Source: Candidatus Binatia bacterium
Lineage (GTDB): Bacteria > Desulfobacterota > Binatia > Bin18
Length of the DNA stretch: 64,000 nucleotides
Assembly: GCA_963664395.2 (NCBI GenBank)
Contig: OY761159.2
Coordinates: forward strand, 4,448,001 to 4,512,000
Direction of reading: 5' to 3'
The stretch's first letter is position 1. Every line of letters begins with the position of its first letter. This document shows, piece by piece, positions 1 through 64,000 of the stretch. A program made the position numbers and the translations under genes. The notes beneath the pieces were generated by a model, which was given only the letters and a program-made list of their open reading frames with translations, had not been told where the DNA came from and did no database searches.

Positions 1-1
1 G

Positions 2-250
2 GTGGCGCTTGGAGTGATTCTCGCGGTAATGGTGATTGTCGTCTATTCGACATTCCAGATTGGCGGTGTCCGCTGTGAGGTCTGTATTACCTTCCACGGC
101 CGTCAGGTCTGCCGTTCGGTGGACGGCACCACGGAGCATGAGGCCCAGATGGCAGCGATTACCAATGCCTGCGCCCTGCTCGCCTCGGGCGTCACCGACA
201 CCATTGCCTGTCAGAACGCCCCCCGGGACCGCTTGACCTGTAGTCCGTAG
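2..250 (+). CDS. Small Cys-rich membrane-anchored hypothetical protein (possibly 5'-truncated by window)
   Basis: N-terminal hydrophobic helix followed by 6 Cys (RCEVC, VC, AC, AC, TC); stop at 250. Confidence 0.65.
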   Translation: MALGVILAVMVIVVYSTFQIGGVRCEVCITFHGRQVCRSVDGTTEHEAQMAAITNACALLASGVTDTIACQNAPRDRLTCSP

Positions 251-301
251 GCAGCAGGCCACGGGCTGGAGTATACGCCCCTCCCCCTGCCGGGCCGGCT
301 T

Positions 302-1651
302 TTATTCGACGTTCGCAATCACAAAATTCTGGCTGTTCTGTTGCCACTCCAACGTGACCGTCTCCCCAAGCATCGGAAAGTCCTCCACCACGCATTCCCC
401 CACGGCCCCCCGCACGAACTCCTCGCCCAAGGTCGTTACCCGTACTGTCGCCCGACCCAGTTCGACGCCATCCACTACAGCCACGACGGTATGCACTCCG
501 TCGTCCAGCAGGTTCCAGTTGAACAACAAGCCAAACCCATTGTCTGTGTCCCCACACGCCCCTTCAGTGTCTAGCCGCTCTGTCCCATACGCGGCTCCCT
601 GCCGCACGACCTCCCCATTCTCTGTCTCGACCTCTATCTCCACACGACCCGCCTCACATACCCACCCCGAGATCACTCCAATCCCACTCTGAAACGAATC
701 TGCCCCCGGATTCTCCAGATACCCCACCAAAGTTCCCGACCGGGCGGCGTTGTCTCCGGTCGGTGCCCTCTCGCCCGCAATCACGAATTTCTGATTGGCC
801 TGCTGCCACACCAGTGTCACCGCCTCCCCCGGACTCGGGAAGTCCGCCACCTCACATTCCCCTGCTGCACCCCGCACGAACTCTGCCCCCAGCGTCGTCA
901 CCGTGATGGTCGCCCGGCCCAATTCCACCCCATCCACAGCGGCCACCACGTCATGCTCCCCGTCCCCCAACAGATTCCAGTTGAACAGCAACCCAAAGCC
1001 GTTGTCCGTGTCCCCACACACCCCTTGGGTGTCCACCCGCTCCGTCCCATACGCCGCGTCCTGTGGGGTCCCGTTCAGCTCGATCTCGACCGCCTCGGCC
1101 TCGCACACCCAGCCCGACAACACCCCAATGCCGCTCTGAAACGAATCTGCCCCCGGATTCTCCAGATACCCCACCACCAGCGTCGTCTGTAACGTATACG
1201 CCCCGGTCTGGCGCCCATGGCCCGCCACCGCCACCACTACCGGTCCGGCCGCCACCCGCACGCTGAGCCGAAGGTTCTGGCCCGCCCCGCCGCTATCGGC
1301 CATCGCCAACTCTGCGCCGTCCTGCCACACCGTGCCCACGGTAGCGGTTGACCCGCTCGTCTCGACTATCAGCACCCCGGCCTGGGGGGCGGGGAAGGTG
1401 AAGTAATCCACGTCGCCGGCCGGGGCGATGGTGCCCGTGGTGGTGGAGGTCGGCGTAATGACGGTCGCGCCCGCAGGACTGTTGCTATGGACGTCACGGC
1501 TGCCGGTGCTGCCGCCGCCGACCCCACCACCGCCGCCGGAGCCCAGTGGGGTCGGGTCCGGGGGCGGCGGGTCGGGTGGCGGCGGCGGTGGCGGCGGGGC
1601 ATCGTTGTCGGTCACCGTCACTGACGCCGAATCGTCCGTCGAGGCCACCAT
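302..1651 (-). CDS. C-terminal part of secreted modular protein: Pro/Gly linker, PPC-like beta domain, 2x conserved C-terminal domain (separated from 1618-4602 by a frameshift)
   Basis: GDVDYFTF..AGVLIVET PPC-like motif; two GYLENPGADSFQSG..WVCEA..YGTER..CGDTDNGFGLLFNWN..GEC..QNFVI units. Confidence 0.8.
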   Translation of the reverse strand: MVASTDDSASVTVTDNDAPPPPPPPPDPPPPDPTPLGSGGGGGVGGGSTGSRDVHSNSPAGATVITPTSTTTGTIAPAGDVDYFTFPAPQAGVLIVETSGSTATVGTVWQDGAELAMADSGGAGQNLRLSVRVAAGPVVVAVAGHGRQTGAYTLQTTLVVGYLENPGADSFQSGIGVLSGWVCEAEAVEIELNGTPQDAAYGTERVDTQGVCGDTDNGFGLLFNWNLLGDGEHDVVAAVDGVELGRATITVTTLGAEFVRGAAGECEVADFPSPGEAVTLVWQQANQKFVIAGERAPTGDNAARSGTLVGYLENPGADSFQSGIGVISGWVCEAGRVEIEVETENGEVVRQGAAYGTERLDTEGACGDTDNGFGLLFNWNLLDDGVHTVVAVVDGVELGRATVRVTTLGEEFVRGAVGECVVEDFPMLGETVTLEWQQNSQNFVIANVE

Positions 1652-2280
1652 ATACCCCGTGCCGGCCTCGACCGCACCACGCTGTTCGCCTCGGCCACGC
1701 TATCGTCCTCCGTCGCCACTACCAGTGGCACCGTGGCCGCGCCGGCGGTGAAGGCCACCGTCTGCGTCCCCTCGTTCGCTGCGGCTACCATGGCGCCGTT
1801 CTCGCTCACCCGCACCTCCACTGTCAGTGCCCTGGACGACACCGTGCGCCTCAGCGTGAACTCCGCATCCCTGCCCTCCGTCACCTCCGACCGGTTCTTC
1901 GACACCGACACCACCGGCGGGTCGGGTGGCGGCGGGGCATCGTTGTCGGTCACCGTCACTGACGCCGAATCGTCCGTCGAGGCCACCGTATACCCCGTGC
2001 CGGCCTCGACCTGCACACGCACCACGCTGTTCGCCTCGGCCACGCTATCGTCCTCCGTCGCCACGACCAGTGGCACCGTGGCCGCGCCGGCGGTGAAGGC
2101 CACCGTCTGCGTCCCCTCGTTCGCTGCGGCTACCATGGCGCCGTTCTCGCTCACCCGCACCTCCACTGTCAGTGCCCTGGACGACACCGTGCGCCTCAGC
2201 GTGAACTCCGCATCCCTGCCCTCCGTCACCTCCGACCGGTTCTTCGACACCGACACCGCCGGCGGGTCGGGTGGCGGCGG
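1590..2280. repeat. Near-perfect tandem duplication (345-bp unit) of a Calx-beta-like module; lower-coordinate copy has a 7-nt deletion
   Basis: Identical sequence at an offset of 345 bp (338 across the deletion); tcgacCgcaccac at ~1668 vs tcgacCTGCACACgcaccac at ~2006. Confidence 0.92.
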
Positions 2281-4602
2281 TACGTCCGGCTCAACGTCGC
2301 CGAAAACCCAGGGGCGAGCCTGTTTGATCGCCAGCACGTCGTCGGCGGTGATCTTGAACTCGATCTCCATCGCGAACGGCTCGCCGTCAGCAGGGCCGTA
2401 AAGCTCCTTGAACTTGTTGTGGATAGCACTGAGATGGCTCCGCAGCAGCGCCATCTGGTCGGTGGTCAAGAGCAGTTCCCCGGGCTCGACCTGATTGGAC
2501 GTGCGAATCATTACGTGCCTGCCGTGAGGTCGCAGCAGAATTTCCTCTGGTATCGAGAGGGCTTCGGGGTTGGTGACGAGGTCCTCGTCGATCTGACTGT
2601 TCACGTAATAATAATCTGTGTTGCCGGACACCACAGCGAAGCTGACCGCGACGCCGTTCACCTTCTCGTCCCGATAGCTGGGATGCACCAGCACACCCAT
2701 CGCTGTCGTGAGATGGTCGACGCGATGGAAGTCGCGCTCGGCAAAGGCGCGGAAGTTCCACAGGCTGGCGTACACCTCCTTGAGCGACTTCGCGAGATCC
2801 TCCTCATCCTCAGACGGCTTCTGAGACTTCGAGTCATACAGGCCCGCACCGTTGAAGCTGGGCAGGTCCTCGTTGTTGGTGCTGGACCGGTACCGCCGGT
2901 GGACGCCGTCCTCGAACGACTTGTTCATCTCCACCAGAGCATTGATGATCCACTGCGGCGTCTCGGCGTCCTCGATCTCCTTGCGAAGCGACTTCAGCTG
3001 AGACACCTGCGTATCGAAGTCCGACTGGAAATCCTCGTCGGCCAGCATATTGACGATGTCGTCGTAGAAACCGTTGTGCTTCATGAACTCGTCATAGAAA
3101 TAGAACGGGATCGCGAATCCGTCGGGAACAGTGCCTTCGGGCAACCTCAGACCACCGAGCACGGCCACATTCGCAGCCTTCACCCCGAAAGCATCCCAAT
3201 CATCGAAACCGATATCGCCCAACGCGGTGATTGACGTTACCAACAGATCCCGCTCGGGAGACTGCACTGCCCTAGGCCGCGACGATACATAATGCGCGTC
3301 CACCTCCGCCAGCGTCGCGGCCCGCATTTTCCACTCGCTGTCGGTCACTTCATAACGCACATACTTGCCGATGAGGTCGAGGATCGTCGGATGGGTCCGG
3401 GCATCGCGCACATATGCGTTGGGCACTCCGTCTTGCAACGCACGCAGATTCACATGCGACAACGGCGTCTGCGGCACCGTCGAGATGATTCCCGCCACCC
3501 GAGGCAACTCATTCGGCAACGACTCATACACGACCACATCACGAGGGCTCGGACGCTCCTCGGGATCCATTACCCGCAGAAGACCGAATCCCACAGTTTC
3601 ATTCAGCGCTATGAACTTCTTCTTGGTGCGAATGTCCTCATCGAACACAAGGTCGATCCGGGATTCCCTGAACAGCGGCAACTCATCCTGGTAATGCCAG
3701 AGTCTCTGGTTAGAAATGTGGAACGCGAGGTTGTTCTCGATGAACGACATGCTCGCAGCCAGCACCGAATGGGTGCGAGCCGCCGCCGCAAACGTGTAGT
3801 CGCTAGAATCATATGAAGTTAGGTTAAAATAGTAGGTTCCTTGCTTGTTTGCCGAGTCGCCACTGAAGATTTTCGAGCGCCAGAGGATGTTGCCGGTGAA
3901 TAGCCCTGGTTGATCACGCTCGACTTCGAGCGCTCTGAGGAGACTGTCGTGACCCAGATGGGTTTCATAGTCCAAGAAATAGACGCTCGGGCGGTCGGTG
4001 TCCATGTCCGCAAGGATGAACTTGAGATAATCGTTGCGGATAGCAATGGCTTCCCATGCGGCCCGGTTGGATAAAGCCACCATGCCGTCGCTGATGTCTA
4101 CGGCGGCGGGGTTGATCGGGTTCATGCTGCCGAGGTTGTCGAGTTCGGTGAGGTCGTCGATGCAATCGCCGTCGACGTCGGCCGGCTCGGCGCTGAGGTA
4201 CTTCTCCACGCGGTAGCGCTCGGCGGGCAGCGCTTCGATGTTCTCGGCCAGCGTGGTCGTGCCGGCTGTCCCCCGCTTGACCAGGACCGGCAGTTCCACC
4301 GTCGTGTCCGCATCCATTTCGTGGCTCACATAGAGCACGAAATAGTCCGCAGTCGTGGACGGGACCACGATGGGCACGTCCGTGACCGCCACCGCCGTCG
4401 GCACCCGGGCGGGGTTGTTGCCAGGACACGGCTCATCGTCTTGGGCAAAAGCAGGAACCACCAGGGCTACCCCGGCCGCCAGACTTGCCAGCATGCCCCT
4501 GACAAGCGAAGGAAAATGTGCTGGAAGGTTCGGTTCGCAAGTCCCGTGCCGGATGTGACGTGAGTCCATCGCCAATTTCTCCCCCCGCCAACGAGAATTC
4601 AT
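1618..4602 (-). CDS. Secreted PEP/pyruvate-binding (PPDK_N ATP-grasp-like) domain protein with Calx-beta-like repeats
   Basis: Signal peptide LASLAAGVALVVPAFA; motifs FGVKAAN, VPDGFAIPF, RYRSSTNNEDL..FNGAGLY, VYASLWN, MEIEFK..IKQARP. Confidence 0.85.
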   Translation of the reverse strand: MNSRWRGEKLAMDSRHIRHGTCEPNLPAHFPSLVRGMLASLAAGVALVVPAFAQDDEPCPGNNPARVPTAVAVTDVPIVVPSTTADYFVLYVSHEMDADTTVELPVLVKRGTAGTTTLAENIEALPAERYRVEKYLSAEPADVDGDCIDDLTELDNLGSMNPINPAAVDISDGMVALSNRAAWEAIAIRNDYLKFILADMDTDRPSVYFLDYETHLGHDSLLRALEVERDQPGLFTGNILWRSKIFSGDSANKQGTYYFNLTSYDSSDYTFAAAARTHSVLAASMSFIENNLAFHISNQRLWHYQDELPLFRESRIDLVFDEDIRTKKKFIALNETVGFGLLRVMDPEERPSPRDVVVYESLPNELPRVAGIISTVPQTPLSHVNLRALQDGVPNAYVRDARTHPTILDLIGKYVRYEVTDSEWKMRAATLAEVDAHYVSSRPRAVQSPERDLLVTSITALGDIGFDDWDAFGVKAANVAVLGGLRLPEGTVPDGFAIPFYFYDEFMKHNGFYDDIVNMLADEDFQSDFDTQVSQLKSLRKEIEDAETPQWIINALVEMNKSFEDGVHRRYRSSTNNEDLPSFNGAGLYDSKSQKPSEDEEDLAKSLKEVYASLWNFRAFAERDFHRVDHLTTAMGVLVHPSYRDEKVNGVAVSFAVVSGNTDYYYVNSQIDEDLVTNPEALSIPEEILLRPHGRHVMIRTSNQVEPGELLLTTDQMALLRSHLSAIHNKFKELYGPADGEPFAMEIEFKITADDVLAIKQARPWVFGDVEPDVPPPPDPPAVSVSKNRSEVTEGRDAEFTLRRTVSSRALTVEVRVSENGAMVAAANEGTQTVAFTAGAATVPLVVATEDDSVAEANSVVRVQVEAGTGYTVASTDDSASVTVTDNDAPPPPDPPVVSVSKNRSEVTEGRDAEFTLRRTVSSRALTVEVRVSENGAMVAAANEGTQTVAFTAGAATVPLVVATEDDSVAEANSVVRSRPARGIWWPRRTIRRQ

Positions 4603-4629
4603 ACCGCTAGCGCCTGTCGTAAAAACCGA

Positions 4630-4673
4630 CCATACAGAATCCCGCCGCTCTTTTCCCCCCTAAAATTAGAGGA
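4630..4673 (-). promoter_or_regulatory. Conserved upstream motif shared by genes carrying the C-terminal domain (copy 1)
   Basis: 34/44 ungapped identity to 49463-49506; core cccccctaaaat..gagga also at 57791-57809. Confidence 0.55.
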
Positions 4674-4801
4674 AAAATCCCGGCGCCGCGGCAGGACGGG
4701 GAGTGGATATGCCCCCGAAGCCCCGCGCGCGGGCGGAGGGAGTAGCCGTTTGTGTGGAAACCTTTTAGCATTGCAGCAGAGATGCAGCAGAAAGGACTGG
4801 T

Positions 4802-5203
4802 ATGTTCAAGCCCAAGAAAACAGCGGAGCAGATGGTTGAGGAGGCGAAGACCCGTATTGAGAATCTGTCCGTGGGACGGTTACAACAGGAACTGGAATCC
4901 GGCGAGACGCAACTGCTCGATATTCGAGACCTGCGTGAACGTCAGAAGCTGGGCTGGATTCCGAGCGCCATGCATGTGCCGCGCGGGATGCTGGAATTCT
5001 GGCTTGACCCAACCTCCCCGTATTGCAGCGGAAAGGTTGATCCCGAAAAACGGATTATCGTGTACTGTGCCGCAGGTGGCCGGTCCGCGCTGGCGGCTGA
5101 CGTGTTACAAGATATGGGGTTTCCCAATATTGCGCATCTGGAAGCCGGGTTTAACGGCTGGGCCGAGGCCGAGCTGCCCGGAGAAAAGCCGGACAAATCA
5201 TAA
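4802..5203 (+). CDS. Rhodanese-like domain protein
   Basis: LLDIRD..ER..G.IP.A.HVPRGMLEF, active-site loop YCAAGGRS; GAAAGGA RBS. Confidence 0.93.
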   Translation: MFKPKKTAEQMVEEAKTRIENLSVGRLQQELESGETQLLDIRDLRERQKLGWIPSAMHVPRGMLEFWLDPTSPYCSGKVDPEKRIIVYCAAGGRSALAADVLQDMGFPNIAHLEAGFNGWAEAELPGEKPDKS

Positions 5204-5213
5204 TCTATTCCCC

Positions 5214-6242
5214 ATGCCCACTATCCTAGTCCTTTTGAGACGCTTCGCTCACCAGCTACGGAAAGAGCATCTGGATGTGGTCCTCTTGGTGCTGGTTGTC
5301 ATCTCCATCACCGGAATGGTGGGGATTTCGTTTTTTGAGCCGCAGTTGTCCATGGTGGACGCAGTGTGGTGGACGCTGGTGACCATTACCACGGTCGGCT
5401 ATGGCGACATCTATCCGACCTCGTTGGGCGGCCGGATCGTCGGCATCTTTCTGATGCTGTTCGGCATTGGGTTTCTCGGCATGCTGACGGCCACCCTGGC
5501 CAGCACCTTTGTTGAAAACCGGCGGCAGGAGGGAAAAGGGATGAAGTCAATCTCAAGCACCGGACATTTTGTCCTGTGCGGCTGGAATTATAAAACCAGG
5601 GAAATTATTGAAGAGATCAGGGCGGACGAAAAGGCCCGGACCCGTTCGATTGTGCTGATCGCCGATTTACCGGAGAACCCCTTGGACGGTGAACAGGTCC
5701 AATTTGTCAGCGGGGTCGTCAGCCCGGAAACCTTGGCCCGGGCTAATGCCCGAGAGGCAAAGGTAGCCATTGTGCTGGCGGATGAACAGGGTGAGGTCCA
5801 TACGCGGGATGCCAAGACGATTTTGGATACGCTCACCATCAAAACCACCTACCCGAGCCTGCATACCTGCGTCGAACTGCTTGACCAGCAAAATATTGCC
5901 CACGGCAAGCGGGCCAAGGCGGATGAAATTATTGTCACCGGTGCATTGAGCACCAACCTGCTTGTCCAGGCCGCCTTGAACCGTGGCGTGCCCCTGCTGG
6001 TCAACGAACTCGTCAGCAATCGCTTCGGGAGTGCCCTGTACACCATTCCGGTGCCGCACGCCTGCGTTGGCCATGCTTTTGTGGATGCACTGACTGAACT
6101 GAAGAGAGAACAGAATCTCCTTCTTGTAGCCGTCGAAAGCCGGGCACAGGCAAGGTTTCTTGCAAACCCACCCATCGACTATATAATCAGTGCAGAAGAC
6201 CAACTCATCGTTATTGGACAAGAGCGTCCCGACCAGGGATAA
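5214..6242 (+). CDS. Two-TM potassium channel with TrkA-N/RCK domains
   Basis: Selectivity filter TITTVGYGD; RCK LCGWN motif; start chosen after rhodanese stop. Confidence 0.93.
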   Translation: MPTILVLLRRFAHQLRKEHLDVVLLVLVVISITGMVGISFFEPQLSMVDAVWWTLVTITTVGYGDIYPTSLGGRIVGIFLMLFGIGFLGMLTATLASTFVENRRQEGKGMKSISSTGHFVLCGWNYKTREIIEEIRADEKARTRSIVLIADLPENPLDGEQVQFVSGVVSPETLARANAREAKVAIVLADEQGEVHTRDAKTILDTLTIKTTYPSLHTCVELLDQQNIAHGKRAKADEIIVTGALSTNLLVQAALNRGVPLLVNELVSNRFGSALYTIPVPHACVGHAFVDALTELKREQNLLLVAVESRAQARFLANPPIDYIISAEDQLIVIGQERPDQG

Positions 6243-6260
6243 GTGTGGAGGATACGACGT

Positions 6261-6659
6261 ATGCCGTTAGAGTATTTTGAGAAAGTAAAAGCACTGCTGC
6301 TTGATTTGGACTACGCGATTACGCACGAGGACGAAGACCAGGAGTTGTTTATCGTCAATGACGAAGACAGCGGCATCAACAACCTCATCGTTGACTGCGA
6401 GGACCCCCTGCTGGTGTTGGAGCAGGCCATTATGCCCGTTCCTCAAGATACCGGGGATTTATTCCGGCGACTATTGCAGATGAACCGGCTCCTGGTGCAT
6501 GGTGCCTTTGTGTTGGACGAGGATGCGCGGACCATCCTCTTTCGTAACACGCTACGCATCGAGAATCTGGACAGTAATGAACTGGAAGGTTCGATTGAAG
6601 CGCTGAGTTTGGCACTGGCGGAGAATGCGGGAGAATTACTCTCCTATAACAAGCACTAA
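6261..6659 (+). CDS. YbjN/CesT-like chaperone-fold protein
   Basis: LLQMNR.LVHGAFVLD..ILFR.TL.IENLD.NELEGSI pattern; immediately upstream of PspA homolog. Confidence 0.8.
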   Translation: MPLEYFEKVKALLLDLDYAITHEDEDQELFIVNDEDSGINNLIVDCEDPLLVLEQAIMPVPQDTGDLFRRLLQMNRLLVHGAFVLDEDARTILFRNTLRIENLDSNELEGSIEALSLALAENAGELLSYNKH

Positions 6660-6680
6660 TCAATCTGGAGGAAGATAACT

Positions 6681-7388
6681 ATGTCAGGTTTTTTTCAACG
6701 CCTATTCAAAATCGGACAATCCGAAGCCCACGCCGTTCTTGACAATATGGAAGACCCCATCCGCATGACCGAGCAGGGTATCCGTGATCTCAAGAACGAT
6801 CTCCAAGCCAGTATGACGAGTTTAGCCGAGGTCAAGAGCGTGGCTATTCGACTCAGAAAGGGCGCGGATGGCAGTAAATCCATGGCTGCCGAGTATGAAC
6901 GCAAGGCCATGCTGCTGCTGCAAAAGATGCAGAGTGGGGAGATGGACCAGGCCGAAGCCGAGCGTCTGGCGGCCGAGGCCCTGAAAAAGAAAGAAGAGGC
7001 CAGCCAGGGGGCTGCCCAGGCGCTGAAAGACTGGGAAAATCAGGACAGCATGGCCAACCAGCTTCAGGGCAAGATCGAGAAGCTGAAATCCATGACCACT
7101 AGATATGAGAACGATCTCATTACCTTAAAGGCCCGCGCACGTACCGCAGCCTCGACCAAGAAGATCAATCAGCAACTCGCCAAGGTCGATTCATCCAGCA
7201 CGATCTCCATGCTGGAGAAGATGCGCAACAAGGTTGAAGAAGACGAGTCATTAGCTCAGGCGTACGGCGAGGTCGCCGATATCGATAAAAGCGTTGATAA
7301 CGAGATTGATGCGGCCCTGAGCCAGAGCAATGCTACGGCGAATGATTCCCTGGCCGCGCTCAAGGCCAAGATGGGGATTTCGGCATAG
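6681..7388 (+). CDS. pspA: PspA/IM30 family protein
   Basis: Amphipathic N-terminus MSGFFQRLFK, EDPIRMTEQGIRDL, long coiled coil, LAALKAKM C-terminus. Confidence 0.92.
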   Translation: MSGFFQRLFKIGQSEAHAVLDNMEDPIRMTEQGIRDLKNDLQASMTSLAEVKSVAIRLRKGADGSKSMAAEYERKAMLLLQKMQSGEMDQAEAERLAAEALKKKEEASQGAAQALKDWENQDSMANQLQGKIEKLKSMTTRYENDLITLKARARTAASTKKINQQLAKVDSSSTISMLEKMRNKVEEDESLAQAYGEVADIDKSVDNEIDAALSQSNATANDSLAALKAKMGISA

Positions 7389-7398
7389 CCCAACTCTA

Positions 7399-7442
7399 TC
7401 CCCTCCTCTCGGAGGGGTGGCCGCAGCCGGGGTGGGTTCCTC
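7399..7442. repeat. REP-like palindrome (CCCCTCC..GGAGGGGTGG..GGGGTGGGTT family)
   Basis: Related copies at 11356, 23529, 55027, 55165, 58097, 60471. Confidence 0.75.
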
Positions 7443-7512
7443 ATTGGCACTACGCCCGAATTAGGACCAGCCCTTCGAGGAAGATACTTTTCGAGTGAGT
7501 AGAGGAGCCCCT

Positions 7513-8064
7513 ATGTCTCTGTGGCAAAAACTCTTTGGGAAAAAGGACGAGCAAGCGGCCCTCGATCCGCTCAGGGATTTAACCCTCTCGAACCTGAAAG
7601 TCGGCTATCTGGTCGATTATGACCTCAAGACCTGGGAGGTCAAAAGTCAGAGCAGCTATACCTTTGACGACACCGAGAGCCAAGAGTGGGAACTCGATGC
7701 CGGAGACGACTCGTGCTTCCTTGAACGCGAAGAGGACGATGCAGTCGAATGGAACATCTCACGCAAAATAGATTTTTCAGCCCTGGGTCAAGGCGTGCGA
7801 ACGCATGTCAGACAGCATGACGATCCGCCTGAGGAAATCGAATATCAAGGCATACGTTTTCGGTTAGCCGAAAGTGGCGCCGGCCATTATCACCCCAACG
7901 GGCGGGTTGCCGGCGATGATATGATCTATTGGGATTATACCGACGCCTCGGAAGACAACACCCTGACCATCGAACAGTGGGACGAAAACGAGTTTGAAGC
8001 CTCTGTGGGCAAATACGTCAACGAGTACGAGTTCTCCCATATTCTGCCACGAGAACAGTCGTGA
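7513..8064 (+). CDS. DUF4178/YjfK-like protein
   Basis: Acidic, aromatic-rich beta protein (EWEL, PPEEIEYQG, YWDY, IEQW); typical position after pspA. Confidence 0.75.
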   Translation: MSLWQKLFGKKDEQAALDPLRDLTLSNLKVGYLVDYDLKTWEVKSQSSYTFDDTESQEWELDAGDDSCFLEREEDDAVEWNISRKIDFSALGQGVRTHVRQHDDPPEEIEYQGIRFRLAESGAGHYHPNGRVAGDDMIYWDYTDASEDNTLTIEQWDENEFEASVGKYVNEYEFSHILPREQS

Positions 8065-8077
8065 AGCCTGCCCTACT

Positions 8078-9682
8078 CTAATACACCTCCCACCTACCCT
8101 GCTTATAATACGACTGTAAAACAGGCTGGCTCTCCCGATTCACCTCAATCTCGCCTTCGTCCCGAAAGACTCCCTTCCCAAAATGAACCATCGCGACCAT
8201 TGCGTCCTGGTTGAGAAAGCGTGTCTCAACCTCTTGAAAAGACAATCCTTGCACAGTTTCCTTCAAGGCCGTGGCCTCAAGGAGACCAGCATCCACCCCC
8301 AGCACAAATCCCCACTCGCCCAGCGTCGGGACATGGTTGTGGTAGGGCAAAACGCTGAAACCGGCTTCCGCCATCGTTTTCTGAATACACACAAAAGCCT
8401 GACGGCTGAAAAACGGGCTGGTCGCCTGCGTGACTAGGGTGCCGCCCCGTTTGAGATGCTTCTTGCACAGGCGATAGAAGTTGAGCGAATACAGCCGGGC
8501 CAGTTCCACGGAGTTGGGGTCGGGCAGATCAATAATGATCACGTCGAATAAATGCGACGTGTCCTGGAGAAAGGAAAAGGCATCCGCATTGACAACGGAC
8601 ACCCGGGAATCGCCTAAGGCGTGGTCATTGAGTTGCAGGAAGACCGGATGGGTGGCGGCCAAGGTTGTCATCTCCGGGTCGAGATCGACCAGGGTCACGG
8701 CTTTGACCTGGGAGTATTTGAGCACCTCCCGCACGGCCAAACCATCACCCCCGCCGAGAATGAGCACCTCTGCTCGATTGCCGGTCAGAGCCAAGGCCGG
8801 ATGGACGAGCGGTTCGTGGTAGCGCTCTTCATCATAACTGCTGAACTGCTGGTTGCCGTTGATATAGAGCCAGTAATCATTCCGCCAACGCGTCATCACC
8901 AGCCGCTGATAGGGCGTTTGTCTGACCAGGATAACGGTGTCTTTATACAGGGCCTGCTCACCAAACAGGATAATTGGTTCCGCCAACACAAACAGTCCGA
9001 TAATCGCCGCTCCAACAACAGCCCACACGCCACTCAGCAGTCGGGGTGCGCTGAGTAAAGACCGAAAACGAAACAAAAAGAGCGAGGCAACACCAAAGTT
9101 CACTGCGCCAAGAGCCACCGGAGTATACGTCAGGCCCAAATACGGCAGGCCCACAAAGGCAAAGAAAAGCCCCCCAATGAGCGCACCGTAATAATCTTTC
9201 TCCATCACGGCAGAGATGTTGACCCGGAGTTCTTCATACCCGGCATTGACCCGCGTAATGAGAGGAATCTCCATCCCGATCAGCAGGCCAATGGCTATGC
9301 CGAGTGGGTAAATCACCACGCCAACGTTAGTGAGAAAAGGAGACAGGACGTAGGCTGAGGCCGCGGCGCTCGCACACAGGAGGGACAGGGAGAACTCAAG
9401 AACGGTAAAGGTGTCCAGCAGATTCGCGCTGCAATAACGACTCAGATGGCTGCCCAGTCCCATGGCAAACAGCATGAGCGACATCATCAACGTCCATTGC
9501 AGGACGGCATTCCCCAAAAAATAGGTCGCAAGCGTGCACAGCACAAACTCGGCGACTATGCCCGCGCACCCGGTGGCGAACAGGCAGAGTTTGAGCAGGC
9601 TAGAGACACCAAGTGATGAGAAAGGACGCACCAATATAGGAGAACATCTCGATGTAGGCCGCACCGAGATTGGGTTGTTCAT
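8078..9682 (-). CDS. speE: Membrane-bound polyamine aminopropyltransferase (spermidine synthase); true start probably ~9630
   Basis: ~7 N-terminal TM helices; TPYQ, YHEPLVHP, VLILGGGDGLA, VDLDP, IIDLPDP motifs. Confidence 0.92.
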   Translation of the reverse strand: MNNPISVRPTSRCSPILVRPFSSLGVSSLLKLCLFATGCAGIVAEFVLCTLATYFLGNAVLQWTLMMSLMLFAMGLGSHLSRYCSANLLDTFTVLEFSLSLLCASAAASAYVLSPFLTNVGVVIYPLGIAIGLLIGMEIPLITRVNAGYEELRVNISAVMEKDYYGALIGGLFFAFVGLPYLGLTYTPVALGAVNFGVASLFLFRFRSLLSAPRLLSGVWAVVGAAIIGLFVLAEPIILFGEQALYKDTVILVRQTPYQRLVMTRWRNDYWLYINGNQQFSSYDEERYHEPLVHPALALTGNRAEVLILGGGDGLAVREVLKYSQVKAVTLVDLDPEMTTLAATHPVFLQLNDHALGDSRVSVVNADAFSFLQDTSHLFDVIIIDLPDPNSVELARLYSLNFYRLCKKHLKRGGTLVTQATSPFFSRQAFVCIQKTMAEAGFSVLPYHNHVPTLGEWGFVLGVDAGLLEATALKETVQGLSFQEVETRFLNQDAMVAMVHFGKGVFRDEGEIEVNRESQPVLQSYYKQGRWEVY

Positions 9683-10445
9683 GTTCGACCAGCTCAGCCG
9701 TTATGCGTGTTCCGGGCAGCAGTATTTTATCGGTGGCCAGACGAACGAGAGGCAGCATCACCAGGCCGGCGAAAGCCAGCGCCCCGAACATCGGCAGATT
9801 GGCCTGCCATGAAAAGAAATCCGCACTGACCGCATAGCGCAAGACGTTTCCCATGCTCAGCAGTGCGCCGGCAAAACTGACCCCAACGGCAACGTTACCC
9901 TTTTCAATCTCGGCGTGAATGCTGTAGGGCGTAATCCACTCATACACCAGACCCGTCAGAACAAGCGCGACCTGACCGAGCGCCCAAAAACCGATAGCAG
10001 TCCAGAGCGACCCGCCTTCGCCCGATATCGCGCCAAAGAGGATGAATCCGGTCGCGGCATACACGCCACCTACCGTAACGCCGGTCCCGATGTTGCGGTC
10101 CTGAATAATCTCTTTGCTGATGCGGAATTGAAAGAGAATCAAGCGATCACTGACCAGCGTTGAGACGTTCAGCAGAACAATGGCCAGCAATCCGTACAGA
10201 AACAGGTCAAGCAGATCATCAACCAGCCCGCCGGACTCGCCCACGATGGAGCCGCCGATGGCGAAGATGAGCCCCGAGTAATAGCCCACTAAAGCGAGGG
10301 CCAGAGCCGTATTTTTCTTCGCGATCAATTCCTCATGAACGTGGAAGTCGCGATGGATAAGATTGAAAATGGCCGTGCCGACCCAGAACAACACATAGGC
10401 GCAGGCGAGATAGATAATGGCCAGAGTGACAGTATCGAGCGTCAT
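9600..10445 (-). CDS. DUF350 (YjfL-like) multi-pass membrane protein, two repeats
   Basis: EELI.KKNTALAL / EIEKGNVAVG repeated motifs; hydrophobic. Confidence 0.85.
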   Translation of the reverse strand: MTLDTVTLAIIYLACAYVLFWVGTAIFNLIHRDFHVHEELIAKKNTALALALVGYYSGLIFAIGGSIVGESGGLVDDLLDLFLYGLLAIVLLNVSTLVSDRLILFQFRISKEIIQDRNIGTGVTVGGVYAATGFILFGAISGEGGSLWTAIGFWALGQVALVLTGLVYEWITPYSIHAEIEKGNVAVGVSFAGALLSMGNVLRYAVSADFFSWQANLPMFGALAFAGLVMLPLVRLATDKILLPGTRITAELVEHEQPNLGAAYIEMFSYIGASFLITWCL

Positions 10446-10460
10446 GACCTATCCATATGC

Positions 10461-11192
10461 TTATTTGCCAAACCCGAAGCCGCGCGACCGGACGGGCACA
10501 CTACTCCGGCCCAGGCGATTATTGAACTTTTGCTGAAAGCGTTGTTGTTTGAGCGCATCTCTGGAGCGGCGGCGGGCGAAAAAGGACGATTTCTTCTGCT
10601 GCGTGACTGTGCCCCGCGTCCCATACTCTTTTCCCGTCCGGCCATAGTACGGCCGTTGCTGCGAGCGCGAGCGTTGATAGGAATCATAGTCATTCCGAAA
10701 GATGGAGCCGCGGCCAACCCCGAGCAGGTCGCGCATGAGCGCGTATTGGCCGTAAAACGCCCAGAACGACGTGCCGCTGCTATTGGTCTGCCACGAGCCG
10801 TAGCGCGAATTGCCAACGTAGTCATAGCCGGGCGGATGAGGGACATTGTTCTCGCCGCCAGGTGTTTTGGAGGCCAGCGTCATGCCCAGAAAATTCTCAT
10901 TGGCACGATAAAAAGATTCCGGCACTTGCAACCAGTCGGTTGTCCAGGAGTTTTTTCCTTGGACAACTTGATACTGATGAAAATACGAAGAGAAAAATGT
11001 TCCCTCCTCGCGCATATCGTCAAGGGTAATGGCGTATTCCGGTACAGAGGCAAGCTGGGACTTCAGCCGGTCAAGCGGGCTGCCAGAGGAGCAAGCCGAG
11101 AGCAGAAAGGCGCAGCAAGCCGCGAGAAGCAGGCGACAGCTCCAAAGCGATAGGCTCCGTCGTTGAAAGGCTATTCTTGTAGTCCGTCTCAT
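10461..11192 (-). CDS. Lipoprotein with Arg/Ser/Gly-rich tail (YjfM-like partner of DUF350/SpeE)
   Basis: Lipobox LSAC; PPGYDYVGN.RYG.W, SFWAFYGQYA; RSRGFGFGK tail. Confidence 0.75.
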   Translation of the reverse strand: MRRTTRIAFQRRSLSLWSCRLLLAACCAFLLSACSSGSPLDRLKSQLASVPEYAITLDDMREEGTFFSSYFHQYQVVQGKNSWTTDWLQVPESFYRANENFLGMTLASKTPGGENNVPHPPGYDYVGNSRYGSWQTNSSGTSFWAFYGQYALMRDLLGVGRGSIFRNDYDSYQRSRSQQRPYYGRTGKEYGTRGTVTQQKKSSFFARRRSRDALKQQRFQQKFNNRLGRSSVPVRSRGFGFGK

Positions 11193-11355
11193 CACCTTGC
11201 TCTGCGCATCCACAATAGGATAACTGTGAAGTAACTTCCTCAGGCTGTCAAGCAAGACGGTCTAGCGTTCTGTTCCCTCGCCCCTGGAACGTATGATGCA
11301 AATACCGTGAAGTGTCGCAAGTCGAAAACGGGACCGGGGGTGCCGGAGCTAGCGG

Positions 11356-11460
11356 AACCCACCCCGCCGCTGACGCGGCACCCCTCCAAGGGGGGGATAG
11401 AAAAAATTCCCCTCTTGGGAGGGGTGGCCCGAAGGGCCGGGGTGGGTTGCCCCCTACCCG
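11356..11460. repeat. Inverted pair of REP-like palindromes
   Basis: aacccacccc..cacccctcc..ggggggg / cccctcttgggaggggtggcccgaagggccggggtgggtt. Confidence 0.8.
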
Positions 11461-11627
11461 CGGCAACAGCACGTCGAGAGTATGTTCATGTACATCACAC
11501 GTCTGGAAGGAGGGCAGGGGTGAGGGGACGATGCAGGGTGAGCTATGACCCGCCGCCATCAACCTGTCCAACGCGCCCCCCACGCCCCTGCTTGCATGCC
11601 GAGCCGCTCTCAGCGACAACAGACGGA

Positions 11628-14600
11628 ATGCCTGGAACAAACACAAAGCTCACAACGGCAGTCGAAACCTATCTGACCGACCTGCAACAGATACGAGCCT
11701 CCGGTGGGGCAACCGGCGAGCGATCCTATTATGGGCCACTGGCGAATCTGCTGAACGCCGTCGGCAATGCCCTCAAACCTAAAGTGATCTGTGTCGGCGA
11801 ACTCGCCGACCAGGGGGCAGGCCATCCCGACTTTGGATTGTATGCAGCCAAGCAATTACAAAAAAACCAGCCCAGAGAAGGCCAGGTTCCCGAACGGGGT
11901 GTCGTTGAGGTCAAGTCCGCCAGTGACGACGCCTGGCTGACCGCAGCGTCCGCCCAAGTCAGCCGTTATTGGGAGCGTTACCGTCTCGTTCTGGTCACCA
12001 ATACGCGCGATTTCGTCTTGGTGGGCGAAGACACTGCCGGTCATCCGGCCACGCTCGAAACCTTCCGGCTGGCACCCACCGCCGAAGACTTTGCACGACG
12101 TTTAGAAACACCGCGCACCTTTGCCCGCGACATCGGCGCCGGGCTCGGAGAGTATCTTTGCCGTGCCCTGTCACACCGGGCCGCCCTGACCGAGCCGAAA
12201 GACCTGGCCTGGTTGCTGGCGTCCTACGCCCGCGACGGCCTCTCTCGGGTCGAGGCAGCAGGAGACGACGCCCCGTCACTTACCGCCGTACGCGCGGCCT
12301 TGGAGGAAGCACTCGGGGTACGCTTCGAGGGCGACAAGGGAACGCGATTCTTCCATTCAACCCTGGTGCAGACCTTATTCTACGGGGTATTCTCGGCCTG
12401 GGTATTGTGGGCACGACAAGTGCCGTCACCGAGGGGGACGTTTAACTGGCATGAAGCCGTCTGGCATCTGCGCGCCCCCGTGCTGGCCGCTTTATTCTCG
12501 CAGCTTGCGCAACCCGGCCGACTGCAACCGCTCGGTCTGGTCGAAGTCCTGGACTGGACATCTGCCGCGCTCAACCGCGTGGACCGCACGGCCTTCTTCG
12601 CTCGCTTCAACGAAGGCGAGGCCGTGCCCTATTTCTACGAACCCTTTCTCGAAGCCTTCGATCCCGAACTACGGAAACAACTCGGCGTCTGGTACACGCC
12701 CACCGAAGTGGTCCGCTACATGGTGGCGCGTGTGGATAAGGCGCTCAAGGACGACCTGCATATCCCGGGCGGGCTCGCTGCGGACAATGTCTACGTCCTG
12801 GACCCGTGTTGCGGGACCGGGGCATATCTGGCGGAAGTCTTGCGCCGTATCGCCGCCAATCTCACCGACAAAGGCATGGGCGCACTCGCCGGTGCGCGGG
12901 TCAAACAGGCGGCTATGAATCGGGTGTTCGGCTTCGAGATTATGCCCGCCCCGTTTGTGGTGGCGCATTTGCAAGTCGGCCTGACCATGCAGGACTTGGA
13001 CGCGCCCTTGGCGGACGACGGGAATGAACGCGCCGGCGTCTTCCTCACTAATGCCCTGACCGGTTGGGAACCCCACACCACCAAGCCGCTCCCCTTCCCC
13101 GAGTTAGAAGAAGAACGCGACCGAGCCGAGCGGGTCAAGCAGAATACACCGATTCTCGTGATTCTGGGCAACCCGCCCTACAACGGCTTTGCCGGCATGG
13201 CCGTAGACGAAGAGCGGGTACTGTCGGACGCCTACCGGGTGACCAAGCGGGTACGGAAACCTGAAGGCCAAGGCTTGAACGATCTGTATGTGCGCTTCTT
13301 CCGCATGGCCGAACGACGGATTGCCGAGAAGACCGGGCAAGGCGTGGTGTGTTTCATCTCCAACTATTCGTGGCTGGATGGGTTGTCGTTCACGGGGATG
13401 CGGGAGCGGTATCTGGAAGCATTTGACGCCATTCGGATTGATTGTCTCAATGGCGACAAGTACAAGACCGGTAAGACCACCCCGGACGGGATGCCCGACC
13501 CGAGCATTTTTTCCACGCCAAGCGACCCGGTGGGGATTCAGGTGGGGACGGCTATCACGACCTTGGTCCGCAAGGCGGATCATGTACCAGCCGAAACCAT
13601 CGGCTTTCGGCATTTGTGGGGGCAGGCGAAGAGGGAAGAACTATTGGAGACGGCGGAGGCGGAACCGGCGACGCTCTATGACGGCATTGAACCGGTGTTG
13701 CCGCTCGGTCTGCCGTTCGTGCAAACAGCAGTGAGTGAGGGCTGGTTCGACTGGCCGGCGCTGCCCGAGCTGTTTCCGGTTTCGTTTCCCGGCGTGAAGA
13801 CCAGCCGCGACGGGTTCCTTGTTGATGTCGATCTTGAGCGGCTCAATGCGCGGACCGGCGATTACTTTACTGCGGACTCGAGTCATGAGGAAATTGCACG
13901 GCGCTACCCGGGCGTGATGAAGACGACGGCTGGGTTCAATGCACGGTCCGTGCGAGACTCACTGCTCTCACGCGGCGGACCGACTGAGGCTGGCTTCATC
14001 CGTTTCGCCTACCGGCCGTTTGACAATCGGTGGTTGTATTGGGAAGCGGATATGGATCTGCTTGACCGTCCACGGCCGGATTATAGGTCACATGTGTTTG
14101 AGGAGAATGTGTGGCTGGTCTTACAGAATAAGGCGCGCCCCGACTTGTCGCCTCCGCTCATGATTTCAGACATCGGAGATCTCAATCAGATGAATAGCGG
14201 TGTGTACTGTGTCCCTGCATGGCTCAGAAACGACGACCTCGGAAATGCTGGTAACAGCGCAGGCCGTCCCAATCTATCAGGTGCCGCCCAACGTTATCTC
14301 GAACACCTCGACTTGGGCGTAGAGGACCTGTTCCACCACGTCCTGGCCGTACTCCACGACCCCGCCTACCACGAGGCCAACGCGGGAGCACTCCGCATGG
14401 AAGGGCCACGTATCCCATTGCCCGACTGGCCCGATAGTGACGCCTCCGAAGCGGCTGAAACCCTCGCCCGCTCTGCTGCACATGGGCGCAAACTGGCCGC
14501 CCTGCTTGACCCTGACACCCCCGTCCCTGGCGTGACAACTGGAACCCTACGCCCGGAGGTCGCCGCTATTGCCGTTCCCGCCACGGTGGACGGGCACAAC

Positions 14601-14993
14601 ATGACCGGGGACGACTTCGCGCTGACCGCCGGATGGGGGCATTACGGAACGGGCGATGCCGTGATGCCCGGCCAAGGGCGGGTGGTCGAACGCGCCTACA
14701 CCCCGGACGAACGCGCCGCGCTGGGGGATGATACCGGCGTGATCGGTCAGACCACGTTCGATATTTACTTGAACGGCAACGCCTACTGGCGCAACGTCCC
14801 TACCAACGTCTGGCACTACAAGCTGGGCGGTTATCAGGTGCTCAAGAAATGGCTGTCGTATCGGGAACGGGGGGTGCTGGGACGGGCGCTGTTGCCGGAG
14901 GAGGTGGGGTATTTTGCGGAGGTGGCGCGGCGGATTGGGGCGATATTGGTAGTAACTGATACGCCAGCGGTGTGGGATTACGCCTCCAGCTAA
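11628..14993 (+). CDS. Single-chain restriction-modification enzyme: PD-(D/E)xK nuclease + N6-adenine MTase + type ISP-like specificity domain (no helicase)
   Basis: HPDFG..VVEVK; GVWYTP; LDPCCGTG (motif I); ILGNPPY (motif IV); YRPFDNRWLY; YKLGGYQVLKKWLSYR. Confidence 0.88.
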   Translation: MPGTNTKLTTAVETYLTDLQQIRASGGATGERSYYGPLANLLNAVGNALKPKVICVGELADQGAGHPDFGLYAAKQLQKNQPREGQVPERGVVEVKSASDDAWLTAASAQVSRYWERYRLVLVTNTRDFVLVGEDTAGHPATLETFRLAPTAEDFARRLETPRTFARDIGAGLGEYLCRALSHRAALTEPKDLAWLLASYARDGLSRVEAAGDDAPSLTAVRAALEEALGVRFEGDKGTRFFHSTLVQTLFYGVFSAWVLWARQVPSPRGTFNWHEAVWHLRAPVLAALFSQLAQPGRLQPLGLVEVLDWTSAALNRVDRTAFFARFNEGEAVPYFYEPFLEAFDPELRKQLGVWYTPTEVVRYMVARVDKALKDDLHIPGGLAADNVYVLDPCCGTGAYLAEVLRRIAANLTDKGMGALAGARVKQAAMNRVFGFEIMPAPFVVAHLQVGLTMQDLDAPLADDGNERAGVFLTNALTGWEPHTTKPLPFPELEEERDRAERVKQNTPILVILGNPPYNGFAGMAVDEERVLSDAYRVTKRVRKPEGQGLNDLYVRFFRMAERRIAEKTGQGVVCFISNYSWLDGLSFTGMRERYLEAFDAIRIDCLNGDKYKTGKTTPDGMPDPSIFSTPSDPVGIQVGTAITTLVRKADHVPAETIGFRHLWGQAKREELLETAEAEPATLYDGIEPVLPLGLPFVQTAVSEGWFDWPALPELFPVSFPGVKTSRDGFLVDVDLERLNARTGDYFTADSSHEEIARRYPGVMKTTAGFNARSVRDSLLSRGGPTEAGFIRFAYRPFDNRWLYWEADMDLLDRPRPDYRSHVFEENVWLVLQNKARPDLSPPLMISDIGDLNQMNSGVYCVPAWLRNDDLGNAGNSAGRPNLSGAAQRYLEHLDLGVEDLFHHVLAVLHDPAYHEANAGALRMEGPRIPLPDWPDSDASEAAETLARSAAHGRKLAALLDPDTPVPGVTTGTLRPEVAAIAVPATVDGHNMTGDDFALTAGWGHYGTGDAVMPGQGRVVERAYTPDERAALGDDTGVIGQTTFDIYLNGNAYWRNVPTNVWHYKLGGYQVLKKWLSYRERGVLGRALLPEEVGYFAEVARRIGAILVVTDTPAVWDYASS

Positions 14994-15217
14994 TCCGACC
15001 TACGGGGCTAGCGCGGTTTACGATAAATTGTAGCCATATCGCTCCGCCTTCGTCATGCCGGACTTGATCCGGCATCCAGGTGTCGCCCATGACCGAAAAA
15101 CAGAATCCGACGTGGCGTAACTTGTATGCCGCTCTCGTCTGACTGGATTCCTGCTTTCGCAGGAATGACGGGAAGCGGACAGCCCCGTATGTCGGCTTAG
15201 CGAAGCGTAATTCCGCA
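14972..15217. repeat. Cluster of REP-like palindromes of two families (GTAGGTCGGATTAG-type; CGTCAT..TCCAG-type)
   Basis: 14972-15003, 15051-15079, 15143-15170 and degenerate 15187-15217. Confidence 0.75.
15094..15175 (+). repeat. 82-bp imperfect direct repeat, copy 1 (copy 2 at 15812-15893)
   Basis: cgaaaaacagaatccgacgtggcg..gctctcgtctgactggattcctgctttcgcaggaatgacgggaag present twice. Confidence 0.9.
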
Positions 15218-15259
15218 TTTCTTGCTGACGCTCCGTACCACCTACTGTAGGGACGCCCC

Positions 15260-15508
15260 TCAATGCAAAGTCTTCTTTGCTTTCTCGAACTCTGACTGTT
15301 GGTCCCGCTTCTCCCGCTTCCGTTGTTCCCGTTGCAGTTTCGCGGTCATTTGTTGGCATTCGTCAGAGTGGTACTTTTTCCCCCAGCGTTCCTTCATGAA
15401 CCGATGGATGCGTTCATCGCAATCGGGCGCGGCGCAAACCCTGAAATCCCAGTGACGGCCCCGGGGGCTCTTTTGAATTTTTGGCATAGCACGATTATTT
15501 ACCGGCAT
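15260..15508 (-). CDS. Small basic hypothetical protein with putative Zn-binding motif
   Basis: CAAPDC...KYHSDEC followed by a charged helix. Confidence 0.45.
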   Translation of the reverse strand: MPVNNRAMPKIQKSPRGRHWDFRVCAAPDCDERIHRFMKERWGKKYHSDECQQMTAKLQREQRKREKRDQQSEFEKAKKTLH

Positions 15509-15523
15509 AGTGCGGCAGTCTGG

Positions 15524-15736
15524 TCATACCGAGATTCTTTGTACACCGACCAGTTCCAGCGGCTGTGGCGCGTCTTCGCCCTCGACCTCAAGCCAGAGGG
15601 TGATTGCCTCTTGCATCCGTTCGAGCAATTGGTCAATGGACGAGCCCTGAGTATGGCAGCCTGGAAGAGCGGGAACACTCCCCACGTAATAGCCGTCTTC
15701 ATCCTTCTCGATAACGATGGTGTATTCAGCGCTCAT
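15524..15736 (-). CDS. hicB: HicB-family antitoxin (orphan)
   Basis: YTIVIEKDEDGYYVGSVPALPGCHTQG.SIDQLLERMQEAI.LWLE; GGAG RBS. Confidence 0.92.
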   Translation of the reverse strand: MSAEYTIVIEKDEDGYYVGSVPALPGCHTQGSSIDQLLERMQEAITLWLEVEGEDAPQPLELVGVQRISV

Positions 15737-15811
15737 TTGGTTCTCCCCTGGGTTGGTCAGTATGGCCCAGTCCAATCGTCCTCTCAAGCGGGCCTGGAAG
15801 CTGGCCCTGAT

Positions 15812-15893
15812 CGAAAAACAGAATCCGACGTGGCGGGATTTGTCTGACGCTCTCGTCTGACTGGATTCCTGCTTTCGCAGGAATGACGGGAAG
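15812..15893 (+). repeat. 82-bp imperfect direct repeat, copy 2
   Basis: Matches 15094-15175. Confidence 0.9.
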
Positions 15894-15897
15894 TGCC

Positions 15898-16113
15898 TTA
15901 ACCGGCGAATGACTTGAGCAACAGTGAAACGACGCCTGCAACAATCGCGCTGGTCATCCACTTCACGACCAACAGTTCCCGTTCAAGGCGCGCAATATCG
16001 GCCTTGGTCGCCAGACTTTCTTCTGACATGGCCTGAGCGGCCGCCCGCGCCTTTTCTTCGGGTGCTCCCGCCGCTATCAGTGCATCATAGAGCTCGGTCA
16101 CCATCATGCTCAT
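15898..16113 (-). CDS. DUF1640-like small coiled-coil protein with C-terminal TM
   Basis: LYDALIAAGAPEEKARAAA..LATKADIARLE..KWM + hydrophobic tail. Confidence 0.75.
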   Translation of the reverse strand: MSMMVTELYDALIAAGAPEEKARAAAQAMSEESLATKADIARLERELLVVKWMTSAIVAGVVSLLLKSFAG

Positions 16114-16220
16114 GGCGCAACTATAGGACCGTTCCTGGTAATGGGCAAGCAGGCATTCTCCCTTGCGTGATACCGATCTTTTCGCTACGACGTGGGCAGT
16201 TTCATTCAAGGAGGGGATTC

Positions 16221-17105
16221 ATGAAATACGGCTTACACTTGGCCGGCGGCGCTTCGGTGTGTGACCGCAAGGTACTCATGGATGTGGCCCGCATTGCCGA
16301 GGAGGAAGGCTGCGACTCGCTCCTCATTGGCGACCATATTGTCCTGCCCAAAACCATTGCCTCGCCGTGGCCGTATGAGGAGTATAACGACGGCAAGCCG
16401 AATTACGATATCTACACCAGCATGGAATGGCTGGACCCCTTCGATACCATCGCCTTTGTCGCGGGTATTACCGAAAAGATTCGGCTCGGCCTGAGTGTCT
16501 TGATTGTCCCCTATCGCCATCCTTTTGATGTGGCACGGCGGGTCGCAACCATCGATGTCTTGTCCGGCGGGCGCTTCATTCTCGGCACCGGAGTCGGCTG
16601 GCTGGAAGAGGAGTTCAATCTGCTGGGCATTCCCTTTCAGCGCCGCGGCAAACGCACGCGTGAATATATTGAAATGATGAAGGCGCTGTGGACCGAAGAC
16701 AGCCCGCGCTATGATGGTGAGTTCATCAAGCTGGAAGAAGACGTCAACGTACTCCCGCGGCCCCTCCAAAAACCCCACCCGCCCATCTGGGTTGGAGGAG
16801 AATCGGTGTATGCCCTGAAACGGGTGGTCCGGTTTGGCGACGGCTGGCATATTGCCCTGCTGACCTTTAACCAGATTCGGCCCATGTTGGAGCAACTGAA
16901 GCGCCTCATGGATGAGGCCGGACGGAATTACGACGACCTCGAACTGACGGCCATGACCGACCCGACCCGGACCACGCCGGACGATATCAAAACCTACCGC
17001 GACCTGGGAGTGAAAGTTTTGTACACCGTTCCGCTCAGCCGCGACCCGGATAGTATCGCTCAGGAAGTCCGGTCGTTTGCCAAGCAAGTTCAGGACGTAG
17101 GGTAA
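16221..17105 (+). CDS. LLM-class (probably F420-dependent) oxidoreductase
   Basis: GDHIVLP, WLDPF, ATIDVLSGGRF.LG.GVGWLEEEF, PRPLQKPHPPIWVGG. Confidence 0.93.
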   Translation: MKYGLHLAGGASVCDRKVLMDVARIAEEEGCDSLLIGDHIVLPKTIASPWPYEEYNDGKPNYDIYTSMEWLDPFDTIAFVAGITEKIRLGLSVLIVPYRHPFDVARRVATIDVLSGGRFILGTGVGWLEEEFNLLGIPFQRRGKRTREYIEMMKALWTEDSPRYDGEFIKLEEDVNVLPRPLQKPHPPIWVGGESVYALKRVVRFGDGWHIALLTFNQIRPMLEQLKRLMDEAGRNYDDLELTAMTDPTRTTPDDIKTYRDLGVKVLYTVPLSRDPDSIAQEVRSFAKQVQDVG

Positions 17106-17164
17106 ATCGACGCAGAATACGGCAGCCCTCACTGGCCTGCCCGCACAATGAGGAGGAGAAGACC

Positions 17165-17578
17165 ATGCTGACACGAGACGAAATGTCTAGCGCGTTCGCC
17201 CAATGGGGTGTTGCCTGGAACGAGCACGACCTCGACGGCGTTATCGATTTGTTTCACGACGAGATTTACTTCGAGAACTGGACCGGTGGCTGGGTCAGGG
17301 GCAAGGAGAATCTGCGTCAGGCCTGGACGCCCTGGTTTGCCAATCATGGCGGCTTCAAATTTACGGACGAAGAGACCTTCATCGACGAAGTTGAACAAAA
17401 AATGCTCTACCGCTGGCAGCTCGACTCCCCCTCGTTCGAGCAGGGCCAGGAGAACAAACACGAAGCCCGGCGTGGGCTCGATATCCTGCACTTCAAAGAC
17501 GGCAAGATCATTCAAAAACTCACCTACTCCAAGACGACGCTTGAACTGGACGGGGAACGGGTACGCCTGACGCCGTAA
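17165..17578 (+). CDS. SnoaL/NTF2-like family protein
   Basis: AWNEHDLDGVIDLF, RGKENLR, GLDILHFKDGKI..K.TYSK. Confidence 0.88.
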   Translation: MLTRDEMSSAFAQWGVAWNEHDLDGVIDLFHDEIYFENWTGGWVRGKENLRQAWTPWFANHGGFKFTDEETFIDEVEQKMLYRWQLDSPSFEQGQENKHEARRGLDILHFKDGKIIQKLTYSKTTLELDGERVRLTP

Positions 17579-17612
17579 TGGCCTCATTAGGACAGTAAAA
17601 GGAGCGTGCAGT

Positions 17613-18554
17613 GTGGCGACATTTTCTCTGGACCAGGTGGAAATTTTCGGGACAGGCGTCCTTCAGGCCGAAGGCGTGGTCATTGATAAAGCTGGCTTAG
17701 TCTATGGCGCGGGTCGCAACGGCATTGTGTATCGTGTGACCCCGGACGGGACAGTCAGCGAAATGGCCCACCTGCCGGAGGGCTCCATGCCCAACGGCGT
17801 GACCATGGACCGCGAGGGCAATATCGTCTATTGCGACCTGGCCAAGCAGGCCGTGCTGCGAGTTTCCCAGAGCGGTCAGGTCTCGTTTATTGCCGACCAA
17901 GTGGGCGACGTGAAGCTCACCATGCCGAATTTCGCCAGCTACGACGCAGAGGGGAATTTATACGTCTCCAATTCTTCGAGCGCTCCAACGCTGGAAAAGG
18001 CGCTGGACGAGCTGGCCCAGCCGGCCCCGAATGGCGCGCTTGTCCGTATCCGACCGGACGGCCAAGGCGATGTCGTTGCCACCGGTATTTACCTTGCCAA
18101 CGGGACGGCCATCGCGCCGAATGAAGACGCGGTCTACGTGCTGGAAAGCACCCGGGACGACTGCCTGCGCATTCAAATCAGGAAAGACGGGTCTTTTGGC
18201 TCACCCGAAATATACTCCAAGGACTTTCCCGCCCTGCCCGACGGGATGGCCTTTGACGTTGACGGCAATCTCTATGTCACGCTGCCGGCCAAGATCGGCG
18301 GCTCACATACGCTCCAGGGTATTGCCCATCAGGGCGTCAACATGGCTCCGGCCCATCAGATCATCAAGGTGGATACCAATGGTCAGTGGAGTCTGTTGAT
18401 TGACGATCCTGAGGGACAAAAGCTGAATTTTCCGACCAATTGCGCGTTCGGCGGCCCGGATTTGCAGGGCCTCTATTTTGCCAATCTGGAGGGCGACCAC
18501 TTCAGTCGAGTGCATACCAGCGTACGCGGGCATCCGCTCTATCATCAACGCTGA
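17613..18554 (+). CDS. SMP-30/gluconolactonase family beta-propeller
   Basis: AEGV, PNG, LANGTA, LPDGMAFD..GNLYV, PTNCAFGG. Confidence 0.92.
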   Translation: MATFSLDQVEIFGTGVLQAEGVVIDKAGLVYGAGRNGIVYRVTPDGTVSEMAHLPEGSMPNGVTMDREGNIVYCDLAKQAVLRVSQSGQVSFIADQVGDVKLTMPNFASYDAEGNLYVSNSSSAPTLEKALDELAQPAPNGALVRIRPDGQGDVVATGIYLANGTAIAPNEDAVYVLESTRDDCLRIQIRKDGSFGSPEIYSKDFPALPDGMAFDVDGNLYVTLPAKIGGSHTLQGIAHQGVNMAPAHQIIKVDTNGQWSLLIDDPEGQKLNFPTNCAFGGPDLQGLYFANLEGDHFSRVHTSVRGHPLYHQR

Positions 18555-18577
18555 GACGGTGCCTGTGCGTTGGCTGT

Positions 18578-18618
18578 CACCCCTCACCCCAACCCTCTCC
18601 CCTTGAGGGGCGAGGGGG
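18578..18618. repeat. REP-like palindrome (CCCTCACCCC..CCCTCTCCC..GGG.GAGGG family)
   Basis: Related copies at 55059-55125 and 63092-63131; lies between convergent genes. Confidence 0.75.
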
Positions 18619-18631
18619 CTGGAAACGGGCC

Positions 18632-19411
18632 TTACAAGTCCATGGGCAGACCCAGGTGTTCCGCGTAGATAAAATGCCGGTGATCCATGAGGGCCGGCGT
18701 AGCCGCCGCGGCCACATCGGGATGATGGTTCTGGTAGAGCGGACGGAAGTCTTCGAGCATCGGACACTCGTCGGGCGGCAGGGGCTCAATCAGGTGAGAG
18801 AAGCCGGCCCAATAAATGTCCAGGGCTGACAGCGTCTTGCCAATAAAATAGCGACTGCCTTGGGCCTGTTGCTCTTCAAGCAGGCTGCTCAAGGCGTTCA
18901 GGATTTCGATCACTCGCGCAGGAGCCGCTTCCCCGGCCTCGGGCGAGTAGCCGTATTTTGCGCCAAAGGCTTGGAAAAAAGCCCGCTGCTCTTCCGGTAG
19001 GTCAGGCGCGGACAGACCCTGATGGACCATCATCAAGCGCCGACTCCAGCCAAATCCGTGCATGCCGCATAGTTCACTTGCGTAGCCGAACATTTTGATC
19101 CGGTCGGTTTGATTGGCCGGAATGAGCGCCGGCTCGGGTCGAATGCGTTCCGCCAGATAGAGCTGCTCGGCCCAGTTTGATTTCGGGAGTTCATCATTCC
19201 AGGCAATCGCCGGCGCGGAGGCCTGCGCCGTCCAGGCAATCAGGTCGGCGTGGTCGGAGCCGATCTCAAACAGTCCGCGCGTGTACGGAATCTTCTTCAC
19301 GTCCAGAATGCCGCGAATCCCTTCCGCCCACGGGCCGGGGATGCCCTGGCCCAGGACAATCCGCATCCCTGACTGTTTTCTTGCTTCTGCAACACTGACA
19401 TATTCGGCCAT
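18632..19411 (-). CDS. Glutathione S-transferase-like protein
   Basis: GPWAEGIRGILDVKKIPY, LAERIRPEPALIP, YFIG.TLSALDIYWA; paralog at 53599-54381. Confidence 0.75.
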   Translation of the reverse strand: MAEYVSVAEARKQSGMRIVLGQGIPGPWAEGIRGILDVKKIPYTRGLFEIGSDHADLIAWTAQASAPAIAWNDELPKSNWAEQLYLAERIRPEPALIPANQTDRIKMFGYASELCGMHGFGWSRRLMMVHQGLSAPDLPEEQRAFFQAFGAKYGYSPEAGEAAPARVIEILNALSSLLEEQQAQGSRYFIGKTLSALDIYWAGFSHLIEPLPPDECPMLEDFRPLYQNHHPDVAAAATPALMDHRHFIYAEHLGLPMDL

Positions 19412-19436
19412 AGATTTTCTCCTTTTGCTTGTGCTG

Positions 19437-19877
19437 TTAATTGCCCCGGCCGAGCGGTGGAAGCTGATCCGGAGTCACCCATTCTTCGGAGATACCATTC
19501 ATGAATTCCGGCGGTAAGGCTTCGACAGGGGTTCCCTCAAATTCCGCCGGTAGTTCCGTAGGACGACTGGTATAGACGTATATGACTCCATAGCCGGGCC
19601 GAACCGCAACAACGCCCGGCAGTTGTGACAAGGCATGCTCAGCCGTTGTATACTGCTTTTCGATTGTGCGGACTTGAGAGGTTTTATAGGCTTGCAGCGC
19701 TCGGCCTGAGACGGCTCGACCACGCGCGTCCGAGATGCCGCTCGGGATTTCAACCCGCCGCAGCGCCGCAAGGTCGCCTTGCGGTCGCGGAGCGCACGCG
19801 CCCAGGAATCCAAACGCAATCAGCCAACCATATCGACGGAGGAATCTTCTCGGAGCTATCGGTTCTGAGTCAGGCAT
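19437..19877 (-). CDS. Hypothetical lipoprotein
   Basis: RRFLRR + hydrophobic stretch + lipobox LGAC. Confidence 0.6.
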   Translation of the reverse strand: MPDSEPIAPRRFLRRYGWLIAFGFLGACAPRPQGDLAALRRVEIPSGISDARGRAVSGRALQAYKTSQVRTIEKQYTTAEHALSQLPGVVAVRPGYGVIYVYTSRPTELPAEFEGTPVEALPPEFMNGISEEWVTPDQLPPLGRGN

Positions 19878-19891
19878 ACGTCCCTCCGCGT

Positions 19892-21091
19892 TCAGATGCT
19901 GCAACCCGGATCGGGGTCAATCGGACCGAGTCTTTTGACGACCTGTAGCCCCTCCTTGCTGCCGCGGGCAACCACGATAGGCATGGTCGCATGCTGGCTC
20001 TGCGGGTCTATGCTGACCTGACCGGTCGGCGACTCGAAGCTCAGCCCACGCAGTCCGGTCATGGCCGCTTCGGCACTCACCTCTCCGCTTTTTTCCCAGG
20101 CCGCCTTGAGCGCTTTAATGGCGTTATAGTGCGTCAGGGCATGGTAGCCGATGGGTGTATCTCTGCCGTGCTGAGAACGAACCCGCGCGACAAAATCGGG
20201 CACGCCGTCTTCAGGGTCACTCGCGACAAACGGACTCGTGGTCACAATCCGTTTCAGCTCTTCAGGCGTGAGCCCGTCAACGAGGGTGTCGTTGAACCCA
20301 ATCCAGCCCACGGTGATTTTATCAAGCAAGCCAAGCTCGCTGGCTTGATGCAGGAATTCTTGACCGTGCTTCCGCATCACACAAAACAACACCGAGGCCG
20401 TATTCGTTTCTTGAATCCAGCGGATGATGGGTCGGAATTGCCGCTCATCCGTTGCGATCAGGGCTTGGCCATGGACGTGCTGGCCGTGTTGATACATCGG
20501 GAAGCGCAGTTGGCGGAACATCGCATTTTGCCAGCTGGGATACGAACCCAACATGAAATAATCTTTAATCTGCTCGTCTTCGTCCAGATACCGGACTAAG
20601 GCATGGCCGTCCTGACTCGTAGTCGGGCCGACGGAAAACAGGACAGGCGAACAAAAGCCGCCTGCGTGATTGCTTGCATTCACGAGGGGGATGTTGCGAT
20701 CGGCTAAAAAGCGGGCCGCATATTTCCGACCAGCCGAGGCCCAGGGGCCAACCAGGGCAATCGCCCCCCACTCGTCAATTAACTCTCGACAGCGCTCGGG
20801 CAGGACTGCGGGAGTTGTTTCCGAATCGCGGTACTCGACCGCTATCTTCCTGCCGAGGATACCGCCGGTTCCATTGATCTCAGCGACTGCGGTGTCAATG
20901 CCAAGGCGCATTTGCCGGGCATACGCATCCACATCTCCGCTGAGGGGGATTAAGGCTCCAATATGGACGGTCTGATCCATGGCAAAGACCCGCGCTAAGG
21001 ATGTGGGGCGGCTGACAAACGCTGCCGCACCTGAAGCGGCAATCCATTTCAGCGCGTCACGTCTCTTTATTCGGGTGTTCCTCTTCTGCAC
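19892..21091 (-). CDS. Tat-exported periplasmic binding protein (UrtA/AmiC/branched-chain amino acid type)
   Basis: KRRDALK Tat motif; IGALIPLSG, AVAEINGTGGILGR, FESPTGQVSID. Confidence 0.88.
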   Translation of the reverse strand: MQKRNTRIKRRDALKWIAASGAAAFVSRPTSLARVFAMDQTVHIGALIPLSGDVDAYARQMRLGIDTAVAEINGTGGILGRKIAVEYRDSETTPAVLPERCRELIDEWGAIALVGPWASAGRKYAARFLADRNIPLVNASNHAGGFCSPVLFSVGPTTSQDGHALVRYLDEDEQIKDYFMLGSYPSWQNAMFRQLRFPMYQHGQHVHGQALIATDERQFRPIIRWIQETNTASVLFCVMRKHGQEFLHQASELGLLDKITVGWIGFNDTLVDGLTPEELKRIVTTSPFVASDPEDGVPDFVARVRSQHGRDTPIGYHALTHYNAIKALKAAWEKSGEVSAEAAMTGLRGLSFESPTGQVSIDPQSQHATMPIVVARGSKEGLQVVKRLGPIDPDPGCSI

Positions 21092-21100
21092 CTGCCCTCC

Positions 21101-22246
21101 TTAGTCTCTTTCCGCTTGTACCCGAATCGGCGCGAGGTCCTCAGGCGTGAGCCCCATATCGGTTAAGTCTTGAGGTAAACGCCGATCTACTATCAGGCTT
21201 GCCGCCGCACGGCCCATCGCAGACGATGTCTGGATGCCGTAGCCGCCCTGCCCGGCTAACCAGAACAATCCGGCGCGTTCGCTATCCATACCGACTACTG
21301 GCGTTTTATCTCCGACAAAGCTGCGCAATCCAGCCCATTTGCGGTGAATATGGGTAATGGACAAAGTCGTTGCCTTTTGAATGCGATCAATGGCAACCGC
21401 CACGTCGTAGTCGTCCGGGAAAACATCGCATGGGTCCATCGGCGTCTCATCCGCGGGAGAGGCAAGAATTCCCCCGGACTCAGGCTTAAAGTAGAATTCT
21501 TCATCGCTATCTATGACAACCGGCCAGGCCGCAAGCTCTTGCGGCACTATCCCAGGCGGGCCATCGCAGGTAAAAGCCGTGCGGCGTTTCGGAACTAAGC
21601 CGACCGGTCGTGCCCCGGCCAGCGTGCCGATGACATCACACCAGGCGCCAGCCGCATTCACGACTACCGCAGCAGCGTATTGCTGGTCAGGCGTATGGAC
21701 CTCCCAGCTCGCGTCCGACTGTTGAAACCGGACTACTTCGGCATCCGTGACCACCGTTCCACCCCTGTTTCTTAATCCACGTAAGAACCCCTGATGAATG
21801 GCATGCACATCAAGGTCCAAGGCGTGGGGTTCTAACACGGCGTAGGCAATATATTCGGTTCGTAAGGCAGAACAAAGAGAGTGGGCCTCTGCCGGGTCAA
21901 GGGCGCGGATAGTGGGGACAAGCCGCTGCGCCTCACCAAGCGTTGCCTCCAGCGCAGCTTTTTGATCTTCGCGCGCAATCCACAGCATTTGACGAGGGGC
22001 GGTCAGTGGGTAGTCAGTAAAACCCTCGGGTGGATACTCTAAAAAGGGGCGAGTCGCCAGGGTGAGGCGGCGAATAATGGAGTTGCCGTAATTCTCGGTT
22101 AATACGGCCGCTGACCGTCCGGTTGAATGGTGACCAGGCACGGCTTCGCGCTCAAGGACAATAACCCGACCATGCGCGGCCAGTTCATAGGCAACGGATG
22201 TCCCGGCTATGCCGGCCCCAATAACGAGAAAATCGCACGTTTCCAT
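21101..22246 (-). CDS. FAD-dependent oxidoreductase, D-amino acid dehydrogenase/DAO family
   Basis: GAGIAG, HSTGRSAA, VVNAAGAWCD, WAGLRSF..D.TPVVG, GQGGYGIQTS. Confidence 0.9.
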   Translation of the reverse strand: METCDFLVIGAGIAGTSVAYELAAHGRVIVLEREAVPGHHSTGRSAAVLTENYGNSIIRRLTLATRPFLEYPPEGFTDYPLTAPRQMLWIAREDQKAALEATLGEAQRLVPTIRALDPAEAHSLCSALRTEYIAYAVLEPHALDLDVHAIHQGFLRGLRNRGGTVVTDAEVVRFQQSDASWEVHTPDQQYAAAVVVNAAGAWCDVIGTLAGARPVGLVPKRRTAFTCDGPPGIVPQELAAWPVVIDSDEEFYFKPESGGILASPADETPMDPCDVFPDDYDVAVAIDRIQKATTLSITHIHRKWAGLRSFVGDKTPVVGMDSERAGLFWLAGQGGYGIQTSSAMGRAAASLIVDRRLPQDLTDMGLTPEDLAPIRVQAERD

Positions 22247-22426
22247 TTGACGACTCCCTTCGGATGGCCTGGGTCTACCCTACCATTCCTGGCCGCTCAT
22301 CTAGGTGGTTGTCTCATTCAGTCCTGCCTCTTGTCAATTGTCTTGCCCCGGACATGGCGCAAGACAGGCTGGTGTGGTATGCCTCCGGCAATCCACAAGA
22401 GAATCTCGCATGATGAGGAGGAATCC

Positions 22427-23503
22427 ATGGAGTTTAGCGTAACGGTAGCAACCAATATCGGTGACTGGCAACTCATTAAATTCGCCGAAGACTTAGGCTA
22501 CGACCGGGCCTGGGTGCCCGATTCCCAGATGATCTGGTCCGACTGCTACGCCACCATGGCTGTAGCAGCTCAGAATACGTCACGGATCAAACTCGGAACC
22601 GGAGTCGCGATTCCCGGTACGCGGATCGCACCGGTCACAGCTCATTCAATCGCTTCGGTTAATCGAATTGCTCCAGGACGTGTCTTTCTTGGCATCGGGA
22701 CAGGCCATACCGCCATGCGTGTCATGGGTATGAATCCCATGAAAATCCGCGACTTCCGCGAGTACCTGCGCGTCCTCCGGACTCTCCTGCAAGGCGAAGA
22801 GGTTGAGTACACTTTGAATGACACAACGCGGACCATCCAGTTTTTGCACCAGGACCTGAAGTTCATCGACCTGGAGCATCCTATTCCCATTATTGTGGCG
22901 GCCAATGGACCGCTGGCCCTGAAAGCCGCAGGGGAATTTGGGGATGGGCTGATCTCGGTGCTGAACGAGCAGGAGGCCGTCCTCAATCTGAATATGGACT
23001 ATGTGGGTCAGGGGGCCGCCAGAGTTGGCCGGGACCTGAGCGACTATCATACGGTCTCGCTCACCTCGGTCGTTGTGCTGGAGCCGGGTGAGGATCTGAC
23101 CTCGGAGCGCGTCATAGACGAATGCGGCTCATGGGTGTCGGCGGTCCTGCACTTTGCCTATGAAATCTATGAATTCACCGGCAGAGAAGAGATGATTCCT
23201 CCGTCCATCCACGATATCTGGGACGAATACTGCGCCTATGTGAAAAAAATGGAGACCCCGGCGGAGAAACGCTATCTACAGATTCACAATGGCCACTGTA
23301 CATTTTTAATGCCCGAGGAGCGGCGCTTTATCACGCCCAAAGCCATTGAGGGTTCGTGCATCGTGGGTACGCCGGACGAGATCATTGACAAGCTGCGAGC
23401 CGCAGAGAAAAACGGTCTCAAAGAAGTCAGCCTGCTCCCCCCGATGGCCAGCGCCCGCAAAGTGCTCACCGATTTTGCGGACAAGGTCATGGCGCGGTAT
23501 TAA
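22427..23503 (+). CDS. LLM-class flavin-dependent oxidoreductase
   Basis: AEDLGYDRAWVPDSQM, TSRIKLGTGVA, APGRVFLGIGTG. Confidence 0.92.
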   Translation: MEFSVTVATNIGDWQLIKFAEDLGYDRAWVPDSQMIWSDCYATMAVAAQNTSRIKLGTGVAIPGTRIAPVTAHSIASVNRIAPGRVFLGIGTGHTAMRVMGMNPMKIRDFREYLRVLRTLLQGEEVEYTLNDTTRTIQFLHQDLKFIDLEHPIPIIVAANGPLALKAAGEFGDGLISVLNEQEAVLNLNMDYVGQGAARVGRDLSDYHTVSLTSVVVLEPGEDLTSERVIDECGSWVSAVLHFAYEIYEFTGREEMIPPSIHDIWDEYCAYVKKMETPAEKRYLQIHNGHCTFLMPEERRFITPKAIEGSCIVGTPDEIIDKLRAAEKNGLKEVSLLPPMASARKVLTDFADKVMARY

Positions 23504-23528
23504 GGAAGAGCGTACCCGCAGGGCCCAA

Positions 23529-23568
23529 ACCCACCCCGGCCCTGCGGGCCACCCCTCCCAAGAGGGGA
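23529..23568. repeat. REP-like palindrome
   Basis: acccaccccggccctgcgggccacccctcccaagagggga between convergent genes. Confidence 0.75.
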
Positions 23569-23595
23569 CAAAAGGCAGCTATTCCGGCGAGAGGG

Positions 23596-24483
23596 CTACG
23601 TTACGATCTCGACCGGGTCACCAACCGCGACCTGCCCAGGGGTTTTCACGGTGGCATAGACCCCAAAATTCTGGTTGGCCTCCCGCACCAGGGCGCGCAT
23701 GATCTTGGGGTCTTTTGGCAGATTTGCACAGCCGAGGGTTGTCATCACGCAGCGCAGACAGTTCATCGTCACGTCGAGGGTCATATTCCCGATGTGGAGC
23801 TGTTTGCCCGGCCACGCGGTCTCAACAAAACCGGTCGCCTCTTCGGTCTCAATCAAAAAATTCGGGCGAAAGCGCCGGGCGTCAATCTGGGAAGTCGGAC
23901 TCAGGGCTTGCAACTGCTGCAACGACGCCTCGGTCACCAGCAGCAGCGGGAAGGCGTCAAAATAGGTGCCCGGTGGCGAGGCGTATTGCAGTATCTCTTT
24001 TGGAAAGCCGGATAAATCCGGCAGCGGCTCGTCCGGCTCCAAACCCAGGACGGCTCGCAACTCTTCGGCCGGATTGCTATGCGTCGGCTTGCCGCGTCGA
24101 TAGTGATCGAGATTTTCGGCGGGCTGAATCGGCCAGATGGAAACCTGATGAGCCAGGGCTTGACTCAGCCGGGCTGCGGCATCCGGGTCGTTGGACAAAA
24201 AGGTCGTGCCATCCGGAACGGTAATTTCAGCCGGGCCGATCTGCTCTTTCGTCGGGCTGTCCGGATAGCGCGCCTGACAGTGCATCAAAGCTGGAATTTT
24301 TTTGGCGCTGCTAATGCCCCCTCGGACCTCGTCCCGCACCGCCCAGCCCCGATCGCCCAGCACGCCCTGGGGGTTCACCTCGGCGTGCTCCAGCAGTTCG
24401 CCCAGCATGCTCTTGAACGGATAACGCCAGATCTGTTTGATTGTCCCGACTCGCATCGTATCCTCCGTGAACTGTGATGGCAT
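23596..24483 (-). CDS. MOSC domain protein
   Basis: IWRYPFKSMLGE, GDRGWA, FDAFPLLL, RRFRPNFLI, CLRCVMT. Confidence 0.93.
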   Translation of the reverse strand: MPSQFTEDTMRVGTIKQIWRYPFKSMLGELLEHAEVNPQGVLGDRGWAVRDEVRGGISSAKKIPALMHCQARYPDSPTKEQIGPAEITVPDGTTFLSNDPDAAARLSQALAHQVSIWPIQPAENLDHYRRGKPTHSNPAEELRAVLGLEPDEPLPDLSGFPKEILQYASPPGTYFDAFPLLLVTEASLQQLQALSPTSQIDARRFRPNFLIETEEATGFVETAWPGKQLHIGNMTLDVTMNCLRCVMTTLGCANLPKDPKIMRALVREANQNFGVYATVKTPGQVAVGDPVEIVT

Positions 24484-24497
24484 TCTATGTGAGCACC

Positions 24498-25334
24498 CTA
24501 TTTGCCTGAAAACTCGGGTGTCCGCTTTTCTACAAAATGGGCCACCCCTTCCTTAAAGTCCTCACTGCTGAAACTCGCGCTCATCTCGGTCAGCCCGGCC
24601 TGTAGCGAGGTCGCAAAATCAACGTCCTGAGCGCGAAAGAGCTGAGATTTCATGACCCGCATGGAACGGGGCGAAACCATAGTTGCCAGTTCGAGCGCAT
24701 ACGCCCGGACTTCCGACATAAAAGAGTCCGCCGGATAGAGGCGATTCACCAGGCCCATCCGGAGGGCTTCCTGGGCAGTTATTTTTCGGGCCGAGAGCAT
24801 CAGGTCCAGAGCATTCGGCAGGCCGACAACCCGCGGCAGAATCCAGTCAATCCCGTGTTCGGCAATGAGCCCGCGCCGCGAAAAGGCCGTGGTGAAGACC
24901 GCCGTGTCTGACGCAAAGCGCAGGTCGGCGTACAGGGACAGGATCAGCCCCAGGCCGGCGACCGGACCGTTAATGGCGGCGATGATGGGCTTCGGGACGG
25001 TGGGGAAATACGCATAGCGATAGGAAAATGCCTGGGGCAGATCGAGCCCGCCGGGGATCGGTCCGGGAAAGGCCGCCGGGCTTTCGGGCGCCGCTGCGGC
25101 TGCGGATCGCTCTCGGGCCGCGTTCAGCAAGGCCATATCCGCTCCGGCACAAAATCCGCGTCCGGCGCCGGTAAGAATAATCACCCGGATGGCTGCATCG
25201 GCGGTCGCCTCGGTCAGGGCGTGGCGGACTTCCTGCTCCAGCACGCTTGTCCAGGCGTTGAGCTTCTCCGGCCGATTCAGGGTAATTGTCGCAATACCAT
25301 CCTGGGCGGCATATAAAATTTGTTCGTAACTCAT
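24498..25334 (-). CDS. Enoyl-CoA hydratase/isomerase family protein
   Basis: ITLNRPEKLNA, FCAGADM, KPIIAAINGPVAG, EDFKEGVAHFVEKR. Confidence 0.95.
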   Translation of the reverse strand: MSYEQILYAAQDGIATITLNRPEKLNAWTSVLEQEVRHALTEATADAAIRVIILTGAGRGFCAGADMALLNAARERSAAAAAPESPAAFPGPIPGGLDLPQAFSYRYAYFPTVPKPIIAAINGPVAGLGLILSLYADLRFASDTAVFTTAFSRRGLIAEHGIDWILPRVVGLPNALDLMLSARKITAQEALRMGLVNRLYPADSFMSEVRAYALELATMVSPRSMRVMKSQLFRAQDVDFATSLQAGLTEMSASFSSEDFKEGVAHFVEKRTPEFSGK

Positions 25335-25810
25335 GCGTGTTTCTCCGTTGTCATATGGCCGGCAGACTCCGCTGCCAGACGTTCAGTCCCGGTTTCTCCG
25401 CCAAAGCGGGGTAAGGCGTCTCCGATGGCGACCCAGTCCGCGCGATCGGAAAAATAGTAATGGGCCTGCGGTTGGCGGTCGATGGCAGCGTGCAGATTCG
25501 CCAGGACAATATCCATGACCTCCGGGTGTCGGCTCGACTGACAGAACAGCGAGCTGCCACAGGTATTGCAGAACGAGCGCCGGCCATGCTCCGAAGAGAC
25601 GAAAACGGCAAGCCGGTCCTGGCCCGCAGTCAGGCTGAATTTCGGCGTGGACACCCCTATCCAGGTCACATAGCCGGCTCCGTGCGCGCGCCGACACATC
25701 GAGCAGTGACAGTGACCACAGAAGAGCGTCGGTAAGCCAAACTCAAACTGGACAGCGCCACAAAAACAGCTTCCGCAAACCAGCTCTGTTTTTTCCCCAA
25801 CTTCGGCCAT
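25331..25810 (-). CDS. GFA (glutathione-dependent formaldehyde-activating) family protein
   Basis: GSCFCG, CHCSMCRR, RSFCNTCGS. Confidence 0.93.
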   Translation of the reverse strand: MAEVGEKTELVCGSCFCGAVQFEFGLPTLFCGHCHCSMCRRAHGAGYVTWIGVSTPKFSLTAGQDRLAVFVSSEHGRRSFCNTCGSSLFCQSSRHPEVMDIVLANLHAAIDRQPQAHYYFSDRADWVAIGDALPRFGGETGTERLAAESAGHMTTEKHA

Positions 25811-25877
25811 GATTTCCTCCTCTTTCGAGACAGCGCAGAGTGGCTTGAGCGCTCCCCCGGACATCCGCCGCCGGCTG

Positions 25878-26180
25878 CTACCGATAGTGGACGTTGCGAC
25901 GTTGATCAGTCAGGCATTCCTGATTGACGTACAGACCACCGTGCAGACGACACGCCTGTTCGTCCCGAACGGCCGGATTCATATCGGGCATATAGCATTG
26001 CTCATTGTAGAGGACGCCGCCGCGGGCCTGGCAGCGGCCAGCCTTCTTCCCTTCGGCTTGGGCCATTTGGTGATCAATGTCCTTATTGAACTCGGCGATT
26101 TTCTGATTCCACTTGCGCTCGGCATAGCTGCACGAGGCGGCACCTACGGCAACGAAGGCCAGCAGGCTGTACAGACACAA
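25878..26180 (-). CDS. Hypothetical Cys-repeat lipoprotein (start uncertain)
   Basis: Hydrophobic stretch ending AASC; two C-x3-GG-x6-C repeats. Confidence 0.5.
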   Translation of the reverse strand: MCLYSLLAFVAVGAASCSYAERKWNQKIAEFNKDIDHQMAQAEGKKAGRCQARGGVLYNEQCYMPDMNPAVRDEQACRLHGGLYVNQECLTDQRRNVHYR

Positions 26181-26223
26181 GACGCGGAGGACCGGTCTTC
26201 CGACGGACCCCGTGTGCCGTTCA

Positions 26224-27295
26224 TCAGGCGGGAATGGCACACGGGTTGGACTGCACCACTTCAGCCATTTCATACAGTAAATCGCGCGACTCTTCCCAAC
26301 CGATGCAGGCATCGGTAATTGACACACCATAGGCGAGTTCGGAGTCCTTTTTCCAGGACTGTTGTCCCGGTTTCAGATTGCTCTCCAAAAGGATACCCAT
26401 GACATCGTACTCCTGCTCTTGACGCAGGCCTAACACGTCACGACAGATCGCGGCCTGACGGGTATAGTCCTTGTTGGAATTGCCATGGGAGCAGTCCACC
26501 ATAATGGGGCGGGCTATCCCTTCTTTGGCAACCATTTCTGTCACCTGCGCGATATCCTCTTGGCTGTAATTGGGCCGTCCCCCCCCCACCCCGTAAAATA
26601 ATATGACGGTCGGGATTCCCCAAGGTCTTGATGACCGAAGTCACGCCGTCTGCATTGATGCCCAAGAAGCTATGGACATGCCCGGCCGAAATCATGGCGT
26701 TGATCGCCCCGGAAACTTCCCCACCTGTCGTGTTTTTGAAACCAACCGGCATAGAGAGACCACTTGCCATCTCTCTATGCGTTTGGCTCTCCGTTGTCCG
26801 CGCCCCTACAGCCGCCCAACTGACTAGATCGGCGACGTACTGCGGTGTGACCGGATCTAACAGTTCACTCGCGCAGGGCACACCCATATGGTTAATGTGC
26901 AGTAAAATCTCACGGGCCAGTTCCAGACCAGTCGGAATATCACACGACCCGTCGAGATGCGGGTCGTTGATCAGGCCCTTCCAGCCAATAGTTGTCCGCG
27001 GCTTTTCAAAATAGGTCCGCATCACAATAACGAGATGATCACGGGTTGCGTCAATAATCGGTTTGAGCCGCTCGGCGTATTCGTAGGCGACTTGGGAATC
27101 ATGGATGGAGCATGGACCGATGACAACGAGCAGACGGTGTCGGTCTCGACCGTGTAATATATTACAGATAGCCTGTCGCGTTTGCATGACAACGCCAGCC
27201 GCGCCCTCGGTCAGCGGGAGTTTGACTTTGATAGCCCGGGGAGACACCAAGGGTGTCATCTCAATGAGATGGGAATTTTCAATTTTCTCAGGCAT
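26224..27295 (-). pseudogene. aroG: Class I (AroFGH-type) DAHP synthase, frameshifted in a G9 tract at 26579-26587
   Basis: [43 protein letters not shown] | other frame [27 protein letters not shown]. Confidence 0.9.
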
Positions 27296-27424
27296 GTGGT
27301 TTTCCAATGGAAGAGCAGGCGTGTCGCCGGCCTTTCGGTGTAGTGGTCTACAAACTTCGGTCACCCGGGAGGCGAGCCAAGCCCGTAACATACCACCTCT
27401 TTTCTCCGAATGCGAACCCGGTTC

Positions 27425-27910
27425 TTAGCCCACACGGATGGGAGTCGTCGCCTCCAGGTACTCGGGCACCTCCTGCCATCGACACGACCGAGCCCAGACG
27501 ACGTGAGAGTCCGGGAAGCTCAAGGCAAGGAGCTCGGTAAAATATTTTCCGGCACGCTTCGCGCTCGCCTTTGAGGGCCTGGGGTTAATCAGCTCAGCGG
27601 CGACAAAGAGTTCCTCGACCATTACAGGATCAAGCTGTACAGCAAGCCGCACCCGCCCCGGTGGGTCCGCGGCTGAGCACAGACAGATTTCAAAACTTCC
27701 TTTGAACGAGCGCCGGGCAGAGTCTGGATCAAGCCAGAATGGCATGGCAAGAACAAGATCAGGCTCTTCCAGATATAAAGCCGACAGAACAACTCCTTCG
27801 TGCGTAAACATCTTCACGCGCCAGGAGACTTCGGCAAGGGCTATACCAAACGGTTGGATACGGCGATTAAACTCTCGTTGTGGGACTTCGACCTCCAGCA
27901 CCACCCCCAT
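27425..27910 (-). CDS. Hypothetical protein
   Basis: 161-aa ORF with GGAGG RBS; no recognised motif; divergent from the large TPR/PIN gene. Confidence 0.55.
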   Translation of the reverse strand: MGVVLEVEVPQREFNRRIQPFGIALAEVSWRVKMFTHEGVVLSALYLEEPDLVLAMPFWLDPDSARRSFKGSFEICLCSAADPPGRVRLAVQLDPVMVEELFVAAELINPRPSKASAKRAGKYFTELLALSFPDSHVVWARSCRWQEVPEYLEATTPIRVG

Positions 27911-28181
27911 GGATTCCTCCTCCACATACCGCAATTCCACCACACCACAGATCCATTCCACACTTCCACAACCACATGCTAACACCACCAGAGGTATTTC
28001 TCGTCCCTAGTAGAGGATAACACTATGAAAGTAAAGTAGTATTGGTTCGTGTACAGCTTCCCGCCCAGACTAACAGTGAGAATGCCAAGGGCAAGAGAGC
28101 AGCTATGACAATTATATATACTTATCTTTTCGGTTCATGGTACAAAAACTCAAGACCGTGAGACGAGGTGAAGTGCTGCAA

Positions 28182-31100
28182 ATGTCCGATCCAACCCTAT
28201 CAACTCTAGCTTCCCTTCTCCGACCAGTCGCTCGGGCTACCTTCAAGTATGCAGCTAGATATGCATCACGCTTGTATGCAGAGCGGAAGGCCGGACGGGA
28301 GTCCACCAACTCGCCCCTGATGGAGAGCAGTCTGGACCAGACCTTGGACAGATTAAGGGGAGGAAAAGTTGAGGATTCCTGGTGGCGAAAAATCCTGGTT
28401 CAGCTTGGTCACCAATATATCGCCCCGGATTTTTTGACCAATTCAGTGTTACAGGAATGGCTTGCTGACACGCATGTCACTAGCGACCTGAAAGTTCTGG
28501 CAAAAGCGGCCATCATGAGCGGCTCCGGCATTGATCCGGAAATCCGTGGACGCTTAGCCCACAGCTATTCAGACCGAACGGGTGAAGTCAGCGATCTTGC
28601 AGACGGACCAATAGAAGTTACAGTTGCTATTCTTGTGGCCGGGTACATCGCTTCGATTCCCTCCGATCAACGCCCGGCAACCGGTATGCTCCAGGAAATG
28701 TTCGGTCACTTCAATGAACGCTTTGATCGTTTAGAGGAAACCCGTCTACCAGCTCTAAGCGATCCAATCATTCAGCAAGCCCACACCCATAAGGCAAAGG
28801 AAGAATTATCCCGGATTCTTATGATCCGAATGTTTGATCCGCGTCGAACACTACGGAGTATCCAAGAATTGCATCAGCGTGTGGGCGATAAAGGCGATCT
28901 TCGTGCGGCATCCATTCCTACCAAAAACACAATCCTCTACTGGACTGCAATATTATGCGCCAGCGACGCCGAAACACGCGATTCTGCACGACAGCTCCAC
29001 GATGAGCTACGGAAGGCTGATCCTGACAGAGATCTCTCTATTCTGGATGCCCGGCTCGCGGAGGCTGATGGCAACCCAGATGAAGCGCTTCGTCTTCTGA
29101 GAGATCGTGACGACTCCGATTCCAGAACCATGTTGTTCGGCGTGCTGATTCGTTCTCAAGATGAGCACGCCGCCCTGGCTTGGTACGCCAAGCAAGCTGT
29201 GACTGATGATAACGAATTTTTCACAACTGTCGGCTGGTGGAATTGGACTCTTTGCATGGCCAAAGTCGGGCGCTGGCACGAAGCCGCACAGCGCCTCCTG
29301 AGCTTCGAGCCCCATTGGCAAGAGATGCCCATGCTCACATTTGTCGAAGGGGTCATCAACGCGGCTATGCTGTTGCCGGACGAGTATCGGGAGAGGGCGC
29401 TTGAGACCGTACCCATTTATCCCGGCGTCACCCCGACCTTGGGAGAGGAAGCTGAGAAACATTATGCTCGCGCTGCTATCTGCCTAGAATTCGCCGAACA
29501 GAGTACGAAGGATATCGCTGGCCCCGATTTGGCAGGACTTATTTCCGATTGGCGTCTTTGGCTTCGGCTGATGAATCCGAACCCCACGAACGCGGACATT
29601 GCCCACGATGAGGTACGTCAGGGCATGGAAGAAGGTGCGCGAGCGGTCAAGCTCATTCCTTTCGCATATGCCTTCAATATAATGTTCAAGGTTGAGCCAC
29701 TAAAACACTATCTAGAATACAGAGAGCGGCTTGGCGGGCTCGACGATCATGAGCTTCTGGCAGACTGTCTGGTTGCTGAACAATCCATGAAGCCCCATGA
29801 TCTCGTGTCCTATCTGGAGCAACATAAGACGCGATTGAGTGAAGTTATGTCTCTCGCCTTTGTGACAACAATGTACGTCGATGCTCTGGTGAAGGATGGT
29901 CAGACTGAAAGGGCGCGTGCACTCGTAACGGCATATGCAACTGACCTTGGCGAAGTACATTCCAATCGTTTGACTGTGATGATCGATGCCCATGAAGGAG
30001 ACGATCCTCGTAAACAGCTTGAACTTCTTTATCACGGGACAGAAGCGCTCATCGACTTAAAGAACCTAGTGGCCCATTTGAAGACTACAAACGACCACGC
30101 AGCGCTTCAGCCCTTGCTCTGCGACTTGTTCAACCGTGAGCGGACGGTTGAGAGTGCGCAAGACTTCGTCAAATGTCTCGGTGCACCTCCCTTCTTCGAT
30201 TACGACGCAATCATCAATTTTTCGGAAGAGAATTCCGATGTTCTTGAGCAGAGCGATGAACTGAAGGAGATGCAAGCGTGGGCGCTGTTTCAGGCTGGTC
30301 GGCTTCAGGAATCAAAAGAGATTAACGACAAGCTCCTGAGCCAAATGGGAAGCCCTGACGCTCTTCATCTCGACATCAATATCGCTATTGCTTCCGGTGA
30401 TTGGGAACATATAGCCGCGATCATTGAGCGTGAGTGGCCTCGGCGGGAGTCGCTTACTCCTGAAATACTTATGACTTTGGCTCAGCTCGCCGGCCGACAG
30501 GGTCTGACTCCTGACCGCGCGCTACAATTTGCCAAATTGGCCGCACAAAAGGCACCAAACGACCCTCGAATCCTGATGGCTGCCCATTGGCTGCACTTTC
30601 ACCTTGGACGCGATGGTGAGGCCGACCCAGACTGGCTCAAGCGCGCTTCCGAACTTTCTTCCCCGGACCAAGGGCCTTTGTGGTCTATGAATCTACGAGA
30701 CGTTATCACCGAATGGATGCCGAAGCGCCGAGATCACTTAGAGGAAGTTGAGCGGAAGTGGCTCAGTGGCGAGATACCCATGGGCTTGGCGGCAGGCGAA
30801 ATGAATATATCGTTCGCGCATCTCCTGCTTCACATCCCCGACCAGAATGCCGCCGAATTGGACGGTCGCCGCCGAAGGATATTGCCGATTGTCACCGGCG
30901 GCCGGAATCCAGTCGAATTGCAGCAGGACTGGACAATCGGGTTAGACGTGACCTCGATCATGATCCTTTCCTATCTCGGCCTACTGGAAACGGCCGTCGA
31001 GGCGTTTCATCACGTCAAACTTTCTCCCGACATCATGGAGTTTTTGCTCCACGAAAGAGACAAGGTTCGCTTTCATCAGCCTTCCCGTATTGCAGCAGCC

Positions 31101-34100
31101 CAGCGGGTTCGGGACCTCCAAAATCAGGGACGACTTCGAGTTGCTGACAACTTGGCCGAGCCCCCAAAGGGCATCACCAGCGAAGTAGGCATCGAACTGG
31201 CCACGCTCTTGCATAGGGCAAGACAGGACAACGGTCGGGTCATTTGTGTTCTACCGATCCATAGAGTCGGGTCACTGATGGAAGAACAAGCAGACACGAG
31301 CGAGTATGACAATTTGATCCATTCAACAATAGATCTCTGCATGCTGCTGCACGCTGAGGGGAGAATCGCCGCGGCCGATTATCAGCGTGCAAGTCTATTT
31401 TTAGACAGTCAGGGTCAAACAGAGCACACGAGGCCCTCTCCTTCGATCCTCAACAGTCCCATTTACGTGGATTCCCTTGCCCTATCCTACCTGCAGAACG
31501 CCAGAGTATTGCAGCCAATGGCCGTCGCTGGTCTGGATATCCGAATCCATCCGTATGTCCTAGAAGAAATGAATGCACTCATCGGAGCAGGTGATATAGG
31601 CGTTGATCTTGTGACAAAGATAGAACGGATTCGAGATATCTTACGAAATGCGGTAGATTCGGGAGCGGCCTCTTTCCTACCTCGCACGACTGACCAGGAC
31701 GAGCAGCTTCAGGAACGCGAAATCCGATTGCAGGTGACAGTCTCTTTGTTGGCGGGCAACGCTGCCTACGACGCGCTTTGTATTGATGATCGCTTTATCA
31801 ACAGGCACCCGATCTTGGCCGAACCTCCAGCACGATCCGTTCCTCTTGTTTGTGTGTTGGACGTTTTGCGCTCCCTCGTTTCTCGGGGACGTATCAGTGT
31901 TGGCGACCATTGGACAGCGCGTAACAAGCTTCGACAGAGCGGTTTTGTCTTCATCCCGCTTGAGTCCGACGAATTGATACATTGGCTGACATCGGCGAAG
32001 GTGGACGATGGTCAATTGAAAGAAAGCGTAGAACTGAAGACTCTTCGTCAGACCATGGCCCGTATATATTCCCTCAGCGTCCTGACTCCAGAGGAAACGC
32101 TAGCCCTGTCTATCAACCTGCACCGTGTGTGCAAAGCCAGTATCGACCGCGTGTGGGAAGACGAATCTTTGACTATCCAACAGGTAACAATGCAATCTGA
32201 CTGGGTATGGCGTCATCTGATGAACGTAGATATTGGGAGTCACCAGCATATCGCACGGGATCGTTATACGGATCGGATGCGAGACCTGCTATCTCTGCGT
32301 TTAGGAAACCTACTTTTACCCACGACTATCAGATCGCAAGATCGCCGTGCTCATTATACGCGTTGGCTCGAACGCTTCATCCTCGATCCTCTACGTCCCG
32401 CCAATGCGGACTTAATCGAGAAGACACTGAAGGAGGTCTGCGATGGGATTTCAGCCCTTGAAAACGATCAAGAGATGTACGGAAGTCTTTTTTTGGAGCA
32501 GTTGCCGAAGGCTGCTCGTAGGCTGGTCATCGCCCAAAATGTGGAGTTTGCGCACCGATGCGGTTTTGAAACAAACCTAGTCTTCTCGATAGGACCGGAT
32601 ATCAAATTGGTCAATAGCAAACTGTTTGCGGCCGCGAGGGAAGTCTTCGCCACAAAGCAGGAGAGCGTCGTTCAAGATGTTGCCGGAAAGGATCTGTTGG
32701 TCGATCTCCAGGGCGATGACCAGCATGTAGTTGTGAAATGGACTGACGACGAGGGAGTGACCCAGCAGGCCCAGGTACCAGACTGGGCTCTCCTCTCACC
32801 AAACCAGGAAGTGCGGCGTGATGCGCTTGGGACGATCATCGACCGCCTTGGACCGACCGCGACAGATTTTCGCGAGCTTCTCAACACCATTGACTCGCGC
32901 GAGCCCATCGACCAGGAGCTTGCCGCGATATTCGAGGAGTCTACAAACGGTGTAACGGCTGTTTACACTAGGCTGAGCCAGAAAATGGCCCAAAGGCTGC
33001 CTCTTGATGTCTCAGATCTTATCCCGCAATCCGTTTCCTATTTTAAACGATTTGTTGGTCCGAGCCCCGGCGCACGAGAACCTGAGCCTTATTTTCACGA
33101 CGTGCTCGTGCCCTACCGGAAAGCACTCTTGACCCGCGATGTTCGAGCTGGGTTCGATATCTGTTGCCTCGGTGCACTGCGCGACGACCTGACTCCTGGA
33201 CGATGGGTAACCGATCTTGACAATGATGCTGTGTGGGGCGCGCTTTCTTCATGTCATGCGACAAGTAACCCATTCTCGTTGCTCGGTGCACTCGACGTCG
33301 CACTGTATCGCCGGGAAGACGAACGTTTTCGCGAGTTCGCTGTAGAGGCCGTTGTCATGCTGTTAGACGAAGGAGTAGGGCGACAGGAGAGCCTTGATGT
33401 CTACAGCCTGCTTCAGATGCTCTCCGAATTCGTGCTCAATCGGCTCAATCTTTTGGAAAGTGGAGCTACGTATCCCGGCTACTGGAAGCGGATGGGCGCA
33501 TGGATGCAAGCAGGCATGATTGCCCGAGCTATGACGGAATCATCCTATTCGGTCAAGATCGGCGATTTTCAGCAGTGGCTCTACAGCAACATGGCCGCGG
33601 CCGGCGTGTATGCGGACTTCGTGCAGGCCAGACAGGAACCTATGCTTTTGGCGGGCCGCATCCTATTGCGGAATGAAATCCTCGGGCGGCTCCATGTCCT
33701 CAAATCACGCCATGAACGCGAAGGGCGCTACGTACCGAAGTCGCAAGACATTGACCAGATGCTTACACGGATCGATGAGCGTGGACAACCGTTTGTCTCA
33801 GGACTCCCTGGCCCGCTTGAAGGCCATATACGACCGACCGCCCCCGTTCCACAAGAAGTCACAGAGAAAATTGGAGACACATGGATAGACGGCGCTGAGC
33901 CGTCCGCTTTGCATCAACTTGTAACAATTTCTCAGTTTTTTGCTCTAGGCAAACCGGAACTGGACCGCGCACGGGAAGCCGTAAAGACGATAGGGGAGAC
34001 AAACGCCTCGACCGAGCCGCCTGAGAATCTGAGGCTTCTGGGATCAGCCAGTATCATCGCGGCGGCAAACCGCAACACGCCTTTGGCGGATGAAATCCTG

Positions 34101-34379
34101 GATGCGCTTGTCAGGATCGTTCCAAGATTGTCTACAGAAGAAGAAATTTCGATGATCCCGCAAATCATGCTGCAAACCGCAGCCTCGCATGAGGTGCACG
34201 ATGCGTGGTTCAAGTGGCTTGAGGAAGGATTGGCTCGTATTGCGACCGATTTGCCTCTGCCCCCGAATAAATCTCTGCAAGCATTCCTCGGCCCTCTCTG
34301 TGAGATAGAAAGAGTCTTGCCAATAGACTCCTGGTTTCATGTTCGTGCCAGAACTATTGCCCTGGTTGATGCTGCATGA
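28182..34379 (+). CDS. Very large TPR-repeat + PIN-like domain protein, putative anti-phage defence
   Basis: ~2065 aa, helical repeats; IGLDVTSIMILSYLGLL, IYVDSLAL, ALCIDDRF acidic PIN-like motifs; GAGGTG RBS. Confidence 0.7.
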   Translation: MSDPTLSTLASLLRPVARATFKYAARYASRLYAERKAGRESTNSPLMESSLDQTLDRLRGGKVEDSWWRKILVQLGHQYIAPDFLTNSVLQEWLADTHVTSDLKVLAKAAIMSGSGIDPEIRGRLAHSYSDRTGEVSDLADGPIEVTVAILVAGYIASIPSDQRPATGMLQEMFGHFNERFDRLEETRLPALSDPIIQQAHTHKAKEELSRILMIRMFDPRRTLRSIQELHQRVGDKGDLRAASIPTKNTILYWTAILCASDAETRDSARQLHDELRKADPDRDLSILDARLAEADGNPDEALRLLRDRDDSDSRTMLFGVLIRSQDEHAALAWYAKQAVTDDNEFFTTVGWWNWTLCMAKVGRWHEAAQRLLSFEPHWQEMPMLTFVEGVINAAMLLPDEYRERALETVPIYPGVTPTLGEEAEKHYARAAICLEFAEQSTKDIAGPDLAGLISDWRLWLRLMNPNPTNADIAHDEVRQGMEEGARAVKLIPFAYAFNIMFKVEPLKHYLEYRERLGGLDDHELLADCLVAEQSMKPHDLVSYLEQHKTRLSEVMSLAFVTTMYVDALVKDGQTERARALVTAYATDLGEVHSNRLTVMIDAHEGDDPRKQLELLYHGTEALIDLKNLVAHLKTTNDHAALQPLLCDLFNRERTVESAQDFVKCLGAPPFFDYDAIINFSEENSDVLEQSDELKEMQAWALFQAGRLQESKEINDKLLSQMGSPDALHLDINIAIASGDWEHIAAIIEREWPRRESLTPEILMTLAQLAGRQGLTPDRALQFAKLAAQKAPNDPRILMAAHWLHFHLGRDGEADPDWLKRASELSSPDQGPLWSMNLRDVITEWMPKRRDHLEEVERKWLSGEIPMGLAAGEMNISFAHLLLHIPDQNAAELDGRRRRILPIVTGGRNPVELQQDWTIGLDVTSIMILSYLGLLETAVEAFHHVKLSPDIMEFLLHERDKVRFHQPSRIAAAQRVRDLQNQGRLRVADNLAEPPKGITSEVGIELATLLHRARQDNGRVICVLPIHRVGSLMEEQADTSEYDNLIHSTIDLCMLLHAEGRIAAADYQRASLFLDSQGQTEHTRPSPSILNSPIYVDSLALSYLQNARVLQPMAVAGLDIRIHPYVLEEMNALIGAGDIGVDLVTKIERIRDILRNAVDSGAASFLPRTTDQDEQLQEREIRLQVTVSLLAGNAAYDALCIDDRFINRHPILAEPPARSVPLVCVLDVLRSLVSRGRISVGDHWTARNKLRQSGFVFIPLESDELIHWLTSAKVDDGQLKESVELKTLRQTMARIYSLSVLTPEETLALSINLHRVCKASIDRVWEDESLTIQQVTMQSDWVWRHLMNVDIGSHQHIARDRYTDRMRDLLSLRLGNLLLPTTIRSQDRRAHYTRWLERFILDPLRPANADLIEKTLKEVCDGISALENDQEMYGSLFLEQLPKAARRLVIAQNVEFAHRCGFETNLVFSIGPDIKLVNSKLFAAAREVFATKQESVVQDVAGKDLLVDLQGDDQHVVVKWTDDEGVTQQAQVPDWALLSPNQEVRRDALGTIIDRLGPTATDFRELLNTIDSREPIDQELAAIFEESTNGVTAVYTRLSQKMAQRLPLDVSDLIPQSVSYFKRFVGPSPGAREPEPYFHDVLVPYRKALLTRDVRAGFDICCLGALRDDLTPGRWVTDLDNDAVWGALSSCHATSNPFSLLGALDVALYRREDERFREFAVEAVVMLLDEGVGRQESLDVYSLLQMLSEFVLNRLNLLESGATYPGYWKRMGAWMQAGMIARAMTESSYSVKIGDFQQWLYSNMAAAGVYADFVQARQEPMLLAGRILLRNEILGRLHVLKSRHEREGRYVPKSQDIDQMLTRIDERGQPFVSGLPGPLEGHIRPTAPVPQEVTEKIGDTWIDGAEPSALHQLVTISQFFALGKPELDRAREAVKTIGETNASTEPPENLRLLGSASIIAAANRNTPLADEILDALVRIVPRLSTEEEISMIPQIMLQTAASHEVHDAWFKWLEEGLARIATDLPLPPNKSLQAFLGPLCEIERVLPIDSWFHVRARTIALVDAA

Positions 34380-34426
34380 TTCACCACACGAAACAGGCGG
34401 TTCTCAAGGTGCCCACGGGCCTGCCT

Positions 34427-34870
34427 TTAGTCAGTCCTTCCGGGGTAAAGATGGGAGATGAGATCCTCGGCGATCAAGTCGCCGACAAGCATCGCCTCAT
34501 CACTATCCCCAGGCGGAAGACCAGTGATCTTAGCATGAGAGGGGTCGGCTTCATATTCGGCCGTGGGGGCCAAGGGCGCTTCAATAATACCAAGTTCTTC
34601 GACGGTTTCTGAGACGTGTCGCTTCGTCTCCCCCACATTGAGTTTTGCAAACCGCCCGTTCTTTGCCAGTTTGAGTCTGCTCAGCCGTCGGACTTCACTG
34701 AGCTGGCGAGCCTCGTCATCATATCCGAATGCTTCCAACCAGTTTACGGAGAGTCCGTTTTCATCTGGTCTCAGAAGAAACGCGCTTCCATCGACGGCTT
34801 CATCCTCAACAAGTGACGGCTTCACGTATCGAACGATATGGTAGTCGTCGGGGAGATTATCTCCAGTCAT
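34427..34870 (-). CDS. RES/ADP-ribosyltransferase-fold-like hypothetical protein
   Basis: HIVRY (R), AF..R, GLSVNW (S), DPSHA.I (H) motif order. Confidence 0.55.
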   Translation of the reverse strand: MTGDNLPDDYHIVRYVKPSLVEDEAVDGSAFLLRPDENGLSVNWLEAFGYDDEARQLSEVRRLSRLKLAKNGRFAKLNVGETKRHVSETVEELGIIEAPLAPTAEYEADPSHAKITGLPPGDSDEAMLVGDLIAEDLISHLYPGRTD

Positions 34871-35466
34871 ATGTACAGGACGCTATTCAGATCGAACGCC
34901 TCAATCTGCCTCTTTAGGCCATCCAGTGTATCGCGTCCGCTTACTCTCGAAACAGGAGACTGAGGCTCTCGGCGTGTGAAAATGACATACTGGATTGACT
35001 GGTTGTTTATGAACTGAAGTCCGATGTGAGCCTCATTCTCACCTTTCCAAACTACGCGAAGATTGCCGTTTTCCATAAGGACAAGGCGGCCGCGTCTTAT
35101 CCACGGATTTTTTTTGAGGAACTCAAAAAAGGCATCTCTGGACGCGCGGGTGAGCGAATATCCATCAAGCTCTGCCTGCTCTTTCAGGACTTCGATGCGA
35201 CTCGCATAGGCGGAGTCTGTATCACGGATGTGTTGCGCTTTGGACTTGATCTCATGGTCATATGCTTCGGCGGGATCGAGCAGTAGAATCGATACCCCTT
35301 CCGGCTCGGAAGATTCTACCCCCTCGTCAGCTTGGAATATAAAGGCGGCTTCGTCTATCTGTCCTGCTGCTGGGGCAAGGTCAAACGGTACCGGGAATCT
35401 TTCAGGCTGCGGTATCTCCTGAAGAAAGGAACTCAGATCAATTGCGTCCGTATGAAATGCTGCCAT
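34867..35466 (-). CDS. Hypothetical protein translationally coupled to the RES-like gene
   Basis: ATGA overlap at 34867-34870; acidic, probably disordered N-terminus; NGNLRVVW core. Confidence 0.7.
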   Translation of the reverse strand: MAAFHTDAIDLSSFLQEIPQPERFPVPFDLAPAAGQIDEAAFIFQADEGVESSEPEGVSILLLDPAEAYDHEIKSKAQHIRDTDSAYASRIEVLKEQAELDGYSLTRASRDAFFEFLKKNPWIRRGRLVLMENGNLRVVWKGENEAHIGLQFINNQSIQYVIFTRREPQSPVSRVSGRDTLDGLKRQIEAFDLNSVLYI

Positions 35467-35587
35467 GTCGTGCGCCCCCGTTCCTTTCTGCTAGCACATG
35501 AGCGAATGCCTCTTCTGTCCGTCGTTCATCGCCAAATGTATGGATCGAATTTGTCTATATCAAGAAAATCGACTCCCACATAATGCC

Positions 35588-36751
35588 CTACAGGTCTCGG
35601 TCCAACCCGCGCTTCACAATAATTTCTTTCATAATCTCTGCTGTCCCTCCGGCGATCGTGCTCTGACGGATGTCTCGGTAGAACCGTTCAATCGCAAACT
35701 CTTTCATATAGCCATAGCCGCCATGCAGTTGGACGCATTCATACGCGATCTTGTTGGCCACGTTACAGCTATACAGCTTTGCCATAGAGACTTCGGTACT
35801 ACAGTCACGCCCACTCGCCAGCACATCAGCCGCATAATACGTCAACTGGCGAGCGGCTTCCAGTTCAGTCGCCATATCAGCCAAGCGATGAGACACCACT
35901 TGATGGTCAAACACCCGTTTGCCAAACGTCTCCCGCTCACGCGTATATTTGAGCGTATCTTCCAGGGCTTGCTGGGTTGCACTCACGGCCATACTGGCCG
36001 CAATCAGGCGTTCGTCCTGAAAATTCTGCATAATATAATAAAAACCCTTGCCCTCTTCTCCCAGGAGATTGTGACGCGGGACGCGCATATCTTCAAAGAC
36101 CAACTCGCCGGTATCCGAACTATGACAGCCCATTTTGTCCAGCTTCTTAGCCAGACTGAATCCGGGGGTATCCCGCTCAACAAGAAACAGGGACACCCCA
36201 CGCGATTGGGCATCCTTGTCGGTTTTGGCGGCAAGGCAAAAGACATCGGCGTGGACAGAGTTGGTAATAAAAATCTTGGAGCCGTTGATGACGTAAGAGT
36301 CGCCATCTTTCACTGCCGTGGTCCGCAGGCTGGCAACGTCTGACCCGCCCGAGGGCTCAGTCACGCCTATGGCACAGACCGCCTCGCCCGTAATCATGGG
36401 TCGTAAGTATTTTTCTTTCTGATCCGGCGTGCCGTTGCGTGCGATATGGGTCGAAGACATATCGGTATGGACCAAAACACTCGTCGGTAAGCCCAAGGCG
36501 CGGCAGCGACACAACTCCTCACAAAAGACGAGCGTCATCCAGATATCTCCGGCACTGCCCCCATATTCTACGGGGTGGCGGATACCCAGAAACCCGAGTT
36601 CACCCATGCGTCGGTAGAGCGACTTGGGGAAAAGGGCCTCTTCTTCCCATTGGTCAATATAGGGACGGACTTCCTTGACTACAAAGTTACGAACCTGTTC
36701 GCGGAATATCTCATGATCTTCATTAAAAAAGCGTGACGGCGCAGTAAGCAT
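35588..36751 (-). CDS. Acyl-CoA dehydrogenase
   Basis: AIGVTEPSGGSD, INGSKIFITN, KMG.HSSDTGEL, QLHGGYGYM.E, IAGGTAEIMK. Confidence 0.96.
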   Translation of the reverse strand: MLTAPSRFFNEDHEIFREQVRNFVVKEVRPYIDQWEEEALFPKSLYRRMGELGFLGIRHPVEYGGSAGDIWMTLVFCEELCRCRALGLPTSVLVHTDMSSTHIARNGTPDQKEKYLRPMITGEAVCAIGVTEPSGGSDVASLRTTAVKDGDSYVINGSKIFITNSVHADVFCLAAKTDKDAQSRGVSLFLVERDTPGFSLAKKLDKMGCHSSDTGELVFEDMRVPRHNLLGEEGKGFYYIMQNFQDERLIAASMAVSATQQALEDTLKYTRERETFGKRVFDHQVVSHRLADMATELEAARQLTYYAADVLASGRDCSTEVSMAKLYSCNVANKIAYECVQLHGGYGYMKEFAIERFYRDIRQSTIAGGTAEIMKEIIVKRGLDRDL

Positions 36752-36840
36752 TGGTATTCCTCGCCTCCTGTCATTCCATTTATTCCATGACAGCCCGAGC
36801 CTAAACGCTGAGTTTCAGGTGGTCAAGCCAAAGCGACGAA

Positions 36841-36880
36841 CGGCAAGAGCGGCAAGAGCGGCAAGAGCGGCAAGGGCGGC
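36841..36880 (+). repeat. 9-bp tandem repeat (CGGCAAGAG) x~4
   Basis: Three perfect units, one variant, one partial. Confidence 0.9.
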
Positions 36881-36894
36881 ACCGAGGAGGCAGA

Positions 36895-36985
36895 TGAGAA
36901 AAGGCCCGTAGGGGTAAAGGAGGGGAAACCCTACGGGCCATAACGCTGTCCAGCCGGGGAGGGTTGGACAGCGAGTTGTTAACTG
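36895..36985 (-). ncRNA. Candidate small RNA with two hairpins carrying CCUCC (anti-SD) loops
   Basis: Stems 36903-36939 and 36944-36973; TGnTATAGT extended -10 at 36992-37000 (minus); short U tail. Confidence 0.5.
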
Positions 36986-37155
36986 ACTCCTACTATAACA
37001 GAATCAGACCACATCGAAAGATAAGCTATCCTGAATTATTTGTAATTTATTTATTAGGACAACTAATTGTAGATTAAAACGCTCGGGTTTTACCGGATCG
37101 TGCTGGGAAAGCATGAGAGAGGAGAAAACACACCGCGGGCAGCTCTTAGAAGGCA

Positions 37156-38091
37156 TTACACGCCGACTTTGCTCCAGACCTTGAACTGGAGTCGGGCATA
37201 CCCGCGCTCTGTGGCCTCAAGATGTTGTGCGACTTCCTGGTGCAGGGCGGGCAGCCCATACCACGGGACCGCCGGCCAGGCATGGTGCTCGGCATGAAAG
37301 TTCATATTCCACAGCCACCAGCTGAAAAACGGCGCGGTCTGCATCGTGCGCGTTCGGGCCAGAATAGAGCCTTCGTTCGGCAATCCCGTATGCTCGGTGG
37401 TCACCCATATGGCTTGAAACATATGGCTGAGAAGACCCGCAAAAAATACCCAGCCCATACCCGCGGGACCGATACAGGCAGCAATAATCAGCCCGACCCA
37501 AAAGAGGGCGATCAGGCCCGATTGCCAGGCCAGTGTGGGACGTTGGTCAAGCGGTGCCCAAGGCGCGAAAGGCTCCCATTTCTCATAGGCCAGAAGAGGA
37601 AATCGCACCAAAGGGCCTATTTTGAAGAGCAGAATGCCCCAGCCGCTAATCATGAGCAGCCAATTTTTCCATTGGGTCGGCCAGGACACCGGTTGCCCAC
37701 CCAAAAACAACAGCTCAGGGTCCTTGTCGACATCTTGGGTGTAGCGATGATGATCAAAGTGGAACGCCCGGTACACAGCCGGGGCCATCCCAAAGGGAAA
37801 GCCGCTGAGCCACGCGCCCAGAGAGTTCAGCCAGGCGGACTTAAAGGCGGTTTGATGCGTACACTCATGAAAGGGAGCGAACAACGAAGCCCACATCCCA
37901 CTCAGAACAATCGAGAGCAGCCCTGCCGCCAAGTGAGAATACGGCGTGACGAGCAGCACGCCATACGCACACAGCAGGAAAGCGGACAGATGCAGGCTCA
38001 GCCGGATAATAGACGGCCAGTCCTGGCGCTGCTGAAGGGTGCGCAGCAGGGTGCGGTCAAGTAACGAACGGTGTTCAAAGGCTTCGTTCAC
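37156..38091 (-). CDS. Membrane fatty acid desaturase family (MocD-like) di-iron protein
   Basis: His boxes HECTH, HFDHH, HAEHH; TM segments. Confidence 0.9.
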   Translation of the reverse strand: MNEAFEHRSLLDRTLLRTLQQRQDWPSIIRLSLHLSAFLLCAYGVLLVTPYSHLAAGLLSIVLSGMWASLFAPFHECTHQTAFKSAWLNSLGAWLSGFPFGMAPAVYRAFHFDHHRYTQDVDKDPELLFLGGQPVSWPTQWKNWLLMISGWGILLFKIGPLVRFPLLAYEKWEPFAPWAPLDQRPTLAWQSGLIALFWVGLIIAACIGPAGMGWVFFAGLLSHMFQAIWVTTEHTGLPNEGSILARTRTMQTAPFFSWWLWNMNFHAEHHAWPAVPWYGLPALHQEVAQHLEATERGYARLQFKVWSKVGV

Positions 38092-38137
38092 ACCGCCACG
38101 CTACAACCAGCATCCGTAAACGTCAAGGAAAAATACC

Positions 38138-38893
38138 TCACACCAGATAGCCGCCGTTCGGGCTCAGCACCTGCCCGGTCACATAGGCGGCATCGTCTGA
38201 GGCCAGATACAAATGGGCCGCGGCGATGTCTCCGGGTTTGCCCATCTGGCGCATGGGAATACGACGGATAAAGAAATCAACAACTTTCTCGGAGGCAGGT
38301 CCCGTGCCTTGTTTGACCATGGGTGTTTCAATCAATCCAGGGGCAACCGCGTTCACCGTAATGCCTGACCGCGCATACTCCAGGGCTAACGAGCGCGTAA
38401 AACCAATAATGGCTGCCTTTGCCGCAGCGTAGTGCGCGTTTTGCGGACCGCCGGTCATGCCGGCAACAGAGGCGGTGTTAATCACCCTCCCCCACTTTGC
38501 TTCTATCATATCCCCGATCACGGCCCGCGTGCACAGAAAGGTGCCCTTCATGTGGACATCGATCATGCGCTGCCACTCTTCAGGCATGATATCGAGCAGA
38601 TCCTTGATCTGGGCAATCCCGGCGTTGTTCACAAGAATATGGATTGGTCCATATTCGCTCCTGGCCTGATCAACCAGAGCGTTGACGGCCTGGCGCTGGG
38701 TCACATCGGCCTGAAGACCTATGGCCGGAGAAGCGTTGGTTTGATTGATCTCGGCAGCGACTGCCGCTGCGCGACGCTGGCTGATGTCAGCCACAACGAC
38801 GTGCGCGCCCTCCTGAGCAAAGAGCTGAGCGGTTGCCTGGCCCAGGCCCGACCCGGCACCGGTTATCAGCGCGGTTTTTCCTGACAGTCGCAT
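38138..38893 (-). CDS. SDR family oxidoreductase (FabG-like)
   Basis: TGAGSGLG, NNAG, YAAAK. Confidence 0.95.
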   Translation of the reverse strand: MRLSGKTALITGAGSGLGQATAQLFAQEGAHVVVADISQRRAAAVAAEINQTNASPAIGLQADVTQRQAVNALVDQARSEYGPIHILVNNAGIAQIKDLLDIMPEEWQRMIDVHMKGTFLCTRAVIGDMIEAKWGRVINTASVAGMTGGPQNAHYAAAKAAIIGFTRSLALEYARSGITVNAVAPGLIETPMVKQGTGPASEKVVDFFIRRIPMRQMGKPGDIAAAHLYLASDDAAYVTGQVLSPNGGYLV

Positions 38894-38894
38894 A

Positions 38895-39659
38895 TTAACA
38901 CCACTTCATATATGAGCCGCCGTTCGGACTGAGAATCTGACCCGTCATGAATCCGGCTTCCTCCGAGGCCAAATAGGCGACGGCATGGGCGATGTCCTCG
39001 GGTTGTCCCAGTTTGCGCATCGGAATGGTCTTGGTCATATTCTTGACCCAGCGCTCAGGACTCTGACGGACCATCGGGGTATCGATCACACCGGGGGCAA
39101 CCGCGTTGACCGTAATGCCCGTTCGCGCCAGCTCACTTGCCATGGCAACCGTGAGCCCGGCAATGCCGGCCTTGGCCGCACAGTAATGAGCCAGACGGAC
39201 CCCTCCGGTAAAGGCACCCATAGAGGACGTACTGATCAACCGTCCCCAACCGGCGGTTTTCATCCCAGGTAAGACCGCGCGAAAGCAGTGATACGTCCCA
39301 TTGAGATGAACGTCGAACATATGGTCCCAGTCCTCCTCTGTCATGTCCACAAACGCGACCTGGGTTCCAATACCGGCGTTGCTGAACAGAATATCAATCG
39401 CGCCCAACTCCTGGCCTGCCTGCATCGCCGCCGTTTCAACCGCATGCAGGTCTGCCACATCGACCCGAAGCGCGAGCGCCCTGCGGCCGCATTCTGTGAC
39501 GGCTTGGGCCGTTTCCTCAGCCCCGGCCAGGTTGATATCAGTCACCACGATATCGGCGCCGCCTTTGGCTAAGACCTGCGCAGTCGCGCGCCCGATACCC
39601 GACCCGGCACCGGTTATCAACGCGACCCTTCCTACCACACCTGCCACGTCAGGCCTCAC
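38895..39659 (-). CDS. SDR family oxidoreductase (FabG-like)
   Basis: TGAGSGIG, SNAG, YCAAK. Confidence 0.95.
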   Translation of the reverse strand: MRPDVAGVVGRVALITGAGSGIGRATAQVLAKGGADIVVTDINLAGAEETAQAVTECGRRALALRVDVADLHAVETAAMQAGQELGAIDILFSNAGIGTQVAFVDMTEEDWDHMFDVHLNGTYHCFRAVLPGMKTAGWGRLISTSSMGAFTGGVRLAHYCAAKAGIAGLTVAMASELARTGITVNAVAPGVIDTPMVRQSPERWVKNMTKTIPMRKLGQPEDIAHAVAYLASEEAGFMTGQILSPNGGSYMKWC

Positions 39660-40134
39660 TTCCTACGGTTTCAACCTGGCGGACAGGTGTTTCTTCTGCC
39701 ATAAGCTCGCCCAAGCGTTTGCGAATCTCGGCCGCCTCTATCTCCTTGAAGGCAATGCCTAAATTGCCTTGGTCGTCAACCGAAAATCGGGCGTTTTTAT
39801 CCAGTTCCAGCGCCAGGCGGGAGATAATCGCATTGCGAGTAAGATGGTCCAAGGCAGCCCGCTCAAGCTCGCTCGCGCAGACCCCGAGCAGCTTGTCCAC
39901 CACGCCCTTGTGCTTTTCGATATAGAACATGGAGTGCCCGATGACACACTGGCCGTACTGGAGCGTGGTATACGTCCGGTCGGCCCGGTCTTCTTCAAAA
40001 ATTCGCTTTGGCGGGGTAGGAAATGCTTCGATATGAGAGCGGACCCACACATCCTCGGGATCAGGCTCTGCTTCACAGAACATGAGATTGATGTGCTGCA
40101 TGCCGTCGGGTTTGGGATAGATTTCGATCAGCAT
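39649..40134 (-). CDS. Hypothetical protein
   Basis: GAGGAG RBS; overlaps next gene start; in operon. Confidence 0.7.
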   Translation of the reverse strand: MLIEIYPKPDGMQHINLMFCEAEPDPEDVWVRSHIEAFPTPPKRIFEEDRADRTYTTLQYGQCVIGHSMFYIEKHKGVVDKLLGVCASELERAALDHLTRNAIISRLALELDKNARFSVDDQGNLGIAFKEIEAAEIRKRLGELMAEETPVRQVETVGSEA

Positions 40135-40184
40135 CAGACCTCTCCTCTGAGCATGCCTCGATACGAAGAGGCGGCGTGGCTGCG

Positions 40185-40562
40185 TTAGGCTTCCGTCCTC
40201 AACTCGACGACATTGCCATCCGGGTCGCGGACAAAAACCACCGGGGCCAAACCAAGATTCGGCGGCGGAGCAAATTCCTGGAACTTCACCCGTCTCTTCT
40301 TGAGGACGCGCTTGGCCTCTTCAAGGTCTTCGACCTGGACTGCGATGTGCGTGCCGATGCCCGGCATATCATTGGCCATCGCGTTGCGCTGGCCAATGAT
40401 ATGCACTTGGGTTCCGTCCACTTCATACCAAATCCCGGGAATACCCTTGATGTTGGGCCGCTCAATCTCGTCAAAGCCTAGAATGTCTCCATAAAATCTC
40501 CGTGCCTTTCTCACATCTGAGACCGGGACTCCGGTATGGCGGATCGATTTCGCCTTAATCAT
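40185..40562 (-). CDS. VOC/glyoxalase family protein
   Basis: IRHTGVPVSD..ARRFY..LGF, HIAVQV, FVRDPDGNVVEL. Confidence 0.92.
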   Translation of the reverse strand: MIKAKSIRHTGVPVSDVRKARRFYGDILGFDEIERPNIKGIPGIWYEVDGTQVHIIGQRNAMANDMPGIGTHIAVQVEDLEEAKRVLKKRRVKFQEFAPPPNLGLAPVVFVRDPDGNVVELRTEA

Positions 40563-40579
40563 TGTCCCCTCCTTTCGGG

Positions 40580-41362
40580 TTACTCCAACAAAAAATTCGA
40601 CACGGCTTCGACAAAAGCGTCCTGTTCCTCCAGCATAATCATATGGCCCGAACTCTCAAAGTGGACCAAACGCGAGCCGGGAATAGCGAGCTGAAACGCT
40701 TCTCCGTAGACCGGTGGAATGAGCTTATCGGAGTTACCCCACAGCAACAGGGTTGGCAGGTGCAGGCGATGGATACGTTTCTTGAGCCCTTTGTCAGGAA
40801 TCGGCCACAGGAATTTCCCGGTTGAGGCCAGGCATTTGTACATCTCAAGCTGGGCTTCAGGGTCTTGCAACTGTTCGGTGAACATCCGGCTCATGGGACC
40901 GCTGGGATCATGAAACACATGTTCAACCATCTGCTGCGGGTTGAAAAGAAAGAAATCCGGAATGGGATTGTCCTCAAGCCAGAGTCCTGCCGGGCATACC
41001 AGTACGAGTCGATTAATCCGGTACGGTGCGAGCGCGGCCATCTCTGCGGCCAACATGCCGCCCAGCGAGTGGCCCATGATATGCGGGCTCTCGATCTGCA
41101 ACTCGTCGAGAAAATCGTGGTAGTACAGGGCGAAGTCAATCACGTCGTCAATGTGCTCAATACCTGTTCCAGCTCCAAAGCCGGGATGGGCCGGAGCGTA
41201 GACGGTAAAATTTTGGGCGAGTGCCTCAAGAAACGGGGCACCAACCATAGGCCCACCAGCGCCGTGCAGGAACAGCAGCGGCTCACCGCTGCCCCCCCAC
41301 TGCATTGAGGTGGTGAATTTTCCATTCCGAATAGCAACCTTTACTTCTTGCATTCCAAACAA
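40580..41362 (-). CDS. Alpha/beta fold hydrolase
   Basis: LFLHGAGG, GHSLGG nucleophile elbow, WG..D, SGH. Confidence 0.93.
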   Translation of the reverse strand: MFGMQEVKVAIRNGKFTTSMQWGGSGEPLLFLHGAGGPMVGAPFLEALAQNFTVYAPAHPGFGAGTGIEHIDDVIDFALYYHDFLDELQIESPHIMGHSLGGMLAAEMAALAPYRINRLVLVCPAGLWLEDNPIPDFFLFNPQQMVEHVFHDPSGPMSRMFTEQLQDPEAQLEMYKCLASTGKFLWPIPDKGLKKRIHRLHLPTLLLWGNSDKLIPPVYGEAFQLAIPGSRLVHFESSGHMIMLEEQDAFVEAVSNFLLE

Positions 41363-41384
41363 TCTCCCTTCAAGTGTCAGCCCC

Positions 41385-42602
41385 CTAGAGGGCTGCGACC
41401 GGCATGCGGTCTTCTTCCTTCAGCGGGTGTGGTGCCCAGCGGTCTTCCCACTCGTTCCACAACTGCTCGCGCAGAAAAGGCAGAACTTCTTTAGCATACA
41501 GTTCCGTATTCTTGCGGGTTTGCTCGCGGCCCAAATTGCCAAAGTGCAGGAGGGAGAAAAGCTGCCCCACATTCATTTCCTTAATGACTTCCACCAGCCG
41601 CTCGCGCACGGTTGCCGGAGAGCCGGCAATGACATAGCCCTGGTCAACAAAATCTTTCCATTTGAGGTCGGCCAACTGCTCAAAACTGAAGGGCGACTTG
41701 AGCGACTTGATCGTCTTGAGCGTCAGATAGCCCGGTGCGGCGGCCCAATAATCGGGAACGTGCAGGCAACGGTGGTAAAAATACGAAGCCGCCTCGGCAT
41801 AGTCTTTTTCCGCTTCTGCGTCTGTCTCAGACACCCCAATGAGTTGCAGATAGCCGGCGCGGTAGGGGTTGCGGTCTCGGCCGGCTCGGTCCACCGCTTC
41901 CCAATAACCCTGCATAATCTGCGTGGCCGGCTCATAGCCGAAATAACTCAGGAAGGCATACATATAGTCATGCTCGGCCACCCAGTCCCAGGTCTCGACG
42001 CTGCCGCCGCCCGGAATCCACACCGGCGGATGCGGCTTTTGAATCGGGCGGGGCCAGATGTTCACATACCGGAGTTGGTTGTACTTGCCGTTAAACACAA
42101 ACGGCTCCGGCTCGGTCCAGGCCTTGATAATCAGATCATGGGCTTCCCGATATTTCTCGCGTAGCGTCATGGGCGTCTGGCCGTACGCAAAATTGGTGTC
42201 CATCGACGTACCGACCGGAAAGCCGCCCACAAAGCGACCGCCGGAAATGCAGTCCAGCATGGCCATTTCTTCGGCAACCCGAATAGGCGGGTTGTACAGC
42301 GCAATCGAATTGCCCAACACAATGAGTGAAGACTTCGATGTCCGGCGCGCTAAAGAGGCAAGAATGAGATTGGGGGAAGGCATCATGCCGTAGGCATTGG
42401 AATGGTGTTCGTTCACACAGATACCATCAAACCCCAGGCTGTCGGCAAATTCCAGTTGGTCCAGATACTCATTATAATATTTATGCCCAAGGGCAGGGTT
42501 GTACAATTTACTGGAAACATCCACCCAGACACTCGGATGTTTTTCCTTAAAGTCTTCGGGCAGGTCTTGATACGGCATGAGATGGAACCAATGGCTTTTC
42601 AC
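41385..42602 (-). CDS. LLM-class flavin-dependent oxidoreductase
   Basis: GFDGICVNEHH, AEEMAMLD.ISGGR, WPRPIQKPHPPVW; GTG start after GAGGAGG. Confidence 0.93.
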   Translation of the reverse strand: MKSHWFHLMPYQDLPEDFKEKHPSVWVDVSSKLYNPALGHKYYNEYLDQLEFADSLGFDGICVNEHHSNAYGMMPSPNLILASLARRTSKSSLIVLGNSIALYNPPIRVAEEMAMLDCISGGRFVGGFPVGTSMDTNFAYGQTPMTLREKYREAHDLIIKAWTEPEPFVFNGKYNQLRYVNIWPRPIQKPHPPVWIPGGGSVETWDWVAEHDYMYAFLSYFGYEPATQIMQGYWEAVDRAGRDRNPYRAGYLQLIGVSETDAEAEKDYAEAASYFYHRCLHVPDYWAAAPGYLTLKTIKSLKSPFSFEQLADLKWKDFVDQGYVIAGSPATVRERLVEVIKEMNVGQLFSLLHFGNLGREQTRKNTELYAKEVLPFLREQLWNEWEDRWAPHPLKEEDRMPVAAL

Positions 42603-42677
42603 GGTAGGGCCTCCTCGTTGGGTGCAACAGACAATATACCTGGCAACATGCCTGGGCGGATATTGCAAAAAGTTGTA

Positions 42678-44030
42678 TCAGCCTGGGATTTTAGCGACAA
42701 GAGGAAGGGGTAAGGGGACGAGGACTGTCCTCGTCCGCAACACCAGCATCAGCACGGCAGAACAGAGGAGGCCGATACCAACGCCGCTAAACCCGAGTTG
42801 ATAGCTTCCGGTCGTGTCGTAGATATAGCCCATCAAGGTTGGACCAACGAAGCCGCTCAAACAGATAATAGTCTGATAGAAGCCGTAAATCACGCCGTGG
42901 GCTTTCAGCCCGAACATGCGCCCGGTCACGAGGGCAGTCAGCGGGGTCGTGCCACCAAAGAAGAGGCCAAAGCACACAACAAAGCCGAGCACGGAAACAC
43001 CGGGGGTAGCCCACAAGAGCAGTGCCATGCCCATTCCACCCAGGGCATAGCAGGCCGCAGCCAGTCGAATCGGATCATAGCGATCACTCGCCCAGCCGAA
43101 ACTCAGCCCGCTGATAACCGCCGAGCCGAGCAGAGTACTCACTAAAAGTGCAGCCTGCTGAGTGGAAAATCCTTGATCCGTAAAGTAGGGATACTGATGA
43201 ATCATGACGGAAAAGAGACAGGTGTAGGCAAGAAAATAGATGCCAACGAGAGCCCAGAAACGGCCAGTCCGTAAAGTCTCGCGGGCGGATATTCCCTGTC
43301 CTATTCCGGCAACGACCGTCGTGGCGCCTGAGGTGTGTCTCGTGTCGCCATCCGGCAGGAGACCCAGGTCCGCGGGTTTATCTCGTATCAGCAAAAACAA
43401 CGCAGGAACCAGAATAACCCACAGCATCCCGCCAAGGAGAAGGAGGGTTGGACGCCAGCCCACACACTCGACAAAAGAGGACGCTAAGGGCGTCATAATC
43501 AGTCCGCCAACAGGCGCACCAATCATGGCTGCGCCCATGGCACGCCCTCGCTTACGAATAAACCAGTGCGAAATGGTGATATTGACCGGCACATGGGCCA
43601 GGGCCGTAAACCCAACTCCCACCCCAAGACGCAGCAGATAGAGTTGCCACAACGCAGTCATATATGACAGCAGCATCAGGCACAGGCCAACCAATACTGC
43701 CGCCGGAATCATGACCGCCCGCGGCCCATACAGACTCACCGCTCGTCCGGCGAATGGAGCAGTGAGAGCAACAGCCAACATAAAGGCCGAAATTCCGCCT
43801 GATACCTGCGCCCGGCTCCAGCCGAACTCTGCGGTCAACGGCTTGAGAAAGACGGGGAAGGAAAGATTGCCAATACCCCCGGCCATCGACATGCTGACAA
43901 AGCATGCCACCACAACCCACCAGCCGTAGAAAAACGCGGACGACCCCTCGCTCGATCCGCCGTCCCTGCCTGCCATGCTGCCACGATAGAGGCCCGGCCG
44001 CCTATCCGTCCAGGGCGGTCGTCTCCTCAA
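42678..44030 (-). CDS. MFS transporter (start may be 43976)
   Basis: FFYGWWVV, FGWSRA, HWF.RKRGRA, YDTTGSY; ~12 TM. Confidence 0.92.
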   Translation of the reverse strand: MRRRPPWTDRRPGLYRGSMAGRDGGSSEGSSAFFYGWWVVVACFVSMSMAGGIGNLSFPVFLKPLTAEFGWSRAQVSGGISAFMLAVALTAPFAGRAVSLYGPRAVMIPAAVLVGLCLMLLSYMTALWQLYLLRLGVGVGFTALAHVPVNITISHWFIRKRGRAMGAAMIGAPVGGLIMTPLASSFVECVGWRPTLLLLGGMLWVILVPALFLLIRDKPADLGLLPDGDTRHTSGATTVVAGIGQGISARETLRTGRFWALVGIYFLAYTCLFSVMIHQYPYFTDQGFSTQQAALLVSTLLGSAVISGLSFGWASDRYDPIRLAAACYALGGMGMALLLWATPGVSVLGFVVCFGLFFGGTTPLTALVTGRMFGLKAHGVIYGFYQTIICLSGFVGPTLMGYIYDTTGSYQLGFSGVGIGLLCSAVLMLVLRTRTVLVPLPLPLVAKIPG

Positions 44031-45184
44031 ATGGCACGAATCTTGGGCAATACCTCTTGAGCAAAGAGTCGCAGGCTCTGCGTCGCGAGTTCATCCGGCA
44101 GCGAGCCAAACTGAAACATAGCAAGCAAGGTTCCGCGTTTGCCCTCTTCGCGTTGACGCCTAATTTGGGCGATCACACTTTCCGGACCGCCCAGAATGAC
44201 CGTCCCATTCTCAATCCCTTCGTCCACGCTATAGCCCATGGCCTTGCCCGTCTCTTTACTGGTGACATTCTTCAGCCAATCGCGCAGGCCGTTTACACTC
44301 ATATGTCCGGGGATAAGCGAGACAGTGCCGATATCAAACGACGCCAGCGCGCGGAAGAAGTGGTACTCTAAATGCGATTCAGCCTCTTGGCGTGCCTTTT
44401 TATCGCTCTCGCCAACGTATAAGGCGCAGATCGAGGCAAACATATCATCAAAATCCTCGGGGACAGTGACGCTTTGCTCTTGAGCCAGCCGATAATACGT
44501 CTCGTGCACAGAGCGCGTACGCTCAATACTGACCCACGGCGTGGCAATATAGGTGCGATTCTTGACCGCAAAATCGAGCGAGTCCAAGCTGTTGGCCGCC
44601 ATCCAGATTTTCGGATAGGGCTGCTGCAAGGGTTTAGGCCAGATATTGTAGTCCCGAACGCGGTAAAACTCGCCATCAAAATCAAACGGCCCCTCACTCG
44701 AAAGCGCTTTCAGGACTAAGGAAAAACCTTCCCGAAACCGAGCCTGAGATTCCGCCGGGTTGACATTGTAGGACAGGTATTCGGTCGGAAAACCACGCAG
44801 CGCCCCCCAAATAAAACGACCATTGCTCAGGTGATCCAGCATTGCGACCTCTTCCGCAATGGCAAGCGGGTGGTGTAACGGAATGCACGTGCCGGTGACA
44901 GCCACCTGAAGATGCTTCGTGCGTTGTGAGACGGCTGCGGCCATGAGGTGAGTCGAGGGCACCATGGCACAAAATCCGCCCCCGCCATGATGCTCCTGAC
45001 AGGTGAAGCCATCCAACCCAAGCTCATCACTGAGTGTGATCCGGTTCAACTCCTGCTCAAGTAAGGCGTTTCCCTGAACAGGATCAAAATACTTATTCGA
45101 AAGGGGATACGATCCAGGCGCACCAACGGGAGCATCGTCAGGCAGGTGCGGCCAGCCAAACAGCACCATATTAAAGACTCTCAT
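44027..45184 (-). CDS. LLM-class flavin-dependent oxidoreductase
   Basis: QEHH, IAEEVAMLDHLSNGR, WPKPLQQPYP.IW. Confidence 0.92.
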   Translation of the reverse strand: MRVFNMVLFGWPHLPDDAPVGAPGSYPLSNKYFDPVQGNALLEQELNRITLSDELGLDGFTCQEHHGGGGFCAMVPSTHLMAAAVSQRTKHLQVAVTGTCIPLHHPLAIAEEVAMLDHLSNGRFIWGALRGFPTEYLSYNVNPAESQARFREGFSLVLKALSSEGPFDFDGEFYRVRDYNIWPKPLQQPYPKIWMAANSLDSLDFAVKNRTYIATPWVSIERTRSVHETYYRLAQEQSVTVPEDFDDMFASICALYVGESDKKARQEAESHLEYHFFRALASFDIGTVSLIPGHMSVNGLRDWLKNVTSKETGKAMGYSVDEGIENGTVILGGPESVIAQIRRQREEGKRGTLLAMFQFGSLPDELATQSLRLFAQEVLPKIRAI

Positions 45185-45999
45185 GCTCCTCCCCCCTCCT
45201 GTGGCGGAACGAAGGTGTTAATCGCCTGGATAACGGCCTCGCAATCCTCCACATACGGCAGATGTCCGGCCCCCGGAATTGTCACGCTGTAAGCGCGCGG
45301 TAGGGATGAAGTCCACAGAGCGGCGTGTGATGGATCCAGGAGGGGGTCCTGCTCTCCCCAGACGACCAGCGTCGGTGTGGTTAAAAGATGCAGGTAATAG
45401 CGCAGGCTGCGACTGTGGAGGTAGGGGTCAAACACCAGTCGGATGCTCGCGTTGCGGTTGTTGATGAATGCGTCGGTCCAGTTACTCAGGTCGGGAACAT
45501 ACAGTGAGGCCCGCTCCGGAGCTGCACCCGTAAAAAAATACCCCTGCAAGCGCGCCGGGTCTGTATAAAAGAGATTTGGGACCTTGGTCCAATCCTGCAC
45601 TAAGCCGAGCGGGCTAATCAAAACCAGCTTGGCAATCCGCTCCGGTCTGAGCAGAGCGAGCTCAGCCCCTACCCATCCACCCAGGCATGAGCCGACGACA
45701 ATCGGCCGTTCGAGCGACAGCGCATCAAAGAATTGCAGCAGCAACACCGCCAAGTCATGCGGTGTCTTCGCCCACTCTGGCAATGAGGATTGTCCATAGC
45801 CCGGCAGGTCGGGAACAAACACCTGGAAACGTTCGGCTAAGCGCTGGTGGTAGTCCATCCAGCCCGGCTCGCCCCACAACCAGTGGAGCCATACCAGTGG
45901 AGGCCCTTGGCCAGCCTGTTGGTAGCAAAACTGGATGGTGGCCCGCGCCGCGTCATCTCCACGCAACTCAAGCGTTTCCTGTTGCGGAGTAATGTCCAC
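45181..45999 (-). CDS. Alpha/beta fold hydrolase
   Basis: GQGPPLVWLH, PDLPGYGQS, GSCLGG, WGEQD, AGH. Confidence 0.9.
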   Translation of the reverse strand: MDITPQQETLELRGDDAARATIQFCYQQAGQGPPLVWLHWLWGEPGWMDYHQRLAERFQVFVPDLPGYGQSSLPEWAKTPHDLAVLLLQFFDALSLERPIVVGSCLGGWVGAELALLRPERIAKLVLISPLGLVQDWTKVPNLFYTDPARLQGYFFTGAAPERASLYVPDLSNWTDAFINNRNASIRLVFDPYLHSRSLRYYLHLLTTPTLVVWGEQDPLLDPSHAALWTSSLPRAYSVTIPGAGHLPYVEDCEAVIQAINTFVPPQEGGGA

Positions 46000-46060
46000 A
46001 GATTCCCTCTTTTGCTATTAGGGTTAGCACAAGCTAGGCAATTCTACAGCCTGTAATGAT

Positions 46061-46121
46061 AGCAGACATCCTTTCTTCGAGAGCACACGGCTGGCGATCT
46101 CCCGATTAATGGCCGACACCT
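46061..46121 (-). repeat. Degenerate displaced copy of NUDIX gene 3' end (copy C)
   Basis: 52/61 identity to 49881-49941; translates VSAINREIASRVLSKKGCLL. Confidence 0.85.
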
Positions 46122-46143
46122 ATCAGTTCTCCCTACCCCGTGG

Positions 46144-47730
46144 TTACGGTCCCGCGCCATCAGGATCATGCGAGACAATGACAAAGTTCTGGCTGTTCTG
46201 CTGCCACTCCAGCGTCACCGTCTCGCCTGTCGTGGGGAAGTCCGGCACCATACATTCTCCCACGGCCCCCCGTAGAAACTCCGTCCCCAGGGTCGTCACC
46301 GTCACGGTTGCGCGGCCTAACTCTTCGTCGTCAACGTAGGCCACGACTTCGTGCACCCCGTCGTCCAGCCGGTTCCAGTTGAACAACAACCCAAACCCGT
46401 TGTTCGTGTCCCCACAAGCATCTTGGGTATCCAGCCGCTCCGTCCCATACGCCGCCACGTAGCGCGCGACCTCTCCGCCCTCGGTCGTGATCTCGATCTC
46501 CACCTCGTCCCCCTCGCACACCCAGCCCGACAGCACCCCAATCCCGCTCTGGAATGAGTCCGCCCCCGGGTTCTCCAGATAGCCCCGGGGCGCCGCAGAC
46601 GGCGTGCTGCTCCCGCCGCGCCTAGGGGGCGGGCTCCTCCGCGCCGCCCGCGTCACCCTGACGTTATCGTCCCGGCACAAGTCCAGGGGGTTGGTGATGA
46701 ACCTGTCGTAGAGGACCGGCGGCAGGGTGAGCTCGGTGAGGGGGTTATTGCACAGATCCAGGAACGTCAGCGCGGTGAGTGGGTCGAAAATACCCGCCGG
46801 CAGGCTGCTCAGGGCGTTCCTCTCCAGTATCAAAGCGTTCAGCTTGGTGAGCCCGGCGAAGTCGCCCGGCTTGAGGCTGCTGATGTTCTGTGAAGTCAAA
46901 TCCCACGTCGATCTATCGAGGCTCGTCAGATGCGCCGGCGTCACGTCGGCGCACGTGGTGACGGAGGCATCCGCCTCCATGACCTCCTCCACGATGGCGT
47001 CGCGCACTTGTGCCGTGCGGGCGCATATGCCCCCCGACAACGTCGTGGCCTGGTCGGTATCCGAGGGGTCGCCGGGGCCGAGTACGTTGCGTGCCGAGAC
47101 GCGGTAGTGGCGGGTGTCGCCGGGGTCGAGGCCGGTGTGTGCGTAGGTGGTGTCCGTGTTGCCGGTGTTGGCCTCGAGGTCGGTCCAGCTGCCGTTGCTC
47201 CCGTCAGTGGACACCTCGATGCGATAGCCGGTGATGGGATTGTTGCCGGTGTTGGCCGGAGCGGTCCAATCGAGGTTGATCTGGTTCGGTCCGTTGGCCG
47301 TCGCGGTGAGGCCGGTCGGCGCGCCGGGGACGGTGACGGTTGGTGCCTCCCGGGTCACCGTGACGGTATAGGTCTTCACCGCGCCGCCGGTCTCGGCCGT
47401 GACCTTCACCTTGATGGTGTTCGGGCCGACGACGAGCGTCATGTCGAGCGGGTTCGTGTCCGTGTTCGTGTCCGTGTCGAATTCCGGGTCCAGGATGCCG
47501 GCGCTCACCGTGAGATCTCTCAGCGTCGCGAGGGTCCGGGGGTCGATGACCGACACCGTGACGGTGTCGGTGCCGGTCGCTCCAAGGGCCGCCCCGTGAC
47601 CGTCAGCGTGAACGCCAGGTCGCCTGCGGTCGAGGGGGCGGTGAAACTCGGGCGCGCGGTGTCGGCGCCGGTGAGCGTGACCGTCGCGCCGCTCGCCTGC
47701 CTCCACGCATAGATCACGTTCGTGCCCCAC
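46144..47730 (-). CDS. C-terminal part of surface protein: cadherin-like sandwich, FN3, LRR, 1x conserved C-terminal domain (frameshift ~47590)
   Basis: PGAPTGLTA..WTAP..ITGYRIE..YRVSA (FN3); L..NALSSLPAGIFD (LRR); GYLENPG..QNFVI. Confidence 0.8.
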   Translation of the reverse strand: MGHERDLCVEAGERRDGHAHRRRHRAPEFHRPLDRRRPGVHADGHGAALGATGTDTVTVSVIDPRTLATLRDLTVSAGILDPEFDTDTNTDTNPLDMTLVVGPNTIKVKVTAETGGAVKTYTVTVTREAPTVTVPGAPTGLTATANGPNQINLDWTAPANTGNNPITGYRIEVSTDGSNGSWTDLEANTGNTDTTYAHTGLDPGDTRHYRVSARNVLGPGDPSDTDQATTLSGGICARTAQVRDAIVEEVMEADASVTTCADVTPAHLTSLDRSTWDLTSQNISSLKPGDFAGLTKLNALILERNALSSLPAGIFDPLTALTFLDLCNNPLTELTLPPVLYDRFITNPLDLCRDDNVRVTRAARRSPPPRRGGSSTPSAAPRGYLENPGADSFQSGIGVLSGWVCEGDEVEIEITTEGGEVARYVAAYGTERLDTQDACGDTNNGFGLLFNWNRLDDGVHEVVAYVDDEELGRATVTVTTLGTEFLRGAVGECMVPDFPTTGETVTLEWQQNSQNFVIVSHDPDGAGP

Positions 47731-49403
47731 GGGCTGCTGCTGCTGCCGGCGAGCGCCACCGCGGCACCCGTCGCCACCCTTTGGGTCTCGCCCGCCTCCG
47801 CCGTTGGCGCGAAGGGCTCGGGGTTGGAGTTCTTCTGCAGGGTCAACGTCGTCAGCGTCGTGAGATCCTGGAAGACGTTCGCCCGCAGGCTGCTCAGGGC
47901 GTTGTTATTCAGGCACAACGTGTCCAGCGTGGTGAGCCCGTCAAAAATTCCCGCCGGCAGGCTGCTCAGGGCGTTGTATGACAGATTCAGGTCGTCCAGC
48001 GCGGTGAGCCCGGTGAACAGGCCCGCCGGCAGGCCTCTCAGGGTCAGGGCGTTGTTTTGCAGAGTCAGGCGCTCCAGCTCGGTGAGCCCGGCGAAGATAT
48101 TCGCCGGCAGGCTGCTCAGGGCGTTGTATGACAGATTCAGGTCGTCCAGCGCGGTGAGCCCGGTGAACAGGCCCGCCGGCAGGCCTCTCAGGGCGTTGTT
48201 TCGCAGAGTCAGCTGGTTCAGCGCAGTGAGCCCGGCGAAGTCGCCCGACTGGAGGCGGCTGATGCTCTGGTTACGCAAATTCAGGATCTCGAGGTCCGCC
48301 AGATGCGTCGCCGTCACGTTAGCGCACGTGGTGGCCGCCGTGGCTGCCACGATGGCGTCGCGCACTTGTTCCGTGCGGGCGCATATGCCGCCCGTCCGCG
48401 CCGGGTACAGCTTGCTCGTCCGCGCCTCGTCGAAGCCCGTATTGTCCTGGAACGCGACCCTGACCTTGAAATGCTTGCCCACGTCGGCGGCGACCAGGGT
48501 GTGGGTGCTGCTCGTCGCTCCGCTGATCTCGGTCTCGACCGCCATGTCGTCGACCCGTATCCACTGGTAGCTGTAGCTGACGCCGGCGAGCCCGTCGGCA
48601 TCGGAGATCCCCGTCGTCACGGCGGTCAGCGTATCCCCGACCATAGTGGCCGTGCCGGTGATGGTGGGCAGGCCCGTGGCCGGGATGTTCTTCGGGGTCG
48701 CGTTGACCGCGATTCGATACATGGAGCCAGTGCTTTGCCATGAGCGTTGAGAGGGTATGGGTGCGTACCGGTACGAGTACGAGTCGTCGTGAATCTCCCA
48801 CCCGGCCGCCGCGCCGGTGTCTTCGTCTGTCTCAGTGGTGGTGCCGATATTTACGCCTCTCCTATTAACGCCAATAATCGACCGACTCTTTATATCGATG
48901 GTCACGAAATACGCCGTGTTCGGCGTAAGATCGATCATCGTGCCGGTCGGAAGGGTGAAGGTCGCGGTTCCGGCGTGGGTTCTAGTGAAGAGCGGGTTGA
49001 CGAATGTCACCCAGTCGGTGCTGCTTGGGCGGTCCACGCTGCCCGTTTCCCTCGTCCGCAGACTGACCCTCAGGTCGGTGATGGTGGTGGGATCTCCGAA
49101 GCTGTCCATGTGGAGCTGCACGCTGGTCAGACTGTAGCCCGCCCGCTGCGGGCCGATTTGAAACCCTTGGGCACTGGCGAACGAACCTCTCTGTCGGAGC
49201 GTCGTCGTCCCCTGCCCCAGGTTGCTCACCAGGGTGGCAGCCTGCGCCGGGGCGGGCAGCGCCACGAGCAGCAGACCGAGCAGTATCCAGCCCGCCCGCA
49301 CCCCCCACAGGTGCTGACGGATGGGCGGCAATGTGCGGGAAAGTTGCGGTTCCCTAGCCCCGTGCCGTCCCGGCCACGAGCCGCCGGTCCAGAGATATAC
49401 CAT
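47520..49403 (-). CDS. N-terminal part of secreted LRR/Ig-like surface protein
   Basis: Signal LLVALPAPAQA; ATGLPTITG..DADGL..YQW module; GICART..TCA cap + ~6 LRRs; PKD-like domain. Confidence 0.82.
   Translation of the reverse strand: MVYLWTGGSWPGRHGAREPQLSRTLPPIRQHLWGVRAGWILLGLLLVALPAPAQAATLVSNLGQGTTTLRQRGSFASAQGFQIGPQRAGYSLTSVQLHMDSFGDPTTITDLRVSLRTRETGSVDRPSSTDWVTFVNPLFTRTHAGTATFTLPTGTMIDLTPNTAYFVTIDIKSRSIIGVNRRGVNIGTTTETDEDTGAAAGWEIHDDSYSYRYAPIPSQRSWQSTGSMYRIAVNATPKNIPATGLPTITGTATMVGDTLTAVTTGISDADGLAGVSYSYQWIRVDDMAVETEISGATSSTHTLVAADVGKHFKVRVAFQDNTGFDEARTSKLYPARTGGICARTEQVRDAIVAATAATTCANVTATHLADLEILNLRNQSISRLQSGDFAGLTALNQLTLRNNALRGLPAGLFTGLTALDDLNLSYNALSSLPANIFAGLTELERLTLQNNALTLRGLPAGLFTGLTALDDLNLSYNALSSLPAGIFDGLTTLDTLCLNNNALSSLRANVFQDLTTLTTLTLQKNSNPEPFAPTAEAGETQRVATGAAVALAGSSSSPWGTNVIYAWRQASGATVTLTGADTARPSFTAPSTAGDLAFTLTVTGRPLERPAPTPSRCRSSTPGPSRR
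47952..48193. repeat. Exact 92-bp duplication (150-bp period) within LRR coding region
   Basis: 47952-48043 = 48102-48193. Confidence 0.9.
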
Positions 49404-49462
49404 TCATTCTCCTCCGCTCTTTTTCTTGTACATGCTGTCTGTTTCCCTGCGGGCTTCCATTG

Positions 49463-49506
49463 CCATACAACATTCCGCCGCCCTTGTCCCTACCAAAATT
49501 AAGGGA
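49463..49506 (-). promoter_or_regulatory. Conserved upstream motif (copy 2)
   Basis: 34/44 identity to 4630-4673. Confidence 0.55.
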
Positions 49507-49822
49507 GTGACAGAAAAAATACGGAAAAAATGCGGGCGGACCGAACATACCTGGCCGGCCCCTCCTGGCTACGGGGAGAGGCCCCCTCGGCGGGCGGCGG
49601 AGCGGTGTGTTGTTTGCTCTATGCGGCAGGCGACCCGACACAGCGGCAGCCCGGGCAGAGCCTTTACAGGCAGACAGGGGGGGAGAAAGCAAAGGGCCGG
49701 GGTCGTTTGGGAGCGGACAACTCACAATGCCATGTAGCGGAATGGTCCCGTCCATTCCGGCGCAAGAACGTCACCCCTGTGAAAACGTGATCCGGCATGA
49801 CTACGGCTTATCGGGAAACGCT

Positions 49823-49947
49823 CTAACCGACAAAGAGCGTATAGGGTTTACCGTTCAGGTGGATGAGCTCTTGCGGCTCCAGCAGACGTTTTTCCTGAGA
49901 GAGCACCCGGCTGGCGATCTCCCGGTTAATGGCCGGCACCTGCTCCA
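49823..49947 (-). repeat. Displaced copy of NUDIX gene 3' end including stop (copy B; att-like)
   Basis: 125-bp ungapped match to 53072-53196; 8 synonymous and 2 non-synonymous codon differences, different stop. Confidence 0.93.
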
Positions 49948-49985
49948 GGAGTACGCTCCTCCTGCCCGCCCAAGCCCTACGGCGG

Positions 49986-52900
49986 TTACGGCCCCATCTC
50001 CTCCGGGCCATGCGAGACAATGACAAAATTCTGACTGTTCTGCTGCCACTCCAGCGTCACCGTCTCCCCAGGCATCGGAAAATCGTCTACCACACATTTC
50101 CCCTCGGCCCCCCGCAGAAACTCCTCCTCTTCCCCCTCCCCCACGGTCGTCACCCGTACCGTCGCCCGGCCCAATTCCATATCGTCTACATAGGCCACCA
50201 CCGTATGCTCCCCATCGCCCAAGCGGTTCCAGTTGAACAGCAATCCAAAGCCGTTGTCCGTGTCGCCACACACCGCTTGGGTGTCCAAGCGCTCCGTCCC
50301 ATACGCCGCCACCTGCCGCTCAACCTCTCCCCTCTCGGTCTCGATCTCTATCTCCACCTCCTCGGCTGCACACACCCAGCCCGAGAGCACCCCAATCCCA
50401 CTCTGAAACGAATTCGGCCCCGGGTTCTCCAGATACCCTATGTCGGCTGCCCCGGTCCGGTTGTTGCCGGTCCGGTTGTTGCCGGTCGGCGCAGCTCCGT
50501 CCGTGAGCACGAAGTTCTGACGCGGCTGTTGCCACCTCAGCGTCACCTGCTCCCCAGACATCGGGAAGTCTTCAACCACGCATTCCCCCGCCACATCCCG
50601 CAGAAACGCCTCGCCCAGCGTCGTCACCGTTACCGTGGCCCGGCCCACCTCCACGCCATCCACCACGGCCACCACAGTATGCGTCCCATCGCCCAGCAGA
50701 TTCCAGTTGAACAACAGCCCAAAGCCGTTGTCCGTGTCCCCACAGATATTTTCCGTATCCCCCCGCTCCGTCCTGTAGGCCGCCGGCTGCGAACTGCCGT
50801 TGATCGCTATCTCCACCTCCTCCGCCTCGCACACCCAGCCCGACAGCACCCCAATGCCGCTCTGGAAAGAGTCCGGCCCCGGATTCTCCAGATACCCGAC
50901 CACCAGGGCCGTCGCTAAGGTATACGCTCCGGTCCGGCTCCCATTGCCTTCGACGGCGACCAGGACCGGCCCCGCGGCTACGCGCACGCTCAGCCAAAAG
51001 TTCCGCCGCTCCCCGCCACTGGCCGCCCTCGCCACCTCCTCGCCGTCTTGCCAGACTGTACCTACGGTATCGGTCGATCCGCTCGTCTCCACCACCAATA
51101 CCCCGGCCTGGGGCAGGGTAATCTCGAAGTAATCGATATCGTCCGCCGTGTTGATCTGCCCAGCCGTGGACGACGCCCAGGGGGCAGACTCGCCGAGCAG
51201 GACCGTCGTCGCTTGCGCGGGCGTGTCGCCATGCCGGTCGCGACTGCCGCCGCCGCCCCCTCCTCCACCGGACGGTGGCGGCGGGGGCGGCGGTGGCGGC
51301 GGGGGCGGTGGCGGTGGGGGCGGTGGGCGAACGGGAACGATCTTGAGTATCTTGTCCTGGCCATTACCGTTCGAGGTGGAGACATACAGCGCACCGGCAG
51401 GGCCGAGCATGGGCGTCCGCAGCCGACCGTGCGTATTGTCGAGTTCAGGCACGACCACTTGACTCACGAAGGTGCCATCATCAGTGAACTCGAAGACACG
51501 CAGCGACTTATTCTCGAGCGTGGCCACTGCCAGTCGTCCCTCCCACTCGCCCCAGCCGTTCCCCTCCAGAAAGATGCCGCCACCGGTGGCCAGGGTCGGG
51601 TCCCCCGACGACCACTTGGCCGCAATGGCGTTGGGGAACTTCACGAGGTCGGTCATGGGGACGCTTTCGTTGTATCCGGGCACGGGGTCCCAGCCATAGT
51701 TGCTACCGGCGACCAGCAGGTTGATCTCGTCATCAATTGTCGGGCCGTGCTCTACCGACCACATCTGGCGCGTGCCGGGTCGCAGCGCCAAACCCTGTAC
51801 GTTCCGGTGGCCATAGGTGTAAATCAGCGGTGAAGAAGCGAACGGGTTCCCCGGCGCCCCGGCACCCGTCGATGCGTCCACCCGCAGAACCTTTCCGCCG
51901 AGCGAATTCAGATTCTGCGGGGTCGTCCCGACTGCTGCGTCACCGGTTGCGATCCACAGATAGCCGTCTGGGCCGAAACGCAATCGGCAGCCGCCGTGCC
52001 GGCCAGAAGTAGCAGAGGCGGGGATGCCGCCAACGAGAGGATCGACGCTTCGGGTGGCCGCAGTGTATGCGGCGTTAAGGGTCCAGGCAATCACCTGCAC
52101 TTCCGGCCCGGTGTGGGCCTGACAGGTGTAGAAGCGTCGGTTAGAGGCGAAATCCGGATCGACGATAATCGCCATCAACCCAGATTCTCCCAAGACGAAC
52201 AGGTCACTGAAGTCGGCGGTGACGGTCTGGACCGTGCCGTCGGTGAGTCGGCCACTCAACTTGCCTCCCCGCTCGGTGAACAGCATCGTCCCGTCGGGCG
52301 TAAAGGCGAGATCCCAGGGAATGTTGAGGCCGGAGACGAGCGTCGTGACCGTGATCTCCGGCGCTACCGCCTGGAGCGTGAAGGTCAGCGTCGCGACCGG
52401 CTCGTTCGAGAACTTTCCTATCCCCTTGATGCTGGTGATCGTACCTTGCGGCGAGGTGGCGGTGTTGTTCAGCGAGAACTCCGTGCCCTCCTCCGTCCCC
52501 GCGTCGTACGGAAACAGCTCTACCGTCTTTGATGCCAGCCAGTCTCCCTGCGCGTCGAGCAGGGACAGTCCGGAGACGCCGGCAAACCAGTCCGGGCTCG
52601 GGGCAATCATCGTAACCAGGGTCACTCGGGGATAAGTGGCAGTGACCGTAAAGTCGACCGTGGCAGCCACAGTCCCCCCGGATGGGATGGATTGCTCAAT
52701 GACGGCGCCCGCATTGGAACCAGCGGCGGTGATCTCGGCCTTGAGGGCACTCGTGCCCCCCACTTCTGCCATGCTCTCGATCCCGGCACTGGCCGTGCCG
52801 CCACTACTCCAGAAGATGACCTGGTCGTTGTGGACGGCACCGACCAACGGCGAGAAATGCGCCCCGGAGGGCACCCCGTAGGGGGTCGCAGTGGTGGTCC

Positions 52901-53009
52901 ATTTGCCCTCAAAGGTCACCTGATAGGTGGCCGATTGCGCGTGGGCAATGGCGGCCTGCCCCACAATCAGCAGGAGAGCAAAAGTCACGAGCAGCATGTT
53001 TTTGTTCAT
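49986..53009 (-). CDS. Secreted spondin_N + PQQ-dependent sugar dehydrogenase (GSDH) + PPC-like + 2x conserved C-terminal domain protein
   Basis: HFSP, MIAPSPDWFAG, YDAGTE (spondin); PWDLAF, RHGG.RL.FGPDG, GHRNVQG, DEIN (GSDH); poly-Pro linker. Confidence 0.9.
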   Translation of the reverse strand: MNKNMLLVTFALLLIVGQAAIAHAQSATYQVTFEGKWTTTATPYGVPSGAHFSPLVGAVHNDQVIFWSSGGTASAGIESMAEVGGTSALKAEITAAGSNAGAVIEQSIPSGGTVAATVDFTVTATYPRVTLVTMIAPSPDWFAGVSGLSLLDAQGDWLASKTVELFPYDAGTEEGTEFSLNNTATSPQGTITSIKGIGKFSNEPVATLTFTLQAVAPEITVTTLVSGLNIPWDLAFTPDGTMLFTERGGKLSGRLTDGTVQTVTADFSDLFVLGESGLMAIIVDPDFASNRRFYTCQAHTGPEVQVIAWTLNAAYTAATRSVDPLVGGIPASATSGRHGGCRLRFGPDGYLWIATGDAAVGTTPQNLNSLGGKVLRVDASTGAGAPGNPFASSPLIYTYGHRNVQGLALRPGTRQMWSVEHGPTIDDEINLLVAGSNYGWDPVPGYNESVPMTDLVKFPNAIAAKWSSGDPTLATGGGIFLEGNGWGEWEGRLAVATLENKSLRVFEFTDDGTFVSQVVVPELDNTHGRLRTPMLGPAGALYVSTSNGNGQDKILKIVPVRPPPPPPPPPPPPPPPPPPSGGGGGGGGSRDRHGDTPAQATTVLLGESAPWASSTAGQINTADDIDYFEITLPQAGVLVVETSGSTDTVGTVWQDGEEVARAASGGERRNFWLSVRVAAGPVLVAVEGNGSRTGAYTLATALVVGYLENPGPDSFQSGIGVLSGWVCEAEEVEIAINGSSQPAAYRTERGDTENICGDTDNGFGLLFNWNLLGDGTHTVVAVVDGVEVGRATVTVTTLGEAFLRDVAGECVVEDFPMSGEQVTLRWQQPRQNFVLTDGAAPTGNNRTGNNRTGAADIGYLENPGPNSFQSGIGVLSGWVCAAEEVEIEIETERGEVERQVAAYGTERLDTQAVCGDTDNGFGLLFNWNRLGDGEHTVVAYVDDMELGRATVRVTTVGEGEEEEFLRGAEGKCVVDDFPMPGETVTLEWQQNSQNFVIVSHGPEEMGP

Positions 53010-53071
53010 GGGTGTATTGAGAGAACCGACTATTCTCCAACAGAATCGGAGCACTATCGAAGGCATAGCCA

Positions 53072-53560
53072 TCAGCCAACAAAGAGCGTGTAGGGTTTGC
53101 CGTTCAGATGGATAAGCTCTTGCGGCAGCAGCAGGCATTTTTCCTGAGAGAGCACCCGGCTGGCGATTTCCCGGTTAATGGCCGGTACCTGCTCCAACCG
53201 TTCAATCTGTTCCAGGGTCAGATACTCGGCGCGGTCAACCTCTTCCATATCGGGTGTGGGCTCACCGCTCAGCGGCGTCATCAGCAGGACGATATACAGA
53301 CTGTTGCCAATGTCGGGATCACACCGATTGCGCAGGCCAATGACGCCTTGCACCTCCCCGGTCACGCCGGCTTCCTCCCGGACCTCACGCACAACGGCCT
53401 GCTCAATGGTTTCGTCCGGCTCGACAAAGCCGCCCGGCACCTGCCAGTTCCCCCTGCCCCGCCGTGAGGCCCGACGCACGAGCAGGAGACGCTTGTCACG
53501 CACGACCGCACCACCAACGCCAAGGTTGTAACCGCGGTTATACCGTTCGGGGATGGGCAT
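53072..53560 (-). CDS. NUDIX hydrolase
   Basis: Nudix box GGFVEPDETIEQAVVREVREEAG. Confidence 0.95.
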   Translation of the reverse strand: MPIPERYNRGYNLGVGGAVVRDKRLLLVRRASRRGRGNWQVPGGFVEPDETIEQAVVREVREEAGVTGEVQGVIGLRNRCDPDIGNSLYIVLLMTPLSGEPTPDMEEVDRAEYLTLEQIERLEQVPAINREIASRVLSQEKCLLLPQELIHLNGKPYTLFVG

Positions 53561-53598
53561 AAAAATGAAGCGGGAGACGTAGGCTTCTCCCGGTAGAA

Positions 53599-54381
53599 TT
53601 ACGAAAGCACCATGGGCAGCCCGAGGTACTCGTTATACATAAAGTCCCGATGTTCGATCAGAGCTGGGTCGAGCGCTTTTTCAATCGCCGGATTCGGGAA
53701 CTCGAAGGCGGCGCGTAACACCTCAAGAATATTACAATGTTCGGGCGGAAGGGGTTTCATGAGGGCGCAAAACGTTGCCCAATAGAAGTCCAGGGCCGTG
53801 ACGTGTTCACCCATGAGGAAGCGATTGCCTTGTGCCTGCTCAGCTTTGAGGCGAGCGGACAGGAGAGTCAGAATATCCGTGGCCCGCTTGGTTGCCTCCG
53901 GTCCGACGCCGGGTCGATAGCCGTATTTTGCGCCCAGGTAGTGACCCATCTCGGCGGGAATGGGATAGTCCACAGCCGGGTCTATGGCGGCATCGCACAT
54001 CATGAGGCGAAGTACCCAGCCCAGGCCCATTTCCCCGCAGATTTCATGCGAAAGCCCGAACATCAGCGCACGTTGCTCCGGGTCAGCCGGGATGAGACTC
54101 GGTTCGGGTTGGAGACGTTCGAGCAAGAGCAGGATTTCCGCCCAGCCGGACCGCGGCGCTTCGTCTTCATACATGGCGGACGGCGCACTGTCCTCGCCCG
54201 TCCACTCGACCAGGGCTTTATTGGCCGGATCACCAGAATTGTAGAGTGTTGCGGTAAAGGGAATATTTTTGACCTTCAACATGCCTTTGACCGCTTCGCC
54301 CCACGGGCTCGGCGCATTGGCCACAAACGTCAGGCGCAGACCCGATGCCTGCTTCGCTTCTTCCAGACTCACAAACTGCAT
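53599..54381 (-). CDS. Glutathione S-transferase-like protein
   Basis: SPWGEAVKG.L.VK.IPF, PEPSLIP, FLMG..VTALDFYWA; paralog of 18632-19411. Confidence 0.75.
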   Translation of the reverse strand: MQFVSLEEAKQASGLRLTFVANAPSPWGEAVKGMLKVKNIPFTATLYNSGDPANKALVEWTGEDSAPSAMYEDEAPRSGWAEILLLLERLQPEPSLIPADPEQRALMFGLSHEICGEMGLGWVLRLMMCDAAIDPAVDYPIPAEMGHYLGAKYGYRPGVGPEATKRATDILTLLSARLKAEQAQGNRFLMGEHVTALDFYWATFCALMKPLPPEHCNILEVLRAAFEFPNPAIEKALDPALIEHRDFMYNEYLGLPMVLS

Positions 54382-54491
54382 ACTATCCTCCTTCGCTTCA
54401 TTCGGATGACGCGGCATTCTACCGGAATGGCGCGTCACGCGCGACACGTGGAGGCTTGATCTCCATCTCTCCCGCCGTTAGCTTCGAGCCC

Positions 54492-55025
54492 ATGCCAACA
54501 CCGGCCATTACGCGCAACCCGTTGTCCTGGTTTTTGCTTCTCGGCTTGATCCTCAGCGGATTTTTGACCTGGCTGATTTACTATAAGCCGGCGGCCACGG
54601 CAGAGGGAGAGTGGGTGACGTATCTCCCGGCGGCCAACTCCTGCTTCAATGCCCTGTGTGCTTGCTGTTTGACTGCGGGGTTTGTCAATATCAAACGCGG
54701 TAACCGGGAACGACACATGCGCTGCATGCTGGCCGCGCTTGTGTTCTCAGTCCTCTTTCTGGCGAGTTATATCGTCTATCACCATTTTCATGGCGATACC
54801 GCTTTTCCCGGCCAGGGGCCGATTCGTCTGCTGTATTTTTTCATCTTGATCAGCCACATCGTCCTCTCCGTTGTCGCCCTGCCCCTGGTCTTTACGACCT
54901 TATACTATGCGGCCCGCGGCCAGTTTGAGTCACACAAAAAGATAGCCCGCTATACCTTCCCGATCTGGCTCTATGTCTCGGTCACCGGCGTGCTCGTTTT
55001 CTTTTTTCTCAGAGCCTATACGTGA
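54492..55025 (+). CDS. DUF420 (YozB/CtaM-like) membrane protein
   Basis: LPA.N..FN, H.R.ML.A, LFL.SY..YH, ILISHI.L, HKKIARYTFPIWLYVSVTG. Confidence 0.92.
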   Translation: MPTPAITRNPLSWFLLLGLILSGFLTWLIYYKPAATAEGEWVTYLPAANSCFNALCACCLTAGFVNIKRGNRERHMRCMLAALVFSVLFLASYIVYHHFHGDTAFPGQGPIRLLYFFILISHIVLSVVALPLVFTTLYYAARGQFESHKKIARYTFPIWLYVSVTGVLVFFFLRAYT

Positions 55026-55026
55026 G

Positions 55027-55225
55027 TAGGGGCAACCCACCCCGGCCCTTCGGGCCACCCTCTCCCACAGGGGGCGAGGGTAAAAAAAGCCCTTCTCCCG
55101 CTGGGAGAGGGGTTGGAGTGAAGGCAAAGCCGCCTGCCAGCCGTCGGGCAATCTAATTTGCATCACCCCTCCTTGGAGGCCTGTCCTGAGCCCAGTCGAA
55201 GGGGCGGGGTGGGTTGTCCCCTGCC
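55027..55225. repeat. Cluster of REP-like palindromes including chimeric units
   Basis: 55027-55125 pair; 55165-55225 contains gtcctgagcccagtcgaagg. Confidence 0.75.
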
Positions 55226-55250
55226 CGCATGCACGGTCGCCGCGCTCCTC

Positions 55251-57758
<2,508 letters not shown>

Positions 57759-57775
57759 GGCGTCACTTTAACCCC

Positions 57776-57809
57776 ATCCTGCCACGTATGCCCCCCTAAA
57801 ATGGGAGGA
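57776..57809 (-). promoter_or_regulatory. Conserved upstream motif (copy 3)
   Basis: atcctgcc..cccccctaaaatgggagga vs atcccgcc..cccccctaaaattagagga at 4639-4673. Confidence 0.45.
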
Positions 57810-57819
57810 ATCGCCGCAC

Positions 57820-58075
57820 TGGCGGGACCGTATCTGGCCGAGGCGGGCTTCTCCGGGGCGTGGTGGCGGCAGGTGGGCGAGACCATCAACGGCCATCTCA
57901 TCCGCACCTTTGGCTTACACTTTCCGGGGGCACGCACGAAACGCGGCCTCCTCACCCACATCGCGGCCAAGCTGCTCGCTGTTAATGTCGGGCTCTGGCT
58001 CAATCTCCTCATCTTCGGCCGGCCCCCTTGGGCCTTTGCCACCCTCTTCCCCTGCTAATAATTCACATCACACGT
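57820..58075 (+). mobile_element. Internally deleted IS982-family transposase remnant with putative right end
   Basis: GPYLAEAGFSG..W joined to RQVGETINGHL..FGL.FP.ART.RGLL..IAAK..A.N.G.WLN..FGRP; end attcacatcacacgt. Confidence 0.7.
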
Positions 58076-58096
58076 CCACGGAGGGGAGCGGAACAT

Positions 58097-58150
58097 ATCC
58101 CCTCTTGAGAGGCCTGTCCTGAGCCCAGTCGAAGCGGCGGGGTAGGTTGT
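58097..58150. repeat. Chimeric REP-like palindrome
   Basis: Near-identical to 55165-55215. Confidence 0.75.
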
Positions 58151-58179
58151 CGGGTCCCACCGGCTTGCAACGCAGGCGG

Positions 58180-60447
58180 TTATGAGTGCAGCGTGATCGG
58201 CTCAAGCGCATCACTCTGAGCAGTGACCTCGCCTATAATAGCCGCGTCCTGATAGCCCAGAGCCCGAAGCTCCTGCAGACACGTCGGCGCGCGGTCAGCC
58301 GGGATACTGGCCAGGAGTCCACCGGCGGTCTGCGGATCAAACAGGAGCGCATAGTGCGGATGCTGCGCCGCACGTTCAACCTCACGAATAGCCCGCCGCA
58401 GCCGAATGTTCTGCGGTTGCAGGGACGAAAAAATTCCCTGCTGAACGACCTCCAGCGCGCCGGGCAGGATCGGGAGCTGTTCCATATTGAGGGCAACGTC
58501 AACAGCCGAGGCGCGGACCATTTCCATCAAATGGCCGAGTAAGCCGAATCCGGTCACGTCGGTCATGGCGGTTGCGCCGTGCTGACGCAGGCAGTCTGCT
58601 CCGGCCCGATTTGACTGCCGCATGGAGGCCAGCGCGGCTTCGATCCAGCGGCCTTTAGCTTTTTGCCGCATGTCCGCGGCAAACAACACGCCGGTGCCCA
58701 ACGCCTTGGTCAGGATCAGAGCCTGTCCCGGCTGCATGCCACTTTTTTTCAGCACGGATTCCTGACTTACCAGGCCGTTGATTGCAAATCCAAGTGCCAG
58801 TTCGCTGCCTTCGCTGGTATGCCCTCCGACAAGGGCCGTCTGTTCCTGGTTAAGAACCTCCAAGGCCCCGGCCATGAGCTGCGTGAGCTGGTCCTGTACC
58901 TTGTCTTCCAACCCATACGGAATGGTGACCATGGCCAGAGCGGTCTGCGGCTCGGCACCCATAGCAAAGATGTCACCCAGGGCATGGGTGGCCGCGATTT
59001 GGCCAAAGACAAACGGGTCTTCAATAAAAGCCCGAAAAAAATCAACGGTCTGCACCACCGCTTTTCCGGGTGGAACCGTAACCACGGCCGCATCGTCCGG
59101 TGCGTGCAAGCCAACGATAACGTCGGAACGGTCAACCGGCTCAAGACGCGCCAGGGCCCGATTCAGGACGGTGCTGCCGACCTTGGAGCCGCAGCCACCA
59201 CAGCGCATGGCGAAAGCGGAAATCTCTTTGAGGACGTGCGCGTCGGCCAGTCCCTGCTCTACCCGAGCCGGCTCAGCTTCGGGCATGTCCGGCAGCTCGT
59301 TGTATTTGCGGATAAAGCGCCGGTCGATCCAGTCCTTCCACCCCCAGACCCACTTGCCTTCACCCGCCCAGCGCGACCGTGAGGCCACCGCATATTGGTC
59401 TCCGGTAGAGATCAGGCTCAGAAACTGCTTTTGCGGCACAAAGGCTTTGACCGCTTGGCCACGCAGGAAGCGGCGCAGATTCTTGGCCAGCGGCGGGCCT
59501 TGCCGCACGGCGAACACGCCCGATTTTGGGCGGGTATAGTTGACCACCGCGGCGATATCCCCGGCGGCAAAGACCTCGGGATGGGAAACGGACTGGAGCG
59601 TATCCTGCACGGAGATAAAACCCTGCTCGTCCGTCGCCAGCCCGGACTCCCCCGGCCAGTCGGCGGCGCCGGCCGTGGTGACCCACAGAATCTCATCCAG
59701 AGCGAGTTGGGTATCATCAGCAAAACGAATGCATCCCTCGGTAGCGCCGGTGACGAGACAATCCGTTCGGACCTCAACTCCACGCTGCGTGAGAATGCGC
59801 CGAAACGCGGCGCGGACGCGCGGGTTGTGGGTCGGCAGAATCTCGGACGCCGCGCTAATGAGGGAAAAAACAAGATGGTCGGCCGACCGCTTTTGCTGGG
59901 CGAGCAGGTGTTCGAGACGATATTGGACGGCCAGCAAGAGTTCCACACTCCCGGCTCCGCCGCCGATGACACCGATAGTCGTGCGTTCGGTGCGAGCCAG
60001 ACAGCGCTCTCGCAGCTTTTCCCACTGCCGCCAAAAACCGTCTATAGGCTTGACGGCCACACCGGTGTGCGTAGCACCGGGGATATGCGCAATGGCAGGC
60101 GTCGCCCCGATATTAATGGACAGCACATCATAGGCTACGGGCGGGCGGTTGCGACACACAACCTGCTTGTTCGCCAGGTCCAGACCGGTTACCTCATCAT
60201 GAAAAAATCGTGCCTCAGCAAACCGGGACAGCGGCCCAAGATCGATATGGGCCTGATCGAAGCTATAATGTCCGGCAATATAGCCGGGTAACATGCCGGA
60301 ATATGGCGCGTGGCTATCCCGGCAAATCAGCGTCACGCGCACGCCCGGCAGCGGCTTCATCCCAAATTGTTTCAGCACCGTGACATGACTGTGACCGCCG
60401 CCAATGAGGACCAAGTCTTTGACTACCGGAGTGTGTGTCGTCCTCAC
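58180..60447 (-). CDS. selD: Selenide, water dikinase fused to N-terminal FAD-dependent pyridine nucleotide-disulfide oxidoreductase
   Basis: [19 protein letters not shown]; [51 protein letters not shown]. Confidence 0.95.
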
Positions 60448-60470
60448 AAAAGATATCCTTCAGTGCGGCA

Positions 60471-60578
60471 GGAACCCACCCCACCGCTACGCGGCACCCC
60501 TCCGGGGAGGGGATAATCAGGACCACCCCTCCTCGGAGGGGCGGTCCTGAGCTTGTCGAAGGGCCGGGGTGGGTTCCC
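60471..60578. repeat. Inverted pair of REP-like palindromes (second is chimeric)
   Basis: ggaacccacccc..cacccctcc..gagggg / cccctcc..ggagggg.ggtcctgagcttgtcgaagggccggggtgggttcc. Confidence 0.78.
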
Positions 60579-60604
60579 GGCCTGAAGTAAAACACGCGGT
60601 GATG

Positions 60605-62677
60605 CTATTCTCGCCGCAAGAGAAGATTGCCGCTCACGTCATGCCGGACTGTCCAGTCGGGCGGAACAACCACCGTAGTATCCGGTTCTTCCACAATAAG
60701 GGGGCCACTTTGGACCTGTTTAATATCAGTGCGCTGATATATCGCGGCCTCGCACTCGCCCGCCTGCGGGCCGAAATACGCCGTGCGTGAAGCAGTGCCC
60801 GAAGATGGAGAAGCAGCATCACTCCCGCTCCCGTGACCATCCGCGCCAGTGAGATCAGTAAAACGCAGGTGTCCGGAGGAGGCCAAGGCTCGCAGACGGA
60901 CGCTGACCAGCTCAATCGTATCGGCTCGATCATAGCCGAATGCCTGCCTGTGGGCTTCAGTGAATAGGTGTGCCAATCGGTCCTGCATGGCGTCCTCAGT
61001 CACTTCAGGAAACGGCAGAGTCAGCTCCGCCACTTGATAGCCATACTTGAGATCGACCTGGCGCTCAAAGCGAACCTGATCTGCGGCAATACCTTCTTGG
61101 ACTAACTCGGCCCGGGCCTGCGTCTCAAGCTCCTCGTATTGGCGCAGTACGGTCCGCGGAGCGACCTGATCCAAAGCCAGGGCCACGCTGCGAATATAGT
61201 CGTGGCGATAATCCGCCAGTAATAACCCGAGGGCACTGAATAAGCCCGGATAGAGCGGAATCTGAACCCGCGTCATGCTCAGACTGTCTGCCAGCGCGGC
61301 GGCATGCATCGGCCCGGCCCCGCCAAACGCAACCAAGGTAAAGGCACGCGGGTCTCGGCCGCGTTCGGTCGAGACGGCCCGCAGGGCGCGCATCATGGTC
61401 GCGTTTGCCACCTGCGTGATGCCATAGGCCGCGGCCTGGACTTCCATATTGAGCGGTCGGGCGATTTTTTGCGCAATCGCGGTCCAGGCGGCCTGGCGGT
61501 CGATGGTCAGAGTTGCCCCAGCGATAGCGTCGGGATTCATATAGCCGAGCACCACATTGGCATCAGTCACGGTCGGCTCGGTTCCGCCCCGACCATAACA
61601 GGCCGGACCAGGGTCCGCGCTCGCACTCTGGGGGCCGACCCGTAATGCGCCGCCTTCATCTATCCAGGCAATACTGCCCCCGCCGGCTCCAACTTCCACG
61701 ATATCAAGCGAGGGGACGCGCAGGGCATGCCCGCCCCCGCCGAACAAGCGCGTGGTCGTGGTTGCGCCGCCACCGATCTCACCGCCGGGCTTTTCGAGTG
61801 GCACGCCGTTTTCAATCAGGCAGGCTTTCGCGGTCGTCCCACCCATGTCAAACGATAACACTTGATCCTGCTGCGTCTCTTGGGCAAAGCGCGCCGCGGC
61901 CAGCACGCCGGCAGCCGGACCCGATTCAATCATATACGCGGGCCGGCGCCGGGCGGCTTGGGCGCTCATGATGCCGCCGTTGGACTGCATAATCAGGACG
62001 CGCTCGCTATAGGTCGAAAGGTGCTGTTCCAGTCGGGTGAGATAGCGATCAACAACCGGAATCAGTGACGCATTAATGACGGTCGTGCTGGTGCGTTCAT
62101 ACTCGCGAATCTCGGGATGGATATCGCACGACAGACACACCACCGTATCCGGCGCCGCTTCGGCGATGAGCTGTCCAAGCTGCCGTTCGTGGGTCGGATT
62201 GAGATACGAGTTCACCAGGCAAACGGCGATCGCTTCGACACCAGCGGCCAGAAGCTGTTGGATCATGGCCCTGGCTTGCACAGGATCAAGCGAACGCTCG
62301 ACACTACCATTGCCTAAAATTCGCTCCTGAACTTCCAAACGCAGCGAACGGGGCACGAGCGGGGGCAGACGGTCCCAGTCCGCATCGTAGATATTGGGCC
62401 GGCGCTGCCCGCGCATTTCGAGTTCGTCCCGAAAGCCCTGGGTGGTAATCAGTCCGGTCCGCGCGGTGGTGTCTTCGATTACGGCGTTCGAGGCAATGGT
62501 TGTGCCGTGGACGAAGCCCTCGACCTGGGCCTGCGCATCGACCTCGCGCACACATTGGACGATGTCTTCGCCAACCCGGTCGAGCAGCGAGAGCACTTTT
62601 GTGGTAGACAGGCGTCCATCGTCGCCAACCACAATGACATCCGTAAATGTTCCACCGATATCAAAGCCTATACGCAT
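60605..62677 (-). CDS. hyuA: Hydantoinase A / 5-oxoprolinase family subunit
   Basis: DIGGTFTD, HGTT, REYERTST, ESGPAAGV, DMGGTT, GAGGGS, PTVTDA, FGGAGPMH. Confidence 0.95.
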   Translation of the reverse strand: MRIGFDIGGTFTDVIVVGDDGRLSTTKVLSLLDRVGEDIVQCVREVDAQAQVEGFVHGTTIASNAVIEDTTARTGLITTQGFRDELEMRGQRRPNIYDADWDRLPPLVPRSLRLEVQERILGNGSVERSLDPVQARAMIQQLLAAGVEAIAVCLVNSYLNPTHERQLGQLIAEAAPDTVVCLSCDIHPEIREYERTSTTVINASLIPVVDRYLTRLEQHLSTYSERVLIMQSNGGIMSAQAARRRPAYMIESGPAAGVLAAARFAQETQQDQVLSFDMGGTTAKACLIENGVPLEKPGGEIGGGATTTTRLFGGGGHALRVPSLDIVEVGAGGGSIAWIDEGGALRVGPQSASADPGPACYGRGGTEPTVTDANVVLGYMNPDAIAGATLTIDRQAAWTAIAQKIARPLNMEVQAAAYGITQVANATMMRALRAVSTERGRDPRAFTLVAFGGAGPMHAAALADSLSMTRVQIPLYPGLFSALGLLLADYRHDYIRSVALALDQVAPRTVLRQYEELETQARAELVQEGIAADQVRFERQVDLKYGYQVAELTLPFPEVTEDAMQDRLAHLFTEAHRQAFGYDRADTIELVSVRLRALASSGHLRFTDLTGADGHGSGSDAASPSSGTASRTAYFGPQAGECEAAIYQRTDIKQVQSGPLIVEEPDTTVVVPPDWTVRHDVSGNLLLRRE

Positions 62678-62742
62678 GGAGAGGCTATACCATATCGAAT
62701 CGTCTATCCAAACGGTGTATGCTTTATTGAAGGCAGCGAGAA

Positions 62743-62947
62743 ATGAGAATTCTCCACAACGAGAAGCAGAAAGATAATGTAGCGAAATTCTTTTGGGATG
62801 CTGCCAAGATTGCTCTGGCAGCACTCGTTCTTGGACCCATCGCCAAGCCAGAAGTTCTCCAACCCTGGTATTGGCCTTGGGGTACTTGCGACCTTCGCAT
62901 TTGCGCTTCTCGGTTACTTATTTGATGGAATGGAGGTTTCTTCATGA
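62743..62947 (+). pseudogene. Small two-TM membrane protein, frameshifted near 62870
   Basis: KQKDNVAKFFWDAAKIALAALVLG continues in another frame as IGLGVLATFAFALLGYLFDGMEVSS*. Confidence 0.55.
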
Positions 62948-63054
62948 ACCCATTAGGCATCGTCTTTCTCGTGATGCTAGGCATTGCCGCTGTAGGATTT
63001 CTCATTTTCTTTCTGGATAGCGGATTACGCCGGAAGGAACGACAATCCGAGTAG
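62944..63054 (+). CDS. 36-aa single-TM peptide
   Basis: GGAGGT RBS, ATGA coupling; MNPLGIVFLVMLGIAAVGFLIFFLDSGLRRKERQSE. Confidence 0.55.
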   Translation: MNPLGIVFLVMLGIAAVGFLIFFLDSGLRRKERQSE

Positions 63055-63091
63055 GGGGAGCGTATCCGGGCTAAAACCGAGCTTTGCACGT

Positions 63092-63131
63092 TCCCTCACC
63101 CCGGCCCTCTCCCCTGAGGGGAGAGGGAGAT
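63092..63131. repeat. REP-like palindrome
   Basis: tccctcaccccggccctctcccctgagggggagagggaga. Confidence 0.78.
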
Positions 63132-63151
63132 GGGAAACGCCCGACCCTCGA

Positions 63152-64000
63152 TTAGTCTGCTGCCGCAGCCGGTTGCAAGCGGGTGGCCCGCAATGCCTCG
63201 GTTTCCGGCATCTTGACCTCGGCCGTGGCCACATCAATCACCACACCATACTGCTCGCGCGCATTCGAGAGAGACAGCTTCTCATCCTGCACGTCGGACA
63301 GAACGCGCGCGGGGTCGCGTTCCAAGGGGTTGCCGTGCCCGCCCGAGCCGGACACGATGTGGTGAATGCAATCGCCTGATTTCACATCCATATGCATATG
63401 GGCTTTGCGCGGTAGCTCCCGGTTCTCTGTTTCTGGATTCAGAATATTCCTGGACAGCGAGCCGGGCGCGCCGCCGGCCATCCCCTCAGACGCCCGAATG
63501 AGACGATTCGTGCGGACCATGACTTTTCCGGGACTCAGGAAGCGCCACTGTTTATAGATGGACACCGAGCCACGATACTTCCCGGCCCCGCCCGTATCCG
63601 GCACATAGCCAAAGCCGTCAACGACCAGCGGAAATTCACGTTCGAGCATTTCGGCTGGAATCGTTCCGTACGACCCAAAGGCCATGGGGGCCACGCCATC
63701 AATTCCGTCCTTATGCGGCCGTCCACCCCAGCCACCAAAGAAAATATCCATCACCGCAAACGGCGTCCCGTCTTCTTTTTCGCCAGTGAAGTGCAACACG
63801 TCCCCGCCCTCTCCAGGGATAGGCACCCGGTCGGGCAGCGCCTTTGCCAGGGCCCGAAACAGCATATCGAAAACGCGAAAGAATAAAGGGGCACGCCCAC
63901 CAACCGCGGCAGGAAAGCGCGGATTCACCAAGCTGCCAGCGGGCGCAATGACGTGTATGGGTCGAATAAATCCCACATTGGTTAAGACATCCGGACTGAC
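63152..64000 (-). CDS. hyuB: Hydantoinase B / oxoprolinase family subunit (5'-truncated by window)
   Basis: PAGSLVNP.FPAAV, GGWGGR..DG, PDTGGAGKYRG, GSGGHGNPLERDP. Confidence 0.93.
   Translation of the reverse strand, partial: VSPDVLTNVGFIRPIHVIAPAGSLVNPRFPAAVGGRAPLFFRVFDMLFRALAKALPDRVPIPGEGGDVLHFTGEKEDGTPFAVMDIFFGGWGGRPHKDGIDGVAPMAFGSYGTIPAEMLEREFPLVVDGFGYVPDTGGAGKYRGSVSIYKQWRFLSPGKVMVRTNRLIRASEGMAGGAPGSLSRNILNPETENRELPRKAHMHMDVKSGDCIHHIVSGSGGHGNPLERDPARVLSDVQDEKLSLSNAREQYGVVIDVATAEVKMPETEALRATRLQPAAAAD

Follow-up and report, generated by a model that had tools for sequence, protein, structure and literature searches.

How did two genes for secreted proteins come to be stacked behind a NUDIX hydrolase gene, with a further copy of that gene's 3' end behind each of them? 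The question is raised by the genome of a sponge-associated Binatia bacterium, in a stretch of 64,000 nucleotides of contig OY761159.2 (the window). In uncultured sponge symbionts the complement of surface, eukaryote-like and defence genes is large and variable, and the route by which such genes are acquired is poorly known. Read along the minus strand, the locus consists of the NUDIX gene with its working end (copy A), the secreted-protein gene SP2, copy B, the secreted-protein gene SP1, copy C, what is left of the ancestral spacer and a gene for an alpha/beta hydrolase (Table 1).

Table 1. Features of the NUDIX locus in minus-strand order; positions are those of the window.
Feature	Position	Strand	Remarks
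NUDIX hydrolase gene (anchor)	53072..53560	-	162 aa; Pfam PF00293, E 3.7e-24
Copy A, working NUDIX 3' end	53072..53196	-	last 41 codons and TGA stop
Spacer, NUDIX stop to SP2 start	53010..53071	-	homologous to the spacer before the SP2-like gene of G004 and G001
SP2, secreted multidomain protein	49986..53009	-	1007 aa; PF06468 (1.8e-40), PF07995 (1.1e-70)
SP2 3' UTR, junction J-B	49948..49985	-	short hairpin; stops exactly at the start of copy B
Copy B, displaced NUDIX 3' end	49823..49947	-	reading frame intact, TAG stop
Spacer, copy B to SP1	49404..49822	-	holds pieces of genome-wide short repeats
SP1, secreted LRR/PKD/cadherin-like/fn3 protein	46144..49403	-	one C-terminal domain
Shortened SP1 3' UTR, junction J-C	46122..46143	-	
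Copy C, truncated NUDIX 3' fragment (oldest)	46061..46121	-	lacks the final ~65 nt of the gene and most spacer sequence
Remnant of the ancestral NUDIX-abhydrolase spacer	46000..46053	-	alignable to the final ~55 nt of the empty-site spacer of relatives
Alpha/beta hydrolase gene, conserved downstream flank	45181..45999	-	Pfam PF00561

An initial annotation of the locus had reported that the NUDIX 3' end recurs twice, and both the repeat families and a genome-wide search bear this out. Copies A and B match over 121 nt (53076-53196 against 49827-49947) at 91% identity, with E 8.7e-43 in a search of the whole 5.04 Mb genome; copy C, 61 nt long, is 85% identical to B and 82% to A (E 1.7e-10 in a whole-genome search) and, in a short alignment, is nearest to the allele of genome G021 (89.8%). 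The next best match in the genome reaches only E 0.0125, so the three copies lie far beyond chance. Two further details of that annotation hold: the homology of both extra copies starts at nearly the same point, the L-E-Q codons in B and V-(P/S)-A, some 10 nt further on, in C, and one gene with the C-terminal domain occupies each interval, SP2 between A and B and SP1 between B and C. Copy A ends in TGA and copy B in TAG; TAG, not TGA, terminates the NUDIX gene in all 12 of 12 close relatives. Orthologues of the whole gene are present in 13 genomes of the genus at 92-96% amino acid identity. In a comparison of sequences, the spacer between NUDIX and SP2 is ~26 nt shorter than its counterpart in G004 and G001, and the one separating copy B from SP1 contains stretches of 24-46 nt with further occurrences at more than 10 genomic positions; its first bases resemble, by eye, the G001 sequence after the NUDIX stop.

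SP2 comprises a signal peptide, a Spondin_N domain, a GSDH propeller and a Pro/Gly linker, and the family's C-terminal domain occurs in it twice; its start was set by the signal peptide and by agreement with the start in G004 and G001. SP1 falls into two overlapping open reading frames, 47520-49403 and 46144-47730, with an apparent frameshift inside a PKD-like domain (47520 to 47730). For its residues 1-230, neither 27 genomes of the genus nor a metagenome collection yielded an orthologue, the latter giving one domain-level match only. The C-terminal domain belongs to a large family, with 139 domain matches in 85 ORF ends of this genome, other members also lying in tandem. It has no match in Pfam or NCBIfam, a PDB sequence search returned nothing below E 0.29, and the protein atlas gave a weak Ig-like (Big_7) lead only. 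Beyond the family's canonical end, SP1 and SP2 have a ~35-nt tail in common, which is absent from other paralogues among the matches listed, and in both genes this tail and the 3' UTR are joined to a NUDIX fragment. The SP2-like genes of G001 and G004 have this tail too, with different right-hand junctions (e.g., in G001 the SP2 3' UTR again follows the gene and there runs into a different gene); it therefore marks a module without a fixed attachment end.

Comparison with related genomes, which the initial annotation had suggested as a check, found an empty site in 10 of 16 relatives, where the abhydrolase gene directly follows NUDIX across a spacer of 72-159 nt, and other cargo in the remaining 6. 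Such empty or differently filled sites rule out a shared ancestral arrangement, and they support the NUDIX 3' end as the insertion point. The breakpoint of the duplicated flank differs between species: it lies at -125 in this genome (G000), at about -56 together with 70 nt of spacer in G005 and G002, at -33 in G001 and exactly at the stop codon in G004, and these positions do not support the idea of one attachment site. G001 and G004 share NUDIX, spacer and SP2-like gene with the present locus and have other right ends; because protein identity is only 69-79%, they are not the donors. No donor of SP2 could be named either, because its GSDH-bearing relatives, at other loci in G012 and G018 (74-75% amino acid identity) and broken in G007 (65%), lack the NUDIX fragment. 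Neither a donor lineage nor a single-islet intermediate was found in the 27 genus genomes and the metagenome collection.

The displaced ends carry a record of selection. Ten codons differ between copies A and B, 8 by synonymous and 2 by non-synonymous change, exactly as first counted; by the Nei-Gojobori method, Sd is 8 and Nd 3 over 39 codons (pS 0.27, pN 0.034, pN/pS 0.12). The proposal that both copies were functional gene ends is upheld by this ratio, with a binomial P of 0.001 against full neutrality, although against neutrality of B since the split the pair taken alone reaches only P 0.02. The peptide of copy B matches variants found in working orthologues. Since the A/B differences are almost only synonymous, copy B was a working gene end until recently. 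A and B are identical at 111 of 128 nt, while identity to other species reaches 117 of 128, so that the two are no closer to each other than to alleles elsewhere. Segment-wise identity to 12 relatives revealed no clear switch that would mark a recombination tract in NUDIX; G006 is as close to copy A as to the 5' part of the gene. Decay grows with distance from the gene, from the functional A through B, which has kept its frame, to SP1 with its apparent frameshift and the truncated C. This gradient fits the two successive additions that had been postulated, and the stack is probably the product of imported modules that accreted one after another, the newest adjoining the gene. Each module would consist of a secreted-protein gene and a NUDIX end of ~125 nt that came with it, and every arrival would push the previous NUDIX end downstream: copy C would be the original end, B would have arrived with SP1, and A, the end now in use, with SP2.

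The NUDIX gene is not alone in this. A displaced-end scan of this genome alone, based on crude ORF calls and run without a control genome, found 24 genes with a second copy of their own 3' end 0.26-8.7 kb downstream, of which 22 copies are fragments; comparable cases with 5' ends number only 9. Identities at these loci go down to 71%. Pooled over 18 ungapped pairs, pN/pS is 0.23 (P 1.7e-11), and by these tests displaced and working ends differ like alleles of diverged lineages, unlike decayed duplicates. The cargo between the ends is diverse, no recombinase match (PF00589, PF00239) falls inside the 22 fragment intervals, and in the two cases checked the cargo is absent in 8 of 8 relatives. The genome thus presents many anchors and variable joints without a dedicated recombinase.

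Could the modules nonetheless be decayed integrative elements of the CIME type, inserted site-specifically at NUDIX -125, bringing surrogate gene ends and relying on an integrase, if any, encoded elsewhere? Copies A, B and C are direct repeats of the target's 3' end that flank each islet as attL and attR would, the topology of three copies and two cargo genes with the coincident left edges of B and C fits tandem site-specific accretion, and synonymous divergence is equally expected of surrogate ends. The absence of recombinase genes from both islets, claimed at the outset, is confirmed by a six-frame search of the whole genome, which gave five matches to PF00589 and one to PF00239, all more than 1 Mb from the islets; the five PF00589 genes still speak for the integrative reading. 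Against it, no recombinase lies beside the islets or in the cargo ORFs of five relatives, and at 57 NUDIX loci tblastn, a search of limited sensitivity here, detected no integrase-like sequence that could be cognate to this site. The core site tentatively proposed for a tyrosine recombinase, CCGGTTAATGGCCGG, a CCGG-N7-CCGG motif, is present in copies A and B, but it coincides with the PAINR codons, has trivial 4-bp arms and is lost in 10 of 12 relatives; the pattern occurs 10 times in the window. No short core is common to the independent insertions, whose NUDIX breakpoints vary among species, and G001 and G004 carry the SP2 module with other right-hand junctions. Each of the ~21 further genes with the same footprint would need a site specificity of its own, and the matches listed for 40 other genomes include no second NUDIX end that might represent a free attP. 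Taken together, these observations make the integrative reading rather unlikely. Integron cassettes were also considered and dropped: there is no integrase, and the repeats are gene ends.

Two explanations would do without import of modules altogether. A plain tandem duplication of the NUDIX 3' end with its secreted-protein gene, followed by exchange of one N-terminal part with one of ~80 paralogues, draws on the size and tandem habit of the C-terminal-domain family and predicts continuous homology through the units. Homology is indeed unbroken from the C-terminal domain via the stop and the UTR into the NUDIX fragment, but it goes no further: the two genes are unrelated over their first two thirds, and so are the spacers in front of them, of 64 and 420 nt. 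A duplication would moreover leave no NUDIX fragment behind the last secreted-protein gene, yet copy C is there, and it agrees poorly with the equidistance of A and B from each other and from other species. As copy B was a working end until recently, under purifying selection and not in neutral decay, duplication is very unlikely. An assembly artefact, the joining of two strains' versions of the locus end to end in a metagenome-assembled genome of 5.4% estimated contamination, would account for the allelic, synonymous divergence of A and B, which is what two co-assembled strains would show, and for an arrangement of three copies and two cargo genes that is unique among 58 loci. It is hardly credible: the shared segment spans just 121 nt, is 91% identical and nowhere matches perfectly over more than ~30 nt, which is too little to mislead an assembler that yielded a 4.8-Mb contig, the junctions are specific sequences and not contig ends, and the footprint is repeated at 21 other loci at identities down to 71%. 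In addition, among 11 sequencing runs from five studies listed for the region, several contain 21-89% of its words, a measure of presence and not of order.

For the accretion of modules, an integrase-free, homology-anchored route of insertion is modestly favoured, with the cell's own homologous recombination machinery as the putative enzyme instead of an integrase. DNA of a related Binatia lineage would pair with the resident NUDIX gene, which serves as the homology anchor; at the first insertion, the distal end of the imported DNA would be joined illegitimately at -125 inside the resident gene, so that the resident's last 125 nt survived behind the cargo. The second module may then have been added by unequal homologous exchange, in which the displaced NUDIX fragment behind the secreted-protein gene of one allele paired with the working NUDIX end of the other. 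From the footprints we infer RecA-dependence, the order of these steps and donors from a related lineage. Several observations count against this route, among them the lack of a donor lineage or single-islet intermediate in the genomes searched and of a visible recombination tract in NUDIX. Both junctions in the present genome fall at the same NUDIX position, exactly as a site-specific enzyme would predict, and the homology-anchored model accounts for the coincidence only via one founding junction and unequal exchange; the five tyrosine recombinases encoded in the genome, three of them not obvious Xer proteins, could act in trans. ComEC and DprA are encoded as well, which is only permissive because most control genomes have both too. 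A broader conjecture, and a long shot, is that sponge-associated Binatia possess a dedicated system for inserting cargo at the 3' ends of many host genes and supplying replacement ends, either without a classical integrase or with a flexibly targeted one that acts in trans; in that case the NUDIX stack would be one of ~22 active sites, and the ~85 secreted proteins with the C-terminal domain one class of cargo.

Whichever route applies, the NUDIX locus and the ~21 loci like it constitute a readable footprint of acquisition, a displaced end that still resembles the working allele. Any genome can be screened for this footprint, which reveals the order in which modules arrived and is independent of finding integrases. 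If homology-anchored capture is the true mechanism, gene flow among co-resident symbiont species would build accessory islets without mobile-element machinery; if the process is enzyme-driven, it would represent a new kind of mobile element.

Several known systems resemble parts of this picture. Tandem site-specific accretion has been described for CIME-IME tandems (PMC5704250) and for tycheposon arrays (bioRxiv 10.1101/2020.12.28.424599). As reported there, in accretion of the ICESt1/ICESt3 and CIME type and in tycheposon arrays at tRNA genes the direct repeats are the target's 3' end, the newest element adjoins the gene, and integrase-less remnants lie between the repeats, as at NUDIX. By contrast, no integrase-bearing partner was found at the NUDIX site, the breakpoints vary and there is no conserved core. 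Homology-facilitated illegitimate recombination, described in natural transformation of Acinetobacter, Pseudomonas stutzeri and Streptococcus pneumoniae (PMC5361080, PMC2884548), likewise inserts foreign DNA without a recombinase, by means of one homologous anchor and a nearby illegitimate joint; in those accounts it was shown in the laboratory with short inserts, whereas the NUDIX case is read from footprints in an uncultured organism. The same model was put forward to explain Rhs orphans and T6SS immunity arrays (PMC5361080) and, more generally, variable segments (PMC2884548).

In the lpl cluster of Staphylococcus aureus, a tandem paralogue cluster that evolves by units covering a 3' region, a spacer and a 5' region (PMC2568036), the conserved recombining unit spans the gene border, as it does at NUDIX, where it comprises the C-terminal domain, the stop, the UTR and the next element. 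Unlike the lpl unit, the unit at NUDIX closes with part of a housekeeping gene to which it has no relation, and SP1 and SP2 are not full-length paralogues. In the displacement arrays of Rhs, CDI and T6SS effector-immunity genes, as characterized in PMC5361080, a conserved upstream anchor receives a new 3' part that pushes the old one downstream, and the displaced orphans open with a short stretch of the conserved region, without an integrase; correspondingly, the displaced NUDIX fragments begin inside the conserved anchor and lie downstream of the working copy, the older ones more decayed. The NUDIX stack differs from these arrays in that its anchor is a housekeeping gene whose new end encodes the same peptide instead of a polymorphic toxin tip, its cargo is a separate secreted-protein gene and not a toxin-immunity pair, and its footprint is spread across ~22 unrelated genes.

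At the NUDIX locus, the 3' end of the gene is found three times: as the end in use (copy A), as a displaced end (copy B) and as an oldest, truncated one (copy C), with the secreted-protein genes SP2 and SP1 lying in between. The repeats are as the initial annotation described, A and B matching over 121 nt with 91% identity and C, 61 nt long, being 82-85% identical to the others; they are the sole strong matches to this gene end in the 5.04-Mb MAG G000, of which the window is C1:4448001-4512000, and the region is present in several sponge metagenome runs. Copy C lacks the gene end and runs into the final ~54 nt of the ancestral spacer, the spacer's first part being gone as well.

Features of the locus in minus-strand order, with examples of the C-terminal domain (window positions)
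Feature	Position or length	Strand	Remark
SelD fusion gene	60447-58180	minus	
SP3 (secreted-protein gene)	57758-55251	minus	
DUF420 gene		plus	between SP3 and GST-like gene
GST-like gene	54447-53599	minus	
NUDIX gene	53560-53072	minus	ends in copy A, TGA stop
NUDIX-SP2 spacer	62 nt	minus	
SP2	53009-49986	minus	
SP2 3' UTR	38 nt	minus	
Copy B	49947-49823	minus	TAG stop
Copy B-SP1 spacer	420 nt	minus	
SP1	49403-46144	minus	
SP1 UTR remnant	22 nt	minus	
Copy C	46121-46061	minus	
Ancestral spacer remnant	54 nt	minus	between copy C and alpha/beta hydrolase gene
Alpha/beta hydrolase gene	45999-45181	minus	
C-terminal domain, examples	46147-46584; 49989-50897; 55239-56120		

A ~140-aa C-terminal domain is present twice in SP2, along with a signal peptide, Spondin_N and a GSDH propeller, and once in SP1, whose other domains are LRR, PKD-like, cadherin-like and fn3. 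SP1 consists of two overlapping ORFs split by a frameshift (47520-47730, within the PKD-like domain), which is either real or a consensus error. The C-terminal domain, matched by no model in Pfam or NCBIfam, gives 139 tblastn matches at 85 ORF ends across the genome, mostly as two tandem copies at the extreme end of large secreted proteins and in most cases with the same last ten residues; it may serve this lineage for sorting or anchoring. G+C content is 62-68% over the SP islets (46000-53000) and SP3 versus 54-58% in the flanking housekeeping genes. Inside SP3, five exact 15-nt tandem repeats (56164-56238; family D7) encode a repeated five-residue linker, and near the window start two adjoining ~350-nt copies with 97% identity (1587-2280; genome 4449587-4450280) lie beside another SP gene. 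A short GC-rich repeat, REP-like in appearance, lies behind SP3 as an inverted pair (55029-55052, 55197-55220) and recurs, also at 58099-58151 and 60524-60575, past the stop codons of adjacent genes and numerous SP genes.

Relatives differ at the site between NUDIX and the hydrolase gene. Among the 16 genomes in which both genes could be placed (G015, G025 and G022, where the stretch compared has no hydrolase gene next to NUDIX, were left out), the site is empty in 10, the hydrolase gene following after 72-159 nt (G007, G021, G006, G011, G012, G023, G016, G024, L047, L052), and holds other cargo in the remaining six: an SP2-like gene lacking the GSDH part in G004; a 135-nt repeat element, an SP2-like gene and a substrate-binding-protein gene in G001; one or two substrate-binding-protein genes in G002, G005 and G018; and ~0.8 kb in L051. 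With no arrangement common to all, the comparison that the initial annotation had proposed supports insertion at this site: the present arrangement is not ancestral, and the site is a hot spot. Flank duplications accompany several insertions, their starting points varying among occupied sites (junctions were compared partly by eye): spacer sequence of ~65 nt, starting right at the stop codon, flanks the inserted gene of G004 on either side; the last 33 nt of NUDIX are repeated after the 135-nt insert in G001; and, ahead of the hydrolase gene in G005 and G002, the final ~56 nt of NUDIX and a further ~70 nt of spacer recur in decayed form. A second hot spot is the interval from DUF420 to the SelD fusion gene (55026-58179; L048 4375-8535), which is 12 nt long in G007, accommodates SP3 here and reaches 1.4-4.4 kb in other species. 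The G004 version includes an ATPase, a protease-like ORF and, displaced and at 75% identity, a second copy of the final 56 SelD codons.

Ten codons differ between A and B, eight of them synonymously (Nei-Gojobori Sd 8, Nd 3, pS 0.27, pN 0.034). Had B drifted freely since the split, ~62% of changes would be non-synonymous, and three or fewer of 11 has a probability of 0.02 (0.001 under full neutrality), in line with the earlier proposal that both were functional gene ends. Changes specific to B, polarised by eye on a printed alignment of 12 orthologues, are five synonymous ones and one Cys-to-Arg, which a functional orthologue has as well. The agreement of A with B, 111 of 128 nt, is no closer than their agreement with other species (up to 117 of 128). 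From this substitution pattern and lack of closeness, B was part of a working NUDIX gene during almost the whole of its separate history, which counts against duplication in place and supports the initial suggestion of two functional gene ends, which would be alleles of different lineages brought together.

The same footprint, a gene end displaced downstream with cargo in between, recurs on contig C1, compared with itself in 24-kb pieces and filtered with crude ORF calls. By these calls, 23 genes besides NUDIX have their 3' end present twice (48-243 nt, 71-99% identity), the second copy 0.26-8.7 kb downstream, versus only nine comparable 5'-end cases. The second copy is a fragment in 22 of 24, its frame closed within 60 codons upstream, and the repeats stop at, or a few bases past, the stop codon. 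Over 18 ungapped pairs of gene ends, pS is 0.34 and pN 0.079 (P = 1.7e-11 against a half-neutral model). Among the cargo are a YcjX-like/DUF697 pair, an MmeI-type enzyme and another SP gene (2402 aa); in two cases compared with eight relatives each, cargo and second copy are absent from all. In one of the two, a gene at 1.149 Mb, fragment and flank are collinear with the gene end and flank of G016 and G021, as displacement would predict. The youngest case is a 7.3-kb islet (L143, G000:C1:1149221-1156765) in which genes of the YcjX-like and DUF697 kinds and two unknown ORFs lie between 141-nt repeats of an abhydrolase gene end, 99.3% identical; its cargo is absent in 8/8 relatives. Another islet flanked by a displaced gene end (G000:C1:2954011-2958060) holds a 1046-aa ORF whose first residues we take to resemble the Cas9 RuvC-I motif.

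A six-frame search of the whole genome yields five PF00589 matches and one PF00239 fragment, the nearest more than 1 Mb from the NUDIX locus, so the islets indeed lack a recombinase; by coordinates, no PF00589 or PF00239 match falls within the footprint intervals. In five relatives, the ORFs carried as cargo encode binding proteins or are SP genes, and in a tblastn comparison of modest sensitivity the genome's five recombinases had no match at 57 NUDIX loci. The CCGG-N7-CCGG motif, put forward as a tyrosine-recombinase core, coincides with PAINR codons, lacks its 4-bp arms in 10 of 12 relatives and occurs ten times in the window; it was rejected.

Sequential accretion of imported modules is very probably how the stack formed; we slightly favour the reading that this took an integrase-free, homology-anchored route. 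Incoming linear DNA from a relative would carry part of a gene and its stop, followed by cargo, and would replace a stretch of the resident gene through one homologous crossover within it and one illegitimate joint; a joint falling inside the gene would leave the resident's own end behind the cargo. Such a scheme would account for variable breakpoints, allele-like divergence, the many target genes and the lack of integrases, and for repeats that stop at the point where the likeness of donor and recipient ends. The rival is site-specific accretion of CIME-like elements, a process described in PMC5704250 and in a tycheposon preprint; the main point in its favour is that both junctions in the NUDIX stack are identical. 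The far ends of the SP genes bear on this. SP1 and SP2 have in common an extension of ~35 nt past the end point of other paralogues (among the matches listed, theirs runs 77-86 nt through the stop, the others at most 55 nt), and the same tail and hairpin-bearing UTR stand behind the SP2-like genes of G001 and G004, but continue into a substrate-binding-protein gene in G001 and into the NUDIX stop and spacer in G004. For the junction of SP UTR and NUDIX position -125 (counted from the stop) at B and C, a single origin followed by copying is therefore most likely; this junction is not a constant end of the SP module. Under the homology-anchored scheme, one extra unequal homologous exchange, in which a displaced fragment pairs with a working end, would make both junctions alike. 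A homologous crossover with an illegitimate joint has been proposed in PMC2884548 for variable segments generally, and the NUDIX stack resembles T6SS immunity arrays and Rhs orphans, for which PMC5361080 proposes the same homology-anchored scheme.
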